DNA from: Octopus vulgaris | Lineage: Eukaryota | Direction: 5' to 3' | Assembly (NCBI GenBank): GCA_951406725.2 | Contig: OX597822.1 | Coordinates: 84,568,001-84,632,000, forward strand | DNA length: 64,000 nucleotides | In this document: piece by piece, positions 1 through 64,000 of the stretch | How the letters are laid out: every line of letters begins with the position of its first letter | How positions within the stretch are numbered: position 1 is the stretch's first letter | Made by a program: the position numbers and the translations under genes | The notes under the pieces: generated by a model | Told to the model about the DNA's origin: nothing | What the model saw: the letters and a program-made list of their open reading frames with translations, nothing else | The model's database searches: none

Positions 1-934
1 ATTATACATACACACACACACATATATATATATACACACATATATATATATATATACACATACATATGTATATATTTATATACACTCATATGCTTACATG
101 CATATACGCACACCTGTATGTGTGTTTGCATATATAGTTATGCGTGTGTATGTGTATGTAAGCATGTATATGTGTGCTGATATTGCTAGGTACGTGGGTC
201 TGTATGTAGTCATTTGCAGAACCCTAAGTGCAGATGAAACATGTGGCATGCCAATCATTATGGAACAATGGATGTAAAACCGATTAAGAAATATGTATTT
301 TTAAAACATTGTTTAGCCTGTAAGGAGACTGGGTGAGGATAATCAATGACCTTTACAGGCCCACCCAGACTGGTGATGTCGGTACGCTTGATGTTCAACT
401 TGCACTTTTGAAGAGGGGTGCTCGATGAAGAACATCGGTAGAGACGCACTAACAACGACCCCTCTATGTAATCACCTCAAATGCTAGAAATAGCTGCTAA
501 ATCTCTTTAAAATACACTCTTCTGAATTTAAAAGGGAAGGTGAGAATGGACGGTGGACCATGTAATCTTTGGTTAGCCTTTTCTCGAGAGCAAGGCGAGA
601 TGGTCGTGACTAGAATGTCTTAATAACGTCTGCTCTATCAGGAATGATCTGGGGACGAAGCAAAAACAACAATGAAGCGGCAGAAATAAACCAGTACGAA
701 AGGTCCTATAACATCACTTAAAATGCTAGAAATGATAGCCAAATTTTTCTCAAATCATACACGCAGGGTCGTGTCCTGGAAATGACTTTAACCTGTCGAA
801 GGATTCGAAAGAATTTGATTTAGCATAACCACCAGTACAAACTTAATAATAGTTTATTTTTGAACTTAACATATGCATATACAAACGCTAAGCCTTCAAA
901 AAGCTAAATCAGAACATCATTATATATATATATA

Positions 935-1100
935 GTTGAAATTTATAGAAATTTATAGAAAAACAAAAGACGAAGACAGGTGTATTAGTTAGACGCTCGG
1001 GAAAATGAAAAAGGTTTTTACATTTCGAGCCTACGCTCTTCAACAGAAACGAATAAGAGAAAATAAACAGAGAGAATGAAAAAAACTTTTAGATTTAGCA
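935..1100 (-). mobile_element. Short PLE-like non-autonomous element with variant HHR-like motif (family also at 29235-29430 and 43390-43543)
   Basis: Shares AAAAGACGAAGAC...TTTCGAGCCTACGCTCTTC with two other copies; minus strand reads CTGTTGA-A-GAGC-GTAG-GCTC-GAAA; adjoins (TA)n. Confidence 0.65.
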
Positions 1101-1109
1101 TTCAATAAA

Positions 1110-1600
<491 letters not shown>

Positions 1601-1917
1601 GCAGAAGCAGAAAACACACTTAGGCATTCTATGTCACCAGAAGCCAACTTCTCACTGCAGAAATCTCTAATTCTGATGATGTGGATTCACTGGGGACTCA
1701 TTAACGACAGGGAATTTTGAGACACCGCGATATTTCGATCTTATTGTGTCTCCTCGTCTAAAGAGATAAGTTCTCAGATGACAAAAGCAACAGCGACTAG
1801 CATAATCACAGTCGAATCTGTCAGAACGTACTGAAAACGGATTCATTATAGCTTGGATTCTCACTGTTCTGCACACACCGCGTCAAATATTACCAGTTTG
1901 GCAGACATGAATGAATC

Positions 1918-2030
1918 GTGTGTGATATGAATATACATTATCTAAAGGGAGAAACTGGTCAGCGACGACGAAAAAGAAGCAGCGATAAGTACATTCATGT
2001 TCGAATCGGCCAGAACATCTTGAGAACGAA
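1918..2030 (+). pseudogene. Possible decayed GIY-YIG fragment
   Basis: C...YLKGETGQRRRKR resembles the YIGETG...R motif and lies downstream of the PLE linker. Confidence 0.35.
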
Positions 2031-2426
2031 TAAATTATTGTTTGGATCCTCATTGTTCTACATGCATCACATGAATTATATTAAGACTGTTAATGATTGT
2101 GACTCCAAGTATCAAGTACGACTGTATAACTGAAAATAGGATTTTGTTGTTAAACAGTTGAAGTATAGCCATCATCAGAGTATAATAGTTAACGACAATT
2201 ACATTACATAACATGCAGAACCTTTTTAAAGAAAAGGGTGTCAAATATGGGGAAGAATTGGCTGTTATTTCTAACAGATCAAGTGATAGGGTAGCGGCGA
2301 TCCTGATATCATGTTACCGTTTACTTAAAAAAAAAATTAATAGGGTGTAAATTAGAAGGAAGGTGAGTAATTTAAAACTTGCTAATTGTCGCCCATACTT
2401 AAATATACCGCTTTAAACTGATACCA

Positions 2427-2790
2427 TTGTATGTATGTATGTATGTATGTATGTATGTATGTATGTATGTATGTATGTATGTATGTATGTATGTATGTAT
2501 GTATGCATGTATGTATGTATGTATGTATGTATGTGCGTGTATGTATGTATGTATGTATGTATGTATGTATGTATGTATGTATGTATGTATGTATATATGT
2601 ATGTATGCATGTATGTATGTGTGTGTATGTATGTATGTATGTGTGTGTGTGTGTATGTATGTATGAATGTATGTATGTATGTACGCATGCATGCATGCAT
2701 GTATGTATATATGTATGCATGTATGTATGTATGTGTGTGTGTATGTATGTATGCATGTATGTATGTATGTGTGTGTATGCATGTATGAAT
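2427..2790. repeat. (TATG)n microsatellite, representative of many TA/CA/TATG/TATC/ATT tracts across the window
   Basis: Direct reading. Confidence 0.98.
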
Positions 2791-2946
2791 AAATTTATGT
2801 GTATATGATTATGTGAATGTATAAAAGCACACAGACACACAAACATTCACACGCACATCATATACTGTGCATATACGTATATATCTACTTATATATTTGC
2901 ATACTCATCTGGATAGCTACATTCATGCTCACGCATATCTGCCTTT

Positions 2947-3015
<69 letters not shown>

Positions 3016-3534
3016 GTTTCCTTGGTTAGGTGCGCAGTAAATGTGGTGCGAAGTTTTACGTTCTGCTCGCCTCCGGCTTAACATACCGTGTCAACATATG
3101 ATATCAACATACAACTAAGATGAGATTCCAGCTTTTTATCCACTCAGCAAACAAGATTTATCACTGACTTGACATATACACACACATACGAATAAACATA
3201 CACACATGCAATCATTCACACACACACAAACGCATACATACATACATACATACATACATACATACATACATACATACATACATACATACATACATGCATA
3301 CATACATACATACATACATACATACATACACACGCATACATACATACACACACATATACGCACTTACAAACGTACATACACACACACGCATGCATGCACA
3401 CATACATACATATATTTTGTTGTGTCTAGGGAGAGTCATTAGGCCAATATTCGCACACGCACTGGTTCAACACATGAATTCCTAAAAAGAATCTTGCAAA
3501 CCAGATACCGAAACTTATGTACATATATATATAT

Positions 3535-3580
<46 letters not shown>

Positions 3581-3642
3581 TTACACATATAGACATACAT
3601 ATATACATATATATATAATATATATATATAATATATATATAC

Positions 3643-3700
<58 letters not shown>

Positions 3701-3713
3701 TATACATGGATGT

Positions 3714-3762
<49 letters not shown>

Positions 3763-4464
3763 CAGTCCCACGGTGGCTTAGTTGTTCGAAACATCGAAGT
3801 CACTGTTACCAAGAGAGGAAGAGAGAAAGAGGGGCATATATATTGATAGATGATGAGAAGTGGAAGCCACATAACAATACAGAGTCAGACGTGATGCGGG
3901 AAGAAAAAGAGAAAGCTTGCGAACGTTCTCCGAGTTATCTCCCTTACATCACGTTTTTTTTCTCGTTTTATTCCATTTCTGCGCCCCGAAACAGCCTCTT
4001 TTCTTGGTTGCATCTAACCCCTTTCCTTAGAATTGCTGCGATTTACAAAGTTGTATGAATGAAGGAATGGTATGTGTCCTCTCCCTTAATGAAAGAACCA
4101 GCTGCGTATATTAGCTTTCGACGACGATAGGACTTACGGTAAAGGAAGTAAAATAAGAGTTGTATGAATCCATTGGCGGTTGTATTAATGGATGGCAGAC
4201 CTCGAAAATATGCCAGACCCGATGATGAAACTTTATTCAATTGATAATGTTAACAGGCTGGGATCTAGGTGTTATTTCATCGTCATTAGGCGTTCTTGGA
4301 AGGCATTGAAATTCAAATACTTTAAGACACAGGCGTATCAATGCTTCAAATCACACATGTTTTACATATCTATACACTCGCAGGCACTAATATATGGATG
4401 TATGTGTGTATATAAATTTATGTGCGTGTATGTTATATATATGTATACATGTATGCATATATAT

Positions 4465-4548
<84 letters not shown>

Positions 4549-5176
4549 GTGTGTATAGGCATTTTATATTTATGTATATACATATTGGTGTGTGTGTGTA
4601 TGTGTGTAATATTTACATACATCTTGCACTGCGGGACACTCCCTTAATCAGCTGTCGACTGCAAATCACAACAGTATCGACACTTTCCGACATTATCGCT
4701 TTCTTCGGCAGTATGCTACCATGATCTTACTCCGATGCAACCAATACCGTATCTAAGAGGGATGGAGCGGGGGAAAGAGATTGTCCGACCCGGACGACGC
4801 TTTTATGGAAGCGGCACTTTTGGGTTTTCTATACAAGCCTGTATAGGCCTATAGGTCACGTAGGGGGTGGTGGTGTGAAGGTGGGGGAGCGTGTATGTAT
4901 GTGTGGGGGACTAGGAACTGAATGGCTTCTCTGGACAGCACACACTCTAACTACACCACTTGATTCTAGCATAGAATGTCTGGAATCGCTTGGTCTACAC
5001 TTCTGCAGGATTTTCCTCTCTATTTTCTATGTGGCCACCCCACCGAGGGCAGCTGTAACCACACTAACTTTGCAGCAATTATGTTTTACAATCAGCTGAT
5101 TTGTTCCTTGCTCTCAGCTCCGGTCTTTCTCATACATGTCGGCATTAGCCTCTATCTGTCCCTTTTTTTCTTTTTT

Positions 5177-5211
<35 letters not shown>

Positions 5212-5355
5212 ATGTATGTATGTATGTATTTATGTATGTATTTATGTGTGTGTATGTATATTTGTTTGTCGGTATGTATGTACGTATGCATATGCGTGTA
5301 TATATATATGTATGTGTTCATATATATACATATATATATACATGTGTGTATATTG

Positions 5356-5401
<46 letters not shown>

Positions 5402-5965
5402 AGAGAGAGAGGTGGAGAGAGAGAGATGGAGAGAGAGATTTAAACAGGCTTCAAAAGTAATTAAAAGTAATATATGTATTAAATTTTCATGACATCCGGT
5501 TTAATTTAAAAAAAAAAGAACTGACAATGCGACCATATTTCTGCTACGTTTATGTTGAAGCATTATCCGTTTCACTCTCTAGGCCACGGTTCAATACTCT
5601 GCCAGGTTTTCTAATGTCCAACCAGGTAGAATGTCGTGGATCTAGCTACAGCCCTATGACTTGCCACATCTACTTGAAGTACGCTGATATTCTGTGGCCT
5701 CAGAGCATTCCTTCAGACCGAATGCCTAAAGCCCTTATTTGATATTTCATGTAAGATTTAAAGTAAAAAAAAAAAAAAATCATAATAAAATATATAAAAG
5801 TAAATCAAAATGAATTAAAAACAAGTCGGTTGGAAAAGATCAAAGCGTTTAACATTAAATGACATTAAGTCATTTTTATGACCTCTTTTGGCGATGCTAA
5901 ACATTTAGAACAAACGGACGAGCAAATCTTTCCAGCCTACTCGTCACACACACACACACACACAC

Positions 5966-6997
5966 AGCTTTAAATCCATTGTTCTTTCACCAAATGTGAG
6001 ACCTCCCACACCAGCTGCACTCATGCATCCCCAAAGCATAACACTTTCGCCGCCGTGTTTCACAGTAGGCACGGTGTATTTGTCGCTACTATCTTCACCT
6101 GGTCGTCGCCATACTCGTTTAATACCATCTCACCCAAACAAGTTGATTTTAGTCACGTCAGAAAAAAGAATTTTATTCCAAAACTCCTTCCCTTTACTCA
6201 CATAGGTTTCGACAAAAGAGGATGACGTGATTTATGTCTGGTAGTGAGGAGAAACTTCCTACGAGGAATGCGTCCATGAAGACCACACTGGTTCAAATTT
6301 CGGCGAACTGCTTGGGCGGATACACACTTTCCACCAACTGAAGACACTTCTTGGGTCAAAGATGAAGCGGTACGACGCTTGACGTCCATCACGCAACGTT
6401 GGACGTGGCGAATATCACGCGCAATTAAAACAGAAGGATGACCTGGAGGATGTTTATTGCTTAGCTGTTCAGCAGCTTTGTACTTCTGAATTACTTTGGC
6501 AACTGTGTTTACGCTAATATGTGTTCGTTTGCTAAACCATTCTTGTGCAAACTGAAAAGGATTTTCTTCAAATCTTCAGACAATTCTTTTCCTTTTGGTG
6601 CCATTTGAATCGCAATGAAGAAGATTTTCACCACGGTATACAAATCAGAATTCCTACAGATGCAACAACAATGACCGGTGCAAAAATACCAGGTGAAATA
6701 ATTCATTAGAATTGAAATTATCAGCAATATCCGAATCTAGCAAAAGGAAAAAGTGGATAAAATACTGAATATAGCAAATTTCCTTCAGGGTGTACATAAT
6801 TTTGTATCGTTTGAAAATTAATATTTCGTTCATATCTTTGAAAATATTTATTGTTTTGTGTTCCAAATTTGTATAATGTTTGCATGTATAATATATTTTA
6901 TTCAGTATAAATTTCGTTTGATTTTCTTTGATACTATCAGAGGAATGGCAATTTTACTGAAACTTTTTAGGGGTGTACATACTTCTCTGAGATACTG
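5966..6997 (-). mobile_element. Truncated, decayed Tc1-family DNA transposon
   Basis: Minus strand gives MAPKGKELSEDLKK..., VRRNLNQCGLHGRIPRRK and TKINLFG...PTVKHGGESVMLWGCM (Tc1 transposase motifs); terminus CAGT at 6997; internal repeat GGGTGTACATA at about 6788 and 6971; ends at (CA)n. Confidence 0.9.
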
Positions 6998-7023
6998 TGA
7001 GTGTGTGTGTGTATATATATATA

Positions 7024-7177
7024 TAAAAGTAATATGTGACAATTATTCGGTAGTCATGATAAAACTCGGAGTTTTATCATGACTACAGAATAATTGTCAC
7101 ATATTACTTTTAAAGATAAATTCCTCTATTTACATAATATCGAGGTCTCTTTCATTCTTTTGTTGTCTTACCATTTT

Positions 7178-7180
<3 letters not shown>
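7024..7180 (+). mobile_element. 89-bp hairpin (7024-7112) plus tail; fold-back copy of the family at 58330-58515
   Basis: Palindrome centred on 7068 with one mismatch; right arm and tail match 58411-58510; follows (TA)n. Confidence 0.8.
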
Positions 7181-7233
<53 letters not shown>

Positions 7234-7234
7234 G

Positions 7235-7480
7235 TAATGGACTCTCCCGTCGAAGATGACATGTGAGAGTTCAGCTTTTGCCGAACGACTTGCACAAATG
7301 ACTAGTTTATAGTGTTCAAATGTTCATGCTGTACATTAGTTCATTCTCCCCAGCAAATCGAACAGGTGCACTGTGTACTATGCGTCAGGTGTGGAAGCGA
7401 CGACAGGGCAACGTAAGATGATGTGTTTTGGTCAAGTCTACAACGCATCACCCGGTCTAGGAATTGAAATCACGATACAA
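7235..7480 (-). mobile_element. Decayed tRNA-derived SINE (family C-like)
   Basis: Similarity by eye to the head and core of 27330-27668 and 57340-57550. Confidence 0.45.
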
Positions 7481-8328
7481 GTATTAGAACCAAATTTTAT
7501 ATAAAGCCAATTTTACGGCCTCCTCCGAAACTTAATTTATACATTATGTCTTAAATGCTACAAATATGGTGAGAATTATATAGTCCCTACAAGTATGTTA
7601 CTTAAAACACAGATGAATGGTTACCAACAACCAATACGTGATGCTTACACCAGAAAAAAATTACTTAAGCGAACATTGAAATTTATGTAAAGCAATTCCC
7701 CCACTAAATTTAGATTAGTGCCATTTTCCCAGCATGTAGAAAATACAGCAATAAAGAAATAACGAAGCAACATTGTTATTGAGAAATATAGAACTAGTTA
7801 ATAAATCGATAGTTAATAATGGCACCTGTTCAGTATTTATGAAAATATATTTGTCCTCTGTTTAGGAGTACTTAAAGAAATAACGTTACCTTCCACTTTA
7901 CTTAGTGTATAACTTTAGGTTAGTGTTACAAATTTTTGCCGTATGGTATACTTTAGTTGAATAATGACAGCACTTACACATGAAAAGAAAAATTTTAATC
8001 CATAAACAAAAATAGCAAATATTTTAAATTAAAAATATCAATATCTCTGAAAATATATTCTTTCCAATCTTTATTAATATTTTAACGTGCATAGATTTTT
8101 CATCTCTTGTTACCAAGCGTTTAATTAGGAAGGAAACTTCTCATCGGTTCCCCATACTATGTTTTAGCTGTAGACTCACGCAATAATTATGTGCATCACA
8201 ATAATTATCAATTATTAGAAGTGAAACTTGAATGGAATAATGCATTTTGGTCTAATTTGGTTAATTACAATATGAAAGGAATTGTACATTTTCAAAATTA
8301 TTTTCCCTATACAATTAATATGTATACA

Positions 8329-8488
<160 letters not shown>

Positions 8489-8497
8489 AATATACAT

Positions 8498-8558
<61 letters not shown>

Positions 8559-8584
8559 CATACATACATATATACATACATAAT

Positions 8585-10031
8585 AACTTAGAATAACTTA
8601 GAAAGGTCTTGGCCAGTATTGGCCCAGGCCATGTCTAACTTAATAGCACCACCTGGCGAAGTCTTTCAATTCAGGATTTGGGCACCGAGGCCCATTCGAG
8701 CAGAGAGTTATTGTTTGCGGAGACATATCCGGGTGTGGGTGGTTTGTCCGGGACTGTTTGAAGGAATTTGTCCAAAGACTTCTTGAAATTTGTGTGGTCA
8801 GTTTCTGTTTTGACGTGTCCTAGTGTAATGTTGAAGAGAGCGGGTCCAATTGAGGTGAAATAATTGTGCCGTATTGTCGTTATGTGATGCGATTTAGATT
8901 TTTGTTGTGGACAGATGGCACGTGGTCCAAGCCTTGGATGTATTTTGAAGGTGATGCCAACATCATTCGGACAGTGCTGATGGAATATTTTCCACATCAT
9001 ACAGATAATGTAGCGTTCATGGCGTCGTTGGAGTGAATACAGTTTCAGCTTCTCTAGTCTACCCCAGTAGTCAAGGTCTGACATGCCATCTATCTTTTTT
9101 GTGATTGACCTTTGGGGAACTTCAATTCTCATAATATTTTGTTTTGTGTATGGAGATCACAGTGGACAGCAGTATTCAAGGTGGGGTCGGGCAAAAGTGG
9201 AGAAGAGAAGGATAATAGTGTGGGAATCTCTCGACTGGAAGGTTCTGAGAATCCAGGAGCACATTCTGCAGGCCATGTCAACTTTGCTGCTTATATGTGT
9301 AGCCCAGCTTATGTTGTTGTCCACTGTTACTCCCAAGTCTCTGATGTTGTTGGACGTCATGAGAATTTCTCCAGAAGGAAGGGAGTATGGGAGTTTCAGA
9401 GGTCCTCCCTTCCAAAGTGGATCAGTTCGAAATTGTCTTCGTTTAGCAACATGTTGTTCTTTTCCGCCCATTGGACAACAGCCAACAGTCTGACTGAAGG
9501 CTTATTCGGTCATCCACGCCATTGATGACCTTCTGGAGCTTGGAATCATCAGCGAAGGTTCTGATGTTACTGTGTTTGATGGTGTCAGTAATATCATTTA
9601 TGTAGATGATGAAGAGAAGTGGGACCAACACAGTGCCTTGTGGGACACCACTGCTGACTTTGGCTGGGCTGGATTTGACTCCTTCGACTACAACATGTTG
9701 GGTTCTGTTAGACAGGAAGCACTTGATCCACTGCAGCAGCTTTCCAGTGACACCAATATTGGACAGCTTTCTCAAAAGGATCTTATGATCAACCCTGTCA
9801 AAGGCCTTGTTGAAATCAAGGTAGATGACATCAGTGTTGGAACCCTTTCCCAAGGCTCTCAAAATGTTATCAAAATGTTGCAGTAGCTGCGTCAGGCAAT
9901 CTCTTCCATTACGGAATCCATGCTGGTTGGAGTTCAGCATATTATGACTCTCAAGGAAGTGAGTCATACGCGATCTCAGCACTCTCTCAAATACCTTAAT
10001 GATATGAGAGGTGAGTGAGATTGGACAATTA
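8585..10031 (-). mobile_element. 5'-truncated CR1/L2-group LINE (RT and C-terminus), frameshifted
   Basis: ORFs 9443-9982 (QHGFR, YLDFNKAFDRV, SGVPQGTVL, FADDSKL), 9157-9471 (RDLGV, RPHLEYC) and 8671-9132 (LYSLQRR, FKKSLD); flanked by TA-rich microsatellites. Confidence 0.93.
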
Positions 10032-10051
10032 ATATGTATATATATATATTA

Positions 10052-10117
<66 letters not shown>

Positions 10118-10118
10118 A

Positions 10119-10192
<74 letters not shown>

Positions 10193-10290
10193 GACACACA
10201 CATATATACATATATATATTTCTTAATCGTGAAATACAATATATATATATGCATATGTATATAAATATACATACATATATGTGTATGTAC

Positions 10291-10342
<52 letters not shown>

Positions 10343-10705
10343 GTATATATACATATATCAGTAACAGACTGATAGACGCTGTTATTTATATAAATGGGGA
10401 ACAGCTTTTCTTTCGGATGTTTTTCTTGGAAGAAATCATTTGCTCTAGTTTCCATTTTATCGGAAGGAATTTTCATATTTCCTTATTTAACATTTGAAAC
10501 AGGAATACTGACACACATGCGCAGGCATACATGCACAAACATATACATACGTACCCACCACATATATATGCATACATAATACATACATACATGCACATGT
10601 ACACACACTCACACACACACACATATATATATATATTCACACATACACACATATGTGTACATATACATGTAAATATTCTGTAAATATATCTATTTATCTC
10701 TCTGT

Positions 10706-10781
<76 letters not shown>

Positions 10782-10936
10782 TGTGTGTATGTGTGTATGC
10801 TTGTGTGTGCGCGCATGTTTGTGTGTGTGTATGTGTGTATGTCTATATGTGCATACATATACTACACACACACACACATATGTATATACACATGTATATT
10901 ATATACATATACTCCATATATTCATGTTCATATATG

Positions 10937-11036
<100 letters not shown>

Positions 11037-11699
11037 TATATGTATGTATACAGACAGACACATAGACACACGTATAGTTATTGTGAGACACATCGACCCT
11101 CTGGTGTACGTCTGTATGTTTGACGGGAAAACCTCGATGGATTAGGAAGACGCAATTTAGCAGAGTAAGTGAAGCATTCTCCATTTCGCCTAATTGGTGT
11201 AAAGGGGAAACACGAAGGAGATGAAATGTTTGCACAGTAAGGAGAGAATTCCACATGTCCACCATTAATGTATGTGTCTCATTAATTGGAACACACTTTA
11301 TCTCTCTAGGATTAGGAAACAAGTTTTTTTCCGTTGTGCTGAAATGTTTTCGCATTTCACGATTAGGACTTTTTGAAGCTGAAATACTGAAAAAGAATAA
11401 TTTTTCGCTTCATCTTTATTTCTGTCTTTCACTACAATTAAACTTTCTCGTTATTGCTGTTGGTGTTTAAACATCAGCTCCGTCTGGTTCTTGTAGTCTT
11501 ATAATTAAAGCTTCCTTGTAATGCATATTCTATTTTTTGTGTAAGTACATCATGGATTATATTGTTCAGTGATCTGTCTGTTATAATATGGTAGTGTCGA
11601 TTATTAGGTGGATTAGACTGCTTTATCTAGCTGTTTCAGCGACAACGTAGAGTTCCTTTTTTTTTAAACTGTTCTATGTTTAATTCTAAATTTGTAAAA

Positions 11700-11860
11700 C
11701 TATACATGTACAGTTATAATATGCACTTATGTATATGTAACGGAACAGTACACTTCGAAACGCGTTGTAGATAAAACAGGGGACAACTGATGAAGGGAAT
11801 GTTCTTTATGTTGCCTGTCTCGTTTCTCATTTTGTCTACGTTTTTTTATATCATGTACCC
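11700..11860 (+). mobile_element. Repeat with GAAAC...CTGATGA motif (related to 59740-60782)
   Basis: CTTCGAAACGCGTTGTAGATAAAACAGGGGACAACTGATGAAGGG resembles the reverse complement of 59932-59980. Confidence 0.5.
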
Positions 11861-11895
11861 ATATATGCTTTTAAAAAATATGTGTAGGTATGTAC

Positions 11896-11928
<33 letters not shown>

Positions 11929-12013
11929 TGTATGTATGTATGTATGTATGTATGTATGTATGTATGTATGTATGTATGTATGTATGCATATATATACATA
12001 TATCTATCTGTCC

Positions 12014-12111
<98 letters not shown>

Positions 12112-12114
12112 ATA

Positions 12115-12153
<39 letters not shown>

Positions 12154-12290
12154 ATATATATATATATATATAACCGAGATTCAATTGAATTAGTTACTTA
12201 AGTTGAAACACGAAGTCAGTCCAGTATTATCCGCACACCTCAAAGTAAGATGAATATAATCAAAATAAGCAACAGGATATCAAGTAGTGA

Positions 12291-12376
12291 TGCGGTACGA
12301 CCGTTTCAAGCGACTCCATTTAATTGAACAATGCAATCATTATATCAATTTAAATGCAATGTCATCTTCAGCTGCA
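12291..12376 (-). ncRNA. Hammerhead ribozyme motif, mirror copy
   Basis: Minus strand TGCAG-CTGAAGA-...-GAAAC-GGTC-GTA-CCGCA. Confidence 0.7.
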
Positions 12377-12835
12377 CAAATAAATAAATAAATAGAATTT
12401 TAGAAGTAAGACATATTAATATAATTTTTCTCAAATATTTTAAAAGAGTAAGAAGATGGAAGACATTCATGTTGTTGCTATTGTAGCTAAGAATAGACTA
12501 CACTTCCAAGAATTGCATGAAGTCTATTGGGGTCATAGTGTTGTAAGGGATTGTAATTCATTTCTAATTCATTTATCTCCTTCTCAACTACTAAATCTAA
12601 GACTAGAAGACTGCCTATTTTGAATAGAGGACAAGAGTGAGATAAATGAATTAGAAATGAATTACAATCCCTTACAACACTATGACCCCAATAGACTTCA
12701 TGCAATTCTTGGAAGTGTAGTCTATTCATAGCTACAATAGCGGCAACATGAATTTCTTTCATCTTCTTGCTCTGTTAAAATATTAGAGAAAAATTATATT
12801 AATGTGTCCTACTTGTTAAAAATTCTATTTATTTG

Positions 12836-12921
12836 TGCAGCTGAAGATGGCACTGCATTTAGATTGATGTAATGATTGCATTGTCCAATTCAATGGAGCC
12901 GCTTGAAACGATCGTACTGCA
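12836..12921 (+). ncRNA. Minimal type I hammerhead ribozyme motif
   Basis: TGCAG-CTGAAGA-[long stem II]-GAAAC-GATC-GTA-CTGCA; stem I pairs and stem III is palindromic. Confidence 0.8.
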
Positions 12922-12962
12922 TCACTACTTGATATCATGTTGCTTATTTTGATATATATATA

Positions 12963-13089
12963 AATACGTCACTAAAGTGAACTAGGGCTCTAACCAGCAC
13001 CAGAATTGCTAGAAATAAGAGCAAAAATATCTCAATAGCCAGCAATATTGGTGCTGATTAGTGCCCTTGTTTACTTTAGAGACGCATAT
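12963..13089. mobile_element. Small hairpin element with about 47-bp imperfect inverted arms
   Basis: CGTCACTAAAGTGAACTAGGGCTCTAACCAGCACCAGAATTGCT vs AGCAATATTGGTGCTGATTAGTGCCCTTGTTTACTTTAGAGACG. Confidence 0.7.
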
Positions 13090-13132
13090 ATTTTTGCGTT
13101 TAAGTTGTAAAATTGCGAATTAACCACCCATA

Positions 13133-13252
<120 letters not shown>

Positions 13253-13354
13253 ATATATATATATAAAGAAGAATACAAATGGGGCTTAACATTTACTACT
13301 GCTGTTTCAGGAGAATTTTATTGATGAATGTATAGATTACAATACAACATAAAT

Positions 13355-13420
13355 CTTATAAACATGTAAGGTAAAACTTATAAACATATAAGTTAAACTT
13401 ATAAACATGTAAGGTAAAAT
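13355..13420. repeat. Minisatellite, about 22-bp unit x3
   Basis: CTTATAAACATGTAAGGTAAAA repeated with small variation. Confidence 0.85.
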
Positions 13421-13697
13421 CTTGATGACTAAATTCAGCCACCAGCATGACGAATAAATGATACTTAAAACATTCCCACTTGTTCATAAGTGATATTTCT
13501 ATTCACCCTTTATCTTCTCGTTCCATTTTTTGCATGAACCTTCTCGTTTTTATCGTGGTTTCTCATGTACCAGCGTCCTGGTTTTTCAAACAGAACACAC
13601 CATGTGCTCAGAGCCCAAAGATTGCTTGAAGACGTGTCTTAATGGCATGAACCGTTTGAAAGCTATTATTTTTATACAGTGTACATTAAATGATGTG

Positions 13698-13800
13698 GAA
13701 GACACTTGCCCTTTCCCAAGGTGCCATGCAATGGGACTAAACAAGAAACCACATGGTTGGAAAACAAGGTTCTTAACTCCACAGTGTTATGCCTGCGCCT
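13698..13800 (-). mobile_element. SINE family B head fragment
   Basis: GAAGACACTTGCCC...CAAGGTGCCATGCAATGGGACT matches 28670-28760. Confidence 0.7.
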
Positions 13801-14036
13801 GTGTATGCGCGCGCACGCATATGTGTGGGTGACCAGCAAATAAGTTTACATAGGAGCGGTCAATAATCATACATTTGGAAAATGGACAGATCAGTATCTC
13901 CTAATAACTTTTAGCTTTATATCTCGTTTCTCTCATACATTAGACGGCGTGGTCATGGCCGGAAACAGTTGATCAAAGTTTGGCTCAGTCACTAAATTAA
14001 TGATACATATTATTATATTTGTGCATTAGCACGTGT

Positions 14037-14362
14037 AAAGGTGCGTGGTTTACTGGTTAAGGTATTCGGTTCGCGATAGTAAGGCCGTGAGTTCGATTAC
14101 CTACAGCGTATTTTGTTCTTGAGCAAGACGCTCTATCTCACATTGTTCCAATCCACTCAGCTGGCAAAAATGAGTTGTACCAGTAATCCAAAGGGCCAAG
14201 CCTTGTCACGTTCTGTCTCACGCTGAATCTCCCTGAAAAGTATGTTAAGGGTACGTGTGTCTGTGGAATGCTCAGCCATTTGCACATTAATTTCACGAGC
14301 AGGCTGTTCCGTCGAACGGATCAACCGGAACCCTGGTCGTTATAACTGACGGAATGCCAGTC
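14037..14362 (+). mobile_element. tRNA-derived SINE family C
   Basis: tRNA-like head with GAGTTCGATT B box; core CCACTCAGCTGGCAAAAATGAG; colinear with 45698-46002. Confidence 0.85.
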
Positions 14363-15278
14363 TGTATTAGTGGGTGTCTCTTTTCCTACGAATGCATTTT
14401 TTTTTAATGTTGTCAGACAACGAATAAGAGAACAAATGCAAAAGATACATTTGGGTATAAATTCCATTTCTGAAATTCAGAACTCCATTGTTTTAAAATT
14501 GTATTTGCTACTAAACTTATTCGCTCCATTGATAATTCTAGCTTCCTTTGGTATTCAGAAATTTTGTCAAAGAAATCAAATGTCTTCATCAAATCAGACC
14601 AACCGTTTTCTTCTCTCATCCTAATTCTTCGTTCGTTCATATTTTGACGTACGTTCTCTGGTATTGTCTTCACATGTCATTATCTAAAGATATGTTAATG
14701 CAATCTAATGTGAATCTATTCTATCTATCGTGTGTATGTTTTTTACGGGTTAATATTGTCTCATCACACACACACACACGTTTATATAACACAACTGAAC
14801 GAACACACACACTCACAAACACATACTCGTAAACACACACACACACAAATACATACGCACAAACATACGAGCACTCATATATAGAAATTTGGCGGGGAGT
14901 CGGGTTGGAGATGTCTGTCTGACATGCAATGATTTATGAACTTAAATGAGGAACTAACTGATATACCAGTGAAAAACGCAGCTACAGTAGTAGTAGTAGC
15001 AGCATTAGTAATAGTAGTAGTAGTAGTCGTACCAACAACATCACATCAACATCAATAGCAGCAATACTAGAACACTGTAGATAAGATAGTTGAATCAGCA
15101 GAGCAGCGGACAAGATATATGTATATATAATGTATGCATGTATGTATGCGTGTGTGTGTGTATACATACACACATACATATATATATATAAATACATACA
15201 TACATACATATCTATATATACATACATATGTATATATGCATACATACATACATACATATATATATATATATACACACA

Positions 15279-15357
<79 letters not shown>

Positions 15358-15385
15358 TCATATATATATATGAATGTGTATATAC

Positions 15386-15451
<66 letters not shown>

Positions 15452-15604
15452 TCATATATATATATATATGAAACTGAGTAAAAGTTTTTGTGATATTTCT
15501 GCTGCTTTTCAAAAAAGCGTATTACTCTACCTCTGGTATTTGAGTACTCTTTTTTCCACCTTGTTTCACATTTATGTGCTTACTTCGGTATATATATATA
15601 TATA

Positions 15605-15880
15605 ATACAAAATGGGACAAGGACGCAAAACATCCAAATAGAGGATACAAAAAATACGGACGGGTTATTCGAAGCCGTTAATCTTCAGTCAAGAACCGGA
15701 TGATCCCCGCAATTTCGGCTGATTAATCTTGAGATTGCTCCAATCTGGCCAGCCCCAAGGAAAAACTAAGCTAAGAGCATTAGATTTCTTGGAAAAAGGA
15801 TCGAATGTATACGAAACAAGGACAGAAAAACGGACGATGTTATACGAATATAAATACCCCCTCCCAATAATACAAATATA
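15605..15880 (-). mobile_element. Short repeat next to (TA)n with GAAA...CTGAAGA motif, PLE-like end
   Basis: Minus strand AGCC-GAAA-...-CTGAAGA-TTAAC-GGCT followed by a pyrimidine-rich tail. Confidence 0.4.
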
Positions 15881-15959
15881 AAAACAAAAAACAATAATAA
15901 TACTACTACTACTAATAATACTACTAATAATAATAATAATAATAATTATTATTATTATT

Positions 15960-16148
15960 ATTTCTTTACTGCTCACAAGGGGCTAAACAGGGGGGACAAA
16001 CATGGACAGACAAAGGGATTAAGTCGATTGTATCGACCCCAGTGCGAAACTGGTACTTTTATTTATCGACTCCGAAAGGATGAAAGGCAAAGTCGACCTC
16101 GGTGTAATTTGAACTCAGAACGTAACGACAGACGAAATACCGCTAAAT
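15960..16148 (-). mobile_element. tRNA-derived SINE family A
   Basis: CCGAAAGGATGAAAGGCAAAGTCGACCTCGG...TTTGAACTCAGAACG shared with the 19405, 41181 and 57645 copies. Confidence 0.88.
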
Positions 16149-16481
16149 AACAGGACATAACAAAAGGCGTCTTTCGACTAGAAACGAATTGAATTCAGCT
16201 GGCGTATTGAGAATAAGCTTTACGGCAGACGAAAAGAACGATGTTACCGTGCCCATGGTCCGACGTAAAAGGGCTAGTCGGCCAGCGGTCACGTGAGAAG
16301 AGAAGAGAGAGAAAAAGAGGAGCCAAGGAATTAAGGAGGGGGAGAAGAAAGAGAGCGTGTAGACCGAAGAATCAAGAATATATGTGTATATATCAGGAAC
16401 GTACCGCCTTGGTAGGCAAGGTAAGCAGCGCCTCCCCTGAATAAAATAGATTGATAGTAACATTTTCCTTTTTTGGCAATA

Positions 16482-16526
<45 letters not shown>

Positions 16527-16554
16527 GTGTGTGTGTGTGTGTGTGTGTCTGTTG

Positions 16555-16609
<55 letters not shown>

Positions 16610-16789
16610 TGTACATATATATATGTACATATGTATGTATGTGTGTGTGTATGTATGTATATAGTTTTACCACAGAGGGACTATAAACTCTTGCCATTCT
16701 TTAATTTCCTATTCATCTTTTACAAGAAGACTGACCTGAGTCCGAAGTGTCGGAATTTCCTCTCATGGCAATTTCACTGTACTCTTTCC

Positions 16790-16935
16790 AATGTGTTCTA
16801 CTACTGCCTCAGGCCGACCAAAGCCTTGTAAGTGGATTTGGTAGTCGGAAACTGAAAGAATCCCGTCGTATGTATATGTATATATATATGTGTGTGCATG
16901 TTTGTATCTGTGTTTGTATCTGTGTTCGGCAAAAG
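16790..16935 (+). mobile_element. SINE family B fragment
   Basis: GCCGACCAAAGCCTTGTAAGTGGATTTGGTAGTCGGAAACTGAAAGAATCCCGTCG. Confidence 0.8.
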
Positions 16936-16944
16936 GGATCTGGT

Positions 16945-17421
16945 GTGAGTTGTCTCACTTGGCTATGATCTGCTTTCGGGTGTTTTTACACCAAAGGTAT
17001 CGAGAATATACTCTCTTACGACTATAAAATGCTGCCACGGGACAAATTGACAACGCACACACACCTCGTGTCCGACTTTGTTTATATGCCTCGAGCTGCT
17101 TCTGATTCAATTTTGAGTTTTTTTTCCATGTCATAACATGTTGGGACTTGCCTGCAGATGGTTCTTAAACCATTTAGCATATAGTCACAGCCAGTTAGAC
17201 AGCTCACAGCAAGCTCCTTTGGTCACTATAATGATGAAAATCACTACAATGATGAAACATTGATGTCTGTTTCCCCGAAAAAAAAAAAGGGACCTGTGTG
17301 AGTTGTCTCACTTGGCTATGATCTGCTTTCGGGTGTTTTTACACCAAAGGCATCGAGATTATATTCTCTTACGCCTATGAAATGCAGCCACCCGACAAAC
17401 TGACAACGCGCACACCTCGTG
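16945..17421 (-). mobile_element. Two direct copies (about 125 bp; 16945-17070 and 17296-17421) of a mariner-like end
   Basis: Near-identical TGTGAGTTGTCTCACTTGGCTATGATCTGC...; both end CACACCTCGTG (reverse complement CACGAGGTGTG, mariner-type terminus). Confidence 0.6.
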
Positions 17422-17448
17422 TATGTGTGTTCGACTTCGAATTCATAT

Positions 17449-17503
<55 letters not shown>

Positions 17504-17724
17504 GCTGCTTCAACTAATGCCAAAATCCGGTTCTCCTTGCTGCAACGCACAGATCCTAGCAGGTTAAAGATCATTTACTAAATCCAATACAACTTATCAA
17601 TTAGGTTCAATACCAATGATATCCTTATTTTATCCAGACGCAATCAATTTGATATCCACGATATCTTTTCTCATATAGTCCGACCAGCAGATATTACTTA
17701 GGGATTTGGGTTGGGAAGGTACTC

Positions 17725-17816
<92 letters not shown>

Positions 17817-18529
17817 AATAATAATAATATTTTAACATTCTATTTACAAATTGGAGGGTGGGAAATAAGTAGGAGTGTGTTTACTCAAATAGGTTAAACG
17901 TTTAGGCTTCAAATTTCGCTTAAGTTAACAAGAAATCCTCGATCGGAAATTCTTCAACGAATCCCCGCAGAGTTTTGGACTGAAGTATGATGGTTTGCTC
18001 AGAAGAATCACGCCCATCTTGAAGTCTTCAGTAATTCTAGAGACGGCAAAATTGTTCAGACTTTTGAACGGGTTGCTTAGAAAACGTTACTTCCAGAATG
18101 TAGCGGTTTTACAGAGAGAAACCTCCCTGCCATGCTTCCGGCTATTATTTGATGCGCAGCCATTTTAAACAAGTGTGTGTACAGGGATGTATATATGTAT
18201 GTATATGTGTGCGTATGAGTGTGTGTGTGTATGTGTGATTGTGTGTGTATATATATATACATGTATGATTGATATATGTATACGCATATCTACACTCACA
18301 CACACACAAATGAGTTAGCAACTTTCTTTTGAAGTTTTCTTAATTTCTCAGTAATTACTAGTGTTGTTAATATTGTTAGTCTTCTTGTGGCTATTGTTGT
18401 TGTTGTTGTTGTCGTTGTTGATGACAGTGTTGTTTATGTTTTTGCTATAATGGTGGAGGTCCCAGCAGTGTTGGTGAAGGTGGGGATGAAGAGGTAGAGC
18501 AGGAGATTAGAGACAGCTTATGATGATGG

Positions 18530-18815
18530 TGGGGAGTGGTGGCGGTAGTGATGGTGATTGCGGCTGTGGTGGTGGCGTTGGTGGTGTTAGCAGTGGCAGC
18601 AACGGCGATAGTGGTGGTGGTGGTGTTAGAGTTGGTGGTGATTGCAGCGGCGGCGGCAGTGATGGTGACGGTGGAGGTGGTGTTGGTGGTGATGGTGGTG
18701 GCGTTGGTGGTAATTGCAGCGGCGGCGGCGGTGATGGTGATGGTGATAGTGAGGTTAGTGGTAGTGATGGTGATGGTGGTGATGGTAGTAAAGATGGTCG
18801 TGGTGGTGGTGGTGC
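18530..18815. repeat. (GGT/GGC/GAT)n low-complexity trinucleotide tract
   Basis: Direct reading. Confidence 0.9.
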
Positions 18816-19404
18816 TAGATGTGCTGGGTTTTGCTTTTCATACGCTGGTACCGTTTAATGCTTCATCCGTGTATACGTATGATATGCATACGTGTATATA
18901 TATATACATGCATACATATGAAATTTATTCTTAAATACACACACACATATATATAGATGATAGATGTATGTGTGTATGTGTGCCTGTATGTATGCAAGAG
19001 TGAGTCTATATGTGGATATTTATGAATACTTGTACGCATGTGTATATATCTATAGGCGTGTGCTTACCTCCGTATGCCTGCATCTATACGTGTGTGTATG
19101 AGTACTTACATACATGCGTACATAAGCACATTATATATATACATATATATCGTTGCTATTATGTTAAACTGTCGTATGTCCAAATTTGGTTAAACACGTT
19201 TTTTTCAATATTTTATTTTACTTGTAATAGCCGGTTCTTTTGCTTCAGATGCCAATATATGAACATTGTCAAAGCGTAGTACAACGGTTTAGCATTTTTC
19301 AAAAGTGTAGTAAGTCCCACATACGACAGTTTTGCAAAAATATTTCTGACTGAAAATATCATACATGCATGGAGTTACGATTATATGCTTCCAGCAAAGT
19401 ATTA

Positions 19405-19620
19405 TTCTTTTCTACTCTAGGCACAAGGTCCAACATTTTTGAAGAGTAGGGCCAGTCGATTAGATTGAACCCAGTACGCAATAGGTACTTAATTTATCGA
19501 CCACAAATGGATGAAAGGTAAAGTCGACCTCGGCAGAATTTGAACTCAGAATGTAAAGACAGACGAAATACTGCTAAGCAATTCGCCCGGCGTGCTAACG
19601 TTTTCCCAACCGCCTTCCCA
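19405..19620 (-). mobile_element. SINE family A variant
   Basis: GATGAAAGGTAAAGTCGACCTCGGCAGAATTTGAACTCAGA. Confidence 0.85.
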
Positions 19621-19722
19621 ACAAAGTATTATTGTTAAGCTGAAACTTGCTAATGTAAAAAGAAATGGAATGGTGAAAAAAAAGCAACGTTCTGGACTTA
19701 CGATACTTTTGCATAATAGCAA

Positions 19723-19816
<94 letters not shown>

Positions 19817-19817
<1 letters not shown>

Positions 19818-20206
19818 TTACTAAGTCTCTCTAAAGGAGATTACGGCAGCGTTATTATTAATAGTTATCACCATACTAATATGGCAGTCTATAAATATAA
19901 GACTAAAGCTGTCGCTGATTAGCTCCAAGAGGCCATCGCCTCTAGCTAGCTATATGACACACGAACCTGCGTCCATTACAACCTTCGAACAAGTCTGACT
20001 AGCAAGGTGAAGTGGCTGACCTCCCTTGTTCGAAGGTTGTAATGGACGCAGGTTCGTGTGTCATATAGCTAGCTAGAGGCGATGGCCTCTTGGAAGTTAA
20101 TCAGCGACAGCTTTAGTCTTATATTTATAGACTGCCATATTAGTATGGCGATAACTATTAATATCCAGTAACGCTGCTGTAATCTCCTTTAGAGAGACTT
20201 AGTAAT
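19817..20206. mobile_element. Fold-back element in (TA)n: about 177-bp arms, 31-bp spacer
   Basis: 19817-19993 is the reverse complement of 20025-20206 with few mismatches. Confidence 0.88.
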
Positions 20207-20214
20207 ATATATAT

Positions 20215-20582
20215 CTTTTATCTTTTACTTGTGAAACATTTGACTGCGGCCATGCTGGGGCACTGCCTTGAAGAACTTTTAATCGAATATCTTGACCCCA
20301 GTTCTATTTTAATCCTGGGACTTATTCTATCGGTTCATTTTGCCGGAACACTAAGTTACACCCGTTGTCAAATGGTGATGGGGAACTAACCCAGACACAG
20401 ACACAGATATATATACATACGACGGGCTGCTTTCAGTTTCCGTCTACCAAATCCATTCACGAGGCATTGGTTGGCCCGAGCCTATAAAAAAAGACACTTG
20501 TCCAAGGTACCACGTAGTGCGACTGAACCCGGAACCATATGGCTGGGAAGCAAGTTTCTTACCACACAGCCACGCCGGCGCA
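20215..20582 (-). mobile_element. SINE family B
   Basis: Tail TGACTGCGGCCATGCTGG, middle TTCAGTTTCCGTCTACCAAATCC, head GACTGAACCCGGAACCAT. Confidence 0.88.
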
Positions 20583-20636
20583 TGTGCGTATATATATATA
20601 TGTATATGTGTGTGTGTGTGTATGTATTTATGTAAT

Positions 20637-21096
20637 GACTAAAGAAAATGGCCTAATATTGGGGCATATAAGCCCTCGACGGAATAAAAGTAGTGTTTCC
20701 GTATACATGGGATTCGAACCCACAACCCTTTGTTTTTCGTGACAGGTGTGTTACTATTACACTAACGTACCCCTGGTTTCTATCCATCAGATTTAAGAAC
20801 TATAATTAGTTCATAGTGTTGCTTTTTGTAAACAGACATCATGTACGTTTTTCTGCGATGGTTTTTGATAAGCAGTGTCGAGTTTTACAATTCTGTAAAT
20901 GATAATAATGATATTTTATAAGCTTAAAGCGTATAAGCGATCACCAACACTATGGAAGAAGCCGGGGGTACGTTGGCATAATGGTAACACATCGCGAAAA
21001 CAAAGAGCTGTGAATTCGAGTCCCATGCGTACGGAAACCTTACTTTTCTCCGTCGAGGGCTTATATGCCCCAATATTAGACTGCTTTCTTTAAGTC
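20637..21096. mobile_element. Divergent inverted pair of tRNA-headed short elements (about 20637-20790 minus, 20950-21096 plus)
   Basis: Arms are imperfect reverse complements; plus arm has A box TGGCATAATGG and B-box-like AATTCGAGTCCC. Confidence 0.75.
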
Positions 21097-21757
21097 CTTA
21101 CACGGTGATCGCTTTAGTTATTACACGAGTCAATCAGATAGGTTTGTCAAACTCCTTTCGCCACTATTCGTGACCTCATCAATGACGCGCCTTCTTTACT
21201 CCAAGTCTGTTTCGAGGTTTTCAGACAATGAATCTGAACAGCTAACATACTCTTTACAAATACGATCTGTAAGTGAAACAGTAAAAATATGTAAGACTTT
21301 TCTAAAGTTTAACATACAAGGGGGGGGGGACCCCTAAAGAAACCCGAATTTTGCAATATTATTTTATTCACTTAGTTTTACTTGTTTATACTTTTATCGT
21401 ATAGCATTTTTCGTTTTTTTTTTTATATCGAAATTACAACAGAGGGGGCTGCTTTGTCTCTTTGTCAGAAACCAGCTCCCTCTTATACGAAGAATTCAAA
21501 TAATTAAAAAAAAAGTAAGAAAGATATATATATATATATACATACGTGGTAGACCACCCAGGGGGGATATAGTTATGCATATATCGCAATCATCGGCCAT
21601 GGCGAAGTAATCGGATGATTACGTTCTTTTACATGTGTTACACTAATTCTAAAGAAGTCTGTTATAAATAAATATAGTAGTTCTGTGAAACAGCCAGGTA
21701 CGTACACACACGTACGAACATACACATGGGCATAGAGACATAAGCATACGCACATAT

Positions 21758-21795
<38 letters not shown>

Positions 21796-21798
21796 ACG

Positions 21799-21830
<32 letters not shown>

Positions 21831-21875
21831 CACACGCACACACACAAACATACACAGACACACGCACACACACAA

Positions 21876-21955
<80 letters not shown>

Positions 21956-22387
21956 ACACACAAACACACAAAACACAAGCAGAGACACATATGAAGACAA
22001 TGACACATAGAAATGCATATAAGTACTAGAAAAAAAGTAAATATAAATACGTACATAGAAGCATACAAACATACAAACAAAAATAATGCACGGCAAATAT
22101 GCATGAAGAGTTCACATATCAAACACAAACCGACTCATCATCATCATGGTTGTTTATGGTTTTGTTCACAACGGATTTCATATTTTCTTCTCTGTCTGTT
22201 CATCTGTTTGTGTATCTGTCTAACTGCGCGCGCACACACACACACACGCACACATGTATCTTTATCTGTCCATCTCTACCTGTCTATCTTACTAGATATC
22301 AAACATGCATACACAGACACAGACAGTCACACACACCACACACACAATATATATATATGATATATAAAATATACATACATATTTATG

Positions 22388-22444
<57 letters not shown>

Positions 22445-22445
22445 G

Positions 22446-22555
<110 letters not shown>

Positions 22556-22583
22556 ATATCTATCTATTTATAATATATATGAT

Positions 22584-22614
<31 letters not shown>

Positions 22615-22684
22615 CTTATACACCTCTCTTTCTCCTTCTCTGACTGTCTGTCTGTCTGTCTCTCTCTCTATATATATATATATG

Positions 22685-23170
22685 TTAAATAAAATGAGAC
22701 AACAAAACGAAGGCTGTGTGGAATTTATAGGACGTTTATAAAAAGAAAGGTAGACTTACACCTGTTTCTGGGATGTGAGGAATATCTCTTCATCAGAGAC
22801 GATATGAGAGAGTTAACTAGAGGAAAATAATAGACCTCAATATTATTTGAGTTATTTTGGAAAAGAATGGGAATAAGAAGTAAAAAAAGGGAATAAGAGA
22901 ATAAAAATAAAAGTAAAAATATATGTAGGATGTTACAGTTGTAGTTCCATTATCCAAGGAAAGTGAAGTGTAGACTGGGTAGAAATGCTTCTTGTCCATG
23001 GTGTGTAAATTCCCGTTGGAGTTCATATTTTGTTATTACAAATGGATAGTGTGGAGACATGAATTCGATGTGCTGTTCATTCAAAGGGGTCTTGTGGTGT
23101 GAATGAAATTTTGAGAGAGTACTGGTAGGGGTGAGTAGATAGAGAAAAGAGAATAGATTGAATACATATC
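22685..23170 (-). mobile_element. PLE-like 3' end with degenerate HHR (22752-22800)
   Basis: Minus strand TCT-CTGATGA-A-GAGAT...ATCCCA-GAAAC-AGGT-GTA; ends in (TA)n. Confidence 0.55.
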
Positions 23171-23252
23171 TATTTTCTTTTCTTTCTCTTTCTCTCTCTC
23201 TCTCTCTCTCTCATTAAAGGTAATGCTAATGCTACTTACTAACAATCCTTAC

Positions 23253-24841
<1,589 letters not shown>

Positions 24842-25050
24842 AACTGGATCTCCTCCTATAAAGAGTTGCGGATGAACCTACCTCACGGCAGGAAATGCAT
24901 AGGAGGGCAGCAGCAACGAACTTCCTCATTCACCAAATGCCACATAACAGCGGAGGTTTCAAGTACTGAATGTGTAGCAAAGCTAACGGTGGTGCTCCAG
25001 CATGACCGTAGCTCTCGAGTTGAAACTAGTTAACGAATGTTATATATATG

Positions 25051-25082
<32 letters not shown>

Positions 25083-25195
25083 CGTATGCATGTATTAGTA
25101 ATTATGTTGTTAGTACGGGAGGACGAAGACACTCATTACGCATGTCATATATGTGCTTGCGTGTGTGTGTGTATATATATATATATGTACGCGCG

Positions 25196-25250
<55 letters not shown>

Positions 25251-25379
25251 CTGGGATTAATTTAGTAAAGAATTGATAAACGACGAGCATCTTGAAGAAA
25301 TTTAAATATCACCATGACACCATTAGAATTAGCTTCAATATTGTTAATGTTTATCAATGTCAGATTCGATTTGCCAAAA

Positions 25380-25485
25380 GGTGCTTCCCAACCTCATGGC
25401 TCTGGGCTCAATCTCTACTATGTTCTCGGACCGATTAAAGCCTTGTGAGTGGATTAGGTAGACGGAAACTGAAAGAAGCCCGTCG
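25380..25485 (+). mobile_element. SINE family B fragment
   Basis: AAAGCCTTGTGAGTGGATTAGGTAGACGGAAACTGAAAGAAGCCCGTCG. Confidence 0.75.
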
Positions 25486-25842
25486 TTCGGGTTCCAGCAT
25501 TATCATTTTACGTATCTATTTCATTTTTATCCTTTCTTTCATTTTGTCATTTACTTTTAAATTTCTTCATAGCCCAACCGTCCCTTTGAACTCGTTATCT
25601 TTCCTATCTTAGCTTGCCGGGACCAAAAGTCACTTGGAAATGTTCGGGTTTTCCCAAGAACCATCTAATTGAGATTTATTGCGTGTGTCCCCTTCCTTTA
25701 CCTATTCCCTCCCATCCCCATAGGTCTTTAGCCAGCAGCTGTCCATTCCTTCTTTGCACATTTCTCAAATCATCGCTATCGTCAATAGCAAAACCATTGA
25801 TTCGCTTCCGAACCTTATCTTCATTCTGTCTTTTAATGCTGT

Positions 25843-26050
25843 CAGGCGGAGAGCTGACAGAATCGTTTGCACGCTTTGCGGCAGTTCTTCTAGTTTTATG
25901 TTATGAGTTCAAATGCTGCTGAGAAAGACTTTACTTTTCATCATTTCGGGGGTCGATAAAATAAGTACCAGTTGAGTATTGGGGTCGATGCAATCGACTT
26001 ACCTCCTCTCCACCGAAATTGCTGGCCTTGTGCCAAAATTTGAAACCATT
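25843..26050 (+). mobile_element. SINE family A variant
   Basis: GGCGGAGAGCTGACAGAATCG...GAGTTCAAAT...GGGGTCGATAAAATAAGTACCAG. Confidence 0.8.
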
Positions 26051-26089
26051 ATTACTATTGGTTGTTCTGCCTACATTTTACTATCCTCC

Positions 26090-26153
<64 letters not shown>

Positions 26154-26278
26154 TCATTCATTCATTCATTCATTCATTCATTCGTTCTTCCTTTCTTTCC
26201 TTCTTTCTTTCTTTCTTTCTTTCTTTCTTTCCTTCTTTCATTCATTCATTCATTCATTCATTCTTTCTTTCTTCCTTC

Positions 26279-26317
<39 letters not shown>

Positions 26318-26409
26318 TCCTTCCTTCCTTCATTCATTCATTCTTTCTTCCGTCATTCCTTTCTTTCTTTCTTTCTTTCTTTCCTTCCTTCCTTCCTTCA
26401 TTCATTCAT

Positions 26410-26468
<59 letters not shown>
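26090..26468. repeat. (TTTC)n/(TTCA)n pyrimidine-rich tract
   Basis: Direct reading. Confidence 0.95.
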
Positions 26469-27329
26469 ACATCATTGTGTCTCTTCAGCCAAAGCTATGA
26501 TACAGACTAATGAATCTAACAAGAGTTTGTGCCTTTTGTTTCTAAATCCAGCAGACAAACTATTCGTTGAGGCTTACTGATGTTTGCCAACGATAAACTA
26601 TGAGAATCAGAACGGTGACATACATAGTCATCCTTAATACGTTTCGGTATATTCGAACGTGAACGTGCTAATCGCTCTTGAATCTCGTCACTGGAAAATA
26701 ACTTTCTTTAGATTCCACTCAGATGAAAAAAACCTCAGACCCAGGTCTTCGATCCTAGGATGTATCAGTATTTTTCATCAACTTCTTTCCTACAGCAGCA
26801 AGCCATGAACTTCTTCCTTTTTTTTCACGCAATAATCTCAGAGGTAATGAAGAAAAGTCAAGGGTGCTTCTCATTATCTCCTTACTAAGATTAACCACAC
26901 CCTAGTTCTTCCATAAAACAAACACTATCAATTGCATACGGTGACAGAGATTATGTAAACATAAATGGATCTCTGTCGGTTCCCACGATGAGTATTCGGT
27001 TGTTTGATCAACTGAATTGCTCATTGGATGAGCGTGTAGATGGCTGAGTGTTTCACAGACATCATTTGTGCTTTACTTGTTTCAGTCATAAGACTATAGT
27101 CATACTGGAGCAAACTTTTTTTTATTTTGTGTAACTTTCAAAACAAATCACTATGTCCAATCAATAATCAGTGCCTAAAGAAAAACATAATGTGTAAGGG
27201 CCCCATTACTACACTTGGTAAAGAACATGTTTACATTAGCGAGTCCTCTTTCATATTCAAACTTCGTTGAATAATCACAAGTCTCCCATCAAGGCATAAA
27301 AATAAGGCTAAGCGTATATATATATATAT

Positions 27330-27668
27330 ATGTGGGGACCTCCTTCGGTCATGATTGACCATGGGATTGAACCTAGAAAGTTACCCTCCCAGGCACAAGT
27401 CCAGGCAAGGTTGTTTATAGAAGACCAGCAGTCACTCATGCATAGCAACCTCCCCTCTCCACGCCACCAATGTTATCCAAGGGAAAAGCAAAGGTCGATA
27501 TGGCTTGGCACCTGTGACGTCGCAACTCATTTCTACAGCTGAGTGAAATAGAGCAACGTGAAATAAAGTGTCTTGTTCAAGAACACAACACACAGCCTGG
27601 TCAGGGATTCGAACTCACAACCTCACGATCGTAAGCTCGACACTCTAACCACTGAGCCATGCGCCTTC
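27330..27668 (-). mobile_element. tRNA-derived SINE with family C core and a different tail
   Basis: Minus strand GGCGCATGGCTCAGTGGTTAGAG...GAGTTCGAATCC; core CACTCAGCTGTAGAAATGAG. Confidence 0.85.
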
Positions 27669-28207
27669 ACATATATATACACGAAAGAATTAAAAAACAC
27701 ACACAGACTAACACACACGCATATACACGCGCACACGCTCAGACACACACACGCACGCATGTACTTAGTTTCTTCAAGATTAATACGTTGTATGAACAAC
27801 GTATTTTGGTTGTGTTGTTGATGTGCGTGCGGGATTGTCGAAATCTTTAATCTCTTCTGTTGACGTTTTTTTTAAAAATCTTCGCTGACTTTGTGTAAAG
27901 GTTTACAGTTTCTTGAAGTTAGGTTGTCTCCTTGTCTCGAAAGACTCGTCCACTAAGATTTTAGACTCATTAAAACACCGAAATGTTTATCCCAAACCAG
28001 TCTGTCCACCTGTGTAATTCTTTTGGTGAGTTTTAAAATATCAATTTGTTTATATTGTATTTGTTACCTTATTTCTTGTTATTTTACTTAAATTAAGGAT
28101 GGTAAATTCCTTAATTTTCTCCCTGGTACCTCAAATTAATTGATTTCATGACATTCATAAGGGAAATGGTATTTTTCTAAAATGCATGGCACCACAATAT
28201 GTCTTTG

Positions 28208-28428
28208 CTCTTTTATTCTTCTATTTGTTTCAGTCATTTGACTGCGGCCATGCTAGAGCACCACTTTTAATCGAACAAATCGACTCCAGGACTTTGTAAG
28301 CGTAGTACTTATTCTATCGGTTCCTTTCGCCAAACCGCTATGTTACAGGGACGTAAACACACCAGCATCGGTTTCAAGCGATGTTGGGGGACAAACACAG
28401 ACACACAAACATATACATACATACATAC

Positions 28429-28459
<31 letters not shown>

Positions 28460-28533
28460 TGTATGTATGTATGTATATATGTATGTATGTATGTATATAC
28501 GTACCTACACACACACACACACACACACGCATA

Positions 28534-28597
<64 letters not shown>

Positions 28598-28761
28598 CGA
28601 CAGGGTTCTTTCAGTTTCCGTCTCCCAAATCTACTCACAAGGCTTTGGTCGGCTGGAGGCTATAGTAGAAGACACTTGCACAAGGTGCCATGCAGTGGGA
28701 CTGAACCCGGAACCATGTGCTTGGTAAGCAAACTACTTACCACACAGCCACTCCTGCGCCT
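28208..28761 (-). mobile_element. Full-length SINE family B with internal microsatellite
   Basis: Head AGGCGCAGGAGTGGCTGTGTGGTAAG...GGGTTCAGTCCC; tail CAGTCAAATGACTGAAAC. Confidence 0.92.
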
Positions 28762-29151
28762 ACTTTACTTTTACTGACCAAATCAATGGAATTTTGTCTA
28801 CTTTTGGCCTTCCATACATTGTAAATATAAAAAATGAATTTTGTGTGTATATTTAGAGTTGAACTGTTTCTGTAACCATGATATATTGGTAATCTAATGA
28901 GCTAGTTTCTTTCACTTGCATTAACTTGTGAACATAAAATTGGATTGTATAATGCTGAGCAGACATATTAATGTAAACATGTATGCAGAATTTCTTATAT
29001 ACTGAAATTAATGCTAAATGAAAAAGGCTGCGAAACGGTTGTAATCACATGAATGTCATGTAGTTAAATAAATTTACCTTCACTTCTCACACCTCCCGAC
29101 TTTATGCTTTATATATATATATTTATACACATACATACATACATACATACA

Positions 29152-29185
<34 letters not shown>

Positions 29186-29234
29186 CATACATACATACAT
29201 ATATACATACATACATACATACATACATATGTAT

Positions 29235-29430
29235 AGTGGGAATTTACAAAGAAATAAAAGACGAAGACGGGTGTGTAAACAGCAAACAGATGTATAAGTT
29301 TAACGATCCGGAAGTGAGAAAGTCTTTTACGTTTCGAGCCTACGCTCTTCGACAAGGAACACAGAAATAAACAGGGAGAGAAAATGAAAAAAAATCAGGT
29401 TTAGTGGCTTGCGATCTGTCATGGCGAAAT
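29235..29430 (-). mobile_element. Short PLE-like element with variant HHR-like motif
   Basis: Minus strand TTGTCGA-A-GAGCGTAGGCTC-GAAAC-GTA; homologous to 935-1100 and 43390-43543. Confidence 0.7.
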
Positions 29431-29452
29431 ATATATATACATATACGCGTGT

Positions 29453-29833
29453 CTGCCAAGTTTGTGCCAAAACTGCTTTCAGCTGACCAAAAAGACACTC
29501 GGGTTTCAGTTGCACAAGATCACCTTGATTGTATTAAGAACGATGAAGACTGAAAACTTTGCGCAGGCCTCTGAGCAGGTATCGCCAAGCTTTTGGCAAA
29601 ATTTGATGCAGATTCTCTGCTTAACTTTCTCTGTCATAGTCAATGCAACGATCACAGGCTACACTCCTTCCTTCCAAGCACTGCTATAAATAGCAGAAGT
29701 GAGCTAGAGCGCTAAAAGTTAGTGCGCATGCACAGCATAGTTCAAGGTCAATCTGTGCCAAGCGGCTTCACTCTGCGTGTTTTAGCTTTGTTACTATGGC
29801 AACAGTCTGGATACCTATTGATCAGACCACGTA
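29453..29833 (-). mobile_element. Mariner-derived non-autonomous fragment
   Basis: Encodes QRICIKFCQKLGDTCSEA (mariner N-terminus); homologous to 56093-56445; terminus followed by TA. Confidence 0.85.
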
Positions 29834-30189
29834 TATATGTATGTATGTCTGTGTGCGTACGTGCGTGTGTGTTTATGTGTGTGTGTTTGTGTGTGTGTGT
29901 GTGAGTGAGTGTATGTGTTATACACATACACTCAAATGGTAGAAAAGGAGGCTAGTATTGTTGTTTGCTTGCATTATTTCGAGTTGGTGTCATGTATATT
30001 AGGCGGAATTCTGTTTTTTCTTTTTTTTAAATGGTTTAATGTAATATCATTTTTCATCGGCCAATTCAGTACTTGTTCTCTCCCCAGTTCTTGATTGCGT
30101 AATTTTATCCTATTTTTACCAAAGTCTTGTCCTCTTCTGCTATATTTGTTTCCTTGTTTATCATTTCTTATTTGCCGGTTCAGTAGCTT

Positions 30190-31130
30190 CCCTACATCTG
30201 CTTGTTGATTATCTCATTCATTTCTTGTTTCGTTAAAATTGTCACTCTATCTACTTCATAAAATGTTACTTTATCTGTGAAATTGCTAAAGATATCTTTA
30301 AATATTGTGGGAATAAGGCGGATGCCTTTTGTATTTAATATCTCTAGTTTTTTTCTTTTGTATAATTTGTTTATAATTTTAGTTTGCTGTTCTCTTGCTA
30401 GTGGCATTGTTGTGCTATTTTCCACCGCCTTTGCATCACGTATATTTATTTACCTTGTCTGTAGTTTGAACCTTCTTGAAAATTGAATATATTCTGGATA
30501 TATTTTATTTTTACTTGGTTTCGTCTCCCTTATTTCTGAAACGCGTTTGGTCGAGACGCTGCGTTCATTCTGTGAATTTTTAAACGAGAGAAAACGTTGA
30601 GTGCATTTCGCCCTTAACCTGCCGCTTGTTCTTCCGACGAAGTTTTACTTACATTTTGCTCCTCTTGCAGTAATGTTGCCTTACAGATTGCATGTTCATG
30701 GGTAGTTTCTAATTAAAGATAATAGCTTTAAAGATCATAGTTTTAATCTTTTAGAGCCGCATCCATACTTTTATGTGCATTTCTAGATAAATAATTATTT
30801 ATAGCTTGGGTAGAGTATATTTGGCTTCTTGTGCAGCTGTGACTAACTTTTTGTTGTTTCTATTGAAGGGATTTCAGAATTTACTGTTGGTTGGGTAGTA
30901 TTTGCTGATTAGCATTATAAGGATATTTCGCGATAGTTTTTCTCTAGGTTTAGTCTGAAGTGCATGTTTTTTTAATGTTTTATTTGGTTTTACTTGGTTT
31001 ATGATTTTTGTGTATTTTAATTATTCATTGAACCTCTCAAAATAAGGTTTTATTGCAGAAAAGTTCTGAATGGTCAAATATTGCGTTGTTGGATTATATA
31101 TTTAAAATTCTCTGGCCAATATTGTTGACT
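30190..31130 (-). pseudogene. Decayed PLE ORF (linker plus GIY-YIG)
   Basis: Minus-strand remnants LIMLISKYYP...FNRNN..VSHSC, HAICKAT and FVGRTSGRLRAKCTQRFLSFKN resemble KHFP/SYSC/IYKA/YIG-T...H..SF motifs; many stops. Confidence 0.6.
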
Positions 31131-31320
31131 ACTCTCTTTACTCTCTTTTAATCTTTTACTTGTTTCAGTCATTCGACTGTGGCCATGCTGGAGCGCCGCT
31201 TTTAGTCTAGCAAATCGACCCCAGGACTTATTCTATCGGTCTCTTTTGCCGAATCGCTGGGTTACGGGGAGGTAAACACTACAACATCGATTGTCAAGTG
31301 ATGGTGGGAGGACAAACACC

Positions 31321-31387
<67 letters not shown>

Positions 31388-31545
31388 GCGACGAGCTTCT
31401 TTCAGTTTCAGTCTACCAAATCCACTTACAAGGCTTTGGTCTGCCCGAGGTTATACTAGAAGACACGTGCCCAAGGTGCCACGCAGTGGGACTGAACCCG
31501 GAACTGTGTGGTTGGTAAGCAAGATACTTACCACACAGCCACTCC
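31130..31545 (-). mobile_element. SINE family B
   Basis: Colinear with 28208-28761. Confidence 0.9.
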
Positions 31546-31916
31546 TATATATATATATAATGAAAATTCTCTCGGCATAATGTTTTGTGCAGTTAAGTTA
31601 ATGCTATGTCGAAAACATTCCCCATGGAATGGGAATTGTGAATTTGAACTCTATTAAAAATATATGTTAGGTTTTTACCAATTATGTCTCATTTGGGTGG
31701 ATATATACAATCGTTTGTTCAGAATGTGGTCTATGCATACTCATAGGTGGAACACAGTTATACAAAATGCAATTATACACATACTATACAAACACAACAG
31801 TAAACAACTTTACCAATAAGAGGAGAGGAAACCTCTAAGTGGCCGCTTGATCAGCTAGAAACTGTTTCCCGTAAGTCACACACAGTCCAGACAAGGCACA
31901 TACACACATACAAACA

Positions 31917-31962
<46 letters not shown>

Positions 31963-32303
31963 CACACACGTATACATACTTATGTATACATGAGAGAAAA
32001 TGGATGAATATATGAAGAAATGTGAAGAAGCACACACACACAAACACACAACCACACACACATGTATGTGTGTGTGTGTATATATATATATATGTATATA
32101 TTTATGTATACATATATTTGTATGTATGTATATGTATTTATATATACACACATACATTCACATACATCATCGTCATCATCATTTAACGTCCGTTTTCTAT
32201 GCTAGCATTGGTTGGACGGTTCGCCCGGGGTCTGGGAAGTCAGGAGGCTGCACCAGGCTCCAGTCTGATCTGGTAGTGTTTCTACATATATATATATATA
32301 TAT

Positions 32304-34092
32304 ATATTGTTATATTTCGGAATGGTCATATTGCCAGTTTAGCCAATAAAAACACACGCACTATATATTTGGTGTTATTTTGCTTCAGTGATATTTATTT
32401 TTTACATTAATCTTAATCTTATTTCGGCCAAAGTTCTTTCGTCACACTCCTGTGACCGCATCAGTGGTCCTTTGTTTTCTTCTCACTTACTTGTGTCTCT
32501 CCTTACTAACCGTCAGCCATTTTGTATTTCTATTGTATGTCTTCATTTGCGCATGCTTATATCTCTATGTGCATCTATGTTTATTTAGTGTGTGGGGGGG
32601 GATGTCTGTAATATTTGTATCTTCTGGTTATATACATTCTTGTAATTTGTATTTTGTTTTTGTTGTTGTTGCTTTTGTTCTAATTTTGTTCATGTGTTTA
32701 CATCCACCCATTATTATCATTACATATGCTTGTATGTATGTATAACAACAATATTAGTAATAATAATAATAAATCTAATCGAGAAAAAAAAAAAAAAAAG
32801 AATATACATATACATATATATATATATATACATACACATACATATACATATATATATATACATATATACACACATATATACACATATACATATACATATA
32901 TATACACATATACATACACATAGATATTCATTTCTATTTCTTTAATTACCTGTGTATTTATTATGTTTGCAGGATCCACTATTGTCATATGTTGTGGTGT
33001 GCGCTATTGCTCCATTCTAGTTTTCTATTCAGGCTAGGTTTATTTTCTATTATATGTGTAGCTTCTGTAATTTGTCTAATTGTTGCATCTGTTCTATGTG
33101 TGGACAATATCTTAATCTCTATGTTATTGATTGATCCCCCGTGTTCTTGTTCGGCGTGTTGGTACAGAATCGATTCTGTACCAACACGCCGAACAAGAAC
33201 ACGGGGGATCAATCAATAACATAGAGATTAAGATATTGTCCACACATAGAACAGATGCAACAATTAGACAAATTACAGAAGCTACACATATAATAGAAAA
33301 TAAACCTAGCCTGAATAGAAAACTAGAATGGAGCAATAGCGCACACCACAACATATGACAATAGTGGATCCTGCAAACATAATAAATACACAGGTAATTA
33401 AAGAAATAGAAATGAATATCTATGTGTATGTATATGTGTATATATATGTATATGTATATGTGTATATATGTGTGTATATATGTATATATATATATGTATA
33501 TGTATGTGTATGTATATATATATATATATTATATGTATATTCTTTTTTTTTTTTTTTTTTCTCGATTAGATTTATTATTATTATTACTAATATTGTTGTT
33601 ATACATACATACAAGCATATGTAATGATAATAATGGGTGGATGTAAACACATGAACAAAATTAGAACAAAAGCAACAACAACAAAAACAAAATACAAATT
33701 ACAAGAATGTATATAACCAGAAGATACAAATATTACAGACATCCCCCCCACACACTAAATAAACATAGACGCACATAGAGATATAAGCATGCGCAAATGA
33801 AGACATACAATAGAAATACAAAATGGCTGACGGTTAGTAAGGAGAGACACAAGTAAGTGAGAAGAAAACAAAGGACCACTGATGCGGTCACAGGAGTGTG
33901 ACGAAAGAACTTTGGCCGAAATAAGATTAAGATTAATGTAAAAAATAAATATCACTGAAGCAAAATAACACCAAATATATAGTGCGTGTGTTTTTATTGG
34001 CTAAACTGGCAATATGACCATTCCGAAATATAACAATATCTGTTTCAACACACGACTTCACATAAAAAATCTTGCACAACAAATATTTAAAC

Positions 34093-34093
<1 letters not shown>
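32304..34093. mobile_element. 1.74-kb PLE palindrome (868-bp arms, no spacer, centre 33171/33172) with about 54-bp right tail, in (TA)n
   Basis: Mirror ORFs 32985-33212 and 33131-33358 encode [11 protein letters not shown]...IKIL...[17 protein letters not shown] (GIY-YIG C-terminus of PLE type); HHR-like motif in each arm. Confidence 0.92.
33873..33917 (+). ncRNA. Variant minimal HHR-like motif (mirror at 32426-32470, minus)
   Basis: GGACCA-CTGATGC-G-GTCACA-GGAG-TGTGAC-GAAAG-AA-CTT-TGGCC; last core A replaced by C. Confidence 0.6.
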
Positions 34094-34171
<78 letters not shown>

Positions 34172-34589
34172 TATGTACACACATGCATACTTATGTATAC
34201 ATGAGGGAAAATGGATGAATATATGAAGAAATGTAAAGAAGTACACACACACACACATATATATATATACACACACGTATACATACTTATGTATACATGA
34301 GAGAAAATGGATGAATATATGAAGAAATGTGAAGAAGCACACACACACAAACACACAACCACACACACATGTATGTGTGTGTGTGTATATATATATATAT
34401 GTATATATTTATGTATACATATATTTGTATGTATGTATATGTATTTATATATACACACATACATTCACATACATCATCATCATCATCATTTAACGTCCGT
34501 TTTCTATGCTAGCATTGGTTGGACGGTTCGCCCGGGGTCTGGGAAGTCAGGAGGCTGCACCAGGCTCCAGTCTGATCTGGTAGTGTTTC

Positions 34590-34659
<70 letters not shown>

Positions 34660-35342
34660 TATATATACATATATGTACACACATGCATACTTATGTATAC
34701 ATGAGGGAAAATGGATGAATATATGAAGAAATGTAAAGAAGTACACACACACACACACGCGCATATGTGCTTATGTATGTGTGTTTGCGTATGTATGTGT
34801 CTGTGTGTGTGTAATTTTTCAGATTAAAAACCATACCACATACATGTGACATCAATAATGTTTGCATTGTTAGAACTGCTTCTAACTCAAAATTGAATTT
34901 TGTTTTACTTGTGCGGCGCTGTTTCACATCAGCAAATATATTTTACCATATCTATATATACACCCCAGAGCAGCGATTGTAATTCGTTTCGACCTGACTC
35001 GGTTACACGCTGCCGGTGAGCTGAAATAACAGCGCAATCTCGATATCCATCGATCTGGTTCACCTAAGGAGCGATTCCTTTCGCCTGGTCATGAGACACG
35101 TTTAATGTTTTTTAACACGCGGCCTCTTAAAAGATTTTTCCCTCGGACGAAATTCTGCAACCAATAAGCGTATAAACAAAATACATTAAGTATGTGACAT
35201 CGGTAAATGTTTGCAGTATTAGAGCTACTTCTAATTCAAAATTATGTATGTATGTATGTATGTATGTATGTATGTATGTATGTATGTATGTATGTATGTA
35301 TGTATGTATGTATGTATGTATGTATGTATGCATGTATGCATG

Positions 35343-35732
<390 letters not shown>

Positions 35733-35888
35733 ATATATATATATATATTGATATATATATGCATACAAACACACACACACTTAAACAAAAATTTGCATAC
35801 ATAGATACTTATGTATGTCTATGTACATATATAATTATGAATGTTATCATTAACTTAAATAAACAATACGAATATTTTTGCATAGGCA

Positions 35889-35973
<85 letters not shown>

Positions 35974-36365
35974 ACTAGTATATATGTATGCATGTGTATA
36001 CATACATGCATGTATAATAAAGCTTGTCAAAATTTAGAAAGTTATGAAATTGTAAATCTATACAAAATACACAATCAATATTTCCCAGCGGATTGTTTAA
36101 GAATTTTTGCAACTTGGTTTCCAAAAGTAATATTAGACTAACATTGCTGATGGCTCTCTTTTATTATTTCATGGTAATCTAGAGTAACAAATGTACTCGT
36201 ATCACACTCCTCGCCCTCACACACAATCTTGGCCTAACACTAAAAGATATTAGGTAGCAATTATATTATTATTTTTATATACTGTATACTGACTGTGTTA
36301 TGTATCTACGAGTGCTATGTATGCAAGTCTATCTGTATCTATGCACAGACATTAATAAACATGTG

Positions 36366-36431
<66 letters not shown>

Positions 36432-37774
36432 ATTACACAACCGCATATGTATATATGATATATGATATAAACATATAGATGCATACAGGCGCACCCATAC
36501 TCACACACATACATGTACAGGCATATGTATGTGTATATATACATACACTCACTCGAACATAATCACACGCACACATACACTACAATCTGAGGTTAGCACT
36601 CCTAAACACACAAACACGCTACTCACAACACTTTCACACACACACACACATACAAATAACATATATATTTACATATACGCTACACACATGCATACCACAC
36701 ATACACATGCTCACTCAGCGCTCACACACACACACGTTCACACACACACTCGCGCGCGAATGCACACGGGAACACAGAGACCATCTATGCACTTTTGTGC
36801 TTCGAAACCTTCAGTTTTTCTCTCTCTGGCTTCCGGTCAAATATATTTTGACCCTGTAGCTACCCACATGCTTTTCTCCTGTTCATCCTTTTTCCTCTTC
36901 AAACTATGATCGAGACGCTGTATGTTCACTGTTAATTTCGATATCTAAAACTTTCACCGAGCGTCAGACTAAGATATCCACTGTGCATCCATTTGAAATT
37001 TGTTGCTTTTGGTTCTTGAATTCGCCGAACGTCACCGATTTGTTTGATGTACACACACACACACACACGCACGCAAACACACACACACGCACACACACTC
37101 ACGCACACATGCATACACACACAATCTCACATACATACGTATACAGACACTCACACACTCACACACATTTGCGCGCGCGCCAACACACACATGGTATTCC
37201 CTAGCGTACAGTAAATGCAAGGGAGATAATCATTTCTTGATGATATTTGGCAGGATTAGAAGTTTGTATCTGAGATGAATGTAATACAAATATATAACAT
37301 TTTCTGTTGTAATGACGAACTTCTTAACGGTTCTCATCAGTGGTAATAAAGCGCTATTTCCATCTTTTTAGAAATCATCTGCATGACATAACCTGAGGTA
37401 TATTAATGAAATATTTTATGAAGCGAGACAATTCTTATGGATAGAAAGTAATTACAGTCTGGAAGAAATTCATGGAATGTGTATTTTTCTTTTCTCTTTT
37501 CTTTTCCTAGTAGTGTTAGTAAGTATGTATGAATATACATACCTACATACATACTTATATATATATATACACGCATACACACAGACATATACTTCTCTCT
37601 TTCTCTCTCTCTCTATATATATATGCGTTTAGACTTTATAATAAAATATATATCGATTTGTCTCAGTAAATACGCTGCAAGTTATGTGTATTGGATAATA
37701 TTTTTCTCACTTCACTGTCTGCTTTTTGCCTCTGTTCCTCTGTCGCTCAGTCTGTCTTTCTGTCGATTTCCCTC

Positions 37775-37877
<103 letters not shown>

Positions 37878-38066
37878 CACACACATGCATATATATATAT
37901 ATACATACACGCGCATATATGTATGTATGTATGTATCTATATATGTATATATATATATATATGTATACACACACATACATATACACACATGCATATATGT
38001 ACATATATACATACATGCATGCATACATACATATATATATATAATGTGTGTAAATATATATAAATC

Positions 38067-38143
<77 letters not shown>

Positions 38144-38584
38144 ATGCATCTACAACGCAAACATATACGTATATCTATACATATTTACATCTATATGCAA
38201 ATCTACACATTTCTTTAGTTTTCTTTACGTGCGAAAAATTCCACACCGTATCCTTCTCTACAGCACACAGATATCACAAGCTGCCTCTCTCTATTCAATT
38301 AACTTTGCATCAACTTTCAGCAGATGGGCTCATGTATATGCAGCGATCTGTGTACTGATGCATGAAAGTGTGCATATAACAAGCTTCCTTAAACTACAAG
38401 CTGCTTGGCTGCTACAATCAACACTAATATCTCTTTGGGGGGTTGTTCTCAAGCGAAAATATCTTGTTTTCTTTTGTTATTTCATCTCCTCTCTGCTATT
38501 CTTTTCGTCTGAGATATAACTACATACATAAATATATAAAATACGTATGTAAATTTCTATTTATATATGCACAAACCTGCATGT

Positions 38585-38616
<32 letters not shown>

Positions 38617-38658
38617 GTATACATACATAAATGCACACATACATGTATATATTTATAT

Positions 38659-38754
<96 letters not shown>

Positions 38755-38849
38755 GTATGCATATGTGTGTCTGTGTGTTTTTATGTATATTCATATCTAT
38801 ATTTGAATATATATATGCGTGTGTGTATGTGTCTCTCTCTCTCTATATA

Positions 38850-38885
<36 letters not shown>

Positions 38886-40204
38886 TATACACACATACAC
38901 ACACATATATGTGGATATGCATATATTTATTCTCGCTCTCTATACACACACCCACATGCACATGTCTGTAAAGTGGTAAAATCTCACCAATTTTAATGTG
39001 TCTAATTCAGACCTTTATTCCCTGAAAGTGCTCTGCAAATAATTAGGAAGTAGCTGGTGCTATGACCAATGTCTATGTGAAGAATGAATCTGAAATATAC
39101 TCATATGAAGAAAATATGTGCAAACCTTCTGGGTTATCTAGATGTTTCTGTGATTATTCGCTTCTTCAGTTGATGTTGAGAAAGAGGCCGATTCCAATGA
39201 AATTTTGCCCTTCAGCCTCCAGGGCCAAAGATAAAGTAACTGGAAGGGCACAAGGTGAACGAAGGGAGCGTGTCATTCACAACTGCAAAGGATCTTGTTT
39301 TAATGAGTTCTTAATCTAGATTTACAGGCATCCACCAAGAACGTGGTCGCTAAATGGGAAATGTTAAAATTTTTAGGAGCGATTTATATGGTAACCAGAC
39401 TCACGTAACCCATACAAGGTACATCGAAAGAATATCGAAAGAATGAATCTAAAGCATATCGATGTGAAGAATATGTGCGTAAACCTTTCGGAAATTCACT
39501 AGTGTTGAAGGAGACAGATTCCTGTGAAGGCTTGCTTTAAATAACAATCAGTTCTGAGTGCATAAGTATAAAGCGATCAAGACAGACAATACCAACGGAG
39601 CCAAGGCTTCTATATAAGCATCAAAATAATCTTGTTTTATAGAAGCAATAAAAAAAGAATTTGTATCTAAAAAGAAACCCACAGACACACATACACGTGG
39701 CAATCTATGCAAATAGGGGATGATAGTCGTCAAAAACCGTGATTGTCCTTGGTATGTAAACGCCGGTGAGAAAAATCATTCCTTGCGGTGCAGATACACA
39801 CGCTTGTATGCATACACACGCCCCCACACTGCAATAAAGATTCAATTCCATAACCATTTCCGTTATGTGCAGAAGTTGCCACTCATTTCACTCCATTTTT
39901 TGTAGTGTTTGTTTTTGCTACTTCGCTTTTACTATATGGCTTCGTGGCTTCGGATAGAAAGAAATGAGTTACAGAAACAGGCAAAAACTCAGAGAAAGAG
40001 AGTGAGAGAGGGAGATATTGCAAGATATCAAGGCATATCAATGCATAAAAAAATTTGCTTGATCAGCAGGTCTTCTCCAATTACAAAAGTGAGGTGTTTA
40101 ATCGGTGCCCACATGAGAGAAAATTCGAGCTGAAGACATAGACTTCTCTGCCTACTGAATAGTGAACGGAAATCGTACAAAAACTGACCTCTACGGATAA
40201 AACT

Positions 40205-40276
<72 letters not shown>

Positions 40277-40278
<2 letters not shown>

Positions 40279-40940
40279 GAGAAAGAAGCAACAAGAATGG
40301 ATTAGTTTTTAGTACAATTGTTTCATACAAAGACAGGCTTTATTAAAAGTTGCAAAAATTGCAGCAGATAAAAGTGTCCCGTACTCATCAGCTAAAATAC
40401 ATATGAGTTCTCCAAACATCTTAGTGGGTGAGGCTATACTCATGAAGTATTGGAGATAATTTCATTAAAAGCAGATTTAGGTTGTAAACAGATTTCCGAA
40501 GTTCCTTAATGATGATGCACAGTCTTATCACAGGCTTTTAAAAAAAAGCTTAGCTTTTTTTTAAAAACCTGTGATAAGACTGTGCATCATCATTAAGGAA
40601 CTTCGGAAATCTGTTTACAACCTAAATCTGCTTTTAATGAAATTATCTCCAATACTTCATGAGTATAGCCTCACCCACTAAGATGTTTGGAGAACTCATA
40701 TGTATTTTAGCTGATGAGTACGGGACACTTTTATCTGCTGCAATTTTTGCAACTTTTAATAAAGCCTGTCTTTGTATGAAACAATTGTACTAAAAACTAA
40801 TCCATTCTTGTTGCTTCTTTCTCGTGTATAATCACCCCACATTACTGTATGGTTAACACCATATAGTTTTCTGGTGCATCTAAGTTAAGTACCACATTCA
40901 AGTAAATTCATTGGAATTGACTTGAATCTTAATTGCTTTT

Positions 40941-40944
<4 letters not shown>
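40277..40944. mobile_element. 549-bp near-perfect palindrome (40277-40825, centre 40551) plus about 120-bp right tail, in (TA)n
   Basis: Arms are reverse complements; canonical HHR in each arm; (TA)n on both sides. Confidence 0.92.
40705..40795 (+). ncRNA. Minimal type I hammerhead ribozyme motif (mirror at 40307-40397, minus)
   Basis: TTTTAG-CTGATGA-GTAC...GTAT-GAAAC-AATT-GTA-CTAAAA; all core residues canonical. Confidence 0.85.
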
Positions 40945-40971
<27 letters not shown>

Positions 40972-40975
<4 letters not shown>

Positions 40976-41582
40976 TTTAACTCCACTTAAATATGACTGT
41001 CCCCTAGGAGCCAACGATACTGCTATTTTAACACCAGGAGGTTATGCAGTGCATTCTGCACTCGATATATATTGGAAGCGGGGAGAAAACTGTACTATTA
41101 TATTACGAACTGGAGTGAACTACTGCTATGTCTAGCGGACGAATACCCCTCATTGAAGATGTACAGAGGAAGGTCGAAACCTATTTCTTTATTACCCACA
41201 AGGGGCTAAACACAGAGGGGACAAACAAGGACAGACATAGGTATTAAGTCGATTACATCGACCCCAGTGCGTAACTGGTACTTAATTTATCGACCCCGAA
41301 AGGATGAAAGGCAAAGTCGACCTCGACGGAATTTGAACTCACAACGTAACGGCAGATGAAATACCGCTAGGCATTTGGACCGGCGTGTTAACGTTTCTGC
41401 CAGGTCACCGTCTTAAAGGAAGGCCGAAACTGTACAGTCTGATGGTCTCGGTGCTAAAACAGTAGGGTGTGCCTGATGGTTATACACTGCATAACCAGCA
41501 GGAGGAGATGTCCTCTTGGGCTTAAAATGGCAGTATCGTCTGTTCCTAGGTAATAACCGTGTTTAGGTGGCGTTAAGCACTA
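40972..41582. mobile_element. Older inverted-repeat element with an HHR-like motif in the spacer, interrupted by a SINE
   Basis: 40972-41052 resembles the reverse complement of 41483-41582; rejoined spacer reads CCTCA-TTGAAGA...GAAAC-TGTACA-GTC-TGATGG. Confidence 0.7.
41181..41416 (-). mobile_element. SINE family A with 14-bp target-site duplication
   Basis: AGGAAGGTCGAAAC (41167-41180) and AGGAAGGCCGAAAC (41417-41430) flank it. Confidence 0.92.
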
Positions 41583-41643
41583 CTTCTTAGTATGAATACT
41601 TTCATCTCTTACAGAAATTTTCTCGACCAGCTAGTTTACTTAA

Positions 41644-41675
<32 letters not shown>

Positions 41676-42287
41676 ACACACACACACACACACACACACG
41701 CGCACGCACACGCACACACGCACACACACACGCGCACACACACACGCACACACACACACAGTCACACACTCACACACACACACAGTCACACGTGCAAAAA
41801 CTTTATTTTCAATTTTGTATGTTTCAATGATATTTCTTAATTTTTCAATGCTGACATCTGTTGTTAGAAGAATTGTAATCTCAGAATTCTTCAGATTCGA
41901 AAGACTGCTCTTTTAGGATATGTCTACACACTGCATATGTAACTTCAAAGGACATTTAGAACGCTGCTTCTAATATCTTGTTTTCAATGGATATTGTTGA
42001 AAATGGTGGCCTTTTCTCAGTATGAATCGCTGTTTCATTCAAATATGTAATTACGAACTTTTGCAAGTATAACATGTGTAGTATTGATGTATCACTTGAA
42101 CTAGCAGAGGTCTATTTTCCTGGTGGTACGTAGAAGATAAAAGAGAGCCACTGTATAAGAAATACCCTTGTCTTGCACAGGATTAACAAATATAGCGGAC
42201 AAGTCGACGCAGATCGCTTGGATTCATTTGCGGAACTGATTTCGAAGATCGTTTATCATTATTTGGGAAGCTTTAATCAGTGGCTGG

Positions 42288-42346
<59 letters not shown>

Positions 42347-42557
42347 TGCGTGTGCGTGTGTGTGAGTGTGTATGTGTTTGAGCCTGGACGCTTAGTTGTT
42401 TGATCATGGTGGTAATGATGATGGTGTTGTGATGGTGGTCTCTTCTGATCTGCAAATATATAACAGAAATAGTAGTAGTAGTAGTAGTAGTAGCAGTAGT
42501 AGTAATAATGTTAGGAACTTTTCTTTTCCAACAGTTTAGTCTGTTGTGCGTATATGA

Positions 42558-42588
<31 letters not shown>

Positions 42589-42962
42589 TTAATAATAATA
42601 ACAACCACAACAACAACAATATAATGTGATATATATATATATATATATATATATTTACATACACACACACATCCAAACACATACATATATGTACAGATAC
42701 TCATATTGAATGGTGATATCCAAGCAGCCAATTGAGGACAAAGATATCTGTTATCAGGCGCCCTTGGATAAATAACAAAACGAACCTTCGGAATGCAGCT
42801 GTATAAACCATTTAAACAGAGCCGAGTTAACGATAATGTTGGCAAAGAACGAAGCCTTTTGGATTAACGATTGGACCATTATTATTCTCCTCCTTCGTGC
42901 CACACATACATACATTCGTACATACATGAACTCCCGCATATATACACGTACACCCATACACG

Positions 42963-43043
<81 letters not shown>

Positions 43044-43389
43044 ATATTTTCAATGATTTTACTAAGATTTGGTATACAAGAAGTACTTGTACAGATGAGT
43101 AATTTTTTGCCGGTGTGACATGAAAATTTACAAAACCAGGATCTTCCAAGGCCTCACGTTTTATTTAGAAGAGTTCGTTCTCCTGGGTAGATTATCAGCC
43201 AAGGTTAAAGAGCCGTTACTTGCCGATGAGGTAAGCTATCCTGTTCCGGACACCAAACCGACACCCAAACGCTCTATAAAGTGATTCCGGTGTCCGACAC
43301 GGAGTAGCGCATTCATACATGAAAAATAAAAAAGAGAAAAGATGTAAGACGTGATTTAAAAATTATAAGATTTAGATATAAATAATATA

Positions 43390-43800
<411 letters not shown>

Positions 43801-43809
43801 AATTTATAA

Positions 43810-44166
43810 ATAAGGATAATACCGATATTATCAAGTGGCCAGCATAGGAATAAATACCATACAAAGGTAATAATTTTTTACAACTAAAAACTAAAGGTGT
43901 CTGAGAGACACCACCATGCCGAAATAGCAGTCAAATCCCTGACTCTAAAAACCACCTTATTTAACTGATGAAGGCAGAGCTTATTTGAAGCAAAGCTAGA
44001 AATCCAGGATCTTGAATTATTCAGTTATATCTTTTTGCTTGTCTATTTTGTCCCTCTGTCTTATCTCATGGTGCGATATGAACATTTAAGGTGGCTTTTA
44101 GAGTCAGGGATTTGACTGCTATTTCGGCATGGTAGTGTCTCTCAGACTCCCTTATTTTAAGTTGTA
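43810..44166. mobile_element. Inverted-repeat element (about 80-bp arms 43879-43959 / 44087-44166) with left extension, in (TA)n
   Basis: Arms are reverse complements; HHR motif in the spacer. Confidence 0.8.
43959..44017 (+). ncRNA. Minimal type I HHR motif
   Basis: ATTTAA-CTGATGA-...AGCTT..AAGCT-A-GAAAT-CCAGG-ATC-TTGAAT; stem II junction imperfect. Confidence 0.6.
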
Positions 44167-44174
44167 TATATATA

Positions 44175-44400
44175 TCTTTTATGTTTTACGTATTCAAGTC
44201 ATTGACTGGACTGCGACCATGCTGGGTTAACACCTTGAAAGGCATTGTTGAACAAATTGGTCTGGTACTTATTCTACCCACCTTTTCCTTTCATCCTTTC
44301 GGTGTCCTTAAAATAGGTACGAGTTGAGTACTGGGGGCCGATGTAATCGACTAGCCCCATCCACTAAAGTTTCAGACCTCTGCTTTTAATAGAAAGGATT
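44175..44400. mobile_element. Adjacent fragments of SINE B tail (minus) and SINE A (plus)
   Basis: GACTGCGACCATGCTGG; CCTTTCATCCTTTCGG...GATGTAATCGACT. Confidence 0.65.
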
Positions 44401-44769
44401 GATGTTTTTGAGGAAACCAACAATATTTTACAATGTTTTAATAGGTTTTAGCACGCTTAGATGTGTGTTTTCCTCCAAATTGCGTTGAAAATCTTTTGAA
44501 GAATTTGCTTTTTCGCTTCCCAACATCGATCAAAAGACAGTGCAAGGCATGTACTGATGTCGGTTACATGGGTTATGCACCTTCCCTTATATATTGTGTC
44601 AAATGGAAACTGTAAATATTGTTTTTGTAGCTGTTTTTATATTTGTTACATGAGTAAGTCTAGCGAGTCAAAGAGTACACGAGTACTTAAGATGCTAAAA
44701 TTACAACTGTTATCGTTTTACTTATGAACACGAGTGATGTCATCGGTAACACTTCTTCCATGATGTATA

Positions 44770-44997
44770 CGTTATTGTTGATGTTGTTTGTTGTTGTTGT
44801 TGTTGTTATTGTGATGCCGCTGTTGTTATTGTTGCAGCTGTTGTTGTTGTTTTTGTTGATGCTGCTGCTGCTGTTGTTGTTGTTGTGATGCCGCTGTTGT
44901 TATTGTTATTGTAGTAGTAGTTGTTGTTGTGTTTGATATTGTTGTTGTTTTTGTTGCTGTTGCTACTGCTGCTGTTGTTGTTGTTGCTGTTGTTTGT
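44770..44997. repeat. (GTT/GCT)n tract
   Basis: Direct reading. Confidence 0.92.
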
Positions 44998-45697
44998 TCA
45001 CAAGTCAGCTTTTATCAAGTAGACAAACGATCAACGGCTTTCAAGTTGTGACCATCCCATCAGCTTCTTTCAAGCGCAGCGTCTGTAGGACCACACTATC
45101 AAATATATCCTTCTCTTTTTAAAACGATACGATTTGATTTAAGAGATTTGGTTTCTATTTCTAGTAGATTAAGCGAACACGTAGAAGCTCTCCAGGCTGT
45201 TTGAGATGATGAGGTTGGTTTTGACCATTTCTGCAATCTTGATTGATCAGATTTGACTAAAGACTAAACATCACTGTATTCGCATTCAACACATTTTAAA
45301 TCTTTAGTCACTACGCAATACTTGACCGCACTACATCACTTCAATACTTAGCGGGTTCTTCATTTTCCGTAAAGATCTAGAATTTGTGCGACACTCAAAT
45401 GATTTTACCAACCGAACGCTCTCAATCTTAAATTCTCAATAAAAGAATATTATTTATCAGTTCACATGTGTGTGACTCAACCGAATGTCTTTTTAACGAC
45501 ATACATACAGTTTATCGAAATACAGTTTGTAGGAACCCGTAGCTCTCAGTAGAAGTCGATCGAATTGACAATTAATCAAATTTTTGGAATTATAATAATT
45601 ATGGTAAATAATAGAATAAGGGTGTATTTTTACCATTTATTTAAATGTTTTCAAAAATTGAAATAAAAAAAAACTAGTGTAGTTAATATGTGCACAT

Positions 45698-46002
45698 GGA
45701 CACACGACTTAGTGGTTAGGACATACAGTTAACAACCGTAAGGGCGTGGGTTCGATTTCCGGCGAGTTGTGTCCTTGAGCAAGACACTATATTTCACGTT
45801 GTTCCAGTCCAATCAGCTGGCAAAAATGAGTTGTACCTGCAATTCAAAGGGCGAGTCTCGTCACGCTGAATCTCCCTGAGAACTACATTGAGGGCAGGCA
45901 TGTCTGTGGAGTGCTCAGCCGCTTGCATGTTAATTTCACGAGCAGGCTCTTCCGTTGATTGCATCAACTGGTATTAACGATATCGTAACCGACAGAGTGC
46001 CT
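45698..46002 (+). mobile_element. SINE family C
   Basis: TTAGTGGTTAGG...GGGTTCGATTTCC; colinear with 14037-14362. Confidence 0.85.
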
Positions 46003-46967
46003 GAATGGACCATATTTCTGAGCTGTTTTCGGTAACGTGAGATTAATATAACATTTTTTATGAAATAATTATTATCAAATGTGACAGTATAACCTTTTCT
46101 CTTGAAATATTTCTCGTAAGTCGAATACTTGCTTATAATTCGATCAACTTTATTTTCGATCAATTGTATTTCGATCAGTTGTGATAACGGACACCAAACT
46201 ATATTTAGCACGCTGAAAGCTCACCTGAAGCATTTTACCTCGAAGCTAGACTGGATTTTACCTTAAAACTAGACTCAAAGAAAACATTGGAATGAACTAA
46301 CAGGAGATGAGTGGTGAAAATTTTCAGGATATAATGTGTTGTTGTTGTTGCTGCTGTGGTTTAGTTGAATCCTTATGGAGCACGTCTGTCTTCAAGGTAC
46401 GAACAGGACAGCATCGAACGTGTCATACCATTTCTTAAGAAATCAATGTATGATTTTTGGGGATATTAGGTTGCTATTTCTGCCATGTTCAATGGCGACC
46501 TTGAGATACCATTCGTGGTTTGAGACTGTTTCATTGTGTTTGGTTTCGTCTGTTAATCTCTTGAGAATGTGAAATCCCAACTGGAAGATATGGATTGCCT
46601 GCTTCAATGTTTACTTGGTTGCCTAGCAACGTTTTAATATTCATTTAGCCCTATACATTTATTATTAGCTGTAATAATAAAAAATATGAATTATACAAAG
46701 TCTGTCTAGACGACTTCCGTGTTCAGAATAATGTCGTACACTGACCTTACATATGTATATTTTGAACACACACACACACACACGCACACACACACACACG
46801 CGCACACACACACGTATACATACATACATATATATATATATGTATATGCATATAAGCATTTATATATGCTTGCGTGTGTGTGTGTATATATTTATTCAAC
46901 CACTTGTTAGCCTTAGGATTACGGCTGTTTTGCAATCTTCATCATGTAATAATAAATTCAGAGTATA

Positions 46968-47134
46968 GTTCTATATCTAAGAGATGAGGAATTATGTACA
47001 TTATTTACATTCGACGGATATTTGTCCTTAGGAACGAGAACCTAGGTTCGAAATTTCCCCAAGACACCTGATGAAGGCTGGAGGGTATATCAGCCGTAAC
47101 GTTGTGTTAACAACAAACAAGATGAGGACAATAT

Positions 47135-47165
<31 letters not shown>

Positions 47166-47561
47166 ATTTGGTTCAAAAGCAAATAGCAAGGCCATGTAGG
47201 GGGACATGGAGTTAAGTACAGGGTGGTGTTCATGTAAAGAGTTCAGGCCACTTGAGGTCAAGGGAGGCTTTGAACAAAGCGGTCGTCGGCATCTTCACCA
47301 TCTCGTCTGGCAGCTTGTTCCACGGATCCGCAACCCGGACGGAGAACAAGCTGCCAGACGAGATGGTGAAGATGCCGACGACCGCTTTGTTCAAAGCCTC
47401 CCTTGACCTCAAGTGGCCTGAACTCTTTACATGAACACCACCCTGTACTTAACTCCATGTCCCCCTACATGGCCTTGCTATTTGCTTTTGAGCCAAATTA
47501 ACTAACTAACTAACTAACTAACTAAATATCCGTCAAACGTAAATAATGTAAATAATGAAAC
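46968..47561 (+). mobile_element. Truncated HHR-bearing element (family of 50294-50717) with an inverted tail copy at 46968-47027
   Basis: ACAC-CTGATGA-A-GGCTG-loop-CAGCC-GTAAC-GTT-GTGT at 47064-47107; interrupted by the LINE palindrome. Confidence 0.85.
47131..47529. mobile_element. Palindromic CR1-type LINE 3' end with (TAAC)n tails at both ends
   Basis: About 190-bp arms, 23-nt loop; minus strand encodes FSVRVADPWNKLPDEMVKMPTTALFKASLD. Confidence 0.9.
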
Positions 47562-47585
47562 CAAACTAGTTTTTAAATAGTAGCA

Positions 47586-47630
<45 letters not shown>

Positions 47631-48322
47631 ATATAGATATATATATACACGCACTCAAAAATCCTTTTGACCGAGAGTCGCAGTAATTAAAGTTTCACTG
47701 CAGTGAGAGAAACAATTCTGGGTTTCGTAAAAATTTAAAGGTTAAAGGTTTGAGGAATTAGGTAAAAAAAGAGAGGATTAAGGTTCCAATATGAGATTCA
47801 ACCGAGGTCATAGAATATATTGGCACACGCACACACGCCCCCCCAACACCCCCCACTCACGCAACCATACACACATATACACACACACTCAACCACACAC
47901 AAACACACGCACATGTAAGAACAGACAAGTACACATACACGCATACGCAGGCAGACACATATGCGCGTATACATGTATGTAAACAGAAGCAGATTGACCC
48001 TTTAATAACACGCCGGGCCAGTATTTATATAAAGATGTGAGGTGGGCATAGAATATTTCCAGACTCTTGTACATTTTGTCTGAGAGGGAGATTGGTGGTA
48101 ATGGTTGGTGGTAGCAAAGGTGAGAGTAGGAGTGATTGTGGAGCGGGAGACGGAGGGTGGCTTCGATGTGTTGTCATAATCTTGAGTTGTATTTACACAA
48201 TGAAATTGATATTGGAATATAGGTTTATACACAGCATTTTATATAAACAGTCTTATCAAATTGCTGACATACACATACATCCTGCAGACACGTGCAGAGC
48301 GACACACACACACACACTCACA

Positions 48323-48363
<41 letters not shown>

Positions 48364-48390
48364 ACACACACACGCACACACACACATACA

Positions 48391-48627
48391 CACAGATGTG
48401 TACATGTACATATTCATATATACACGTATACACACATATGTATATATACATATGTGTGCATAAACTATAAATATTGTATAACGTACATACGTACCTACGT
48501 GCACACACACATACACACACGCACAGATGTGTATATGTACATATTCATATATCCACGTACACACACACACATATATACATATGTCTGCATAAACTATAAA
48601 TATTGTATAACGTACATACCTACCTAA
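48391..48627. repeat. About 130-bp tandem duplication
   Basis: CACAGATGTGTA...GCATAAACTATAAATATTGTATAACGTACATAC occurs twice. Confidence 0.88.
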
Positions 48628-48669
48628 GTACACACACACACACACACACACATATGACTTTATTGGTTA

Positions 48670-48872
48670 GAACTATCGGATATGGTTATACACCGCTGGT
48701 CACATTACGCTTCCCCGCATTGTTGTTGTTTCCGAATGATCCCACCCCACTGGCTGGACGGAGTGGTCAAGCACTCTCTCTTTGCAGGAGACGCATGTCC
48801 GTCTCGGGATTCACAGCTGAATGAATTGGAACAAAGTGGAAGAACACAACGCGTCACCAGTCTGGGAAACGA
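48670..48872 (-). mobile_element. Decayed SINE (family D-like tail)
   Basis: Reverse complement resembles CCAGCGGGGTGGCGTCATT...TGTGACCAGCG of 35640-35715. Confidence 0.6.
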
Positions 48873-50293
48873 ATGTGTGTGTGCGTGCGTGTGTGTGTGT
48901 GTGTGCGCGCGCGCGCGTCTGTCACTCTGCAAGTGTCTGCAGGATTTTAGCGGAGGAGCGGAAGCAGGGCTAGTGTTGCAACAACAACAGCAGCAGCAGC
49001 AGCAACAACAACAACAACAAAAGTATGTTTGATGACATTAGCGTCGGCTTTTTCAAAGAGAAGACCAGATAATATATGGAGGTGCGCACATGAAAATTTT
49101 AGCAACTGAATCATAAGAGCCAAACGCATTTAAGTTGAAGTTGATGGTTTGAAGCATAGCAAGCTGTATAAACGTCCTTGATTCTAAGCTTAACCTAACT
49201 GTAGAATCATGCAATCTCTTCAGGAAACCACGACCCACTATTTGTACAAGCCCGTGGAATCAAATTCCCACCCACCGTCATCAAATATATCAGTAAGAGA
49301 GTTAACGTTTTACTCGCAAACGCTTAACAGACATGGCCGCCGCGTTTTACTACAATGTGGCTGTACCAGGCAACATTAGAATGAGAAAAAAATATATGTT
49401 GTCACTTGTAAACAACTAAAAGCGTTCCAAATATACCAGAGAAAGGTATTTAATATGGTTTATCACTTATGTAAATTATGTAAAGCTCAATGCAGCAGGG
49501 GACTTCTTTCGTATAAACAAACATTTTCTTTATAAACCATTGGTTGTTCAAAATAAACTACACAAACCGTTCAAAGGTGAACTTCATCTGCAAGGAAAAT
49601 GTCGTGAGAAATATAAAAATATATCTTGATGATGTCACCACAGTGAAACACATCGGCCACCTGGTCACCCAGTGAAAACATCTCGAATATTCATTAAACA
49701 ATCGCCTGCACTAAGATATTCTGTCACCGTTACTTAGTAAAAGCACAGAAAATCGGAAATGCATTCGTAGAGACTGAGGTGTTGTTACTGAAACACTTTA
49801 ACGACTCAATACTTGTTAACGTTTAGAAATGGGTTTTAAAAAATTGAAAATTTCACATCTCACCCGTGGTTCTGTAGAAAAACGATAAAAATTTTGGTGT
49901 GTTATCATATGTCTAAGTTTTTTTTCTTATGAATTTTAAGAAATAGCATTAAGGCGTGTAATACAAAACAGAATTCTATGACCATATGTCAAGTCTATGA
50001 CGTCAGGTTTATGAAAACTTTATGACGTCAGATTTACGGTGTTAAATCTTTTTTAACCTGCTTATATTTCTATCAGGACAGTGATAATTACAATAGCTCA
50101 GATAAACTGGATGCATGAATATTTAGGAAAAATTTGTGATTCTTGTTGTATCTTGGGAAGGTCAGTAAGCCAATAACAATAACACACGCACTAGTTCAAG
50201 ATTACTTCTTTATTGTTAGTCAATTGGTTAAATATCTAAACAACAAACAAATCAAGCATTTGGTGAATGTACTAGTTAAACAATCAATTGGTT

Positions 50294-50717
<424 letters not shown>

Positions 50718-51129
50718 AATTGGTTGGTTGTTAGAGAAAATTCTTTGTTCGTTCTTCGCGAAATTCTCAGTGACTTGCCCTCTCGTCTCAACGTCTGCTT
50801 CCGAGTCATTCTGCATTTCGGTTTGCCACATACGCATAAAATATACTTCCAAGAATGGACCAAACAAAAGAGATTTATCCATGATAAAACAACGGACGAT
50901 TGACGTCAAATATTACAATCGAGGGGCGGTGGAGCGTGGGAGGAGTGAGGAAAGCCACAACGAAGTCACTGACAGGATGTGAACGAAGTATTCTGTATTA
51001 CAGGTCTGTTGTTATTAGATGTTCCACACTTACACCAACCGTCAATCACGAACGCGTATCGTTTGCTTGTTGCTTGGCTACCTGTGTAGGGATGAACAGC
51101 CATTGGTGCCTTCTCGTTCCCCTTACCAT

Positions 51130-51855
51130 TGATCATTTCGAGGAAGACAGTTGTGGCATCAGCATAAAGCTGATACTCATTACAACTGAAAAGACTGGAA
51201 TAACGAGAAATAAACTGCCTTGCTCAAGATTGGTGTTGCAAAGAGTCTTGTTGGTCTCTCGCTCAACTGCACCCCCACACATAAGAATGAAGGAGGTTGC
51301 AGTGTGGTGAGTTAGGTGGCCGATGTTAGGGGTGATGTGGTCGCAGAAATTGTCTGACAGCCATGACTGGGTTATCCTGCTTGTGTGGCATGATGCAGAG
51401 TCCTATTGCCAGACATAGGATCTTCATGCAGCCACCCTCTTGACCCAGGGCAGCACTACCTTCTCCAGACACTGGATGTAGGCCTCCGTGTTGATCTGAG
51501 GCCGTGTAGGAAGATGAGTGGAGGCATAACGTCGCCATCACTAGTCATCACTCCAAACATCATACTGTTAATTGTGTTTGATTTTTATCACTCTCGATAC
51601 ATGTTTTGAGGACACAGCAAGCCAACGGTTATTCTGTGTATTCACCAATTTTTCGTATTGGAGCTTCCGGCGCGAATGCCAAGCAATATAGCATGTCGTT
51701 CCCATTTCTGACAGAGTGAATTGTGTCATGATGCTGTTTTTCTCACAGACGGTGCCCAACTGACCCTGCTATACTGTGTAGTCGACAAAATAAAAAACAA
51801 TGCGCATGCGCGAAATTAAAAATATAAAACAGCGACAATCTACTCATTGCGCCCC

Positions 51856-51858
<3 letters not shown>
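51130..51858 (-). mobile_element. Decayed, internally deleted Tc1/mariner-superfamily transposon
   Basis: Minus strand VMMFGVMTSDGDVMPP and YVWQ*DSASCHTSRITQSWL (QQDSAPxH motif); terminus next to (TA)n. Confidence 0.75.
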
Positions 51859-51925
<67 letters not shown>

Positions 51926-51926
51926 C

Positions 51927-52033
51927 CACGACGGGTGTATGAACATTTTTGAGCCTTGTAGTCTTGTACCTTCATCAGAAGTCTTGTACCATGTTTTGTT
52001 TTTTTGAGGCTCAAGATTTTTCATACACCCCAC

Positions 52034-52036
<3 letters not shown>
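51927..52036. mobile_element. 110-bp MITE with about 30-bp TIRs
   Basis: CACGACGGGTGTATGAACATTTTTGAGCCT / AGGCTCAAGATTTTTCATACACCCCACGTG. Confidence 0.75.
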
Positions 52037-52078
<42 letters not shown>

Positions 52079-53321
52079 ATATGCATAAATTAATGATATT
52101 TACACGTTTATAAACACACACCGTGCGCACACACACACATAATATACATATGTATGTATACACATACTGTACATACATTTGTATGAGTGTGTAAAATATA
52201 CAAACATACATAATTCCTTTGACATTGAAATCGGTAAACAAACCAAACTACGGTATTTATCACTAACAACAGAGAAAACAAACAGTAATTTTCTTTACAT
52301 TTACATTTGTAATAAAATACCACTCGCTAGATAGAACTGAAAAAGCTATTTATCAGAGGAAGTAAGCAGAAGTCACTACAGGCTTCACAAAGCACTGTGC
52401 ATAATGCATTATCTCTGTCTGTCTGCATGTATGTATGTGCACGTATGTGTGTGCATGTAAGTACATATGTATGCATGTATATATGCATTTGTAAATATAC
52501 TTTTCCTCTTTTTAATTTAGTTTTCACCGGCCACCTGCTTAGAAGCAAGGTTGTGAAGAGAAAGCATCTTGTTTCGTTCACCATCCTTTAAATCTTAAGA
52601 AGGTCTTGCACATTTTTTTATCCCTGATAACGCCATCATTTATTGTGTATGAATTGAGCATTTGCGTTCTATCTGTAAGAACCTAAGTTCAGCCGTACTT
52701 TACTCCAGACTGGTCGGTATGTATCCTGTTGCTCCAATAATAATAAGTATGAAGCTGAAAGTGTGTATTGGGTCCTGGGTTTTCAAACTCCGTGTCCATG
52801 GTCCCTAAATGTCTTGTACTTTTCTAACCACATTGGTGCCCAGAGACCAGCTGATTTCCACAACAGAGCATATTATTTTCTGTGTGGTGCCACATTTTAA
52901 TATCAGGCCGGTTGTGTTGTATGTATGTATGTATGTATGTATGTATGTGTATATACAGTTGTCTTTAGGTTTACATAAAAGAATGGCACTGCGAGTCACC
53001 TCGCAAACCGAACTCGTGCAAATGGAGAGATATAAGTTTTAAATTATAGTATCAATAAAAAAATAAAAACTATAAAACTTCATATATTATTGAAATACGA
53101 ATAATGAAACGGATATTGTGCGCGCGCGTGTGTATCTCTCTCTATATATATTGTATATATGTATATTTATATGTATATACATACATATATACATACATAA
53201 ACAAACACACGCACACGTATACATATACATGCACGCACACGAACACACACACACTCACACACGCGCGCACACACACGCGCATGCACGCACGCACGCACAC
53301 ACACACGCGCATGCACGCACG

Positions 53322-53393
<72 letters not shown>

Positions 53394-53767
53394 CTTGTAC
53401 AACCATATTTAATTTGTTCGAGTGAAATCGGATGTGCAAAAACCATTCGCTGCGGAAATAACTCCGAGAGAATTTCTTCTCACTGATAAAAAGGTGTGAA
53501 AACACATTTGGCTACGGATAATGTAACCGAGACGCATATGTTTCGGCATCTTTGCGCATCGTCAGCTACAAATACCAAAATCGCCTTACATAACCCTATA
53601 ACAAGGATAGTTCTCATTTAAGAAGAGTAAATTATATGTTTTATTTATATATTTCTGCACAATTATATTTTAATCAACTCTGCATCATGCGACGCTCGTT
53701 CTTGAATTCCAGCTTGATCAGTCTCTATATACATGAGTAAATAAATATACAATCGTGAAGTATATTT

Positions 53768-54107
53768 GTCACCTAAATGTGGCTAATTCTTAAGGGTTGA
53801 TGCTACTGTAACTTGTAGCCCCAGGAAGACATCTACTCCAGCTGACTATTGACATACTATCTGTGCCCTATCAGATATTTGCAAAGGGACGTCATCGTTC
53901 CCATTTCCAACCTGACGTGATACACACGGACCCGAGTTTCTGGATATTGACCCGTCACCAGAGTATGAAAACCACCGGTTGGCGATGGGAAGTGATTCCC
54001 AATGTAAATATATATACTTTTTTCAGTGACGTCAGGCTGGAGATGGGAACGATGACTTCCCTTTGCCAATACTGATAGGGCACAGATAGTGTGTCAATAG
54101 CCAGCTG
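53768..54107. mobile_element. Inverted-repeat element (80-bp arms 53839-53918 / 54029-54107) with left extension
   Basis: Arms are reverse complements; extension resembles the arms of the 40972 and 19817 elements. Confidence 0.8.
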
Positions 54108-54863
54108 TCGTGCGGCTACTGTTTATACCTCGCTCAGAGATTTATTATTAAATATACAATGTTTTGCTTCTATGTTAAATTCTTGCTTTTGCAGGATGAT
54201 AGAGAATGTGAGGGAAGAGAAAATAACAATTACTACGGTAAAGAACAATATGTTACACGTCACTTCATCTGTTGACTGGACGATTCAGGGCGATGGTTGA
54301 CCGCTTGTTTAAGGACGTTTTGGCACTATCGAAGGGATGCACAAGCTGTTCATTTGTAGCCTGCACATTGAAGCAAGATTTCGAATGAGTTTGCAAAAGT
54401 AGTCTTTGAAATATCCTTTTGTGGATGGATAAATTATTTATGATAATTTCGCATTTAAAGATTAGTCCACCAAGTGGCATTTTATTAATTTAATTCAAAT
54501 TAATATATTTTAGATAAGCCTATGTGCTTTATTGAAGATATAAGATTCAGAGGGAAATATACACATTATATATGAAAATATATACGTCACATAAATATAT
54601 ATGCTTCTCATGTAATATATAATTTACATATGGATACATGTAAATACATCAGTTTATATGAAGTATGTATGTATCTATGTATTACATAAGGATATATGTT
54701 TCACAAAGGACTATGGAAATCTAGATAAGTATATATATATATGCTTTATATAGAGTTTATACTTTGTTAAAGATATTTTACATAATAACTGATTTATAAA
54801 AGAATATTAGCCTCATGTATAGATTTACAAAATCGTATATATTTCACAGGAATTTGTTTTGCT

Positions 54864-54948
<85 letters not shown>

Positions 54949-55126
54949 ATAGTTCAGTTTTATTTGAAGATTTCTGGCCAATAGAGAAAGAGACAGTTTC
55001 TAACCTAGATCCATAGCGCCTTCATTGGAATTTCATCATCAGCAACATGGTGTTTTTGTATGTATGTATGTATGTATGTATGTATGTATGTATGTATGTA
55101 TGTATGTATGTATGTATGTGTATATG

Positions 55127-55515
55127 CAGGCGTGGCTGTGTGGTAAGAAGCATACTTCCCAACCACATGGTTCTGCGTGGCACCTTGGGCAAGTGTCTTC
55201 TACTATAGCCTCGGCCCGACCAAAGCCTTGTGAATGGATTTGATAGACGGAAACTGAAAGAAGGCCGTCGTGTATATATCTTCCCTCTCGGGATCTTTCC
55301 TTCTCCTATGTTTCCGACGAAGAGCTCCGCTCGAAACGTTAAACCCTCCTTCTTCCCTTCTTTCCTGAGCGTCCAATAATACTTTATTTGTTCCACGTCC
55401 TCGCGTTGTTGTGTATTTTGTTTTTTTGTGTTTTCTTGTTTGGATTAACTTTATCTCTCTCTCTCTCTGTCTGTCTCTCTCTGTCTCTCTCTGTCTCTCT
55501 CTGTCTCTCTCTCTC

Positions 55516-55570
<55 letters not shown>

Positions 55571-55775
55571 GAGTGTGTGTGTGTGTGTGTGTTTGTTGCC
55601 CTGCCATCGCTTGACAACCGATGTTAGTTTGTTTAGCAGTTCGGCAAAAGAGACCGATAGAATAAGTACTAGGCTTACAAAGAATAAGTCCTGGGGGTCG
55701 ATTTCTTCGACCAAAGGTGGTGCTCCAGCTTGGCCGCAGTCAAATGAAAGAAACAAGTAAAAGAATAAGAGAATA
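55127..55775 (+). mobile_element. SINE family B interrupted by an HHR-bearing insert
   Basis: Head GGCGTGGCTGTGTGGTAAG, tail GGCCGCAGTCAAATGAAAGAAACAAG; foreign segment at about 55280-55455. Confidence 0.88.
55310..55344 (+). ncRNA. Very compact HHR-like motif (U4C variant)
   Basis: GTTT-CCGACGA-A-GAGC-TCC-GCTC-GAAAC-GTT-AAAC. Confidence 0.65.
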
Positions 55776-55865
55776 TGTATATATATTACACATATTTACA
55801 TAAGGGGTGTACGCTTTGTATTCAGATTTAGGCTTTACATACGATATATTATTTATTCAAGGATA

Positions 55866-56445
55866 TACGACGTCTGATCAATAGATATCCAGACTGTTGC
55901 CATTGTAACGAAGCTAAAGCATGCATAGTGAAGCCGCTAGGCGCAGAAGATTGACTTTGAATTCCGTTGTGTATGTGCACTAAGTTTTAACGTTCTAACT
56001 CACTTCCGCTGTTTGCAGCAGTGCTTTGAATGAAGGTGTGTCGCCTGTGATCGTCGCATTGACCATTACAGAGAAAGTTGTCATGGTAATACCTGCCAAG
56101 TTTCTGCCAAAACTGCTTTCAGCTGACCAAAAAGACATCCGGGTTTCAGTTGCGCAAGATCTCCTTGATTGTGTCGAGAACGATGGAAACTTTTTGAAAA
56201 CTTAGCGTAGGCCTCTGAGCAGGTATCGCCAAGCTTTTGGCAAAATTTGATGCAGATTCTCTGCTCAACTTTCTCTGTCACGGTCAATGCAACGATCACA
56301 CGCTACACGCCTTCCTTCCAAGCACTGCTGTAAATAGCGGCAGTGAGCTAGAACGCTAAAAGTTAGTGCGCATGCACAGCATAGTTTCAAGGTCAATCTG
56401 TGCCAAGCGGCTTCACTCTCCGTGCTTTATTGACCAGACCGAATA
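55866..56445. mobile_element. Mariner-derived MITE with about 200-bp inverted ends
   Basis: 55866-56080 resembles the reverse complement of 56266-56445; ORF 56081-56299 TEKVEQRICIKFCQKLGDTCSEAY. Confidence 0.85.
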
Positions 56446-56509
56446 TGGTTTACATAGAATACATATATGCGTCACATAAGATATTATGCTGATATATATT
56501 AGACAATGA

Positions 56510-56900
56510 GCAAAAAAAAAAAAAAAAGAGAATGAACGAGTGTTGACGTTTTGGATGCTAATCTCTTCATCAGAAAAAATTAAAAAAGAAAGAATTGGGT
56601 AAATATAAAGGGAAAACGGTGATGAAAAAGAAAGGAAACGGTTAGCAACCAGGAAATGGGATGCGGTCTATGAGGGAGCTAGGAAGGGAGGAGAAGACGT
56701 TGTGGTTGTGTGTGTATATATAAGTAAGTATCCGTGTTTAGAGATAGGCATTATGGAGGTATATGTGTGTGTGGTGTGAGGTGTGTGTAGTTCCTTGGGG
56801 GTGTGTGGAGAAGTGGGAGAATAATGGAGTGGGATAGAAGTTGTGTGGGGGATTGGTGTGGAGGTATAATCGTAGATTATAAGGATATATAGTTTATATA
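56510..56900 (-). mobile_element. Decayed PLE-like 3' region with degenerate HHR (56541-56580)
   Basis: Minus strand CTGATGA-A-GAGAT-TAGC-ATCC-AAAAC-GTC. Confidence 0.4.
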
Positions 56901-57339
56901 AGGATATTTAAATTTTATATAAGGAAGTATATTTTACATGAGGAAATTGAAATAATTAAGGGGATTTTATGCACGATTAAAAACTAACAAGTTGGTCTCA
57001 CTTGGAGCCAATCTCTCAAAAGGTTTCAGCACATATAAAAAAATATCCGATTCTGTTGATCTAAGGACAATGTATTTATGCGTAACTTAATGCAAGAGGT
57101 TAAGAGCTCTAACCACTGGCTTCTGGATGATCATTGTGGTTCTTTGCAGACTTAACTTAAACTCACAAAATAAACTCTTCTGTAACTCTACTGAAAAGAA
57201 AAGAGAAATCCCTGTCGTATAACATTGTTGAAGACATGCTTTGGGATGGAATTGATCTTTGTAAAAATGCTTCATTAAAAAAAAAGAAGAAAACTAAATT
57301 TATACAATGAAGATAAGTAAGTACTGTCTCGAAACTTGG

Positions 57340-57550
57340 CCCTCATTGATCCCGTTACCTGGCTTCCATGGCATATAAGTGGTCGAGATTACAAAACTGC
57401 CCCTGGATGGCACGCCAGTCTATCGCAGGGTTAGTCATTTACAGCTGAGTGGCCAACGTCAAAATGAAGCGAAGAACACAACGCACCATACTCTCTGGGA
57501 ATCGAAACAACGACCATTAGTCTAACACTAAAACCACTTGGCCAAGCATC
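57340..57550 (-). mobile_element. Decayed SINE with family C core
   Basis: CATTTACAGCTGAGTGG core; GGGAATCGAAAC B-box complement. Confidence 0.6.
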
Positions 57551-57644
57551 TTCACGAAATATAAACGCAAAATTCACAGACCTTTATAGAACATGGTTGT
57601 GCGCGGTTGCGTTGTTTCATATATAATTTTTATTGTCATATAAA

Positions 57645-57888
57645 GGAGCGGCGAGCTGGCAGAATCGTTAGCACGCCAGGCGAAATGCTTAGCGGTATTT
57701 CGTCTGCCGCTGCGTTCAGTGTTCAAATTCCGCCTAGGTTGACTTTGCCTTTCATCCTTTCGGGGTCGATAAATTAAGTACCAGTTACACACTAGGGTCG
57801 ATTTAATCGACTTAATCTCTTTGTCTGTCCTTGTTTGTCCCCTCAATGTTTACTCCACCCCCTGTGGGCAATAAATAAATAAATAAAT
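57645..57888 (+). mobile_element. Full-length SINE family A
   Basis: GGCGAGCTGGCAGAATCG...GTTCAAATTCC...(AAAT)n tail. Confidence 0.92.
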
Positions 57889-58329
57889 AGTTATTGTCAT
57901 AAAGAAACAATACATGTTTATGCAACGTATATCGCGCATTGTGTGTATTTCTGAAATGTAGAACAATGTATATTTATAAGATATACACTGCAGCAGCAAT
58001 GTGTTTATGTAGAAGCAAACAACAAGGCAACTGCCCTCTCCAAACAGCGCTGGTTTATGTAAACGGATTAGAAATGTGTAAGGCATTTTGGCGAATGTGT
58101 AGGTGAGCATGTGTGTATTTCAAGTGAGGGTGGATGAGTTTATACACATAGGCACATGTACGTAGGTGTTCGGGCGCGCATGTGTATGTATGGATATGCG
58201 CACTTACGCGATTACTATGACCATTTTTACTCACTTGCCTTTACTCCCTCCTCTTACTTAGCGGTCACTCTAATAGCTCTTTTGTTTTAATAACAGTCAA
58301 TCACACAGTAATTTCCCTTTGTTATAACG

Positions 58330-58515
58330 GTCATTTTCATAGCATTTTTTTTCGATGGCCCGATAACCGAAGAGATGCTGGTGTAGGTTTCTGCCCGACA
58401 TCCGAAACACGGAGTTTTATCATGGCTACGAATAAGTGTCACACATATTTATATATATAAGTTCCTCTATTTACATAATATCTTTCATTCTTTTGTTGTC
58501 TTGCCTTTTCTATTA
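58330..58515 (+). mobile_element. PLE-like 3' end with HHR-like motif (58362-58421), ending in (TA)n
   Basis: GATAA-CCGAAGA-GATG...CATC-C-GAAAC-ACGGA-GTT-TTATC. Confidence 0.7.
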
Positions 58516-58566
<51 letters not shown>

Positions 58567-58680
58567 TATATTAAATTAGAGATAAAACCACTATTAGGCA
58601 AATCAATATATATATATATATATATATACATTCATATATATATAATATATATATATATATATTTGCATACATACATATAT

Positions 58681-58731
<51 letters not shown>

Positions 58732-58812
58732 AATACATATATACATATATATATATATATTATATATAATATATATGTATGTATGCAAATATATATATAT
58801 ATATATATGAAT

Positions 58813-58849
<37 letters not shown>

Positions 58850-59169
58850 CTCACACACGCATATATATATATGCGTATAAGTACATATCACATATATACA
58901 TGTATATATGTGATATGTACTTATACGCACTCACATATATGTATATATGTATATACATATATATGTTCACGCATATTTCTTTCATATCACGTATGAGATT
59001 TTTTCCCTCTTCATTCTCAGTGTCTAGAGTTCCAAATACTTTCTAATATATATCAACATTTGTTGAGCACGTTTGTTGAAATATACCTCATGAAAAGGAA
59101 TTACGATGCACCCTGTGGAGTACGTATGTATATCGTTACCGAATATGCACATTATATATATAGATACAA

Positions 59170-59232
<63 letters not shown>

Positions 59233-59619
59233 TATATACATACAGTAATGTATGTATGTACATATATATATATTTGTGCTGAGATATACATGCATAGTTA
59301 TAGAGTACATATATACGCACCATTATTTGCCCCATCTCTACAGTTACTGAAAAACCACAGCCAACGAACTTCAGTTCAAGAGTGAAAATCTGGAAAAACC
59401 ACGGCTGATAGACAAAATGCTAAAGCGAAACCTAAATATATATATGACGTCAGATATTGGGAGAATATTTTTGAGAAACTAATGGGACAGTATAAGAATT
59501 TATTCACAGCTTCATATGCATCCTGTTTACGGGGGGAAAGAACGATTTGAAAGGAAAGCTGTAACTCATTTAAAAAGACATACACGCACTCATACATATT
59601 CATAAACACACATGCATAG

Positions 59620-59662
<43 letters not shown>

Positions 59663-59739
59663 AGATAGACATATGTATGTGTATATATATAAATATGTAT
59701 CTATGTATGTTTGTATATATATATATATATATATGTTAA

Positions 59740-60778
59740 TAAAATATATGCATATATATAAACATATATGTACGTACCTACCTCTACATGTACATATACA
59801 CGCATATATGTGTACAGGACACCAAAAAGACGTGGAACACATAGAGAGACGAAAAACATAGACACAAAGCAAGGAACAAGACAGGCAAAAAAAAAAAGAG
59901 AGAGATACAGGACAATAAGCACAACGAAAAATCCCCTTCTTCAGTCGCTAAAGTTTCATCTACTAAACGTTTCGAAGGATAAAAGCGAGACGTATACTTC
60001 GAATGAAAAAATTCCTTCCTGCGAAAAGCAAATCAATTAAAATTCTGAGATCTTTTCGCAGAGGGGTGAAAAAAAGCAAGACGGTAACGACAGTACAAAC
60101 ATATAAACAGTAAAAAATATATATATAAAAACAGTGGAAAAATAAATATACAACAGTGAGAGACAGGACAAGGAGAACAAAATAAGAAGGGCTGTTAACG
60201 CCAGACGAAAAAAGTATTGCAAACGCTGGATTATAGTGGACGACGAGAGAGGAAGATGTCGACCAGAGGCCTTAGAAGGCGGGCGAGAAAGGACAGGATA
60301 GCAGTTACGACGGAAGTATGGTCGCAGATGGACGACGGGAATGGGGGAGGAGGAGCAAGAGGAAGAGAGAGAAGAAGGGGAATGGTGCGAGGAGACCATG
60401 AAGAACAGTGAGGGGGAGAGAGAGAGGAAGAGACAAGTTAAGTGAGGGAAAAAAAGACGAAAAAGGGAATGGGAGAGAAAGAAAGAAAGATGCAGAGTCG
60501 CGTGAGAGTTAATATCAAGGCGAACTTGATAAACAGAACAATCTTACTTAATAGGGTGCGTGCGTTTAGTCGTATAATATGTTAATAAAATATATGCATA
60601 TATATAAACATATATGTACGTACCTACCTCTACATGTACATATACACGCATATATGTGTACAGGACACCAAAAAGACGTGGAACACATAGAGAGACGAAA
60701 AACATAGACACAAAGCAAGGAACAAGACAGGCAAAAAAAAAAAGAGAGAGATACAGGACAATAAGCACAACGAAAAAT

Positions 60779-60782
<4 letters not shown>
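59740..60782 (-). mobile_element. About 1-kb unit bounded by about 200-bp direct repeats (59735-59934 / 58-nt-shifted equivalent at 60580-60780), pseudo-LTR-like
   Basis: Near-identical ATGTTAATAAAATATATGC...GCACAACGAAAAATCC blocks; diverged relative at 62905-63070. Confidence 0.7.
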
Positions 60783-60873
<91 letters not shown>

Positions 60874-60979
60874 ATATATATATATACACATATATATATA
60901 TATATATACACGCATACATATTCACATATCTGTATCTGTATATACCTGTCATATGTATGTGTAGATACATATGAAAGTA

Positions 60980-61034
<55 letters not shown>

Positions 61035-62364
61035 GTGTGTGTGTGTGTGACTTGTAACCCTCGCATATTTCTTCAGGTGCCTGTAGTATTAGATAACGTT
61101 CTCGGAATTTCCAAGCGAACCCTTAATCCGACCTATGTGCTCTATATTTTACCTATTGCCCATCCAAGCGCTACTCTCCCACTTAGCTTCTTACTTGTAT
61201 TCTCCCTTGTTCGTGTCACTTGAACCAGGTTATACAGTTACTCATTCACCCGAACACTGAACTCAAACCACTTAACACTTAATTAACACTTACATTCACT
61301 TTTATCACTTAATCAGCAATCAACATTCAAACATGGCGTAGTCCCGTAGGACAGCTCATATGCCAGAAATTACGAGATTGACGTCTAATTGTTTTAGTCT
61401 TAGCCTTAATGTTCTTTCTTAATTAAAGGCTTCCATATAATGTTCACCTCTATGTTAAACTTTCTGAAGAGATAACCAGAGCCCAGCATATGTGCTAATC
61501 CGTTTAATCGCCTCGTCTTCCCGTGTTGTACCCTATCTCTTATCTTGATTGTCCCACAAGGCTTGTTGACCTCACCATTTTCCCTCAACATATCATCAAC
61601 CATATCTAATTTTTCTGTCTCTCCACAGTCTACGGATTTACATTGTTTCACGAACACTATTTTTCGGACACAGTTTGTTTCACATTCATATTCCTTTCAA
61701 CAGCTACAGGGGATAGAATAAACAAAATTTTTGCTCATGATTTCTTCACACAAGAGCTTTGTTTAGGAGAGATATCCCCAAATGGTAGTCCTACTTTCGA
61801 ATATTATTTTAACGTTTTATGGATCACAGACCTGAATATTTTCCGACTCATTTCTTGACTAACGTTCTCAACAAAATATTCTCTTTGAAGATGATACCAT
61901 GCTTACAAAATAGTCGTTAGTCTGAAGTGTTTTTCTATTCATGATAATCTTTGTTTCCTATGTGTCTCTATCAATGCTTATACGTTTTTCTCGATATTAC
62001 AAGCAGCAGACGATCCCTTTCCTGATGTTGTACAGATAGTGGGAATTAAAATTCATGCATTGTCCCGTGAATGATGACTCGTGATATACGAGTGCGGTGA
62101 ATCCATTCGTGCGAGCTATTAGTACAACCAAAAAGATTATTTTATCTTTTCTTCTCCTATAGAAAACTGCTTTGAAGATCTTATTGAGTTTACATGGCCT
62201 TGTAGCACTTGTGCTTCTTATAGCAAGGGCCTTTTACTTACCTTCCCAACATGGCTGGTTTGAATGGTGTTGTTCTTAAGGTGGAATACTTCTTCAAAGT
62301 GTTCTATATATCTTCTTGCAATCACGGGGGGGGGGCGGTAAAAGTGAAACCGCAAACCTTCTCC

Positions 62365-62618
62365 ATGTGAGTGGAATCGGTAGACGGAAACTCAAAGAGG
62401 CCCATCGTGTGTGTATATATGTATGTGCGTATGTGTGTGTGTGCCCCATCACTGCTTGATACTCGGTATTGGTGTGCTTACGTACATTCAACTTAGCGGT
62501 TCGGTTAAAAGAGACGATAGAAAAGTACTGGGATCGATTCATATGACTAAAAATTTTTCAAGGCAATGCCCCAGCATGGCCACAGTCTATTGTTTGAAAC
62601 AAGTAAAGGATAAAAGAT
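62365..62618 (+). mobile_element. SINE family B, 3' part
   Basis: GTGAGTGGAATCGGTAGACGGAAAC...CCAGCATGGCCACAGTC. Confidence 0.8.
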
Positions 62619-62867
62619 GAAAAATGTCCCTGAAGCGGTTATTGTTTACCTCCATTTGTATCACACGAACGACGTTGGTATTCCGGATGGCTTCCTAACC
62701 ACCAGCAGACACACAGACAGGTAGTCGTGTTATCAATGCAGACTAGTTTCACACTAGCTGCTTCCGTGCTGAATGAAACGATCTGAGGATAGAAATGTAA
62801 CGTAATAAAAATGGTCAAAGATTAGGTACGTTTACAAGCACAACAAAATATGGCAAAACATCGTCTA

Positions 62868-62907
<40 letters not shown>

Positions 62908-62978
62908 ATTTAATAAATAAAATATATGCATACATACATACATATATGTACGTACCTACATCTACATGTATATATACA

Positions 62979-63020
<42 letters not shown>

Positions 63021-63066
63021 TACAGGACACCACAAATAAACGTAGAACTCAACGAGATATCGTAGA

Positions 63067-63116
<50 letters not shown>

Positions 63117-63390
63117 ATATAGATATATGCATGCGCGTATGTGTGTGTGTATTTATACATACATACACACTCATATGTATATATACGTATCTATCTATCT
63201 ATATATGTATATATACATATACATACATACATACATACATACATACATACATACATACGTACATACGTACATACATACATACATATACTTATATATACAT
63301 TTAAATATACTCACATGAAGACATGCATGTATATAGGTATTATTGGACCATATTAACGCAATAATGTCTATAACAAATGTAATTTCCCGT

Positions 63391-63433
63391 AATTACCAGG
63401 TGACAATGATGCGCCGAAACATTTGTAGTGATT
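63391..63433 (+). ncRNA. Degenerate HHR-like motif
   Basis: AATTAC-CAGGTGA-...-GAAAC-ATTT-GTA-GTGATT; stem I intact, core mutated; followed by (TA)n. Confidence 0.35.
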
Positions 63434-63489
63434 TGTAATAAAATTCATGTATATATATATATATATATATATATGAAAGAAATTGTTGT

Positions 63490-63770
63490 ATACAATGCTC
63501 AGGTGCACTACAACTAAAAAAGAAAAAAAAAAAACACACACACAAACAAGCCATCAGTTGCACTGTAGGCGGATTTCAGGAAGCATGTAGGATGTAGAGT
63601 CTCGATAGATATCGACTGATGCGGGTAGTTTATTCCATGCTTCAGCAATACTGAGCGTGAAAAAATGTTTCCGAAAGTCATGAATGCTTGTTTTTTTTTT
63701 TGATTTTGTGAACACGTCCACGAGTGTTGGTCATGGAATTCAAAAAGGTCCCTAAGGTTGTTGTTAGAAT
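63490..63770 (-). mobile_element. CR1-type LINE 3' fragment
   Basis: Minus strand HDFRKHFFTLSIAEAWNKLPAS. Confidence 0.75.
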
Positions 63771-63790
63771 GATGGTGGGTTTATCTATCT

Positions 63791-63858
<68 letters not shown>

Positions 63859-63977
63859 GCACACACACACATACGCACGCACGCACACATTTAGTGTCGT
63901 CAGATGCTATCAAGAGATGCTCAATATAGGAAACACTCAAACGATTTGAACACTCGGTAAAGATTTCGGAGTGTATA

Positions 63978-64000
63978 AGGTGGTGAGCTGGTAGAAACGT
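63978..64000 (+). mobile_element. Start of a SINE family A copy
   Basis: AAGGTGGTGAGCTGGTAGAAACGT resembles the head at 57645. Confidence 0.6.

What the first reader, a model, noticed from the sequence alone, without database searches (positions are those of the whole stretch)
32304..34093. Spacerless 1.74-kb palindrome of a PLE 3' end
Seen: 868-bp arms meet at AGAATCGATTCT with no loop. Each carries a GIY-YIG C-terminus, a 3' region with internal microsatellites and an HHR-like motif; the right arm has a 54-bp tail. The arms differ by at least one substitution (about 32573/33770) and in homopolymer or microsatellite details. Established: long perfect palindromes are usually unstable and yield dsRNA if transcribed. 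Inference: a recent insertion and the best lead to the autonomous partner.
Basis: partly seen in the sequence, partly recalled or inferred. Interest (0 to 1): 0.7.

Follow-up and report, generated by a model that had tools for sequence, protein, structure and literature searches.

The report
Head-to-head truncated Penelope-like retrotransposon insertion
Two near-identical tail ends of a Penelope-like jumping gene sit head-to-head with no gap inside a TA repeat, likely left by one recent insertion; this layout is already described for the class, so it is an ordinary though unusually clean example.

Summary
The palindrome is real: arms 32304-33171 and 33172-34039 (868 bp each, 865 of 870 columns identical, no spacer), plus a 54-bp tail on the right arm only, between two (TA)n runs. 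Each arm is the 3' end of a Penelope-like element (PLE): the last ~62 codons of a GIY-YIG endonuclease (46 hits, best E 9e-14; relatives have RT then a C-terminal EN, with a Nematis-type linker), a microsatellite-containing 3' region, a minimal hammerhead-like motif with a non-canonical core, and the ORF start running into the tail. Head-to-head inverted 5'-truncated copies with a one-sided tail in (TA)n are published PLE architecture. It likely formed in one integration event, both target strands primed and the two cDNAs joined at a short self-complementary site; fold-back is the main rival. Corrections: only ~62 of the '75 aa' are element-derived; no autonomous partner lies in the window; transcription is untested. 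It is not unique: this 64-kb window holds 10 local inverted duplications, including two more hammerhead-bearing ones and a LINE-like one with a target-site duplication. A ~500-bp flanking duplicate preserves the empty site. Low novelty; the window-wide habit is the interesting part.

The parts
32304..33171 (-). Left arm: 5'-truncated PLE 3' end, no tail
33172..34039 (+). Right arm: 5'-truncated PLE 3' end
33170..33173 (.). Axis (between 33171 and 33172); TCGA is the part likely native to the element, because the Ser codon 33170-33172 straddles the axis
   Evidence: Ser at this column in 18 of 19 aligned relatives; the preceding Glu in 0 of 19
33170..33358 (+). Last 62 codons and stop of the PLE ORF: C-terminal part of the GIY-YIG endonuclease; GIY and YIG motifs are cut off
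32985..33173 (-). Mirror copy of the endonuclease C-terminus
33420..33560 (+). Internal (TA/TG) microsatellite and T18 run in the 3' region (mirror at about 32785-32923); holds two of the three indels
33873..33917 (+). Minimal type I hammerhead-like motif; core CUGAUGC (A9 replaced by C, one extra G), 6-bp stem II, 2-bp stem III, CUU triplet; activity untested
32426..32470 (-). Mirror copy of the hammerhead-like motif
34014..34093 (+). Predicted start of the PLE ORF: ATG at 34014, about 9 codons inside the arm, open through the tail
   Evidence: score 45 against the N-terminus of P0128, above all 3280 background windows (max 39)
34040..34093 (+). One-sided 54-bp tail
32286..32307 (.). Left (TA)n target remnant, 22 nt, sharing 4 nt with the arm end
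34094..34165 (.). Right (TA)n target remnant, 72 nt
31936..32303 (+). Upstream flank, duplicated at 34243-34610 (366 of 368 identical)
34243..34757 (+). Tandem duplicate of the host site (upstream flank, (TA)n 34593-34655, downstream flank) without the insertion: the empty site
   Evidence: (366 of 368 and 161 of 164 identical)

Best explanation
This is a non-coding remnant of a Penelope-like retrotransposon in which two 5'-truncated 3' ends lie head-to-head in a (TA)n microsatellite, likely made in one recent integration event. Shown: element identity, boundaries, one-sided tail, (TA)n target, empty-site duplicate. Inferred steps: (1) the GIY-YIG/RT protein of an intact Nematis-like element elsewhere cut both strands of the (TA)n run; (2) each strand primed reverse transcription, one from the outer start site (arm with the 54-bp tail) and one from the inner start site (arm without it); (3) both cDNAs ran into the endonuclease C-terminus and were joined by annealing at the self-complementary TCGA (possibly longer) with flap trimming, leaving no spacer; (4) since then one CpG-type transition and three small indels (some may be sequencing errors) accumulated. 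It cannot encode a protein; any effect would be as a cruciform-prone or, if transcribed, hairpin-RNA-forming sequence. Confidence by step: PLE identity about 0.95, one-event origin about 0.85, two-strand priming rather than fold-back about 0.5.
For: Peptide hits 46 proteins at E<=1e-3, best 8.8e-14; 7 of 20 scanned hits have Pfam GIY-YIG at E<=0.01; 82 long relatives, 56 of the 64 with both motifs having RT YxDD before a C-terminal YIG-type motif; the peptide maps to residues 1026-1082 of 1116 in P0047. Linker spacing is 7 aa in 39 of 66 parsable relatives, as in three Nematis rows of Craig et al. Fig. S2 and unlike the long Neptune/Naiad linker. A full minimal HHR descriptor matches 4 sites in the window (this pair and the 40391/40711 pair) against 0.07 and 0 per 50-kb shuffle for the variant and canonical cores. 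The tail encodes an ORF N-terminus, as in A. vaga Pen2a. Both arms are truncated at the same base and no target DNA lies at the axis. In vitro a PLE protein cuts and extends both strands and has two RT start sites that bound the tail (PMC11167929). Symmetry ends at element limits, not in the flanks.
Against: No intact copy was available, so the native sequence upstream of the axis is unknown; the Ser match has about a 1-in-16 chance by itself and rests on 19 relatives I picked from 46. No Pfam family matches the window peptide itself and two word-index searches with it found nothing. Relatives are at most 60% identical, so the clade is inferred through them; 8 of 64 long relatives did not show the RT-then-C-terminal-EN layout under my regex and 18 of 82 lacked one motif. 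The HHR core is non-canonical, the descriptor was relaxed after seeing it, Rfam finds nothing and the fold z-score is weak (-1.5). The tail is longer (54) than the 30-40 bp quoted. The tail-less end shares ATAT with the target, which fold-back would also explain. Arkhipova et al. 2013 favour self-priming for such junctions.
Confidence: 0.8

Rival explanations
1. Same element and one event, but by fold-back: a single cDNA (or template) folded on itself at a native micro-palindrome, copied itself back to just short of the tail, and annealed to the other side of the cut through ATAT, (TA)n being its own reverse complement.
For: Arkhipova et al. 2013 read palindromes at inverted junctions as self-priming. 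Left junction shares 4 nt with (TA)n. Neighbouring palindromes have 23-59-nt spacers that continue one arm's reading frame, as a loop would. Near-identity of arms is automatic.
Against: A hairpin needs a loop, so with zero spacer the native sequence must be symmetric over about 10-12 nt; only TCGA has support and the Glu implied by longer symmetry occurs in 0 of 19 relatives. It does not by itself explain why the short arm ends at the tail boundary, which two RT start sites do.
Confidence: 0.3
2. A single ordinary insertion was later turned into a palindrome by break repair (fold-back priming at a broken end or template switching), perhaps together with the adjacent 500-bp duplication.
For: A near-perfect tandem duplication abuts the right end; inverted duplications of unlike sequence types occur through the window.
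Against: The duplicated segment ends exactly at the tail boundary and includes no flank; the one-sided tail is a published PLE integration signature.
Confidence: 0.08
3. Amplification, read or assembly chimera (fold-back read, collapsed haplotypes).
For: Zero spacer; 3 of 4 arm differences are homopolymer or microsatellite indels typical of long-read error, one breaking dinucleotide phase; the filled-plus-empty tandem could be two alleles stitched together.
Against: Symmetry stops at element boundaries on both sides; the tail is asymmetric; the substitution is CpG-type; diverged inverted pairs of the same build (90% at 12254-12959, with its own one-sided tail) cannot be read chimeras.
Confidence: 0.07
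4. Two independent insertions of the same young family into one (TA)n site in opposite orientation.
For: Double insertions at one site are documented for other TEs (bioRxiv 158386); (TA)n is a preferred, symmetric target.
Against: Independent copies should differ in 5' truncation and leave target DNA at the junction (same paper); here truncation is identical and no target lies at the axis.
Confidence: 0.03

Closest known systems
Canonical C-terminal-EN PLE insertions with an inverted 5'-truncated copy and one-sided tail (Craig et al. 2021, PMC8557442 Fig. 2 legend and text; Arkhipova et al. 2013, PMC3846280, e.g. Pen2a_Av)
   Same: Head-to-head inverted 3' ends, palindromic junction, tail on one end only, ORF start in the repeat continuing into the tail, HHR motif in the repeat, AT-rich/(TA)n target.
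   Different: No full ORF and no direct pLTR between the arms; equal arms with zero spacer, 868 bp each; 54-bp tail against 30-40 bp; long 3' region with internal microsatellites; variant HHR core; no short TSD can be read in (TA)n.
Nematis clade of PLEs
   Same: Nearest relatives have RT followed by a C-terminal GIY-YIG with the short Zn-finger-like linker (7-aa spacing in 39 of 66; Nematis rows).
   Different: The window fragment lacks the linker and RT, and no tree with named references was built, so clade placement is indirect.
Poseidon PAc of Anolis (Frangieh et al. 2024, PMC11167929)
   Same: Two RT start sites bounding a tail inside the ORF start, AT-rich cleavage of both strands, HHR just upstream of the ORF start: the mechanistic model used here.
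   Different: Different clade (no Zn-finger linker in Penelope/Poseidon); that work did not reconstitute inverted products; here the ATG lies about 95 nt downstream of the HHR-like motif.
Naiad PLEs (N-terminal EN, (TA)n targets, present in cephalopods)
   Same: (TA)n target, inverted truncated copies, tail.
   Different: Here the EN is at the 3' end of the ORF and an HHR-like motif is present; not a Naiad.

Membership tests
EN+ Penelope-like elements (C-terminal EN) | GIY-YIG endonuclease at the C-terminus of a single ORF | tested here: met
   Peptide ends in a stop and aligns to the C-terminal EN region of relatives; 89 bits against a profile built without it
EN+ Penelope-like elements (C-terminal EN) | Telomerase-related RT upstream of EN in the same ORF | tested here: inconclusive
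   Absent from this truncated copy; YxDD precedes the EN in 56 of 64 long relatives with both motifs; RT phylogeny not run
EN+ Penelope-like elements (C-terminal EN) | CCHH motif with two Cys between GIY and YIG | tested here: inconclusive
   Cys region truncated away; two downstream His (H7, H12) are present and >=90% conserved
EN+ Penelope-like elements (C-terminal EN) | pLTR-type direct or inverted terminal repeats | tested here: met
   Inverted arms
EN+ Penelope-like elements (C-terminal EN) | One-sided tail that continues the ORF start | tested here: met
   54 bp (longer than the usual 30-40); ATG 34014 frame matches a relative's N-terminus above background
EN+ Penelope-like elements (C-terminal EN) | Hammerhead ribozyme motif in the terminal repeat | tested here: inconclusive
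   Full minimal topology present and rare in shuffles but core A9 is C; Rfam null is uninformative since it also misses the canonical motif at 40711; cleavage untested
EN+ Penelope-like elements (C-terminal EN) | Target-site duplication or simple-repeat target | tested here: met
   (TA)n on both sides and in the empty duplicate; TSD length unreadable
Nematis clade | Short CX2-5CxxC linker before the EN | tested here: inconclusive
   Not in the fragment; 7-aa spacing in 39 of 66 relatives, 18-23 aa in 8
Nematis clade | Monophyly with Nematis in an RT tree | not tested
   No RT in the window and no named reference sequences among the stored proteins
Naiad/Chlamys | N-terminal EN | tested here: not met
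   EN fragment ends the ORF
Foldback/MITE-type DNA transposon | Terminal inverted repeats around non-coding DNA, no retroelement 3' features | tested here: not met
   Arms are retroelement 3' ends with an asymmetric tail

The most novel reading that the evidence does not exclude
This genome routinely makes and keeps head-to-head palindromic insertions, and not only of PLEs: a LINE-like 3' end with (TAAC)n tails pointing outward on both arms sits inside a PLE-type repeat with a single ~5-bp target-site duplication (47136-47528), which would fit two-strand priming by PLE machinery acting in trans. The 10 inverted duplications in 64 kb form a series in which spacerless pairs are young and long-spacer pairs old (Spearman 0.87), a readable life history of palindrome birth and centre erosion, and potentially a major genome-wide source of long hairpin RNA.
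Probability: 0.25. Interest if true: 0.62.

Novelty: new member of a known kind. Interest (0 to 1): 0.27.

Why it matters
On its own it is a clean, young example of a published PLE insertion layout and a probe for an apparently uncatalogued Nematis-like family (nearest proteins found are at most 60% identical). It has one practical merit: with zero spacer, an asymmetric tail and an empty-site copy beside it, one intact family member would discriminate two-strand priming from fold-back, a question the PLE papers read here leave open. The wider pattern (10 inverted duplications in 64 kb, including a non-PLE one) would matter more if it holds genome-wide, because long near-perfect inverted repeats are reported to be largely absent from the human genome and unstable when introduced into cells (PMC12887540, passages).

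Tried and rejected
Word-index protein searches with the 61-aa peptide: nothing at longer or near lengths. Pfam on the peptide: only a chance Dad1 hit, E 0.089; Pfam on 6 long relatives: 0 of 6 matched in this Pfam copy. ESM Atlas: nearest clusters unnamed eukaryotic proteins (0.95), nearest named GIY-YIG at 0.89 on 15% of members, a lead only. Rfam: 0 hits window-wide and locally, control also missed. Folding the 294-nt 3' region: no better than shuffles (z +1.3). Host exons: 0 of 131 ORF segments hit Pfam (drawn from the 148 longest of 183 listed, leaving out TE frames already scanned, their opposite strands and mirror copies). Pfam on 8 frames from the other palindromes: 0 of 8. Bacterial promoter/terminator scan and ARAGORN: not informative. 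Inner-arm homogenisation: clear in 1 of 8 testable palindromes (12254, P 0.001 for first difference), borderline in 19805 (0.05), not in this one (0.12). Source organisms of the nearest short hits could not be looked up. Prokaryotic, phage and plasmid collections were not searched as irrelevant; viral and metagenome contigs were closed and stayed unchecked; no eukaryotic genome or read collection was available, so intact copies, copy number, reads and expression are unchecked. Rejected: Naiad (EN position), foldback DNA transposon, two independent insertions, a functional 75-aa gene.

Full report
Observation. The window is AT-rich, microsatellite-dense animal-type DNA (about 22% masked by TRF; no N). 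It resembles cephalopod genomes from memory only; the host was not tested. The differences are one substitution (32573/33770), a 1-nt indel in the internal microsatellite, T16 vs T18 and C8 vs C7. The substitution is CG vs TG on the element strand, the usual methyl-CpG mutation (established knowledge). A 54-bp tail (34040-34093) follows the right arm only; (TA)n runs of 22 and 72 nt bound the whole, the left one sharing 4 nt with the arm end.

What the arms are. The frame 33173-33355 found nothing in Pfam or two word-index searches, but an exhaustive HMMER search gave 46 proteins at E<=1e-3, best 8.8e-14 at 58% identity. Seven of 20 scanned hits carry Pfam GIY-YIG at E<=0.01; one (P0007) is an unrelated repeat protein and was dropped from the alignment. 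A profile of 20 sequences retrieved 82 proteins of 798-2261 aa; of the 64 with both motifs, 56 have an RT YxDD upstream of a C-terminal YIG-type motif, and the window peptide maps to residues 1026-1082 of 1116 in the best one. These proteins hit the window only at the two arms, so no autonomous partner is in the window. The CxxC-to-C linker is 7 aa in 39 of 66 parsable relatives, matching three Nematis rows and not the long Neptune/Naiad linkers in Craig et al. Fig. S2; clade placement is therefore Nematis-like but indirect.

The 3' region. A complete minimal type I hammerhead topology lies at 33873-33917 and its mirror. The descriptor matches 4 sites in the window, this pair and a canonical pair at 40391/40711, against 0.07 (variant core) and 0 (canonical core) sites per 50-kb shuffle in 30 shuffles; a local test gave 2 of 2000 shuffles. 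The descriptor was relaxed after seeing the motif, the core has C at position 9 plus an extra G, and the fold is only weakly better than shuffles, so activity is open. Rfam finds nothing but also misses the canonical motif. An ATG at 34014 opens a frame that runs through the tail; its translation scores 45 against the N-terminus of P0128, above all 3280 background windows (max 39), while the other 81 N-termini score 32 or less. So the tail is likely the ORF start, as for Pen2a in Adineta vaga.

The site. The upstream flank 31936-32303 recurs at 34243-34610 (366 of 368) and the downstream flank 34094-34257 at 34594-34757 (161 of 164). The simplest reading is a ~500-bp tandem duplicate of flank-(TA)n-flank, with the insertion in copy 1 and copy 2 preserving the empty site. 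It could be a real duplication, an unequal exchange between filled and empty alleles, or two haplotypes stitched together; reads are needed.

Age. One substitution in 864 aligned bases gives K 0.0012 (95% range 0.00003-0.0064). With the calibration quoted for octopus (JC 0.09 = 25 My, PMC13282606), which may not apply, that is roughly 0.16 My (0.004-0.9; my arithmetic). Arm-to-arm conversion could make it look younger: the 12254-12959 pair has no difference in its inner 88 columns (P 0.001), though this was clear in only 1 of 8 testable pairs.

Mechanism. Both arms are cut at the same base with no target DNA between them, so one event is likely. A purified PLE protein cuts AT-rich DNA on both strands, extends both, and starts reverse transcription at two sites bounding the tail (PMC11167929). 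I therefore favour two-strand priming: tailed arm from the outer start, tail-less arm from the inner start, cDNAs joined at a self-complementary spot. The Ser codon 33170-33172 straddles the axis and is conserved in 18 of 19 relatives, while the preceding Glu is seen in 0 of 19, so TCGA is probably native and longer symmetry is unsupported. That weighs modestly against a hairpin, which needs a loop, but fold-back (favoured as self-priming in PMC3846280) remains at about 0.3. An artefact is unlikely because symmetry stops at element boundaries, the tail is asymmetric and older pairs of the same build exist nearby.

Comparison with what is known. Craig et al. [quoted passage not shown] 2013 describe abundant head-to-head inverted structures with palindromes at the junction. 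The finding is an instance of that. Its particulars (equal arms, zero spacer, 54-bp tail, variant HHR, no RT) are variations of degree.

Context. The window has 10 close inverted duplications. Two others carry hammerhead motifs with 3' ends outward: 40272-40830 (1-nt spacer, 277 of 279; canonical motif) and 12254-12959 (59-nt spacer, 297 of 329, motif read by eye, one-sided tail to (TA)n). One, 47136-47528 (183 of 185, 23-nt spacer continuing the reading frame, (TAAC)n tails outward), looks like a CR1/L2-type LINE end (label recalled from its motif; no Pfam hit) and, against an uninterrupted paralogue at 50270-50440, has a ~5-bp target duplication. Spacer length tracks arm divergence (Spearman 0.87, P 0.001, n 10; 0.81, P 0.014 after dropping the SINE-like and mariner-like pairs). 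This is post hoc, one window, and long-spacer pairs may be independent insertions. It does show that such structures persist here, which tempers the instability argument (general instability: PMC12887540 passages). Transcription is untested; 0 of 131 ORF segments matched a host Pfam domain.

Literature seen. PMC8557442: passages, supplement search and one part. PMC11167929: parts 1-2 of 4. PMC3846280: abstract, passages, one section. Passages only: bioRxiv 10.64898/2026.07.22.740005, PMC13282606, PMC12887540, bioRxiv 158386. The original PLE-hammerhead paper was not read; the minimal HHR layout is recalled. Searches for octopus PLE palindromes and fold-back head-to-head retro-insertions returned 0 papers; some searches gave listings, mostly not read. 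The library lacks most subscription papers and unseen supplements may hold this family, so absence from print is not established.

Verdict. Real, correctly described, correctly identified as PLE 3' ends; a new member of a known kind. Interest 0.27. The window-wide palindrome habit extending to a non-PLE element is the boldest reading left open (probability 0.25, interest 0.62).

Noticed in passing
window 40272-40830: Second young near-spacerless palindrome (1-nt spacer, 277 of 279) with a canonical minimal hammerhead at 40711/40391 and (TA)n on the left; probably another PLE family.
   Followed up: partly
window 12170-12965: Older inverted pair (297 of 329, 59-nt spacer) with a hammerhead-like motif and an ~80-nt one-sided tail ending in (TA)n; inner 88 columns identical, suggesting homogenisation near the axis.
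   Followed up: partly
window 47136-47528: LINE-like 3' end (CR1/L2-type label recalled) duplicated head-to-head, 23-nt in-frame spacer, (TAAC)n tails outward, ~5-bp target duplication, inserted in a repeat with a hammerhead-like motif whose uninterrupted paralogue is at 50270-50440.
   Followed up: partly
window 7015-7121, 19805-20214, 20631-21102, 43858-44183, 53839-54107, 55915-56429: Six more close inverted duplications (79-94% arm identity); 20631 looks SINE-like and 55915 mariner-like (recalled); across all 10, spacer length rises with arm divergence.
   Followed up: partly
window 31936-32303 and 34243-34757: Near-perfect ~500-bp tandem duplicate of the insertion site, giving an empty-site copy; could be real or two haplotypes.
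   Followed up: yes
window 3461-3521: Short remnant between microsatellites that resembles the tail (E 9e-05; same frame with an in-frame stop): a related, older PLE end.
   Followed up: partly
window 59726-59934 and 60573-60780: 208 of 209 identical direct repeats around ~640 bp, the first ending at a hammerhead-like stretch on the minus strand (by eye); possibly a non-autonomous PLE with direct pLTRs.
   Followed up: no
window 8671-10048, 23806-24855, 6198-6575 (all minus strand): Broken TE coding remnants: a LINE RT (PF00078, E 1e-23), a non-LTR element with zf-RVT (E 6e-06) and a Tc1-like transposase (PF01498, E 2e-11).
   Followed up: no
window 33837 and 33853: Two GTAAG donor-like sites just upstream of the hammerhead-like motif; a 5'-UTR intron as in Penelope is possible but untested.
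   Followed up: no

Follow-up and report, generated by a model that had tools for sequence, protein, structure and literature searches.

A two-tailed palindromic LINE 3' end nested in a repeat of Octopus vulgaris, and its possible origin by complete cDNA snap-back

How does the 3' end of a LINE come to lie head-to-head with its own mirror image, with a tail at either end? The question is raised by a 391-bp insertion (positions 47135-47525) in the 64,000-nucleotide stretch of Octopus vulgaris DNA analysed here, hereafter the window. A reading of the sequence alone had recognised a mirrored LINE 3' end at 47131..47529, having (TAAC)n tails at both ends, one arm mismatch and a 23-nt loop, and each of these features is borne out. 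An inverted-repeat search places the arms at 47136-47320 and 47344-47528, with 23 nt between them. The LINE body, 47166-47320 in the left arm and 47344-47498 in the right, is complementary at 154 of 155 nt, the single mismatch opposing 47172 and 47492, and the longest perfect stem measures 148 bp, whereas none of 100 mononucleotide shuffles exceeded 11. The tails both point outward and by tandem-repeat count differ by one unit, with 7.8 units of TTAG, equivalent to (TAAC)n on the minus strand, at the left (47135..47165, minus) and 6.8 units of TAAC at the right (47499..47525, plus). When the mirror is anchored on the tail ends it continues for exactly 4 nt, ATAT on each side, and then breaks. 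Self-comparison of the 64-kb window reveals one copy of such a two-tailed LINE palindrome.

The original, 5'-truncated LINE copy is on the minus strand at 47166..47346, loop included, as judged from its match to a protein, P0001, and from family contigs that run on past 47346. It contains the last 38 codons of ORF2 (47346-47233), a stop codon and approximately 64 nt of 3' UTR. The mirror copy (47344..47498, plus strand) begins at GAA 47344-47346. The loop between the arms (47321..47343) forms a small internal TCCG/CGGA stem on folding. Since the reading frame crosses it and continues in the left arm, this loop is native, single-copy LINE sequence, contiguous and unbroken with that arm, and the plus strand of left arm and loop represents the first-strand cDNA. 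The turn had been attributed to a GAA/TTC microhomology, and contigs of the same family confirm it: they match through 47346 and then diverge from the window (37 loose ends in run X1 and 33 in X2), while the right arm starts at 47344. The three nucleotides GAA at 47344-47346 are consequently common to both copies, and their inverted partner, from the sequence and from DNA folding, is TTC at 47318..47320 on the plus strand. Because the family contigs continue differently past 47346, the microhomology is real and the loop native.

The nature of the mirrored element was addressed through its coding remnant. The 38-residue peptide, together with two adjoining codons, is 95% identical to P0001 (protein search; two candidates scored, one kept), a sequence of 162 amino acids whose source is labelled Octopus vulgaris. 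The 15 longer relatives of P0001 carry RVT_1 in 13 cases and additionally an Exo_endo_phos family in five, a Pfam rescan having covered two of them. Because these relatives carry reverse transcriptase and endonuclease families, the insert is, as far as its sequence can tell, the 5'-truncated 3' end of an APE-RT LINE. Its layout is that of a LINE, with a 64-nt UTR followed by a simple-repeat (TAAC)n tail and a short ATAT/AATAT target site duplication (TSD). We take the C-terminal motif of ORF2 in P0001 to be CR1-like, and the element would be placed as CR1-like by this motif and by TSD size rather than by RT phylogeny. Pfam gave zero matches in the 38-residue peptide or in P0001, and the labels of the protein-cluster atlas hold no clade name for the P0001 group. 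Thirteen recently active CR1 families are listed for O. vulgaris (PMC13282606). Another LINE fragment of this broad APE-RT type, older, frameshifted and unmirrored, lies on the minus strand at 8941-10018 and shows 33% identity to P0001 over 79 residues.

The LINE family is plainly abundant. In runs X1 and X2 the summed contig depth over the LINE arms is around 0.5-2.6 million in most bins, a depth that is not a copy number, versus a contig depth of 22.7 for the left flank in the same runs. In the raw-read runs X23 and X24, 2 and 63 reads were placed, zero of them on the LINE. Exact-pattern scans of metagenome contigs matched neither the LINE nor the host repeat into which it is inserted, and viral contigs scanned with P0001 gave zero matches.

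The most familiar source of inverted LINE sequence, twin priming, was considered and rejected, since it predicts a single tail and little overlap and the octopus insertion has two tails with the full 155-nt body duplicated. The sequence-only reading had set twin priming aside on the premise that it gives a non-overlapping inversion with one tail. That premise is too strict, overlaps being common in L1 (54 of 132 close-junction cases; PMC12016303, in its available text). Two-tailed L1 products have been published as well. Inversion, microhomology at the internal junction and a TSD are nonetheless shared with L1 twin priming as portrayed in the accessible parts of PMC12016303 and PMC4245944. There, however, one tail is present and an upstream piece is inverted, with a short overlap at most (median 12 bp), whereas in the octopus LINE the entire 3' end is duplicated.

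The best explanation, and one already put forward by the sequence-only reading, is that the cDNA snapped back and copied itself through the tail. We judge it probable, though not by a wide measure of confidence, that a truncated cDNA did so and was then joined by means of the self-complementary ATAT, all in one insertion event. Reconstructing the order of events and the polymerase from the observed anatomy and 3-nt overlap, we infer that the LINE enzyme would have nicked an older Penelope-like repeat at positions some 4-5 nt apart, at (A)ATAT, and that plus-strand cDNA would have been primed from the left end, beginning at the TAAC tail. As the family contigs show, the LINE-derived strand stops at GAA 47346, 181 nt from the tail. 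Its 3' end would have paired with the TTC 26 nt back, closing the 23-nt loop. The hairpin end would have been extended on its own cDNA, across the tail and on into the primer overhang, either by the LINE RT or by a host repair polymerase. The new end could then have annealed to the right-hand target overhang, since ATAT is its own reverse complement, leaving a normal-looking duplication.

Several observations fit such a sequence of events. The loop is short (23 nt) and native, the inverted microhomology is of 3 nt, and the arms are alike at variable sites. Five TTC sites are present in the cDNA, of which the nearest was used, and when the terminal 100 nt are folded under DNA parameters this TTC is the best partner of the terminal GAA at both 37 and 20 °C. 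The probability of GAA/TTC pairing is 0.06 at 37 °C and 0.24 at 20 °C, and at the latter temperature the pairing forms part of the minimum-energy fold. The idea that cDNA truncated at this point would be unusually prone to snap-back was dropped, since the point ranks 43rd of 147 at 37 °C and 29th of 147 at 20 °C, and this unexceptional rank counts against the snap-back reading, as does its reliance on a single locus. The unequal tails and the one arm substitution mean that snap-back also needs later slippage and mutation.

Those same small differences, one unit between the tails and one base between the arms, would be expected if both nicked ends had primed on separate LINE RNA tails, with the two resulting cDNAs joining at GAA/TTC. 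The nicked target ends would be near-equivalent because ATAT is self-complementary, and each junction does read ATAT followed by tail. Such dual priming has been proposed for L1 (PMC2837659), and the available account of an L1 reporter includes two same-site, two-RT events with TSD and polyA (PMC13526784). Since two-tailed L1 products have been published this is a live rival, albeit one that we consider unlikely. Independent cDNAs would have no reason to meet 26 nt from one end, at the nearest of five TTC sites. The arms carry the identical letter at all ten family-variable sites checked, among them 47449/47215, at which the letter in the window is the minority one. The agreement would be modest evidence for one template, given the linkage between the variable sites, and both RNAs could stem from the same source locus. 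A short-TSD LINE in culture produced zero 5' inversions according to the accessible text of PMC4245944, where an overhang of around 5 nt is also argued to be too short for second priming.

The ends of the insertion also bear on the competing readings. The left TSD copy, self-complementary ATAT at 47131..47134 (AATAT from 47130), would be the primer end of the first-strand cDNA; the right copy is ATAT at 47526..47529, after which the host sequence resumes correctly in comparison with a second host copy. This second copy, uninterrupted at 50270-50434 on the minus strand and 92% identical over aligned columns, reveals the empty site. Host AATAT had been reported on both sides of the insertion. 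ATAT does flank each side, but the longer form is less certain: at the right the first A may equal the last A of the tail and is thus ambiguous, and the left junction has one A fewer than the uninterrupted copy, probably through a slip in an A3 run. The duplication is therefore ATAT, the only unambiguous reading, and becomes AATAT when the final A of the tail is included. The missing left A is a point against snap-back, whereas the mirror's entry into host sequence for exactly the 4 nt of ATAT, with correct host sequence thereafter, supports it. TSD lengths in the L2/CR1 clade peak at 3-5 bp in the data available from PMC4245944, and the 4-5-nt duplication fits CR1/L2-type integration.

It might alternatively be supposed that the LINE had inserted conventionally and been rearranged afterwards, a single-tailed copy having broken at 47346 and its resected end having folded back and been extended through the tail, with rejoining at the far ATAT and deletion of the rest of the LINE. 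The final sequence would be identical. Microhomology-primed fold-back duplications do arise at yeast double-strand breaks without any retroelement (PMC11724301), and fold-backs are described in target DNA beside L1 insertions (PMC10191854; bioRxiv 10.1101/2024.12.14.628481), as far as the accessible parts of these sources go. Nevertheless, both the end of copying and the rejoining would have to match the old insertion boundary exactly on both sides, the yeast events are mostly of 5-34 bp (PMC11724301, available text), and the other identifiable near-perfect palindromes in the window are retroelement 3' ends rather than arbitrary DNA. We hold later repair of this kind to be quite improbable.

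The same boundary bears on whether the palindrome is an assembly or library artefact derived from a fold-back chimeric read. In a chimeric read the flank would be mirrored too, whereas the mirror at this locus ends after ATAT and gives way to the host sequence expected downstream. Moreover the arms are non-identical, older palindromes with diverged arms are present in the window, and an X1 contig matches the left flank (46890-46993) without difference. On the other side, no run contained all the sampled words, the best share being 0.69, and among the X1 and X2 contigs listed none crosses the loop junction and none spans a tail junction, the tail junctions falling outside the contig comparison, which left out 47127-47175 and 47490-47585 as repeats. 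Palindromic Penelope-like element (PLE) structures are also a source of trouble for assemblies, by the available account of PMC8557442. Weighing these points, we regard an artefact as a very remote prospect indeed. As to recurrence, no further fold-back of this LINE family is found among the 15 of 42 contig joints listed, which argues weakly against frequent recurrence.

The repeat that received the LINE has an inverted structure of its own. Its sense part, 5'-truncated, occupies 47026..47130 on the plus strand and includes a motif resembling a minimal hammerhead at approximately 47062-47108, identified from contigs and from the motif layout of PMC4209133; the remaining 3' end, recognised by comparison with the other host copy, resumes past the insertion at 47530..47556 (plus). 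Upstream, at 46965..47028 on the minus strand, its own 3' end recurs as an inverted copy, turning on the 3-nt CCT/AGG, with the overlap at 47026-47028, the partner at 47125-47127 and contig loose ends at 47026 and 47028. Host and LINE turns thus bear the same signature, a 3-nt microhomology each. The host mirror (46965-47028) extends further than the right end, an arrangement repeated in the 50270-50720 copy, so that the host displays the adjacent inverted 5'-truncated copy and one-sided 3' extension typical of PLEs. In the 50270-50720 copy a tRNA-like segment and a long (TAA)n run are situated between the 5' mirror and the hammerhead-like part.

The host had been described as an HHR element, a claim upheld only in part. 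Minimal type I hammerheads, as set out for PLEs in the accessible text of PMC4209133, have a short helix I, CUGANGA, an extra base, a long helix II and GAAA, with palindromic positions. The host layout matches this description, and helices I and II fold in both host copies. The core, on the other hand, is mutated in each, at GAAA here (47097) and at CUGANGA in the 50270-50720 copy, and Rfam yields zero matches of any kind at gathering thresholds over the window and no hammerhead match at E<=10. Seven weak Rfam matches at E<=10 were discarded as miRNA models fitting the hairpin shape, all being under gathering scores. The host is best described as a degenerate, minimal-hammerhead-like repeat and a candidate Penelope-like one, neither of its copies in the window being linked to an ORF.

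The LINE appears to be the younger of the two. Among the rows listed, the host deviates from its family majority at five sites and the LINE arm at one, which suggests that the LINE inserted after the host repeat. Divergence between arms, taken as a test of host age, is not significant (2/33 versus 1/155, p=0.08).

The unusual shape of the LINE had been ascribed tentatively to trans-mobilisation by the PLE machinery, in which a Penelope-like RT with its GIY-YIG nuclease took the LINE RNA and imposed a head-to-head architecture upon it. The window does hold other structures of the kind. When the masked window was compared with itself, 40 inverted matches emerged, of which 12 are close-armed and resolve into 10 structures, nine of these being examined. 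Besides the LINE, five are short-loop palindromes of the same tails-out shape. The small palindrome at approximately 7024-7112 (loop 1) sits beside a (TA)n run. An older one at 12258-12957 (loop 59; 302 matches, 24 mismatches) has a hammerhead-like core in each arm, its inner 89 bp perfect and its outer parts diverged. That at 19820-20207 (loop 31; 181 matches, 4 mismatches) is located between TA runs, a loose motif scan finding no hammerhead-like core in it. The largest, of about 1.7 kb at 32308-34037 (loop 0; 870 matches, 7 mismatches), carries a hammerhead-like motif in each arm, as does the near-perfect palindrome at 40278-40826 (263 matches, 1 mismatch), which adjoins a long (TA)n run. 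Hammerhead-like cores in each arm are accordingly found by the loose motif scan in three of the five, and the minimum-energy fold backs one of these three.

A peptide encoded at 33173-33355, in an arm of the 1.7-kb palindrome, has 46 relatives at E<=0.001 in a full HMMER scan, a word-based protein search with it having given zero matches. GIY-YIG is detected at E<=0.01 in six of the 12 relatives scanned, above the curated cut-off in three, and is C-terminal in them. With a C-terminal GIY-YIG as in Penelope-type ORFs, the arms of 32308-34037 clearly look, from sequence, like Penelope-type 3' ends. This palindrome has an extra extension of around 50 nt at one end, and is flanked by a 372-nt direct duplication (approximately 31936-32307 and 34243-34614; 370/372 identical) that far exceeds the usual TSD.

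These five palindromes, three hammerhead-like and one encoding a Penelope-type GIY-YIG C-terminus, are what favours a PLE origin for the LINE palindrome. Each of the five also abuts (TA)n at one end or both, though TA runs abound in this window, and ATAT is itself a TA run of minimal length. PLEs can, in addition, move host sequence in trans (PMC3846280, accessible text). Yet the LINE arms contain no pLTR sequence and stop at the LINE tail and ATAT. The cargo reported in the available parts of PMC3846280 sits between pLTRs, and cross-mobilisation between PLE types is unseen there; the octopus insert is not flanked in that way but interrupts one host 3' end with a duplication of its own. Priming occurred exactly at the LINE tail, the duplication is CR1/L2-sized, and the deviation counts given above suggest later nesting. 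The LINE cDNA strand is opposite to that of the host, so a simple Penelope template jump during host insertion was rejected as well. The proposal is thus unsupported, and we consider it a very improbable account of the locus. That a LINE with the same complete fold-back stands among five other short-loop palindromes suggests that target site or host cell, and not the PLE enzymes, may be responsible for the shape.

Further repeats were noted in the window. Four diverged inverted repeats of 70-82% identity (20653-21079, 43879-44166, 53839-54107 and 55915-56429) are possibly MITE-like elements or old fold-backs. A 349-codon open frame on the minus strand at 23806-24855, interrupted by a (TTA)n run, is presumably the C-terminal part of another non-LTR ORF, of RTE-like type. 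Another minus-strand open frame, at 6198-6575, we take to resemble the N-terminus of a Tc1/mariner transposase.

The favoured snap-back reading has precedents among known systems. cDNA snap-back is a recognised class of 5' junction in R2 insertions obtained by PRINT, in which the cDNA 3' end primes on the cDNA before the 5' junction is formed and leaves an inverted duplicate, as in the octopus LINE. The R2 examples differ in being engineered and seen as junction reads, with joins to antisense transgene sequence. They were connected to the target part-way, and the accessible text does not describe copying through the tail with two tails and a TSD, which weighs against the snap-back reading (PMC11371274). 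Head-to-head Penelope palindromes are read as self-priming (PMC3846280), and such structures have been treated as setting PLEs apart from LINEs (PMC8557442, both as available). The octopus insertion resembles the PLE structures of these two sources in having a 5'-truncated and an adjacent inverted copy with the 3' ends outward, but what it mirrors is the 3' end of an APE-RT LINE, with a microsatellite tail, a TSD of 4-5 nt and no pLTR, hammerhead or GIY-YIG.

Two-tailed L1 bridges have been found in tumour translocations (bioRxiv 10.1101/2024.08.27.596794), and these share with other two-tailed or dual-primed L1 products (PMC2837659, PMC13526784) and with the octopus LINE two outward tails and target-site hallmarks at both ends. 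The tails are polyA, however, and the products show only a 5' poly(T), are translocation bridges or are reporter joins by designed homology; the available text of these sources describes no near-perfect palindrome with a 23-nt native loop. Fold-backs at breaks (PMC11724301, PMC10191854, bioRxiv 10.1101/2024.12.14.628481) likewise combine short microhomology, a small loop, templated inversion and end-joining, but the sequence duplicated, in the parts of these sources available, is genomic DNA at the break or target and not retroelement cDNA with its tail. Searches of full-text literature, which mostly do not cover subscription papers, found no published complete, two-tailed, short-loop palindrome of CR1 type. 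While snap-back and two-tailed products are already known, the complete two-tailed CR1-like palindrome would appear to be a new form.

What, then, does the locus signify? The palindrome is a curiosity of mechanism, known from one locus and showing no hint of a function or of further copies, and the product is most likely inert debris. It bears all the same on how the second strand is made and the 5' end joined, which are the steps of LINE integration least well settled. A broader possibility, to be entertained only tentatively, is that complete fold-back of the cDNA serves in this genome as a general route to completing retro-insertions, whether of PLEs or LINEs, rather than being a Penelope quirk; the details in common would be a snap-back on about 3 nt and sealing at a self-complementary overhang such as ATAT or (TA)n. 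If transcribed, a two-tailed product would form a long RNA hairpin, each such insertion being a self-contained dsRNA substrate. By the available text of PMC5625713, near-perfect dsRNA-forming loci and hyper-editing both take an unusually large share in octopus. Were fold-back indeed general, it would mass-produce short-loop hairpins, and could thereby help to explain the dsRNA load of octopus and its A-to-I hyper-editing.
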